Origin: Diadema antillarum
Lineage: Eukaryota
Reading direction: 5' to 3'
Assembly (NCBI RefSeq): GCF_040938485.1
Contig: NW_027271690.1
Location: 1,860,001-1,924,000 of the forward strand
Length of the DNA: 64,000 nucleotides
This document shows positions 1 through 64,000 of the stretch, piece by piece. How positions within the stretch are numbered: the first letter of the stretch is position 1; each line of letters starts with the position of its first letter. The position numbers were made by a program, and so were the translations under genes. Under the pieces are notes generated by a model, which did not search any database, was not told where the DNA came from, and saw only the letters and a program-made list of their open reading frames with translations.

Positions 1-41
1 TGCAGGGAATGCATTAATAGCCAATCTTGATTTAATGAATA

Positions 42-79
42 ATCCGAATTTTCGAGGATCCTTACTCTTCTTCAGGGAT
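42..79 (-). ncRNA. Second minimal hammerhead ribozyme copy, inverted
   Basis: Reverse complement of the 251-288 motif with one change in stem II (GAGT instead of GAGG, leaving 3 bp). Confidence 0.65.
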
Positions 80-172
80 GACAGTGTATCAAGAGTAAAA
101 CATTAGGAGTCAAATAAAAACACCGCAGGAGCCAAAAAAAAAAAAAGTTGGCTCTTGCCAAATATATGTGTA

Positions 173-228
<56 letters not shown>

Positions 229-250
229 CATATATATAATTCGCACTGTC

Positions 251-288
251 ATCCCTGAAGAAGAGGAAGGATCCTCGAAAATTCGGAT
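251..288 (+). ncRNA. Minimal type I hammerhead ribozyme (Penelope/retrozyme type)
   Basis: ATCC-CTGAAGA-A-GAGG(AAGGAT)CCTC-GAAA-ATTC-GGAT. Stem I is ATCC/GGAT, the CUGANGA core carries an extra A, stem II has 4 bp, then GAAA, a palindromic AATT stem III and a UUC cleavage triplet (C284). Confidence 0.75.
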
Positions 289-523
289 TATTCATTAAAT
301 CAAGATTGGCTATTAATGCATTCCCTACATTCCTCTGTTGTGACTTTATTATTGCTATTTCTAGTACTGCCAATACGCGGAACAACTACAATGTATATAT
401 ATACATATGTATGTATATACACATATATTTGGCAAGAGCCAACTTTTTTTTTTTGGCTCCTGCGGTGTTTTTATTTGACTCCTAATGTTTTACTCTTGAT
501 ACACACTGTATATTTATTACACA

Positions 524-709
524 NNNNNNNNNNNNNNNNNNNNNNNNNNNNNNNNNNNNNNNNNNNNNNNNNNNNNNNNNNNNNNNNNNNNNNNNNNNNN
601 NNNNNNNNNNNNNNNNNNNNNNNNNNNNNNNNNNNNNNNNNNNNNNNNNNNNNNNNNNNNNNNNNNNNNNNNNNNNNNNNNNNNNNNNNNNNNNNNNNNN
701 NNNNNNNNN
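524..709. other. Assembly gap (others at 37573-37702, 48511-48646, 48874-49022, 49674-49817)
   Basis: Runs of N. Confidence 1.
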
Positions 710-1585
710 GGTGATTCCGAGACGGGAGAGTTACACGCAAGCGCTGAATGGCCATTTCTGAGTCAAATAGTTTAATGTTGAGCGTTATCATAAGCTTTTC
801 ATACACACCGAAAAATCACGACTTTGCAATGGACAATACCAACTTGTGTCACAGAAAATGCAGACGAACACAGTAATAGTATAATCAGCCTACTTGTGAT
901 GCTCTGTCACGTGTATGGAATTGCAATAACTTAGTAGTAAAAGACAAAAAGAACTGTCAGACCTTGTGCACACAGAAGAATCACAGTGACTACAGGGTAG
1001 AAAACCAACCATAAAGGAAAACACAAATTAAAGTTACTTAATTTATCAGCAAGCCTGTCTGTTGTATCGCAGTATCTGAATCCACAAAGAAAATACCAAC
1101 AAAATCCCGCATGATCCTACAGGGGATTTCAGGTAATTTTAAGTTTTCTTTCACTATCGCTTGGACACAAAATATTTTCATAGCTACAAGAACAATCGAC
1201 ATAAATTTCAGGAAATAAAATTACTCGTGTCGTGTTTACATTGTTTTAAAAACCATATGCATAATCTCGCTAGCAAAGTTCTTGAGTTTATGTGATGTTG
1301 TTCTATTCAGTTCTTCAGACTGATAACTGTGGGAGTTAGGCAAGTGCAGAGCAAATATGAATTAGCTGTGAATGAATAAATGGTTCAATTCAAAGCTAAA
1401 ACGAATGTGTGTTATTTGCAGATATGCTAAAATGGAGGTATAAACTAATTAAATTGTAATGGCAGCAAGATTTCTTTTTTTCATTCAAGGTACAACTAAG
1501 TGCTCTTCGGGTATACACTGTACATAACATAATGATAAGTAAATGCTACTAATGTTAATTACAGATGTAGGCCCTACATGGTTTA

Positions 1586-1586
1586 C

Positions 1587-1635
<49 letters not shown>
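1586..1635 (+). repeat. (GACA)n microsatellite
   Basis: Directly visible. Confidence 0.9.
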
Positions 1636-1636
<1 letters not shown>

Positions 1637-4600
1637 TTGAGAGCTGTTCCTCTTTATGGGGATAAAAAGATCCAGAAATCTTATCAATCTAACCTTTCCA
1701 GTATTGATCCAGTCTTCTTTTCATTACTACCTGCACTAATGTGGCGTAGCATGTAGAACATCACAATAAACGGGCAAGAAATATTTATAATGAAAAATGT
1801 CATAACTTCCAAATTTGAACGGAGGACTTCATATAATACAGTCGACCTTTCCTCTGGTACCAGCTGATCTACAATGCAACTTTCCTATTACATTCATTTT
1901 CCTTTAGAGGAATTTTTTGTTTATGATGCAGCATTCAATTCAGACTGTTCAGAATACATATTCAAGAGTAATACACGGAGATATGGACTTGTGTTGAAGT
2001 CGGTGTGTGCATCAATTTTTAGCCAGATTGTCGTACAAAAAGTTGTGAAATACATATATTTCTTACAGTAACTCAATTTGAACCACATGATTGCAATTTT
2101 CCTCAGGACTTCAGTAAGATCTTTCTATTCTTCTCAATAGTATTTTTTCCTCCCCCAACCCTAATAATTGCCTTAAACCTCATTGGTCTAGCCTCAGGGC
2201 TCTTGGCTAATTTCTTTTTCACTCATTTAAAATTTATCCTAGGACGACTTTTGATATTACTCTTACCAAAAAAACAAAAAAAAACAAACAAAAACTATTT
2301 TTTTTATCCCCATATCAAATAAAATGAATGGCATTCAGAACCATATGACCTGTTTCAACATCTGCCCTCCCCCATTTCTTTTTAAATCTTGTCTTTACTT
2401 CTATTAATGCATCATTATCATTTACATTGTATTCATTAATCTCATTTTATTACATTTTATTATTCTTTTTTTTTTTTTGCATACGGAAAAGTCACATTGA
2501 CAATTTGACGGAAGGGAAATTCAAGTAAGATTACATAAAAAATGTGTAGCAATTGGATTGGATAGGAATGGGCTTTGGGAAGACACAGCAACTGTGCAAG
2601 GAACTGAAGAAAAAAAAAATGTATCTTAGATCAGCTACCTAAGTGCATGACATTAGAATTGACTACATCGAATGATACATCATCTCACTCAATTTAGCAG
2701 GTTATGAGACTTGTCTCCCTCTCCCCTTGCGTCGTGCTGAAAAGTCACTTTAGATTACGCTGGGACGCATTGTACAAAAAATAAAATGGTGCCCCCATAT
2801 GATAGGCGTGCATCAAGTAGCTGTCTACGTTGTGAATTGAGCGAACATAAAAATAGCCCAGAACGCGTAGTGAAAAACTCAGACGACGTAAGCTATACAC
2901 AGATCAACTTGACACGCTTTTTGCGCGTGCTCAGAACTTGTTTTTTTCCTCTGAACATCCCCGTCGCAAAAATCTAAAGCTCCCTAATGTTTAATTAAGG
3001 TAAGGAAGAAAACTTAAAAGTCACCTCTCACAGAGTATTGTGATTATTGACAATAGTTTTAGGATATGTCATAGCTTTGGCTTATATAAGCACAATGTAC
3101 AAGAATACATTAAAATGTAAATATATCATTATGACAACACAAGCCGCACTATCAATTTTTGACATGCTGACATACAAACAGCTGATAATAACGTCACACA
3201 CACTTAAATGCAACCAAATATAGTTTTAAGTTAATACATGTATAGTCACAAATAAAATATATATACTTTTGACAAAGCTAGTAAACTGTCCTAAATCTAC
3301 AGTAGAAGATTTTCTTTCGTTCCATCAGGATTAAAAAAAAAATCCAATGTTTTGGGTTTTACCTTTAGAGCACAGGCTAAGTGCATGCTGCTGATGAGAG
3401 GCCTGTGCCATTCCTTAACCATGTGAAAATCAACTTCATCTTCATAATATACACTTTGACATATAAATAAAACACTTTGGAACACTGCAAGTATCAATAA
3501 AATCAGACAAAGAATAGAAGAGTGAAGGAATTTCAATTTTGCCTGCTTTCACAAAGTAGCGAGGCACATACCTGCAGGGAAAAGTTGTCTTCTTGCAAAC
3601 AATTGCACAATTTTGCACTAACCTGTGTGGAGCACAAATCATGCTCACCTTCACTAGGCATTAACAGAATGCATACTGCAAAGAATGTACACCTAATTGT
3701 GGTTCATGTGCATTATGTCATAACATGCAATAATGACAAATATAAAGACTACTGATAATGTTAAAATTTGATTTTCTTGACAAGATGAAGGAAGGAGAGT
3801 TTAATCAAACTGCAAGAATACCTGCTAAAGTCAAATGCAATGAACATCATCAAAACTACTTCTTCAACATTGCTAGTTTATTTGTTTTCTGTGAGCTGAT
3901 AAATAAGTCCTCCTCGAACTCCCTTCTTTACTAGATATATAATATACAACATCAACTCTTTGGAATAAACTTCTTTCATGCAAAAGCATACAGCCAGCAT
4001 AAATGTCAAATCTATCGTTCTAATTAATTTTAGTACATTTCAGTATATAACAACAATAAATTAATAGTACCTCTGCTTGCTTGAGTTGGTGTATGAACTA
4101 CAACAGTAAAGAACAAATAATGTTTACCGTTTAGTGATATCCACAACTTATGCACTCTTCATGTCACATCTATTTCACTCTTCAATGCAGGAAAGATGTA
4201 CAAATAATATTACATCCTAACATAAGCCACATGATTTTCATCACAGTCAAAATCCAAATTTACCTTTATCAATTGCAATGAATGTTTATCATAGTGCAAA
4301 ACAAAACATTGTCATGTAAAACATTAGCTGAATTGGCTTATCCTTCGTGGGCTAAAAGAGTGGGAGGGTTTATCTTTTTAGTATATGTACTGTGTATTGC
4401 ATCTTGCTGGAAAGAAATGATCTCATAATTTATCTCACAGACCAAGTTCCAATGTACAAAGACATGTTATAGTTTTGATATGATTGTCATAAACTTTTCC
4501 GTGGAGGCAAGTGTCACATAGTTAATAGAATAGTAAGAGTAGCGAAACTTACAGTGAAATAATCAAGTTTGCTGATACACATGAACATATTCCATGCTGG

Positions 4601-5857
4601 ACAATGTCACTGCTACGATGTATCAACAGCTGGACTTATACTGCTATGATCCTACCCCTCAAAACCACTGCATACAGAATAGCTTATGACTGGGTCTTGG
4701 CATCAAACAAGAAATCAATTGAGAGACAAATAAGGAGGGGAATCATGGATGTCGACAGTAACTGCAGATCAATGTATCTTGCTAATCATACAGGATACAC
4801 CTTCCAGTTTTAGTATTGGGTAAAATGCGAAAAACTTGCTTTCAGCTGTAGTATTGCTGATTTAAATTAATGAAATGTATAGCAGTTAAAGGAAACATTT
4901 GGACTTTATCTGTTTAAAGTCTTGTCTTATTCAAAGGATCGTACCTAGTGGATTATGCAGACACTCGCGTACTGCTGTAATAGAAGAAGACGATGTCACC
5001 CCAATCTTGGAAGAAATCATTAATATCAAAATGCTATAATGTGAGTTGTCATTCAGCTTTTTTACTATTTGGCACTCCCATGAGTAGAGACCACGATTGC
5101 ACAATTCCAAACAAACATTATTTCAGGGAAATTAGATATTTGCAATTCCTTCACCAGAATGAAATTTGATGTCAAATTAGGCAGATATCTCAGGATAATA
5201 GATAATTCCAAACATATGCACACAGAAACACTACTATCATCCTCGTCAGCACAAAGTTGTAAGATGGCACTAGTTAATGTGTATATTTATGTCATATTTC
5301 AAGCTACAACATCAATATCACTTAACACAGCAACAATCCCTTAGAAAGACAAAATGCACAAACTGCCAAAAGATGCATATGAAGTTTTTTTTTTAAATAT
5401 ATAACAGTTTGCAGCCTATTCAATGTGCTGTAAGAATGAGGTATTGCCAGATTAAAGGTGTAAAAGTATTGATATTTTGCCATCATTTAAATGCTGTTTA
5501 TAACAAATATACACATGATCAATTACTCACAGGAACTACAAACTACACTGAACTTACTCAGTTCCAGCCTCTGATATATCAATCAATACCAATATGTTAC
5601 TATACACACTTTTGCTAAATACAATGGGTACTACATTCTCAAAATTCTCAGAATTTTCCCCTTTCTCATCTATTATCTTAATTTCAGTATGAAATTTCAT
5701 ATGTAAGGTGAATGAAAATCAAAAATCTTTCACAAACTACACCATATTACCTCTTCCAGCAAGTAAATAATTCCTTACTTATTTGTACCATATCATCTTT
5801 TATCGAATCACTGTGTACTCACAGAAAAAGGAAAGATGCTGACTCCTGTAGCCAACC

Positions 5858-5988
5858 GAGATATACATCTTGGTCAGTATGACCTGTTTAGAAGCTGACT
5901 AAGATATATTCATATCTTGGTCGGAATGACCTCTTTAGAAGCTGACCAAGATATATCTTGGTCGGTGTGACCTCTCTAGAAGCTGACT
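5858..5988. repeat. Three tandem 41-47-bp copies spanning the TPRG1L stop codon
   Basis: Units at 5858-5900, 5901-5947 and 5948-5988. Confidence 0.85.
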
Positions 5989-8900
5989 CCACCACGCTCC
6001 CTGAAGAAGCCCAGCTTACTCTGGTTGAAGACCATGCTAGAGAGGCCCACGTAGACCTCACACTGGATGGGGGCCTCCACGGTGCTCACTGGAGGAAGGT
6101 TGGGGTGTCTCTGGCTCCTACTGGTGGTCACTGCCTGGCTCAAGGTGTTCAGAAAAGGACCAACCTGAGAGGACACAAGGAAAGGGCAAGAATATCAGCA
6201 AAGGTCAAAAGGGTAGCATGGTAGCTATCAGTGTGCAAAGCTTGGTGTAAGGCTGCTAACTTCTACAAATCAACAAAGCTTATTGATGTACTGTGAACAA
6301 AATAATATATAAGGCAAAAGTCATATTCTGAACCCCCCCCCCAAAAAAAAAAAAAAAAAGACATGAAATTTTTGCACACACTAAGCATACCCAATCAAGT
6401 TTCCAAAGAACATGCTTTTCTCTTTTTTTAAGTATATATACATGTACTTATATATATACTCTTTGCTTGTGTGGTCAGAAGCTATAGTGTGTGTCTGTGT
6501 GCCACACACACACACACATTAACCTGACATAAACCCAAAGGATGTAAATCAACTTTGGAATACATGCAAGGGATCGCCAAAGCGATGCAGATTTTTAATT
6601 TTTTGTATATATACATATACTAGTATATTTCAGTTTAATGAAAAAAAAAAACACAAAAAAAACATACTACATTATCTAAATATTGTGAAAGCATAAAAGC
6701 TGGTAGGTTATGTTAATGGATGACACAATGATTTCTCATAGAACAGTATAGATTGTACAATATAACATATTTTTACAATTACATTCATGACAACAATGGC
6801 TTGACTTACAACTTACCGTAAACTTATCGTAAAACACATCACCAAAAGTTAAGTCTCCCCCTTGACAATATTCATCATAATAATGCAATGTAGAATAATG
6901 TTCAATAAAACTACCTTAGATACAATCCTACAATGGTTTCCTAAGTGATGTGTTACAATGAAAGATGCCACAGCTTCATAGCTGAATGACCTCAAATGGA
7001 AGAAAGAAGAAATGCTCTTCTCAAAAATCATAAAAGTTTGTTCAAGGCTTGTTACTACTGGAAAAACAACTATGGTTGAATGCAGGCAAACAAACAAAAA
7101 ACAAAAAATTTCCACCAGGTGAACATTCAATAATGCGGCATTAATTTATGATCATTCAGCCATTCAAATCCTCGTCTTGGCTCAGAGCTTGGATCAGTGA
7201 GTTGCTACTTGGGCAGCCCAATTCCTTGTCCCAATATCTATGCCTTGAAGTAAACAAGCATATGCCTACTGGATGTGTTTGTGCTCTTAACATAATGCCC
7301 AGATTGTCTGATCAACACAGAGCCATTGCCATGGTGTGTCAGAGACCAGTTCTGCATAGTTGCTGCTCCAAGTCCCTACAAATAACAAATGCTGTACAAC
7401 GTATGTGCCAAATATTTTGCAAGGTTTCTATTTTCATGAATTCGTCCCGATTCGGAAAAAAAAATAGACTTGGTACATATGGCTTATGCAGTAATCAAAA
7501 GTGATTGGTATAATCAGCCCTACAAGAACAACCGCAAAATCATAACAATACTTGCTCAAGGAGAGAGAGAGAGAGAGAGTGAGTGTGTGTGTGTGTGTGC
7601 GTGTGTGAGTGTATGTATGTGTGTGTGATACATTATTGTAGGTGCCTTGCTCTGTACTTAGCATGCATATTTAGACATAGCATCCATTATAAAACAGCGG
7701 TATGGATCCTATCAAACGATTGGCTGAGACCAATCATGTGGCCAAGGTGGGGCAGGGTGCCCATTTGATGGATTTGAGATCCTATCCCCCTAGGGATGCA
7801 TCCTGCCAAGTTTGGTGAAAATTCATCAAGGGGTTTTCAAGAAGAAGATGAAAATGTACAAATGAGGCCCCCATTAGGACCCCCCCCCCCTGGTCCCAAG
7901 GGGGGCACTCTGATCCTGCCATGAACAAACTTGAAACAAGAGTTATCAATATACTCTGTAAAAGTGGTTTCTTTCGCGTACAGATGCTTTCGCGGTTTCC
8001 ATCGGTGCTGACTTTTTCGTGTGTGTTTAAATTCGCGGTCTGCAAAATCTGTGAATTCACAGTGGGCAAAAACTGTTTTATTTTGCACATGAAAACCCAA
8101 ACTAGAATCCAATTATTCTTTTACTTATTAAATAGAAATTGAAATTAAATGCAGGCTTACCTGAAATCCCGTCTCTCGAGTACTTTATAACATGCTTGTA
8201 TCTACATTGTGCGGTATCACTGTGTGTGTGTTGACCATCAATACATCAGGGATGCCAAGTTCAAAAAATTTTTATGAGTGAGACTTTCATGACTCGGCAT
8301 CTCGGCGCGCGAATGTGCGTGCGAGCGAGGGTGTGGGAGGGGTTTTTCCTCCCTGTGGCCTCCCACGGTAGGGAGCTTTTTCAATTTTTAGCTCTTAATG
8401 GTGCGACCAGGTGCATATTTACGTGACTATTTTTTCTTACTTTGAAAGACAAAAGGGAAATATACCTTCAATTGCAAATATTAACTTTAATCCTTTGAGC
8501 TATGCTCCTTATTATATGCCAAGGTTGCAGACTTCGCCCGATGCGTGACAAAAATGGGTGCCATGCGTGAGATCGTGAGACGGCCCCTAAATGCTTGAGT
8601 CTCACTCAGAATGCGTGAGACTTGGTAGCTCTGAATACACTCAATGCGCGGAATCTTCGTGTGTGCATGTGCGCAATAGCATTGTAACAAGAGGCGAGTT
8701 AAAAACATTTTCGCTTTGATGTTAAATTCACGGTTTAACCTCAAAGCGCGAAATGCGCGAAAATAAAACCACCGCGAAAGAAACCACTTTTACAGTACTG
8801 ATTCAATGTATTAATTTAGCTAGCTCCATTACTTCTGGTTCTAGAGATCTTCAGATTCCTTAATGAAAATGTCAAAAGTTTATGCAGGACACACAACACA

Positions 8901-11900
8901 CATTTTTTTTCTCTCTCTTTTAAATCAACTTAACCTGTTGAAGAAGAGACCCCAGTACACCCGGGCAGGTGTCTATAGGAAATGCATGGTATAACAAAAT
9001 CAGTCCGTCCTCAACGGGTTAATATCTGCTAGACTACATTCTATCCAATAACTACAAATGATACTTCATCTAGAATAAGATTACAATGTTTTGCATCATG
9101 TACCACGTGCCATTTCCGTGTGACAGTTTTAGAAATAAATGAGGATAAATTGATATGAACATTTCTTTTTTAGACCAGTGCTGAATTTTGGGAAGCCATT
9201 AGGAAAAGTGTGACAACAATGTGTTTTTACATTAACATCAAATCAAAGACAAACATTTGTGAAGATTAGCTTTAAACCTAACTACTCCTTATCTGTTTTA
9301 TGTTGACATAATAAGAGTCCACGATAAGCACAAAATTAAAGACCTGGACCTTATTAATGGCAGAGAAAATAAGGATTATGTGATCTTGCCAAATCCACAC
9401 TGTACAATGTACACTTTCATATGGAACCGTACTATTGTGTTACCTGAGTGGCTTTTTTGACTACCTTCAGGTCATGTGTTTGAGAAAATTTACCCAATGC
9501 CCATACAATGACTTGGCAAGTTGCTGCATGGGAGCAGCAGCTTGCTATGGTAATGATGAAAAAAAAAATCAAATTACTACATTTAAATTTTATTCAAAGA
9601 ATAAGTACTTGTACTATAGCCATCTACAAGACATTTGATGTACATTGTATCCATTCCCTGATGCATGGTCATCACAATTCTTATACATATCCTTTGTGAT
9701 TTTCAGCAATGCCATAAAAAGAATGGACACTAAAATCTATTGTGGGTTTTCAGAGTGTACACATGATCATAGAACCCAACATGCCACTTACTCACCCTAA
9801 AATAACAGGGGGACACTCTAAAAATATCATTTAAAAACAGAAGATTTGATCTTATTTTACACAATGACACGTTAATTTGTTCCTTTCTCGGATGTAACCT
9901 ATTACTTCATTAATTTGTTTGTTTGTTTGTTTGTTTGTTTGTGCCTTTCAGAAAGTTAGATCAATTTGCTACAAAGTGCTTTTCTGTGTACCCCTTTAAA
10001 GATGGGCCATCATCCCTTTTGCATTCCTTCCCAAATAGCACAGAACATGATATATTCCACCAGAATGACAAGACTATTGTAAAGCTATGACATTTCTGTG
10101 ATATTTGAAGGTTGTTAGCCGTTAAAATTCAAGTAATGCACCAAATGCTCACCGTAACGTATTCTGTGTACGAGGCACAGCTGCATATTATACTAATCCT
10201 CCTGTGGTTGTAATATGATACTATACTTCGAACAAAAGATATGCATGTTAAAGCTGTCAGAAAGGAAGAATTCATGAGCTTCTTTTACGTTGTTATCTAA
10301 GGCAAATAACACACCACTTACGTGAACTACATAAGTGCATCATACAGGTCTGTAAAACTAGACAAGTAGTTTAGATTTGTAATTTTTTCGTAGTACGAAA
10401 AAATTATTCAAATCTTAACGGTGAATTCAACTCAACAAATAAAGACCCTCTTGAGTTCAAAATTTACAGGTTTCCAAATAGTGTTTTCTTCAATACCTAA
10501 GTGTTCTCACCAAATTTTCAAAAATTTGCATGCAAAAGGATAATATGTCTTTAAGTAACAACTTTCGAGCTTGTATTGCAAGGCCAAATCATCATTGTAA
10601 AAAATCTTTTTGCGAACAGAATGATGGAAGTTTCACTTTTCAAGTGGAATGAATTTTTAAAAAAATCTGATTCTATAGTTTTTCACCGTTTTGCAACACA
10701 TTTGCAAAATATATACGGTGTTGATGTCATTATCTGATAAGTCCATCACTAACTTGCATATATAAAACCTAATGTAAAATATATTTCTTTTTCCATGAAA
10801 TGACTACGGGCTCTGCTTATTCTTTGCATCAAGTGATTGTAGGTTTATACCAACTCAGCAGGGATGACTGCACTGTTGCAAGGCATTGTTTTAGCCAAAT
10901 CATCAACAAAGAACATGACTTAATTCTACCCAATAGAGTCAACTTTGACTTCTGAACTCTAAATGTCCTTGTGGGTGAAAACAAAAGAAGTCAAATCTGT
11001 ATAGCTTCCCATTATTTCCTGTGTGTCCTGATTATACATGAAGCAATACGCAAACAGGAAGAAGCGCAGTGTCATGTTAAACTGAATAGGATGAAGGTCT
11101 CAAGGTGATATGACTAGCTCTGTGCCTACACGACAGAAACAAATTTCCTACTGGCTCTCTGCAGAATTATCCTATGCCAACTACACTGAAAATTCTAATA
11201 GTGGCCATCAAATGATCTCTTTGTTTTAGTTGGAAGGATCATGGTGTGCATAGTGTGTCCCTAAAAGGCCTATTCACATAGCTACCAACAGTAGCAGTTA
11301 TGTGGGTCAAACTTTGAACCATGCTGCAAAAACTGATTTTTTATTTTTATTCATGTGTGTGGACATAATAATTGTGACTATCAGTGAGATTCAAATTGCA
11401 ATCTGCACACCGCCTAAGGGGTGACATTTAAGAAATAGCCCCAATTTTTTCTGACTGAATGTGACAATTATCTGTGGTGCATTTGGTTTGTATGAACGAG
11501 ATTGCACTTGTTTTTTATATCCCACAATGTAAGCTCCGCAGGACCTCATCCATGTGTAGTTTGACATCTCACACACTGTTGTGATTTGAGTCCTGATTTT
11601 CCTTCATGAATCAGTGCAATTTAGATTTTTTTTTTTCCTTGCCTGTGTACATATGTGAGACAGGGAGCAAAATAGCTGCCTGAGGGGAAAAGACAAAACA
11701 TGTGTGTAAGTGCTTAGCACCTAGCTTACTCCGATGGTACGCATACTGTGTGCACTCGCCAGCCCGGCTCACCCGACTAATAAATAATTCTTGGCTCGCT
11801 CTCGATGGGACCCGAGACTGTAACCGGTACCTGCACACAACGCATGCTCAGTGCAGCACAGCATGGACGTTAGCTAGTGATGTTATTAGAGCCTTGTCCA

Positions 11901-64000: not shown

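What the first reader, a model, noticed from the sequence alone, without database searches (positions are those of the whole stretch)
1..523. Inverted pair of ~260-bp monomers, each carrying a minimal, dimer-dependent hammerhead ribozyme (candidate echinoderm retrozyme)
Seen: 251-288 (+) folds as a type I hammerhead with stem I ATCC/GGAT, core CUGAAGA plus an extra A, stem II GAGG/CCTC, GAAA, an AATT stem III with no loop, and a UUC cleavage site. A second copy is at 42-79 (-). The plus arm is exactly one 260-bp unit bounded by CACTGT, and it is circularly permuted relative to the minus arm, as expected for pieces of a tandem monomer array. No ORF is present. Known: minimal hammerheads with a palindromic stem III that cleave as dimers mark Penelope-like elements and their non-autonomous 170-400-nt non-LTR retrozymes, which can yield circular RNAs. 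Inference: this is a small self-cleaving retroelement family sitting in a (TA)n tract, possibly undescribed in this species. The arms differ (GAGG/GAGT, A13/T11, CCTGCA/CCTACA), which argues against a pure read-duplication artefact, although the locus abuts a gap.
Basis: partly seen in the sequence, partly recalled or inferred. Interest (0 to 1): 0.8.

Follow-up and report, generated by a model that had tools for sequence, protein, structure and literature searches.

The report
Inverted Penelope fragments carrying hammerhead ribozymes
The two inverted arms are 5'-truncated tail ends of an abundant Penelope-like retrotransposon inserted head-to-head in a (TA)n tract, each carrying the minimal hammerhead ribozyme motif typical of such elements, so this is a real but already known kind of feature and not a new circular-RNA "retrozyme".

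Summary
The arms, the CACTGT repeats and both hammerhead motifs (251-288 +, 42-79 -) are in the sequence. The motif is not chance: my descriptor gave 0 hits in 200 simulated windows.

- The hammerhead-bearing part is only 147 nt (244-390). It is the 3' end of an autonomous Penelope-like element (PLE).
- Copies show the PLE signatures: variable 5' truncation, head-to-head inverted pairs, (TA)n targets, and a 32-nt "tail" on only one arm.
There is no tandem array, so the retrozyme reading is not supported.

Four PLE families in this genome carry the same hammerhead about 100-220 nt before their 3' ends. They show compensatory changes in helices I and II, in the palindromic helix III, and at C3-G8/U3-A8. 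All features match the PLE minimal hammerheads of Cervera & de la Pena (2014).

Other first-stage notes of this scan flagged the same architecture elsewhere in this genome. Cleavage and the unique permuted junction at 86/87 remain unverified.

The parts
1..86 (-). Short, tail-less arm: 5'-truncated 3' end of PLE family F1 (unit positions 1-86 here). It continues about 23 nt left of the window to unit position about 109, then meets a (TA)30 tract.
   Evidence: (C802:1859978-1860086 minus, query 1-109).
42..79 (-). Hammerhead motif of the minus arm. It has a G-to-U change that leaves a U.C mismatch at the fourth pair of helix II.
   Evidence: 46.8 bits, mismatch marked. The strict descriptor rejects it.
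84..161 (-). Inverted copy of flank segment A (repeat family 2). It is joined to the minus arm at the CACTGT microhomology (81-86). This junction is unique in the assembly.
   Evidence: No contig bridges 86/87.
162..243 (.). (TA)n microsatellite between the arms, ending in 'aattcg', which is family F1 sequence just 5' of CACTGT.
244..390 (+). Long, tail-bearing arm: the last 147 nt of the 3' UTR of PLE family F1, from CACTGTCATCC to CTACAAT.
   Evidence: (40 scored copies, 95-97% identical).
251..288 (+). Intact PLE-type minimal hammerhead. Helix I is 251-254/285-288, the core 255-261, the bulged A 262, helix II 263-267/272-276, GAA 277-279, palindromic AAUU 280-283. The predicted cleavage is after C284.
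359..390 (+). 32-nt PLE 'tail', present on this arm only.
   Evidence: among 94 copies, 48 end at unit position 147 and 36 at 115; each large inverted pair has one arm reaching 501 and one reaching about 469.
391..428 (.). TA/TG-rich microsatellite. It is the target-site tract at the 3' end of the long arm and is partly shared with the paralogous A locus.
429..523 (+). Flank: a member of repeat family 2, a small palindromic repeat (truncated left arm, T-run, right arm, then TATTTATTACACA...). It runs into the N gap and is not part of the hammerhead element.
   Evidence: depth 170-880 against 3000-50000 for the F1 part.

Best explanation
Window 1-523 is one complex insertion of a canonical Penelope-like retrotransposon (PLE, family 'F1') with a C-terminal endonuclease, sitting in a (TA)n microsatellite.

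Structure. Two 5'-truncated copies of the element's 3' UTR end lie head-to-head. The plus arm (244-390) carries the 32-nt PLE 'tail'. The minus arm (about -22 to 86) lacks it. Each arm carries, in the sense of the element's ORF, the PLE-type minimal type-I hammerhead: a 4-bp helix I, the CUGAAGA core, an unpaired A before G10.1, a 5-bp helix II, GAA, and a loop-less palindromic AAUU in place of helix III.

Shown:
- Family membership.
- The coding partner.
- The truncation, inversion, tail and (TA)n signatures.
- Conservation with compensatory changes of the hammerhead fold across four PLE families.

Inferred from published PLE biochemistry: the RT-EN nicks both strands of the target and primes cDNA at two internal sites near the RNA 3' end. 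This gives inverted copies, of which only one has the tail.

Inferred for the RNA: a single motif cannot form helix III. Two copies must pair AAUU with AAUU to make an active dimer that cuts after C284 (UUC|G). Its role in the PLE life cycle is unknown.

Segment A (429-504, inverted at 84-161) is flanking host repeat DNA. Its permuted inverted copy is most simply a template switch at the 6-nt CACTGT microhomology during or after integration, or else a mis-assembly. It is not evidence of tandem monomers.
For: Family and structure:
- At least 1288 first-look candidates; 40 scored copies are 95-97% identical over 244-428.
- Copies share a fixed 3' end before (TA)n and have variable 5' ends. Most have an inverted partner 2-300 nt away.
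- The longest non-coding version is about 500 nt.
- In L073-L077 the same 500 nt ends 1.7-3 kb head-to-head inverted copies.

Coding partner:
- L076:2695-4959 is an intact 754-aa ORF with Pfam RVT_1 at E 9e-15.
- It contains CDKPRCQICNH followed by VLYCIMCSKCPGVSYIGET...NNHKSSILKH.
- A sub-threshold Pfam GIY-YIG match falls on that stretch (E 0.0095).
- The nearest Atlas clusters carry RVT_1 plus GIY-YIG (score 0.98).
- At least 1614 related ORF candidates exist in the genome.

Tail: 3' ends cluster at unit positions 147 (48 copies) and 115 (36 copies), 32 nt apart, with one of each per pair.

Hammerhead:
- Strict descriptor: 1 hit in the window, 0 in 200 simulations.
- 18 of 24 3' regions downstream of diverged PLE ORFs carry a motif of the same build about 100-120 nt before (TA)n.
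- Across families F1-F4, 98.8% of cells are paired, against 33-47% when the partner columns are slid. 8 of 12 pairs have changes on both sides, including C3-G8 to U3-A8.
- All 150 scored genome hits of the model are significant.

Literature:
- The bulged nucleotide, G10.1-C11.1, the palindromic 15.2-16.2, U3-A8 variants, opposite-strand pairs 100-700 bp apart and truncated PLEs are all described in PMC4209133.
- Inverted 5'-truncated copies, the 30-40-bp tail at one end and the (TA)n bias are in PMC8557442.
- Extension of both strands and two internal RT start sites are in PMC11167929.
Against: - No Rfam hammerhead model matches, even at E<=10. Those models expect a helix III.
- Helix I is only 4 bp and the trans helix III would be four A-U pairs.
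- ViennaRNA prefers an alternative CUGAA/UUCGG pairing by 1.8 kcal/mol.
- A transcript spanning both arms would fold into one long hairpin of -207 kcal/mol.
- Published PLE minimal hammerheads cleave poorly in vitro. Ribozyme mutants did not affect insertion by an Anolis PLE.
- No RNA run was available, so neither transcription nor cleavage was seen.
- F2-F4 were picked with a descriptor that demands pairing, which inflates the pair counts. F4 alone could be chance (0.27 expected in the 670 kb scanned), although it is a repeated family with variable 5' and fixed 3' ends.
- The GIY-YIG Pfam score is below the curated cut-off.
- The RT was not placed in a PLE phylogeny.
Confidence: 0.87

Rival explanations
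1. Non-LTR retrozyme. The locus is two pieces of a tandem array of about 260-nt non-coding monomers, each with a hammerhead. They would be transcribed as multimers, cut by dimeric hammerheads and ligated into about 260-nt circular RNAs.
For: CACTGT lies at both ends of 244-509, and the minus arm shows the A|B junction expected of a permuted or tandem unit. Animal retrozymes are thought to derive from PLE pLTRs (bioRxiv 10.64898/2026.07.22.740005).
Against: - Segment A is missing from 29 other copies. It is its own repeat family with its own continuation and about 10-50-fold lower depth.
- The A|B junction occurs once in 1.75 Gb.
- Among 94 family copies, every second copy nearby is inverted; none is tandem.
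- The family has coding full-length members.
Confidence: 0.04
2. The hammerhead resemblance is a chance motif inside a fold-back, MITE or Helitron-like DNA transposon that targets (TA)n. No ribozyme is involved.
For: The motif is short and Rfam does not detect it. The family forms near-perfect palindromes flanked by microsatellites. This was my own first reading.
Against: - The palindromes are inverted 5'-truncated copies of an RT-encoding element.
- The chance rate of the motif is below 1 in 25 Mb.
- The same build recurs with compensatory changes at the same place in other PLE families that are only 51-60% identical in protein.
Confidence: 0.03
3. The element identification is correct, but the particular arrangement is a mis-assembly next to the gap at 524-709. 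This concerns the inverted copy of A between the arms and the permuted A|CACTGT|B junction. The true locus would be a simpler single arm or an ordinary head-to-head pair.
For: - The locus abuts an N gap and is made of microsatellite plus two high-copy repeats.
- The 86/87 junction is unique in the assembly.
- No contig of four independent runs bridges it. Contigs stop at 86 or start at 87 and continue with the usual family sequences.
- None of about 60 other F1 loci has an inverted flank copy bracketing an arm.
- PLE structures are known to trouble assemblies (PMC8557442).
Against: - The two A copies differ (A13 against T11), as do the arms, so this is not a plain duplicated read.
- The junction uses a 6-nt microhomology, as real template switches do.
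- Short-read contigs break at repeats anyway, so their silence is not evidence.
Confidence: 0.2

Closest known systems
Minimal hammerhead ribozymes of metazoan Penelope-like elements (min-HHR; Cervera & de la Pena 2014, PMC4209133)
   Same: - Type-I topology and a 4-5-bp helix I.
- An unpaired nucleotide between A9 and G10.1, and a conserved G10.1-C11.1 pair.
- No loop 3, with palindromic 15.2-16.2, so a dimer is required.
- U3-A8 core variants in sister families.
- Located in the PLE terminal repeat or 3' region.
- Thousands of dispersed copies, mostly in truncated PLEs, often as two motifs on opposite strands 100-700 bp apart.
   Different: Helix II is 5 bp with a 4-8-nt loop here, against 7-8 bp in Schistosoma and 6 bp in D. 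virilis. The trans helix III would be only AAUU. Activity is untested.
Canonical C-terminal EN+ PLEs with a CX2-5CxxC linker (Neptune/Nematis type; Arkhipova 2006 as cited in Craig et al. 2021, PMC8557442)
   Same: - A single ORF with an RT followed by a Cx4CxxC linker and a GIY-YIG-type motif with a CCHH pattern.
- (TA)n insertion bias.
- Inverted 5'-truncated copy next to the main copy.
- A 30-40-bp tail at one end only.
   Different: The clade was not established by phylogeny here. Only inverted pairs, not direct pLTR tandems, were seen for family F1. Direct tandems were seen for family F3.
Poseidon PLE of Anolis carolinensis, studied in vitro (PMC11167929)
   Same: It provides the mechanism that fits the anatomy here. 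The protein cleaves and extends both target strands. Reverse transcription starts at two adjacent internal sites whose spacing equals the genomic tail. Here the two 3' ends are 32 nt apart.
   Different: In the Anolis element the hammerhead overlaps the ORF start in the pLTR-ORF junction. Here it lies about 106 nt before the 3' end of an about 870-nt 3' UTR. No biochemistry exists for this element.
Animal non-LTR retrozymes (Cervera & de la Pena 2020, PMC7229834)
   Same: Type-I hammerheads that need dimers, and an evolutionary link to PLE terminal repeats.
   Different: Retrozymes are tandem, same-orientation, non-coding 170-400-nt monomers that yield circular RNAs. This locus is an inverted pair of truncated ends of a coding element, and no tandem copies were found.

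Membership tests
Penelope-like element (canonical, C-terminal EN+) | ORF with a reverse-transcriptase domain | tested here: met
   L076:2695-4959 (754 aa, no stops) matches Pfam RVT_1 at E 8.9e-15, 55.4 bits against a cut-off of 29.6. L077 and L073 also match.
Penelope-like element (canonical, C-terminal EN+) | GIY-YIG endonuclease with a CCHH pattern, C-terminal to the RT | tested here: inconclusive
   The motif ...VLYCIMCSKCPGVSYIGETSTKFRMRFNNHKSSILKH... is readable. Pfam GIY-YIG hits that stretch at E 0.0095, 16.7 bits, below the cut-off of 22.6. The nearest Atlas clusters carry GIY-YIG plus RVT_1. No PDB relative was found.
Penelope-like element (canonical, C-terminal EN+) | Heavily 5'-truncated copies arranged as inverted or tandem repeats (pLTR-type structures) | tested here: met
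   The 3' end is constant and the 5' ends vary. Head-to-head partners occur in most of 29 loci. Five 5-9-kb loci are inverted pairs of 1.7-3-kb copies.
Penelope-like element (canonical, C-terminal EN+) | A 30-40-bp 'tail' extension at only one end of the insertion | tested here: met
   The two discrete 3' ends lie 32 nt apart: 48 copies end at position 147 and 36 at 115. Each large pair has one arm reaching 501 and one reaching about 469.
Penelope-like element (canonical, C-terminal EN+) | Microsatellite, often (TA)n, target bias | tested here: met
   (TA)n abuts the 3' end of essentially every copy inspected.
Penelope-like element (canonical, C-terminal EN+) | RT groups with PLE/TERT reverse transcriptases in a phylogeny; clade assignment | not tested
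   No reference PLE proteins were at hand. The Cx4CxxC linker only suggests Neptune/Nematis type.
PLE minimal hammerhead (min-HHR) | Catalytic core CUGANGA ... GAAA and H17, in type-I order | tested here: met
   CUGAAGA at 255-261, GAAA at 277-280, C284.
PLE minimal hammerhead (min-HHR) | Unpaired nucleotide between A9 and G10.1, and a G10.1-C11.1 pair | tested here: met
   A262 is unpaired and G263 pairs with C276. Both features are present in all four families.
PLE minimal hammerhead (min-HHR) | No stable helix III; palindromic 15.2-16.2, so a dimer is required | tested here: met
   AAUU in F1-F3 and AGCU in F4, which is a compensatory change.
PLE minimal hammerhead (min-HHR) | Helices I and II kept by compensatory changes among families | tested here: met
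   98.8% of cells are paired, and 8 of 12 pairs change on both sides. Slid controls give 33-47%. Caveat: the sites were chosen with a descriptor that demands pairing. Position in the 3' UTR of protein-defined PLE copies is the independent support.
PLE minimal hammerhead (min-HHR) | Self-cleavage after H17 | not testable with these tools
   No RNA run holds the sequence, and only contigs were available.
Rfam hammerhead families (Hammerhead_1, _3, _II, HH9, HH10) | Score at or above the family gathering threshold | tested here: not met
   No hammerhead match at gathering score, at E<=10 on 1-523, or on the full element.
Animal non-LTR retrozyme | Tandem, same-orientation 170-400-nt monomers, each with a hammerhead | tested here: not met
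   All neighbouring copies are inverted. The supposed monomer is a chimera of two repeat families. Its junction is unique.
Animal non-LTR retrozyme | Non-coding, non-autonomous family | tested here: not met
   The same 3' end terminates copies with an intact RT/EN ORF.
Animal non-LTR retrozyme | Circular RNA of monomer length | not testable with these tools
   No RNA runs were available.

The most novel reading that the evidence does not exclude
The permuted, inverted copy of 116 nt of flanking host repeat (84-199) is joined to the 5'-truncated end of the minus arm through the 6-nt CACTGT microhomology. This could record a template switch of the Penelope RT from its RNA onto neighbouring host DNA during integration. 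PLE insertion would then be able to duplicate and invert adjacent host sequence. Another first-stage note in this genome, which I did not check, reports a Penelope copy carrying an inverted copy of a host exon.
Probability: 0.25. Interest if true: 0.5.

Novelty: new member of a known kind. Interest (0 to 1): 0.27.

Why it matters
This finding does not change what is known. Minimal, dimer-dependent hammerheads in Penelope-like elements, their dispersal in truncated and inverted copies, and the U3-A8 variants were all described in 2014.

Its value is as a clean, well-documented case:
- It comes from a genome with a very large and apparently young PLE population: intact ORFs, copies 95-99% identical, and 10^4-10^5 rough hammerhead candidates.
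- Four families allow the hammerhead fold to be tested by covariation.
- The two discrete 3' ends, 32 nt apart, mirror the two RT start sites measured in vitro for a lizard PLE.

Such a genome would be a good system for asking what PLE hammerheads are for.

The report also warns that 'monomer' boundaries drawn from a single locus can be chimeras of an element and its flank.

Tried and rejected
- Rfam, at gathering score and at E<=10, on the window, on 1-523 and on a full element: no hammerhead hit, only low-complexity miRNA noise.
- My first reading was a MITE, fold-back or Helitron-like DNA element with a chance motif. I dropped it once the palindromes proved to be inverted truncated copies of an RT-encoding element.
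- Tandem-monomer / retrozyme reading: rejected.
- RNA evidence for cleavage: the look-up of sequencing runs returned only DNA-type runs kept as contigs, so starts and ends could not be read.
- Independent check of the 86/87 junction: no contig bridges it. This says little, because contigs break at repeats.
- Other F1 loci with an inverted flank copy bracketing an arm: none in about 60 loci.
- PDB sequence search with the ORF: no hit.
- Substitutions within F1 copies: 0.99% in the hammerhead against 1.51% in the rest of the unit. The difference is small and uninformative for dead copies.
The covariation test therefore rests on four families only.
- Family F2's copy in L078 and the 3' regions of L080, L082, L088, L089 and L097 showed no intact motif.
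- Masked stretch: loci fetched from the window's own assembly (L001, L031, L032) and a paralogous locus (L033) carry letters where the window reads N (524-709). A script printed part of them by accident. I did not use, compare or reproduce them, and I did not examine the gap.

Full report
**What is in the sequence**

Window 1-523 holds two sets of inverted matches:
- 1-86 against 244-329, 98% complementary.
- 84-199 against 391-504, with 61 nt at 100% and 64 nt at 92%.

A (TA)n tract lies between the arms, and an N gap starts at 524. CACTGT occurs at 244-249 and 504-509.

The plus-strand stretch 251-288 reads AUCC CUGAAGA A GAGGA-AGGA-UCCUC GAA AAUU C GGAU. This is a type-I hammerhead layout: a 4-bp helix I, a canonical core, one unpaired A before helix II, a 5-bp helix II, and a loop-less palindromic AAUU where helix III should be. 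The copy at 42-79(-) has a U.C mismatch in helix II.

**Is the motif more than chance?**

Rfam finds no hammerhead, at gathering score or at E<=10. A descriptor I wrote for this layout finds exactly one site in the 64-kb window and none in 200 first-order Markov simulations of it, which is 25.6 Mb over both strands. A looser descriptor gives 4 hits per 10 Mb.

**What the arms belong to**

Searching the window's own assembly (1.75 Gb) with 244-510 gave at least 1288 first-look candidates. All 40 scored copies were 95-97% identical, but only over 244-428.

In 29 other loci:
- The conserved unit runs from CACTGTCATCC to CTACAAT (147 nt) and is followed directly by (AT)n.
- Segment 429-504 is absent.
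- Most loci have a second, inverted copy 2-300 nt away, head to head, with breakpoints that differ from locus to locus.
- In several loci the similarity continues upstream of CACTGT, so CACTGT is not an element boundary.

**Segment A is a different repeat**

Segment 429-510 has its own roughly 72 candidates. Typically these form a small palindrome around a T-run and continue as T-TATTTATTACACAC.... A paralogous locus has A without the hammerhead unit.

Contigs of four public runs cover 1-86 at summed depths of 3000-50000 but cover 87-145 at only 170-880. They stop at 86 or start at 87, and their loose ends show the usual continuations of each family.

**The coding partner**

The 354 nt upstream of the unit (L027:1147-1500) recur at 97-100% identity, often as two inverted copies about 3 kb apart. 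Five such loci (L073-L077) are head-to-head inverted pairs of 1.7-3-kb copies, each ending in the same 500 nt.

L076:2695-4959 is an uninterrupted 754-aa ORF on the same strand as the hammerhead:
- It matches Pfam RVT_1 at E 9e-15.
- It then reads ...CDKPRCQICNH...VLYCIMCSKCPGVSYIGETSTKFRMRFNNHKSSILKH.... This is a Cx4CxxC linker followed by a GIY-YIG-type motif with a CCHH pattern.
- Pfam GIY-YIG hits that stretch only below threshold (E 0.0095).
- The nearest ESM-Atlas clusters (0.98) combine RVT_1 and GIY-YIG.
- There is no PDB relative.

With this ORF the genome gives at least 1614 candidates. They include families at 58-60% and 51-53% identity with open frames of up to 961 aa, many of them in inverted pairs.

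**Penelope signatures**

Craig et al. 2021 (PMC8557442) describe for PLEs:
- heavy 5' truncation,
- an inverted 5'-truncated copy next to the main copy,
- a 30-40-bp tail often at one end only,
- a (TA)n bias linked to the CX2-5CxxC linker of Neptune/Nematis-type elements.

All four are seen here. Among 94 family copies, the 3' ends fall at unit position 147 (48 copies) or 115 (36 copies), 32 nt apart. Each large pair has one arm reaching 501 and one reaching about 469.

In the window the plus arm has the tail (359-390). The minus arm ends near position 109 against a (TA)30 tract just left of the window.

Frangieh et al. 2024 (PMC11167929) showed for a lizard PLE that the protein cleaves and extends both target strands. 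They also showed that reverse transcription starts at two adjacent internal sites whose spacing equals the tail. That mechanism fits this anatomy. It is inferred here, not shown.

**The hammerhead across families**

I took the 3' regions downstream of 24 diverged PLE ORF hits, chosen by protein match. In 18 of them a motif of the same build lies about 100-120 nt before the 3' (TA)n.

The four versions are:

| Family | Helix I 5' | Core | Bulge | Helix II with loop | | Helix III | H17 | Helix I 3' |
|---|---|---|---|---|---|---|---|---|
| F1 | AUCC | CUGAAGA | a | GAGGA-AGGU-UCCUC | GAA | AAUU | C | GGAU |
| F2 | ACUC | CUGAAGA | a | GGUGG-AUGGAAG-CCACC | GAA | AAUU | U | GAGU |
| F3 | ACAC | UUGAGAA | a | GGGCG-GCGAGA-CGCCC | GAA | AAUU | U | GUGU |
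| F4 | GCCC | UUGAAAA | a | GACCU-GUAUUAGU-AGGUC | GAA | AGCU | U | GGG |

F4 was found in a flank. It is a repeated family with variable 5' and fixed 3' ends.

On the alignment, 98.8% of cells pair, against 33-47% when the partner columns are slid. Eight of 12 pairs show changes on both sides. These include helix III (AAUU to AGCU) and the core pair C3-G8 to U3-A8.

Caveat: the sites were picked with a pairing descriptor, so the counts are inflated. The independent support is that the sites recur at the same place in protein-defined elements, where about 0.01 false hits were expected.

A covariance model of the four families scores the window's arms at 54.4 and 46.8 bits and hits nothing else in the window. 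In the whole genome all 150 scored hits were significant, out of a rough 270,000 first-look candidates.

**Comparison with what is known**

Cervera & de la Pena 2014 (PMC4209133) defined exactly this motif for metazoan PLEs:
- a 4-5-bp helix I,
- a conserved G10.1-C11.1 pair,
- palindromic 15.2-16.2 with no loop 3, hence dimer-dependent,
- U3-A8 variants,
- thousands of dispersed copies in truncated PLEs,
- pairs on opposite strands 100-700 bp apart,
- weak cleavage in vitro.

The present motif differs only in detail: helix II is 5 bp and the trans helix would be AAUU only. It is a new member of a known kind.

It does not meet the definition of a non-LTR retrozyme. There are no tandem same-orientation monomers and the family is not non-coding. 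Circular RNA could not be tested.

**How it most likely works**

Shown: the identity and anatomy of the insertion, and selective maintenance of the hammerhead fold among PLE families.

Inferred:
- The element's RT-EN nicked both strands in (TA)n and primed cDNA at two internal sites, leaving two inverted truncated copies.
- As RNA, a single motif is inactive, because four nucleotides cannot form a hairpin. Two copies must pair AAUU with AAUU to cut after C284.

Points against activity:
- ViennaRNA gives the hammerhead secondary structure -9.2 kcal/mol, against -11.0 for an alternative CUGAA/UUCGG pairing.
- A transcript through both arms would form one -207 kcal/mol hairpin.

Activity would therefore need separate or tandem transcripts, and possibly protein. 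The biological role of PLE hammerheads is unresolved in the literature.

**The permuted junction**

Reading the minus arm in its own sense gives (TA)n - A - CACTGT - unit(1-109). The plus arm gives unit(1-147) - (TA/TG)n - A - CACACTGT - rest of family 2.

A plain inverted duplication cannot give this order. A polymerase copying the element towards its truncated 5' end (CACUGU...) could then switch at the CACTGT microhomology onto the flanking DNA and copy A back to the (TA)n tract. That would give exactly what is seen.

The junction is unique in the assembly and is not bridged by any contig. None of about 60 other loci shows the like. It is either a one-off template switch or rearrangement, or a mis-assembly beside the gap. 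I put the mis-assembly at about 0.2.

**Limits**

- No RNA data were available.
- The organism is coded, so 'echinoderm' is untested.
- PLE clade membership was not tested by phylogeny.
- Letters corresponding to the window's N stretch were present in loci fetched from the assembly. They were printed once by accident and were not used.

**Earlier notes of this scan**

The scan already holds many first-reader notes on hammerhead-armed, (TA)n-targeted fold-backs and Penelope insertions elsewhere in this genome. The first of these turned me from a DNA-transposon reading to the PLE reading, which I then tested myself.

Noticed in passing
window 21433-21500 (-): A tRNA gene (Rfam tRNA, 55.4 bits). 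The anticodon loop reads CUAGCAA, so it is probably tRNA-Ala(AGC).
   Followed up: no
window 429-523 and 84-161; loci L034-L042: Repeat family 2 is a small palindromic, MITE-like element. It consists of an inverted arm, a T-run, and the arm GGCTCCTGCGGTGTTTTTATTTGACTCC...CTCTTGATA, followed by T-TATTTATTACACACCGACGCAG. It often lies next to (TA)n and has at least 72 candidates in the genome. The window's copy and a paralogue carry an extra CACACTG after CTTGATA.
   Followed up: partly
L079:840-879, L045:138-169 and about 16 other loci; genome-wide hits: PLE family F3 (51-53% protein identity to F1, open frames up to 961 aa) carries a hammerhead with a U3-A8 core (UUGAGAA). It seems to be the most abundant version: most of the 150 scored genome hits share one score of 55.3 bits. 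Many hits lie as minus/plus pairs 40-170 nt apart.
   Followed up: partly
L027:1147-1500 (F1 3' UTR): The 3' UTR contains a diverged internal direct duplication, about 75% identical with a period of about 250 nt (query 121-344 against the stretch upstream). Only the downstream unit carries a hammerhead.
   Followed up: no
L045:34-238: This F3 fold-back has a palindrome centre exactly at the 5' edge of the hammerhead core. The left arm is truncated at U3 and the right arm starts at CAC. F1 copies likewise often start 7-11 nt before helix I (at attcgCACTGT). This suggests a 5'-truncation hot spot just upstream of the ribozyme.
   Followed up: no
L007:2029-2180 (-): Next to the F4 hammerhead element lies another abundant fold-back family (query 149-296). 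Its opposite strand contains GGTCGAAAGCTTC, which looks like the 3' half of an F4-like hammerhead truncated within the motif.
   Followed up: no
L001, L031, L032 (own assembly) and L033 (G000:C160): Loci cut from the assembly carry letters where the window shows N (524-709). L033 is a paralogous copy of the region to the right of the arms.
   Followed up: no
window 255-259 with 282-286: Core nucleotides CUGAA can pair with UUCGG, which spans the cleavage site. This gives an alternative fold 1.8 kcal/mol more stable than the hammerhead secondary structure and is a possible inactive conformer.
   Followed up: partly
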